A stretch of 12,066 nt of DNA from Sulfurimonadaceae bacterium (GCA_041548245.1 JBFESZ010000066.1:1-12066); one strand, 5' to 3'. Counted from the first letter of the stretch, positions 1 through 12,066 are shown. The notes: generated by a model from the sequence alone, not told the origin. Numbers and translations are program-made.

Positions 1-20
1 ACTTCTACTTGGCCATGCAT
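1..20 (-). CDS. Probable 5' end of a divergently transcribed gene running off the left edge (MHGQVE...), product unknown
   Basis: The minus strand reads AAGGGG (32..27), a 6-nt spacer, ATG (20..18), then CAT GGC CAA GTA GAA with the frame open to the window edge. An extended -10 lies just upstream. Only 6 codons are visible. Confidence 0.45.
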
Positions 21-45
21 CACAGACCCCTTCTGCTTTTTTTAT

Positions 46-54
46 AGTGTAGCA
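46..54 (-). promoter_or_regulatory. Putative extended -10 promoter (TGcTACACT) for the leftward gene
   Basis: The reverse complement of 46..54 is TGCTACACT, matching TGn-TAnnnT. It lies 13 nt upstream of the SD-like AAGGGG. Confidence 0.45.
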
Positions 55-162
55 AAATTTATGTGATTCCTTTTGAAAAAAGGCAATTCTTGTTTCATAT
101 TGTAATCAAATGAACTATCCATCAAAGAAAAAGAGTAGTACTAATTCAATTATGTATTGTTT

Positions 163-171
163 TGTTATATT
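163..171 (+). promoter_or_regulatory. Putative extended -10 promoter (TGtTATATT) for the 11-gene operon
   Basis: TGTTATATT at 163..171 is a TGn plus 5/6 match to TATAAT. It sits in an AT-rich region about 80 nt before the first start codon, with no convincing -35. Confidence 0.45.
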
Positions 172-249
172 TTGGTTCATAGTACATAGACAGAGATCGA
201 TAGTATTTGACTCAGTACCTTAATAACTGAACAAAAGAGAGATAATACA

Positions 250-1200
250 GTGTCGGTAGTGACAGAGAACAGACAAACACCAGAATATCCCATCCCGGCA
301 AAGCGCAATATTGCCATTTTTTTCGCCTCATTAGGTATAGGCTGGTATCTGTTATGGACAGCCTCACATGCAACACTTCTTCCTATGGTTCTTGCCGCTT
401 TCGCTTTTGCGTTCATCCATAACACTCTATTTTCACTTATGCATGAAGCTGTTCACTGTGTCTTTTCGAAAAAGCCACTTGTTAACGAGTTTTTTGGCAC
501 GATTCTGGCGATCGCCTTTCCCACTTCTTTCACAATGCAGAGGGTAGCTCACCTGGGTCACCATAAACGCAATCGTACAGATAAAGATCTGTATGATTAT
601 TATCTTCCCGGTCAATCCAAAAAGTTACGAGACTTTTGGATGTATACAGGGAATCTTTTTGGTCTTTATTGGTTCTGCATACCTCTGAGCAATTTGATTA
701 TCCTGCTGATGCCTATGGTCTTTACATCAAAATGGTTCCTGCATGGGCCGGCTCGGCTACTCGGTTTTGAACCATACATCGAAGAAGTGACTCAACACTC
801 AATCGTCCGTATCTGGATGGAGACATTGTTTGCCTTACTGTATCAGATCATGCTTTGGTATGTTCTGGACTTGTCCTGGCAGGGATGGTTGCTCTGCCAC
901 TGGTTTTTTGCCTTGCATTGGTCAGCCTTGCAATATGTTGACCATGCATGGAGTCCTAGGGATGTTATAAACGGAGCCTGGGATCTCCGTGTTTTACCGG
1001 TTTCAAGATGGCTAGCACTGAACTATCATTATCATCTTGCTCATCACCGGTATCCTTCGGTCCCATGGGTTTACCTGCCTCAGCTGATCAGAAAAGATGA
1101 TCCCAGCCCAACTTTTTGGTCAATCTACTTTTCCCTTTGGGGCGGAACGAGACCTGCCCCGCCGATGGTCCAATCAAATGAGACGAGAAAAAAGATATGA
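250..1200 (+). CDS. Membrane fatty acid desaturase/hydroxylase family protein (di-iron, His-box)
   Basis: 316 aa with three His boxes: HEAVH (442..456), HLGHH (550..564) and HYHLAHH (1027..1047). It also has YVDHA before box 3, a downstream HHRYPSVPW motif and several hydrophobic segments. The start is GTG at 250, with an alternative in-frame GTG at 259. Confidence 0.9.
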   Translation: MSVVTENRQTPEYPIPAKRNIAIFFASLGIGWYLLWTASHATLLPMVLAAFAFAFIHNTLFSLMHEAVHCVFSKKPLVNEFFGTILAIAFPTSFTMQRVAHLGHHKRNRTDKDLYDYYLPGQSKKLRDFWMYTGNLFGLYWFCIPLSNLIILLMPMVFTSKWFLHGPARLLGFEPYIEEVTQHSIVRIWMETLFALLYQIMLWYVLDLSWQGWLLCHWFFALHWSALQYVDHAWSPRDVINGAWDLRVLPVSRWLALNYHYHLAHHRYPSVPWVYLPQLIRKDDPSPTFWSIYFSLWGGTRPAPPMVQSNETRKKI

Positions 1201-1859
1201 AAAAGGCACTCGTCAACGTAATGCATATAGATGAAGCGACGAAACAAACGAACTCTGCGAAGGACACATGGAAGGCATACGCTTATTGGGCCTTTTGGGT
1301 CGGGGTCGCTTTTTTCAGTGTCTATCCCACATGCAATTGGTTGACATCTGAACGCACAGAAGTCAATCAGCTTTTTTTTTCTGCTGAATTGAGCATGCCT
1401 TTTATCCCATGGTTTTATTGGTTTTATATCTCTTTATATCTTCTGTTTTTTCTCCCTCCGTTTTTTCTTGATGTCCCTCGTCTACGGATATTGGGAAAGC
1501 GCATTATCATGGCGACCATCATTAGCGGGATAATATTTATTCTTTTGCCCACCGGTCTTGGATTTGAGAGGATAGCACCTGAAGGTTTCTATGGGCAGTT
1601 GTTTGATACACTGTTTAGCCTCGATTTGCCGCACAATATGACACCGTCTTTACATGTAGTCTATAGCGCATTGATACTGTTTGCCGTGATAGAGTCATCT
1701 AAAAACAGATCAATGCAAGGATTGGCTCTGATCTGGTTGGTCAGTATTAGTATTTCAACATTACTGGTGCATCAGCATCATCTTATTGATATCATTGCGG
1801 CATTGGCCTTAGTCTGGCTTGTGTCAAAAATCTTAATAAAAGGAAAAACAGATGTATAA
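1197..1859 (+). CDS. PAP2-superfamily integral membrane phosphatase/phosphotransferase
   Basis: 220 aa with about 5-6 TM segments. It carries the C2-type motif N-x-x-PSLH (HNMTPSLHV) and the C3-type motif H-x-x-x-D (HQHHLID). ATGA overlap with the upstream stop. Confidence 0.8.
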   Translation: MKKALVNVMHIDEATKQTNSAKDTWKAYAYWAFWVGVAFFSVYPTCNWLTSERTEVNQLFFSAELSMPFIPWFYWFYISLYLLFFLPPFFLDVPRLRILGKRIIMATIISGIIFILLPTGLGFERIAPEGFYGQLFDTLFSLDLPHNMTPSLHVVYSALILFAVIESSKNRSMQGLALIWLVSISISTLLVHQHHLIDIIAALALVWLVSKILIKGKTDV

Positions 1860-2448
1860 AACCTTACTTTTTTGTATTTTGCTATGTATGGGAGGTTCTT
1901 TGCATGCAGAAGATGAGACTCTCATCCATCAGCAGTTGCGTTCAGTCTTAACTGGAATCGAGGATGCGATCAACGAACAGAAATACGATGAACTATCGCA
2001 ATTCTTTCATAAAGACCTTCGTGTAACGACGATCAATCAGGAAATCATCTCATCATCTGATGAGATCGGTGAATATTTTCACCGTTGGTTTGGTCCGAAA
2101 GGGTACTTAAAAACCCTGCAGATCAAGCTCGAACCGGATGCTTTAACTGAGTTTTACGGAAACAACAGCTTTGGAATCGTGCGGGGACATGGAGATGAAA
2201 GATACATCTTGGCAGATGGACGCAGCTTCGATATGAAGACACGCTGGACGGCAACTGTAATCAAAGAGAGTCAAGGGAAGTGGAGCATTCTCTCTTTGCA
2301 TATCGGAACAGACTTTTTAGACAACCCTCTTTTGCATGTGGCTGAGAAGTCGGCGATCTATTTGGCCGGTGCAGGCGTATTGGTCGGATTGCTCTTGGGA
2401 CTGATCATAGCGTTTTTATGGCGTAAAAGAGCTTATTCCAAACAATGA
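1852..2448 (+). CDS. NTF2/SnoaL-like (DUF4440-type) protein with N-terminal signal peptide and C-terminal membrane anchor
   Basis: 198 aa. It has a Sec-type leader MYKTLLFCILLCMGGSLHA and an NTF2-like pattern (N-terminal helix, AINEQKYDELSQFF, terminal RWTATVIKESQGKWSILSLH). The C-terminal hydrophobic stretch is followed by RKR. RBS AAGGA at about 1840..1844. Confidence 0.7.
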   Translation: MYKTLLFCILLCMGGSLHAEDETLIHQQLRSVLTGIEDAINEQKYDELSQFFHKDLRVTTINQEIISSSDEIGEYFHRWFGPKGYLKTLQIKLEPDALTEFYGNNSFGIVRGHGDERYILADGRSFDMKTRWTATVIKESQGKWSILSLHIGTDFLDNPLLHVAEKSAIYLAGAGVLVGLLLGLIIAFLWRKRAYSKQ

Positions 2449-3173
2449 AAGACTCCCTTTATACGGTTCTTATCAAACCGATCCATGATCTGAACGAGAG
2501 TGAGGTTGAGGCTATCGTCGAACTCTATCTAGCTTATTATGACGGCAGCAGCCGCGACCGTATCATCGCTGATCTGAAGACAAAGACAGAGATACTCTTA
2601 CTGCATCATGATAGCATCCTTATAGGCTTCAGCAGTTTTGAGTTGTATCAAATCCTGTATGAAGGGAAAATGCGGCAGATCATCTATTCCGGAGACACTG
2701 TAGTGCATCATAAGCATTGGGGGCAACAGGCTCTTTCTTCTGCATGGATACGTTATATTGGAGCATTGCGATCAAAAGTAGGCGAAATGCCTATTTACTG
2801 GTTCTTGATCGTAAAGGGCCACCGTACCTATAAGTTTTTGCCTGCATTTACAAAATCCTTCTTTCCCCATTGGAGCATAGATAGGAGTGACCTTAAACCG
2901 CTTTTGGATATTCTGGCCAAAGAGAAGTTCGAGGACGATTATAATGAGAGCAAAGGCTTATTGGAATTTAAAACATCAAAAGGACATCTTAAAGAGAACA
3001 TTGCCTTGGTCAAAGAGAATGAAAAAGAAAAACCTTCTGTTAATTTTTTTCTCCAGCGCAATCCAAACTACCGTTTAGGACATGAACTGGCTTGTTTATG
3101 TGAGTTTGATGATGAGAACCTGAAGCCTTTTACCAAACGAATCCTTTATAGCAAAAGCGAAAATAGAGAATGA
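2445..3173 (+). CDS. Hypothetical protein, probable GNAT-like acyltransferase fold
   Basis: 242-aa soluble ORF with ATGA overlaps at both ends. LIGFSSF followed by IYSGDTVVHHKHWGQQAL resembles the GNAT beta3/beta4-motif A region. YWFLIVKGHRTYKFL follows. The fold assignment is by eye. Confidence 0.55.
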   Translation: MKDSLYTVLIKPIHDLNESEVEAIVELYLAYYDGSSRDRIIADLKTKTEILLLHHDSILIGFSSFELYQILYEGKMRQIIYSGDTVVHHKHWGQQALSSAWIRYIGALRSKVGEMPIYWFLIVKGHRTYKFLPAFTKSFFPHWSIDRSDLKPLLDILAKEKFEDDYNESKGLLEFKTSKGHLKENIALVKENEKEKPSVNFFLQRNPNYRLGHELACLCEFDDENLKPFTKRILYSKSENRE

Positions 3174-4639
3174 CAGAACAGAAAGAATGGCTCCTGGATT
3201 GCTTACATAGAAATGCCCAAACCGAATACGGTTTGAAATACAACTTTCAGGCGATCAGATCACTCAGCGACTACCGAAAACAGGTACCGCTTACAGGCTA
3301 TGAAGCGCTCCAAGTCTATATTGATGCTATTGCCAAAGGCGATAAGGATATTTTGTTCGCAGGCCTGCCTGTTGCCTTTGAAGTCACAGGAGGCAGTACG
3401 GGAGGGAAAAAACTGATTCCCTACACAAAAGAGAGCTTTACGGACTTTCAAAGGGCTATTTTACCCTGGTTTGTGACGACTATGCAGACCTACGGCCTAA
3501 GCGGAAAAAATGCCTACTGGGCTATCAGCCCGGCATTAAGAGCAGAAGAAACGAGTAAAGGCGGGATTCGCATCGGGGTCAAAGATGAAGAGTATCTGGG
3601 GGAAGCTTTCTCAGCTATCGCAGGATCCTATACTGTCCCTTCTTGGGTAGGCGAGCTAAAAGACATTTCCACATGGCAGCTTTGTACGCTTTACTGGCTG
3701 ATCAAATCCAAAGAACTTGAACTGATCTCAGTCTGGAGCCCAACTTTTTTGTTGATGCTTTTAGAGGCACTGGATGACAAAAAAGAAGAGCTCACAATGC
3801 TCTTTAGCGTAGGTTCAGAAATAGATGGGCATCTGCTTGGATCCGATGGACAGGCCCTTATGCGCTTAAAAAACTACATCAGGATCAGAGACACGGCATC
3901 CCTGTGGCCTGAGCTTAAGTTAATAAGCTGTTGGGCAGATGCTTCATCGAAGCCTTTTTTTGAAACCTTGAAGAGACGTTTTTCCCATGTCCAATTTCAG
4001 GCAAAGGGACTCATCTCAACAGAGAGTGTTGTGACTGTACCGAATCAGACAGGACAGCCTGTTTTGGCCAAACAGAGTGCTTTTTATGAGTTTATAGACG
4101 AAACCGGCATCATAAGCCTGGCTGATGACCTTTGTATAGGACAGAAATATGAAGTCGTAATTACAACAAACGGAGGACTTTATCGTTACAAAACAGGCGA
4201 TATCGTTCTTTGCGAAGAGCTTGGAAAAGAGGCGACGGTATTACGTTTTCAAGGGCGGAAAGGCACAGTATCTGATCTTGTAGGCGAAAAACTCACAGAA
4301 GCATTTGTTTCGACCTCATTGCAAAATGTTGAAGGGTTCTGTATGCTGCTGGCATCTGCCGACCATAAGCCCGGCTATACCTTGCTCCTGGATGCAGATA
4401 TGACGTATGACAGCGAAGAGCTAAGACAAGAAGTCGAGGCTCAGCTGTGCAAAAACCCGCAATACGATTATGCACGAAAGATGGGACAGCTAAAAAGCCT
4501 TGACACCTGTTCAATGAAATATCCGACAAAATTTTATTTGGACTATAGAGCGAGCAAAGGGTCTCGCATGGGAGACATCAAAGTACCTGTTCTGTGCACC
4601 GACAAAGATTTTTATACTATGATCAAAGGAATGCGATAG
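3170..4639 (+). CDS. GH3-family acyl-adenylate-forming amido synthetase (ANL superfamily)
   Basis: 489 aa with GH3 hallmarks: the N-terminal NAQTEYG...VPLTGYE, the P-loop FEVTGGSTGGKKLIPYT (3377..3427), STE (aligning to the GH3 Y-x-x-S-E motif), FYEFI, YEVVITTNGGLYRYKTGDIV, FQGR...GEK and a C-terminal KVP. Confidence 0.88.
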   Translation: MTEQKEWLLDCLHRNAQTEYGLKYNFQAIRSLSDYRKQVPLTGYEALQVYIDAIAKGDKDILFAGLPVAFEVTGGSTGGKKLIPYTKESFTDFQRAILPWFVTTMQTYGLSGKNAYWAISPALRAEETSKGGIRIGVKDEEYLGEAFSAIAGSYTVPSWVGELKDISTWQLCTLYWLIKSKELELISVWSPTFLLMLLEALDDKKEELTMLFSVGSEIDGHLLGSDGQALMRLKNYIRIRDTASLWPELKLISCWADASSKPFFETLKRRFSHVQFQAKGLISTESVVTVPNQTGQPVLAKQSAFYEFIDETGIISLADDLCIGQKYEVVITTNGGLYRYKTGDIVLCEELGKEATVLRFQGRKGTVSDLVGEKLTEAFVSTSLQNVEGFCMLLASADHKPGYTLLLDADMTYDSEELRQEVEAQLCKNPQYDYARKMGQLKSLDTCSMKYPTKFYLDYRASKGSRMGDIKVPVLCTDKDFYTMIKGMR

Positions 4640-6006
4640 TGAAAATTGTTCTGATCTCACCAAAAGGACCACTTTATCGATATAAAGGCGGGATCTTTAA
4701 AAAGTCACTCCGTTATCAACCCCTTACATTGACAACGCTTGCCGCGCTTGTTCCGCAAGAGCTGAATGCAAAGGTTGAGCTTATTGATGAAAGCATACAG
4801 ACTGTACCCGATAACATCGATGCTGACATCATTGGCATGACGGTCATCAGCGGTACGGCAAGCCGTAGTTATGAATTGGCTAAAACGTTTAGAGAACGGG
4901 GTATCTTGGTGGTTCTTGGAGGTCCGCATGTAACACTCTTGCCTGAGGAAGCGAAAGCGCATGCGGATGTCATTATTACCGGCTATGCAGAGCAGACTTG
5001 GCCGCAGTTTTTGCGAGACTTTAAAAATGGCGAAGCACAAGAGATCTATGTGCAAAACAGTGACTTTAGTTTGGAGAACATGCCCTTTCCCAAAAGAGAG
5101 CTCTTTGATAAAAAACATTTTCTTACCCAGGCGGTCTTTGAGGCAACAAGGTCATGTGTCCATAAATGTGAGTTCTGTGTTGCACCTACGGCCTGGGGCA
5201 GTAAACAGTACCAAAAACCCATTGAGTGGGTCATCGAGGACATCAAACGGGTGGGTCAGAAAAAGATTATTTTTGTTGATTTGAACCTTGTCTCGGACAA
5301 GGTCTATGCAAAAGAGTTGTTTAGGCGATTAATCCCCTTAGACCTCCAATGGTTTGGCCTCTCTACAGTTTTAATTGCCAATGATGACGAGATGCTGGAG
5401 CTCATGGCTAGAAGTGGCTGCAAAGGGCTTCTTTTGGGATTGGAAAGCATCTCAGAGGATAACCTGAAAGAGAATAGAAAACAGTTTAACGGGACCGTTG
5501 ATTACCGATCGCTGATCCAAAAACTGCATTCCCTGGGGATCTCTATCCAAGGCTGCTTTGTCTTTGGCCTGGATAATGACACCTTGGACACCTTTGATGA
5601 GACGGCCGAGTTTGTTCTTGAGACAGGGATAGATCTTCCCCGTTTTGCTATTGCCACGCCTTTCCCTTCGACCCCTTTATACCAGCGTCTTTTGGCAGAG
5701 GAGAGAATATTGACAAAAAACTGGGAGCTATATGATGGCCAACATGTCGTGTTTGAACCAAAGCACATGAGTGTTCAAGAGCTGGCTTTAGGACATGAAC
5801 AGGTATGGAAAAAGGTTTACTCTTATGCCGGCATATCCAAAAGATTATGGAAAGCAAAAAACTTTCAACCGCTTGCCTTGAGCTCGAACATCGGATACCG
5901 TTATTACGCGAACAATTTAGACCGTTATTACAATTGCGATTGGCAGATCAAGAGTCTATGGCCAAACCCTATGGAGCACCTCGGTGCCAAGATAAAGACG
6001 AGGTAG
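4639..6006 (+). CDS. Cobalamin-binding-domain radical SAM enzyme (paralog 1)
   Basis: The true start is probably GTG at 4639 (TAGTG overlap with the GH3 stop, RBS AAAGGA at 4625..4630), giving MKIVLISP like the other paralogs, rather than the ORF-track start at 4594. It has a B12-binding domain with GGPHVTLLP and a CxxxCxxC motif CVHKCEFC (5155..5178), plus GLES, FVFGLDND and TPFPSTPLY. Confidence 0.92.
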   Translation: MKIVLISPKGPLYRYKGGIFKKSLRYQPLTLTTLAALVPQELNAKVELIDESIQTVPDNIDADIIGMTVISGTASRSYELAKTFRERGILVVLGGPHVTLLPEEAKAHADVIITGYAEQTWPQFLRDFKNGEAQEIYVQNSDFSLENMPFPKRELFDKKHFLTQAVFEATRSCVHKCEFCVAPTAWGSKQYQKPIEWVIEDIKRVGQKKIIFVDLNLVSDKVYAKELFRRLIPLDLQWFGLSTVLIANDDEMLELMARSGCKGLLLGLESISEDNLKENRKQFNGTVDYRSLIQKLHSLGISIQGCFVFGLDNDTLDTFDETAEFVLETGIDLPRFAIATPFPSTPLYQRLLAEERILTKNWELYDGQHVVFEPKHMSVQELALGHEQVWKKVYSYAGISKRLWKAKNFQPLALSSNIGYRYYANNLDRYYNCDWQIKSLWPNPMEHLGAKIKTR

Positions 6007-6007
6007 T

Positions 6008-7366
6008 ATGCACATCACTATAATCCACCCGGCGATCGGACATAAAAAAAATGAGAAGTATATCCGTTCATGGCAGATGGAACCGCTTCCTGCAGCAGCG
6101 ATATCAGGCTTGACTCCAAAAGATGTAAGCCGGGATTTTTATGACGACAGGATGGAGAAAATCCCTTATGACAGAAAAACCGATGCTGTTGTGATATCGG
6201 TAGAGACCTACACGGCAAAACGTGCTTATCAGATCGCCAGCGAATACAGAAAAAGAGGTGTTCCCGTCATCATGGGAGGCTTTCATGTCACACTTCTTCC
6301 TGATGAAGTCCAAGAGTATGCCGAAGCTATCGTTATCGGTGAAGCAGAAGACATTTGGGCTGAAGTAATAGAAGACCTGAGAAACAAGCGATTAAAAAAA
6401 ACCTATAAAAGTGCGGATCGGCCTTTATTGGATAAGATTTGTCTGGACAGGTCAATATTTGGAAAAAAAAGATATCTGCCCATAGGCTTGGTTGAGACAG
6501 GAAGAGGATGCAAGTATTCATGTGACTTTTGTGCGATACAGTCCTACTTTGAAAGTACACATCGCAATAGACCGATTGATGATATTGTTGAAGAGATCAG
6601 ATCTTTGAAAAAAACGAAGAAAGTCTTTTTCTTTGTTGATGACAACTTCATCGGAAGCATAAAAAAAGCCAAAGAACTTTTACGGGCTCTTATCCCTTTG
6701 AAGATACGCTGGATTACGCAGATGACTATTGACGGTGCCCAAGATGAAGAGCTTTTGTCCCTACTTCAAGAGAGCGGATGCATGGGTGTCCTCATAGGTT
6801 TTGAAAGTCTAAACGAGAAGAACCTTGATCTTATGAATAAAAACTTCAATACGGCCCACGGCGGCTACGAAAAGGCATTGGATAAACTAAGGAAATATAA
6901 TATACGGATCTATGCGACTTTTGTTTTTGGGTATGACCATGACACAAAAGAAGCTTTTGAGGAGGCTGTCAAGTTTGCTATTGATCAAAAGTTTTATATT
7001 GCAGCCTTTAACCATCTGACCCCTTTCCCCGGAACACCTCTTTTTAAACAGATGCAAAAGGACAAAAGGCTGCTATATGAGAAATGGTGGCTAGATGACA
7101 ACTATTTCTATAACGATCTGCCTTTTACACCAAAACAGTTTTCTCCCTCCGAAGTCACTGAACTATGCGTTCAGGCCCGTAGAGACTTCTATTCATTCAG
7201 CAGTATCTTCAAGCGTTTACTCAGCAGAGTAAACAGAAGCAATGCCTTTATGCTACGAAATTTTATTCCTATCAATTATATGCACAGAAAAGATGTAAGC
7301 GGAAGAAATGGCTATCCGCTAGGCGATGAGAGTTACACCGGCGAACTTGTAAAGACAGGGTCATGA
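6008..7366 (+). CDS. Cobalamin-binding-domain radical SAM enzyme (paralog 2)
   Basis: 452 aa with GGFHVTLLP, RGCKYSCDFC (Cys codons within 6509..6532), FVDDN, GFES, FVFGYDHD and TPFPGTPL. Confidence 0.93.
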   Translation: MHITIIHPAIGHKKNEKYIRSWQMEPLPAAAISGLTPKDVSRDFYDDRMEKIPYDRKTDAVVISVETYTAKRAYQIASEYRKRGVPVIMGGFHVTLLPDEVQEYAEAIVIGEAEDIWAEVIEDLRNKRLKKTYKSADRPLLDKICLDRSIFGKKRYLPIGLVETGRGCKYSCDFCAIQSYFESTHRNRPIDDIVEEIRSLKKTKKVFFFVDDNFIGSIKKAKELLRALIPLKIRWITQMTIDGAQDEELLSLLQESGCMGVLIGFESLNEKNLDLMNKNFNTAHGGYEKALDKLRKYNIRIYATFVFGYDHDTKEAFEEAVKFAIDQKFYIAAFNHLTPFPGTPLFKQMQKDKRLLYEKWWLDDNYFYNDLPFTPKQFSPSEVTELCVQARRDFYSFSSIFKRLLSRVNRSNAFMLRNFIPINYMHRKDVSGRNGYPLGDESYTGELVKTGS

Positions 7367-8478
7367 GCAAAGCATACACAGACCGCAATCTTCTGTATAG
7401 AAACGCAAACAAGGACGATGATGAAGCCCTAAAAAAGCTATTAAGCGAAAACAGTATGGACTCTTGGGTAAACCTTTCTTTAGAGCGGAACCCGTCCTAT
7501 TTCGATGCACACGGCCTTATGGGCGAAAGCCATACCATGATCGCATATGATACCCATGAGGACAAGTGTGTCGGTATGTACTCGTGTACGTATATGAATC
7601 TGCATGTCAATGCAGAAGAACAAAACACAGCCTATCTGGGAGAGTTGCGCGTAGATGAAAAGTACAGAAACAAGATAAGGGTTCTTAGATACGGCTACAA
7701 GTCGCTTGAAAAACTTTTGCCTATGCAAAAAGATGCACCGATCTATATCACAAGCATTGCAAGTGAAAACACCAAAGCGCGCAGAGTGCTTGAAGCAAAC
7801 CTGAATGGAATGCCTACCTACAGACCTTTGGCAGAGATGAGTACACTTATCTTCTCAACACAGTTCTCATGCAAAAATAAAAAGTCAAGAGCAGCATCAC
7901 TAGAAGACATCCCAAGTCTTGTCAGCTTTTATAATCACAAGGCCAAATCCTACCACTTCTCACCCTGTTTAAGCGAAGCGTGGCTAAACGGGCTATCACC
8001 TGAAATTGGTCTGGACATCAACGATTTCTACATACGTGAGAATGCCGACGGAGAGATAGAAGCTTGTTTCGCGCTATGGGATCAAAGAAGGTTTAAGCAG
8101 AGTGTGATCAAAAGCTACAGAGCTCCTTTATCCTGGCTGCGTCCACTCTACAATGTTTTTGCGAGACTCACGCAGAGGGTTGAGCTGCCTAAGGAAAACA
8201 GCATGCTGGAACAGGTCTATATCTCTTTTTTTGCCTGCGGCAAAAGCGGGCTTTTTGTGGGATGTCTCAAGGAAGCAGCCTCGTTGGCTAAAGCAAAAGG
8301 GGCAAGTTCATGTGTTTTAGGACTTTCCTCACAGCACAACAGCCTTGCTCTTTTAAAAAGAGAGCTCAAGGCAAACGTCTATAGGACCTGCATAGAAATG
8401 GTAGGTTTTGACGACGGGCAGCAAGAGGCCGAACTCAATAAAGAATTTTTAATACAGCCGGAGGTGGCACTGTTATGA
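7363..8478 (+). CDS. GNAT-fold protein (probably tandem GNAT domains), putative acyltransferase
   Basis: 371 aa. The N-terminal YRNANKDDDEAL and internal RAASLEDIPSL resemble the R-x-A-x-x-x-D opening of two GNAT domains. AYLGELRVDEKYRNK resembles motif A, and ENTKARRVL resembles the motif B N-x-x-A. Confidence 0.65.
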   Translation: MSKAYTDRNLLYRNANKDDDEALKKLLSENSMDSWVNLSLERNPSYFDAHGLMGESHTMIAYDTHEDKCVGMYSCTYMNLHVNAEEQNTAYLGELRVDEKYRNKIRVLRYGYKSLEKLLPMQKDAPIYITSIASENTKARRVLEANLNGMPTYRPLAEMSTLIFSTQFSCKNKKSRAASLEDIPSLVSFYNHKAKSYHFSPCLSEAWLNGLSPEIGLDINDFYIRENADGEIEACFALWDQRRFKQSVIKSYRAPLSWLRPLYNVFARLTQRVELPKENSMLEQVYISFFACGKSGLFVGCLKEAASLAKAKGASSCVLGLSSQHNSLALLKRELKANVYRTCIEMVGFDDGQQEAELNKEFLIQPEVALL

Positions 8479-9788
8479 GATTAGAAAAGATATCGCTTAT
8501 CCGTCCAAACATAGGGAACTTTCGCTCCAAAGACGCTTTGACCCCTTTGTCTATTGCGATTTTGGCTGCACGGACGCCAAAAGATATACAGTTGAGTTTT
8601 TATGATGAGAGAGTAGAGGAACTCCCTCTTGACGACCTCCCCGACCTTGTTGCCATAACGGTTGAGACATTTACTGCAAGACGTTCCTATGAGATCGCTA
8701 AAAGGTATAGGCAAAAAGGTGTGACTGTTGTGATGGGAGGGTACCACCCTACACTCTTGCCTTCAGAAGTCTTAGAACATTCAGACTCGATTGTCATAGG
8801 AGATGCCGAGGGATGCTGGGAAGAACTCTTAGATGACTTTAAAGAGGATAGACTCCAAAAAACGTATAGCGGTTCCAATGCAAAGGAGCTGGATGATTAT
8901 CGACTGGACAGAACAATTTTCCGTGATAAAAAGTATCTTCCTGTAGAATTAATACAATACAGCCGGGGGTGCAGGTTCTCATGTGAGTTTTGTTCCATAC
9001 ACGCCTTTTATAAAGAGACTTTGAGGGTCAGATCGGTTGAAAGTGTCATAGATGAGATTACAGGTATGGATAGAAAAAAACTTTTTTTCTTTGTGGATGA
9101 CAATCTTTTTAGTTCAAAAAAAGATTTATACGCACTGTTTGATGCACTTACCCCTTTAAAGATACGATGGTCTTGCCAAATCAGCATTGATGTGGCTCAA
9201 GACGAAGACCTTTTAGACCGGCTGGCAGGTTCGGGTTGCATCTTTGCCTTGATCGGGTTTGAGTCCCTAAATGAAGACAACCTCAAACAGATGGGGAAGA
9301 AATGGAACAAGGTTGCAGGTGAGTACATGAAGATTGTACAGAAGTTCCACGATAGAGGCATGGCAGTGTATGGTACCTTTGTATTTGGGTATGACCACGA
9401 TACCACGGAGGTCATTCAAAAGAGTCTTGATTTTGCGATGGAGGCGAAACTTGAGATCGCCAACTTTAATCCGCTGACGCCGACACCCGGGTCAGCCTTA
9501 TACGATCGATTAAAAAAAGAAGGACGTCTTATCTCTGAAACCTGGTGGAAGGATGAATCCTACAAATACGGAGACCCCATCTTTACACCGAAACAGATGA
9601 GCCCGGAACTTTTTTCCCAAAAGTGTTTTGAAGTCAAAAAAGAGTTTTATTCATTAAAATCGATTATCAGCAGAGTCTTCTTTACCACACATAAATTCAA
9701 TCTCTTCAGAATATCCATGGTTGCCTTGGCCAATTTTGTCTCGCGTAAAGAAGTACATCAAAAACAAAATAAAGTCTTAGGGGAGTAG
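8475..9788 (+). CDS. Cobalamin-binding-domain radical SAM enzyme (paralog 3)
   Basis: 437 aa with GGYHPTLLP, RGCRFSCEFC (Cys codons within 8970..8993), FVDDN, GFES, FVFGYDHD and TPTPGSALY. RBS GGAGG at about 8460..8464. Confidence 0.93.
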   Translation: MRLEKISLIRPNIGNFRSKDALTPLSIAILAARTPKDIQLSFYDERVEELPLDDLPDLVAITVETFTARRSYEIAKRYRQKGVTVVMGGYHPTLLPSEVLEHSDSIVIGDAEGCWEELLDDFKEDRLQKTYSGSNAKELDDYRLDRTIFRDKKYLPVELIQYSRGCRFSCEFCSIHAFYKETLRVRSVESVIDEITGMDRKKLFFFVDDNLFSSKKDLYALFDALTPLKIRWSCQISIDVAQDEDLLDRLAGSGCIFALIGFESLNEDNLKQMGKKWNKVAGEYMKIVQKFHDRGMAVYGTFVFGYDHDTTEVIQKSLDFAMEAKLEIANFNPLTPTPGSALYDRLKKEGRLISETWWKDESYKYGDPIFTPKQMSPELFSQKCFEVKKEFYSLKSIISRVFFTTHKFNLFRISMVALANFVSRKEVHQKQNKVLGE

Positions 9789-9790
9789 AC

Positions 9791-11122
9791 ATGAAAATAA
9801 CGTTGATCAAACCGACAATCGGAAGACAAGAACACAGTTTATACGTGGATGAAGGACGAATGGAGCCATTGATGTTAGGCGTGCTTGCGGGACTTACTCC
9901 TGCTGACATCGAGGTTGTCTTGTATGATGACAGAATGGAGTCCATTCCTTATGACGAAGAGACAGACCTTGTCGCAATAACGGTGGAGACCTATACAGCA
10001 AGACGTGCCTATGAAATCTCTAAAGAGTATATGGACCGCGGCGTGCCGGTGATCATGGGCGGGATGCATGTCTCATTACTGCCTGAAGAAGTCCAAGCCC
10101 ACGCAGACTCTATTTTTTTGGGCGATGCAGAAACCGCATGGAAACAGGTGCTTGAGGATGTACAAAACAACCGACTACAAAAAGTATACAAAGGACCTCC
10201 CGGCATAGGACAGCTTGGCGGAGTCATGCCAAGAAGAGAGATTTACAAAGGAAAAGGCTACCTTCCTATGTCTTTGATGCAGTTTTCTCGCGGCTGCAAA
10301 TACGAGTGCAGCTTTTGTGCCGTGAGCGAATACTTTGATAAAAAACATTATGTACGTAAAATAGATGAAGTCCTGCAGGAGATCGAGAGCCAAGAGCGGC
10401 GTTTTTTATTTTTTGTTGATGACAATATCGGTTCACACAAAAGAGCATTAAAAGATCTGTGCAGGGAACTTATACCTATGAATGTCAGATGGATATCTCA
10501 GGCAAGTCTGGATATCACCAAAGACAGTGAACTGATGAGACTGATGGCTGACAGCGGAAACATAGGCAATGTCATGGGTTTTGAATCCATCACGCATGAA
10601 AGTCTCGAAAACGCTAAAAAAGTTTCTAATCTGATTGGCTTTACAAATTATGAAGATGAGATACGGATATTGAGAGAGCATGGGATGCAGACATGGGCAG
10701 CCTTTACCTTGGGATATGATTATGATACCTATGACTCTATTCTTGCGACTATGGAGTTTGCCTTAAAAAACAAATTCACACTCGCTGCATATAATATTTT
10801 AATGCCCTACCCAAACACCCCCCTGTATCGACAGCTTGAGCAAGAAAACAGACTTTTGTATGACGGAAAATGGTGGCTGCATCCGGAGTACAGGTTTAAC
10901 AGTGCGGCCTTCATCCCAAAGACGATGACACCCGATGAGCTCACGGCAGCCTGTCATGAGGCGCGCGTAAAGTTCAACACGCTTCCTTCGCTTCTTTATC
11001 GGTTCTCGGATGTAAAGACAAACATGAAGTCCTTGTGGAGGATAGCCTCTTACTGGAAGTACACGACGCTTTTTCGCAAAGAGGTATATAAAAAACATAA
11101 GATGAGATTTGGACTAAAATGA
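9791..11122 (+). CDS. Cobalamin-binding-domain radical SAM enzyme (paralog 4)
   Basis: 443 aa with GGMHVSLLP, RGCKYECSFC (Cys codons within 10295..10318), FVDDN, GFES, FTLGYDYD and MPYPNTPLY. RBS GGGGAG at about 9780..9785. Confidence 0.93.
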   Translation: MKITLIKPTIGRQEHSLYVDEGRMEPLMLGVLAGLTPADIEVVLYDDRMESIPYDEETDLVAITVETYTARRAYEISKEYMDRGVPVIMGGMHVSLLPEEVQAHADSIFLGDAETAWKQVLEDVQNNRLQKVYKGPPGIGQLGGVMPRREIYKGKGYLPMSLMQFSRGCKYECSFCAVSEYFDKKHYVRKIDEVLQEIESQERRFLFFVDDNIGSHKRALKDLCRELIPMNVRWISQASLDITKDSELMRLMADSGNIGNVMGFESITHESLENAKKVSNLIGFTNYEDEIRILREHGMQTWAAFTLGYDYDTYDSILATMEFALKNKFTLAAYNILMPYPNTPLYRQLEQENRLLYDGKWWLHPEYRFNSAAFIPKTMTPDELTAACHEARVKFNTLPSLLYRFSDVKTNMKSLWRIASYWKYTTLFRKEVYKKHKMRFGLK

Positions 11123-11790
11123 ACAGGCAGTTTTTTAACTGGTATCAGTATCTAGGACCCATCATATTGACGCCTCTGTCCTTTTTTTTATGGTGGGAAA
11201 GTTCCAATGGTTCTGTTCAACTTGTCATGATGGCATGGTTGATCCCTATCATCTATGCTTACATAGTCCCTGCCATCGGGACCAACGTATTAAAGGTATG
11301 GGAATTTGATTCAAAATATAAGATTGGAAAATTTAGATTGCAGCACGGATTTGTCTTTGGAAGTGCGACATCAACGATTGCCTGGTTGAGTCATGTCAGT
11401 ACTGCCACAAACTTGTTTGAAGTTTTTCAAACAGCATTTATCTTCACATCTGTATTAGGGTTTTGGAATATTGTTTATGACATAAAAGCTATAAAGTCTA
11501 AGGTATTGGTTGTGTATAATCAGCCTTGGGCAGATGGAAAGACGGAAGAAGCCATTGTCATGGATTATGCGCCTTGGTTTTTTGCTGGTTTTGGCATGCC
11601 CTATGGTCTTGGCCTTGGAACGGCAGAACTATTATCGGCTGAGCATATGCTGAACGGTTCCTTGTTCTCTTTACTGCTGGTCAGTACGCTTGCATTGACA
11701 ATGATTATCCCTGTACTGGGATATAGACACTATTCCTTTAAAACACACGGGCATTCTGGATGCCACCCCATAGACAGGCATAGCCCCTAA
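11119..11790 (+). CDS. Polytopic integral membrane protein of unknown function
   Basis: 223 aa with about 6 hydrophobic segments and a His-rich C-terminus (HYSFKTHGHSGCHP). ATGA overlap with the paralog 4 stop. Confidence 0.75.
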   Translation: MNRQFFNWYQYLGPIILTPLSFFLWWESSNGSVQLVMMAWLIPIIYAYIVPAIGTNVLKVWEFDSKYKIGKFRLQHGFVFGSATSTIAWLSHVSTATNLFEVFQTAFIFTSVLGFWNIVYDIKAIKSKVLVVYNQPWADGKTEEAIVMDYAPWFFAGFGMPYGLGLGTAELLSAEHMLNGSLFSLLLVSTLALTMIIPVLGYRHYSFKTHGHSGCHPIDRHSP

Positions 11791-11843
11791 AAGACGATTG
11801 TCTCTAAACGACATTTTCACATGAATAACATTCAGCATCAGGT

Positions 11844-11853
11844 TGGTTATAAT
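11844..11853 (+). promoter_or_regulatory. Consensus -10 box (TATAAT at 11848..11853) for the HAD gene, probably producing a leaderless mRNA
   Basis: The sequence is TGGTTATAAT, then 6 nt (TCGCTT), then ATG at 11860. There is no Shine-Dalgarno sequence. Confidence 0.65.
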
Positions 11854-11859
11854 TCGCTT

Positions 11860-12066
11860 ATGAAAAAATATATATTATTTGATAATGACGGCGTGCTTGT
11901 CGAGACAGAAAAATGGTACTTTACGGCCAACTTCGAGATCCTTAAGTCTATGGGGATCACACTTGAAGAAGAACGTTATAAAGAGATCATGATCAAGGGC
12001 CAGAGTGCATTTTTACTGGCCGAAGAGCAAGGCTTTGACAGCCTCAGCGTTGAAAAAGCAAGGGAC
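11860..12066 (+). CDS. HAD-superfamily hydrolase/phosphatase (subfamily IA-like), 5' part, truncated by the window edge
   Basis: Not in the ORF track. It translates as MKKYILFDNDGVLVETEKWYFTANFEILKSMGITLEEERYKEIMIKGQSAFLLAEEQGFDSLSVEKARD, with HAD motif I (hhFDxDGVLV) at the N-terminus and the frame open to 12066. Confidence 0.85.
   Translation, partial: MKKYILFDNDGVLVETEKWYFTANFEILKSMGITLEEERYKEIMIKGQSAFLLAEEQGFDSLSVEKARD

Follow-up and report, generated by a model that had tools for sequence, protein, structure and literature searches.

A conserved, mobile operon joins four anciently diverged B12-domain radical SAM genes to GH3- and GNAT-family genes

Introduction

Several B12-dependent radical SAM enzymes can serve a single pathway, as ThnK, ThnL, and ThnP do in carbapenem biosynthesis. 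ThnL is listed as a nonmethylase in the available text of PMC12931638. The GDGT ring synthases GrsA and GrsB are paralogous B12-domain radical SAM proteins that work on a single lipid one after the other, at different positions, according to the available part of PMC13459092. In the ornithine-lipid pathway of Singulisphaera acidiphila (OlsH, OlsI, and OlsG), a GH3 enzyme forms the N-acyl amide; radical SAM, GNAT, and desaturase proteins go unmentioned in the available sections of PMC12493201.

Here we analyzed a window of 12,066 nucleotides (the whole stretch of DNA studied) from a Sulfurimonadaceae bacterium (GCA_041548245.1 JBFESZ010000066.1:1-12066), in which four B12-domain radical SAM genes (RS1 to RS4) lie in an 11-gene operon (Table 1). 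The encoded proteins resemble GrsA/GrsB in combining a Rossmann domain, a partial TIM barrel, and C-terminal helices, a likeness of description and not of sequence, whereas the Grs system has an archaeal isoprenoid substrate, two enzymes, and no GH3/GNAT context. Like the OlsH pathway, the operon pairs a bacterial GH3 protein with an adjoining second acyltransferase; however, this GH3 scored 47.6 bits against an OlsH cut-off of 620, and neither the alpha/beta-hydrolase OlsI nor OlsG is encoded among the 11 genes. TokK, CysS, and MgmA/QCMT share the fold (Z 17 to 27) and, by a tentative mapping, the hydrophobic residue at the Trp76-equivalent position of RS2 to RS4, but identity is 15 to 21%, the C-terminal domain of the RS proteins is much shorter than that of TokK or CysS, and beta-lactam, NRPS, and methanogenesis genes are absent from the window. 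HpnP/HpnR, HpnJ, BchE, and TIGR04072 belong to the same superfamily branch, but the window is devoid of hopanoid, chlorophyll, and ACP/FabF genes. The NCBIfam models for BchE, HpnJ, HpnR, PhpK, AprD4, and the ladderane family TIGR04072 gave at best 110 bits against curated cut-offs of 360 to 650, and assignment of RS1 to RS4 to the ladderane, BchE, HpnJ/HpnR, or PhpK families was rejected on these cut-offs.

Table 1. Features of the 12,066-nucleotide window
Feature	Position	Strand	Remarks
Apparent strain-variable insertion (approximate extent)	42..11847		Between divergent small gene and HAD hydrolase gene
Divergent small gene, left flank	start near 20	-	Insertion boundary
Fatty-acid-desaturase-family membrane His-box protein, 316 aa, accessory module	250..1200	+	PF00487, 89 bits
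PAP2-superfamily membrane protein, 220 aa, conserved PSLH and HQHH	1197..1859	+	PF14378/PF01569 below cut-off; family consensus
SnoaL/DUF4440-fold protein, 198 aa, C-terminal membrane anchor	1852..2448	+	PF14534, 29.5 bits; hydropathy peak 171-189
GNAT-A, single GNAT-fold acyltransferase-like, 242 aa	2445..3173	+	AF2 model pLDDT 95; GNAT folds Z 11-12
GH3-family acyl-adenylate-forming amide ligase, 489 aa	3170..4639	+	PF03321/PF23571/PF23572 above cut-off
RS1, B12-domain radical SAM, 455 aa	4639..6006	+	GTG start overlapping GH3 stop
RS2, B12-domain radical SAM, 452 aa	6008..7366	+	AF2 model, fold matches; fusions with GNAT-B elsewhere
GNAT-B, N-myristoyltransferase-like acyltransferase, 371 aa, conserved terminal PExxxL	7363..8478	+	Weak NMT1/2 profile matches
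RS3, B12-domain radical SAM, 437 aa	8475..9788	+	First gene of optional RS3/RS4 pair
RS4, B12-domain radical SAM, 443 aa	9791..11122	+	Pfam domains, conserved columns, own clade
ORF11 membrane protein, 223 aa, travels with RS3/RS4	11119..11790	+	No Pfam family in 39 members; Atlas clusters unnamed
HAD hydrolase gene, right flank	start 11857		Insertion boundary

Results

Four intact and anciently diverged paralogues

A sequence-only reading had described four intact B12-type radical SAM paralogues of 437 to 455 aa in one operon, and both the open reading frames and the Pfam domains agree with it. All four genes lie on the + strand and contain zero internal stops. Pfam Radical_SAM was detected above cut-off in each protein. 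Weak DUF4070 and Radical_SAM_N2 matches were also obtained. The B12-binding domain PF02310 scored 44.5, 34.4, 35.7, and 31.8 bits in RS1, RS2, RS3, and RS4 of the window against a cut-off of 32.1; in the genome search RS4 reached 34.6 bits, placing all four above this value. Every motif quoted for the shared architecture was recovered in a four-way alignment (GG[PFYM]HxT/SLLP, CxxxCxxC, G[LF]ES, FxxGxDxD, and PxPxT/SxL), the start of RS3 carrying three additional residues (MRLEKISLIRP). Pairwise identity is 33 to 44%. The four genes occupy 5,373 of the 11,541 bp of the operon (46.6%), close to the half that had been estimated. The span assigned to them (4639..11122) does hold all four but also encloses GNAT-B, which separates the tandem pairs RS1/RS2 and RS3/RS4. 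The earlier statement that none looks pseudogenized is supported as well: pN was far below pS in comparison with three relatives, and dN/dS ranged from 0.015 to 0.17 in 23 gene comparisons (six pairs of related loci), indicating purifying selection on each RS gene.

In a FastTree phylogeny (105 rows, 27 sources), RS1 to RS4 formed four monophyletic orthogroups with support of 99 to 100. Because each paralogue constitutes its own clade across four phyla, we conclude from the phylogeny that the four are anciently diverged and specialized and are not recent duplicates. Mean identity was 61 to 70% between orthologues and 33 to 43% between paralogues, with ranges of 45 to 99% within and 28 to 48% between groups. 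The CxxxCxxC motif was present in 235/235 sequences, and 26 alignment columns were conserved inside each group and differed among groups; invariant barrel residues were paralogue specific. These orthogroups, columns, and selection patterns support the proposal that each paralogue would have its own role and step. Redundancy or a gene-dosage function of the copies is highly improbable given the ancient separate clades, the paralogue-specific barrel residues, and the constraint on each gene, even though RS3/RS4 are dispensable in some lineages.

Gene order, modules, and fusions

To follow the operon elsewhere, we used the best 80 of 489 GTDB matches and 80 of at least 463 metagenome matches, a set in which kin are not independent and in which choosing the best 80 favors clusters that resemble the window operon. 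A flank filter removed 37/80 GTDB loci, nine five-enzyme loci among them, and 60/80 metagenome loci. The 11-gene operon occurs in the same order in four bacterial phyla. All four RS genes were present in 57 of these best 80 of 489 GTDB loci (33/43 with enough flank) and in 15 of the 20 RS4-anchored metagenome loci with flank. Retention of one copy in orthologous clusters, which had been named as a case against separate roles, was found in none of the loci with enough flank (0/43 GTDB, 0/20 metagenome).

The operon is built of fixed pairs. The gene after GNAT-A was GH3 in 73/75 and 31/33 cases, that after RS2 was GNAT-B in 71/74 and 32/36, and that after RS3 was RS4 in 56/58 and 46/50; RS1/RS2 is the remaining pair. 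Since the members of each RS pair lie side by side and come and go jointly, RS1/RS2 and RS3/RS4 could be obligate hetero-oligomers that carry out one transformation per pair, and two single-contig sequences (P0122 and P0124) look like in-frame RS-RS fusions. However, each of the six RS-RS fusions comes from a single-contig record, with frameshift-like junctions in at least two, and full catalytic motifs are retained in all four proteins. Moreover, RS1 occurred once without RS2 (L054) and RS3 once without RS4 (L084), and the gene next to RS1 was not RS2 in 8/34 metagenome cases. RS2 is repeatedly fused to GNAT-B instead: such full-length natural fusions made up 13 of 37 long homologues (13 protein clusters; mutual identity 33 to 86%), with GNAT-B as the last domain in all of them. 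A GNAT-B profile search found no longer GNAT-B forms among 7,997 scored candidates, a weak negative that these 13 fusions contradict. We therefore regard obligate pairing as improbable.

RS3 and RS4 are lost jointly and were missing from 12/22 genomes checked whole (completeness not given); therefore, four steps are not always required. ORF11 follows them, being found in 31 + 7 flanked loci with RS4 and in 0 without it. An automatic Atlas label for ORF11 ("steroid 5-alpha reductase C-terminal") lay below the recognition threshold and was discarded. Versions of the cluster with two, three, four, and five RS enzymes exist, plus one with none. The latter, an Acinetobacter locus (L172), keeps a GNAT-A/GH3/GNAT-B core alongside an efflux pump and an amidase; therefore, the four RS enzymes likely tailor an acyl-amide product.

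Fold, cobalamin, and active-site residues

The AF2 model of RS2 (pLDDT 93) showed five Rossmann strands in residues 2 to 134 and, together with the fold search, a partial TIM barrel. It aligned over its full length with MgmA (Z 26.8, rmsd 3.6, 366 aligned) as well as with CysS, TsrM, OxsB, and TokK, the Rossmann domain matching TsrM, OxsB, MgmA, and TokK from residue 1-2 onward. The best match was the radical SAM diol dehydratase AprD4 (Z 30.0, rmsd 3.0, 385 aligned), which is of similar length and also ranks first among the PDB sequences matched by the four-way RS profile; it differs in identity (17%), in its family model (NF033070, 34 to 47 bits against a cut-off of 500), and in its aminoglycoside substrate. 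AprD4 does not bind cobalamin (available text of PMC12931638), and the fold alone is thus no proof of B12 binding. For this reason, cobalamin dependence of RS1 to RS4, as predicted from sequence, stays at likely. The host MetH is intact, and a MetH cap domain was present in 50/50 carrier genomes; this test discriminates poorly because 52/61 relatives, nearly all without the cluster, have one too.

TokK Trp76 aligned with RS2 Tyr68, after strand 3 of the model, and this column holds Tyr/Phe in 168/168 RS2 to RS4 sequences and Gly in 67/67 RS1 sequences; the lower-axial assignment is tentative because TokK aligns weakly in its N-terminal part (E 0.12). TsrM has an Arg under the cobalt, a Glu273 that ligates the cluster, and a Glu236 after the third Cys. 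The corresponding residues here are Tyr/Phe/Gly, an invariant Asn, and Ile/Val/Ala, and a TsrM-type nonradical methylase was rejected. A hydrophobic lower face has been linked to radical methylation (PMC12931638, section 15, available text). RS1 is the most divergent paralogue, with a DLN motif and an invariant Arg335, and its invariant Gly (Gly72) suggests that its chemistry may differ from that of RS2 to RS4.

Alternatively, the specialized paralogues might perform mostly nonmethylating radical chemistry on the same acyl-amide (dehydration, desaturation, oxidation, or ring closure; compare AprD4, Ted, BchE, and GrsA/B), possibly free of cobalamin. The AprD4 matches speak for this, as does BchE as the best NCBIfam model for RS2 to RS4, though far below cut-off, and B12 radical SAM desaturases and cyclases acting on lipids are documented. 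In addition, one unassigned accessory protein recurs in 8 loci, all without RS3/RS4, and a Rieske oxygenase in five of these, as if an O2-dependent route had replaced the pair; these loci come from few lineages, and one further locus (L030) has both a Rieske oxygenase and RS3/RS4. Since all four RS proteins reach the PF02310 cut-off and an aromatic residue occupies the lower-axial-equivalent position in RS2 to RS4, we consider this alternative rather unlikely, albeit the strongest one.

Acyltransferases and other neighbors

The window GH3 has three nucleotide-binding motifs (TGGSTGGKK, GLISTE, and GLYRYKTGD) that are recognizable against those in the available part of PMC12493201. The GNAT-A model matches GNAT folds generally and singles out no specific family; fusions to GH3 were found in 5/150 listed representatives. 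GNAT-A and GNAT-B profiles showed no detectable closeness (13.6% probability). GNAT-B matched NMT1/2 profiles below significance (E 0.018 to 0.1), Pfam GNAT was detected in 31/61 members, and 69/72 orthologues end in Leu. N-Myristoyltransferase has a tandem GNAT fold with its C-terminal carboxylate as the catalytic base (PMC7048800, available text). The desaturase was present in 42/43 GTDB loci with flank and 11/20 metagenome loci, and the PAP2 protein is fused to it in locus L084. The sequence-only reading had proposed a shared hydrophobic substrate; GH3, the two GNATs, the desaturase, PAP2, and the RS2-GNAT-B fusions fit an acylated one, although indirectly.

The NMT likeness would also suit a peptide or protein substrate, lipidated at its N terminus by GNAT-B and C-methylated by the RS enzymes in the style of RiPPs or protein modification. 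The top folds for GNAT-A were N-terminal acetyltransferases, tied with many others, and MgmA methylates a protein residue. However, no precursor gene was conserved among 1,554 candidate ORFs of 20 to 90 aa within 600 bp of cluster genes (GTDB/plasmid loci), the recurrent small ORFs either being lineage specific or representing fragments or shadows of larger accessory genes. A precursor gene that lies farther away or has strongly diverged would escape this search. The window has no peptidase, and the accessory genes of the clusters encode lipid or small-molecule enzymes. Such a substrate is accordingly very doubtful.

No Rfam family was found in the window and therefore no B12 riboswitch. A promoter scan gave 14 sites compared to 21.9 in shuffled sequences. 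PADLOC gave just a generic radical SAM match (PDC-M51A, at most 44 bits), which we did not read as a sign of defense. The listed sequencing runs showed no RNA run carrying the cluster.

Insertion and distribution

In the source genome, the operon seems to be an insertion that varies between strains. Contig joints connect 62 to 11857 and 85 to 11860, loose ends lie at 41 and 11848, and summed depth was higher at both ends. Both flanking genes directly adjoin each other in locus L194, and the cluster occurred in 2/61 genomes searched. The operon is mobile; its culturable carriers include Citrobacter youngae ATCC 29220, Morganella, and Budvicia. No description of this cluster was found among the literature search matches listed, a search whose scope left subscription papers and bioRxiv supplements aside, and these may bear on novelty.

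Discussion

On balance, we lean toward a reading in which RS1 to RS4, anciently specialized and likely cobalamin binding, act on an acyl-amide predicted from GNAT-A, GH3, and GNAT-B, likely in sequence and each at its own position. GH3, with GNAT-A as its partner, would adenylate a carboxylic acid and form an amide. GNAT-B would move a long acyl group from a thioester donor onto an amine, with its free C-terminal carboxylate as the base. RS2, the fusion partner of GNAT-B, would modify the acyl donor of GNAT-B or its immediate product. RS2, RS3, and RS4 would most likely be radical C-methylases, in which a 5'-deoxyadenosyl radical abstracts hydrogen and methylcobalamin donates the methyl group. 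A nonmethylating step may fall to RS1, which belongs to the core throughout and whose cobalamin environment is different. RS3, RS4, and ORF11 would form an optional second layer, and the desaturase, PAP2, and SnoaL proteins would finish the product at the membrane.

More speculatively, this widespread, horizontally mobile pathway might make a new class of acyl-amide lipids that are polymethylated or bear rings. It would then be modular, drawing on as many as five B12 radical SAM enzymes, with RS2 coupled to a bacterial NMT-like enzyme and RS1 catalyzing a novel nonmethylating radical reaction.

It is rare for a pathway to come with natural deletion variants of its closely related B12 radical SAM enzymes. 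In this case, versions with two to five enzymes and one with none exist, some of them in strains that can be cultured, which would make it possible to ask directly how paralogues of the same fold pick position and chemistry. The series could also show whether methylation can be predicted from the lower-axial residue. Should the product prove to be a modified membrane lipid, this would represent a new lipid class, distributed from marine sulfur oxidizers to gut bacteria, and functions would be assigned to bacterial GH3 and NMT-like enzymes.

Organization of the operon and its borders

The window comprises the entire contig C66 of a 2.16-Mb genome, and its proteins are 99 to 100% identical to those of a locus labelled Sulfurimonadaceae. 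Eleven abutting or overlapping genes form one operon, in which GNAT-B separates four radical SAM paralogues with a B12-type domain (RS1 to RS4) into two pairs. The lengths and motifs given for these proteins in the sequence-only reading were present in all four in a four-way alignment, and their estimated share of nearly half of the operon was borne out (46.6%). Pairwise identity was 33 to 44%, and no close homologue was found among the other proteins of the same genome.

Features of the operon and of related loci
Feature	Locus	Positions	Strand
Operon: desaturase, PAP2-like protein, SnoaL-fold protein, GNAT-A, GH3, RS1, RS2, GNAT-B, RS3, RS4, membrane protein	window	250-11790	+
GNAT-A (GNAT-fold protein)	window	2445-3173	+
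GH3 (predicted amide ligase)	window	3170-4639	+
RS1	window	4639-6006	+
RS2	window	6008-7366	+
GNAT-B (N-myristoyltransferase-like)	window	7363-8478	+
RS3	window	8475-9788	+
RS4	window	9791-11122	+
Promoter-like site of the HAD hydrolase gene	window	11825-11853	
HAD hydrolase gene	window	11857-12066	
RS5 (fifth paralogue)	L052	17576-18886	
RS5	L071	18720-20063	
Desaturase-PAP2 fusion (528 aa)	L084	15834-17417	
Acinetobacter baumannii gene run (NZ_CP064203.1)	L172	345-11235	

The HAD hydrolase gene is a flanking gene outside the operon; it has a promoter-like site of its own and its most probable start is 11857, where the protein begins MKKYILFD as it does in relatives, and not 11821. Several observations make the operon a probable variable insertion. 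Metagenome contigs join window positions 62 to 11857 and 85 to 11860 or end loosely at 41 or 11848, and summed metagenome depth is higher at both window ends than inside; related strains or species may be the source of these joints, ends and depths. A further HAD copy, at L194 of the same assembly, directly adjoins a homologue of the gene starting at the window's left edge (at 5.7% assembly contamination, this locus may belong to a relative), and in same-genus genomes HAD has other upstream neighbours. No integrase was seen within the window.

Distribution, fixed pairs and accessory genes

The four genes were present in just 1 of 60 relatives searched. When GTDB genomes were scanned with an alignment of RS1, 489 relatives were confirmed, and the best 80 loci were retrieved; an independent, RS4-anchored metagenome scan yielded 80 loci from at least 463 matches. 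Both sets are skewed to clusters resembling the window's and include kin. The best 80 GTDB loci came from Campylobacterota, alpha-, beta- and gamma-Pseudomonadota, Acidobacteriota and Planctomycetota, with Citrobacter, Morganella, Budvicia and Limnobaculum among the carriers; the cluster is also present on a Citrobacter plasmid, together with a fifth radical SAM gene. The order GNAT-A, GH3, RS1, RS2, GNAT-B, RS3, RS4 was found again in most of the loci, and 57 of the 80 had RS1 to RS4. Among the 43 GTDB loci with enough flank, 33 had all four, seven RS1+RS2, and one each RS1/3/4, RS1/2/5 and RS1/2/3; the 20 flanked metagenome loci comprised 15 with all four, two each with RS3+RS4 and RS1+RS2, and one with RS2/3/4. 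Orthologous clusters keeping one copy, which the sequence-only reading had named as refuting, did not occur among the 43. Whole-genome searches of 22 short-cluster carriers found no RS3/RS4-level match in 12 and the RS3+RS4 pair on a separate contig in two. One Acidobacteriota genome carries two differing cluster versions, L175 (G076:C110) and L054, one without RS2 and the other without RS4 in the stretch read.

Four adjacencies survive even in shuffled gene orders (GTDB and metagenome sets, respectively): GNAT-A to GH3 (73/75 and 31/33), RS2 to GNAT-B (71/74 and 32/36), RS3 to RS4 (56/58 and 46/50) and RS1 to RS2 (74/75 and 26/34). Full-length RS2-GNAT-B fusions of 805 to 817 aa accounted for 13 of 37 long RS2 homologues; they are 33 to 86% identical among themselves, and one occurs in a Dehalococcoidales genome. 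P0127 to P0141 form a natural fusion family of this type (about 815 aa, PYLELGAL-like ending), and P0143 to P0156 are more remote B12 radical SAM proteins of 830 to 1,020 aa, at about 30% identity; several have alpha/beta-hydrolase domains, and one is named from Candidatus Wujingus californicus. GNAT-A-GH3 fusions were found in 5 of 150 GNAT-A representatives among those listed. Each of the six RS-RS fused sequences is a single-contig record, and in at least two of them the junction looks like a frameshift.

Recurrent accessories in the best 80 GTDB loci were an AurF-like diiron protein (13 loci), a P450 (9), a Rieske oxygenase (8), an O-methyltransferase and RS5. RS5 is sister to RS1 and lies on the opposite strand with a desaturase in L052, L071 and related Enterobacterales loci; in Morganella, the O-methyltransferase comes next. 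A protein of about 320 aa without a Pfam match, often alongside the Rieske oxygenase, occurs in L026, L027, L031, L046, L050, L058, L063 and L070, all without RS3/RS4. Desaturase and PAP2 domains are fused in one L084 protein.

Specialization and likely chemistry of RS1 to RS4

Judged from their sequences, RS1 to RS4 are ancient, specialized paralogues. Each forms one clade (local support, 99 to 100), the sub-trees are broadly parallel, and the groups, assigned by best match, agree with operon position. Mean identity was 61 to 70% within and 33 to 43% between groups; 48 alignment columns were universal and 26 were conserved yet differed between paralogues, many in barrel strands. Redundancy is unlikely because of these separate clades and paralogue-specific columns, the low dN/dS (0.015 to 0.17 in 23 gene comparisons of related loci) and the low pN of the window genes (0.14 to 0.18, with pS near saturation). 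Non-redundancy as proposed earlier is supported on these grounds. Taken as a whole, the sequence-only reading is confirmed in its observation of four genes and supported in part in its interpretation.

The RS2 model (pLDDT 93) matched, over residues 1 to 440, AprD4 (Z 30.0), MgmA (26.8), CysS (24.9), TsrM (24.1), OxsB (23.6) and TokK (17.1). Two points count against a methylase reading: the top match, AprD4, binds no cobalamin, and lipid cyclization and desaturation are also documented for B12 radical SAM enzymes (PMC13459092, section 2.4; bioRxiv 10.1101/2025.10.20.683597). The residue beneath cobalt would point to methylation by RS2 to RS4. According to the reviews PMC13331322 and PMC12931638 (section 15), it lies in the loop after strand 3; radical methylases have a hydrophobic residue there, and in TsrM and OxsB the position is polar or open to solvent. 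RS2 Tyr68, which comes after strand 3 in the model, pairs with TokK Trp76 in a weak alignment; this column holds Tyr/Phe in 168 of 168 RS2 to RS4 sequences, Gly in 67 of 67 RS1 sequences and Ser in four RS5 sequences. The TsrM Glu273 position is an invariant Asn in RS1 to RS4, and that of Glu236 holds small or hydrophobic residues. These positions suggest radical methylation for RS2 to RS4 and possibly another chemistry for RS1. The host MetH is intact; the MetH cap domain was present in 50 of 50 carriers tested but also in 52 of 61 genomes of the relatives set.

The predicted acyl-transfer core

GNAT-A has a GNAT fold, and no specific family matched it in the fold comparison. GNAT-B matched N-myristoyltransferases weakly; a PExxxL motif stands at its end, the last residue being Leu in 69 of 72 orthologues, and the NMT catalytic base is the enzyme's C-terminal carboxylate (PMC7048800). 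GH3 keeps all three nucleotide-binding motifs described for OlsH; its identification as OlsH was rejected since its score fell below the cut-off of the OlsH family model. Membership of the named radical SAM families was likewise rejected, with no family model's cut-off reached.

The Acinetobacter locus L172 contains, in one run, an amidase, an HlyD/MFS pump, GNAT-A, GH3, an outer-membrane efflux protein, GNAT-B and a SurE-family gene; no radical SAM gene was detected there. It represents a minimal form of the pathway with an apparent link to export.

The nearest systems in working are GrsA/GrsB and the carbapenem enzymes, in which, as proposed for RS1 to RS4, paralogues act in series; here, such serial paralogues would be grafted onto a predicted OlsH-like amide ligase. 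No description of this cluster was found in the literature searched. What this analysis brings is the evidence of the fusions, the lower-axial residue, the insertion and the radical-SAM-free locus, whose core suggests that GNAT-A, GH3 and GNAT-B make a scaffold that the radical SAM enzymes tailor.
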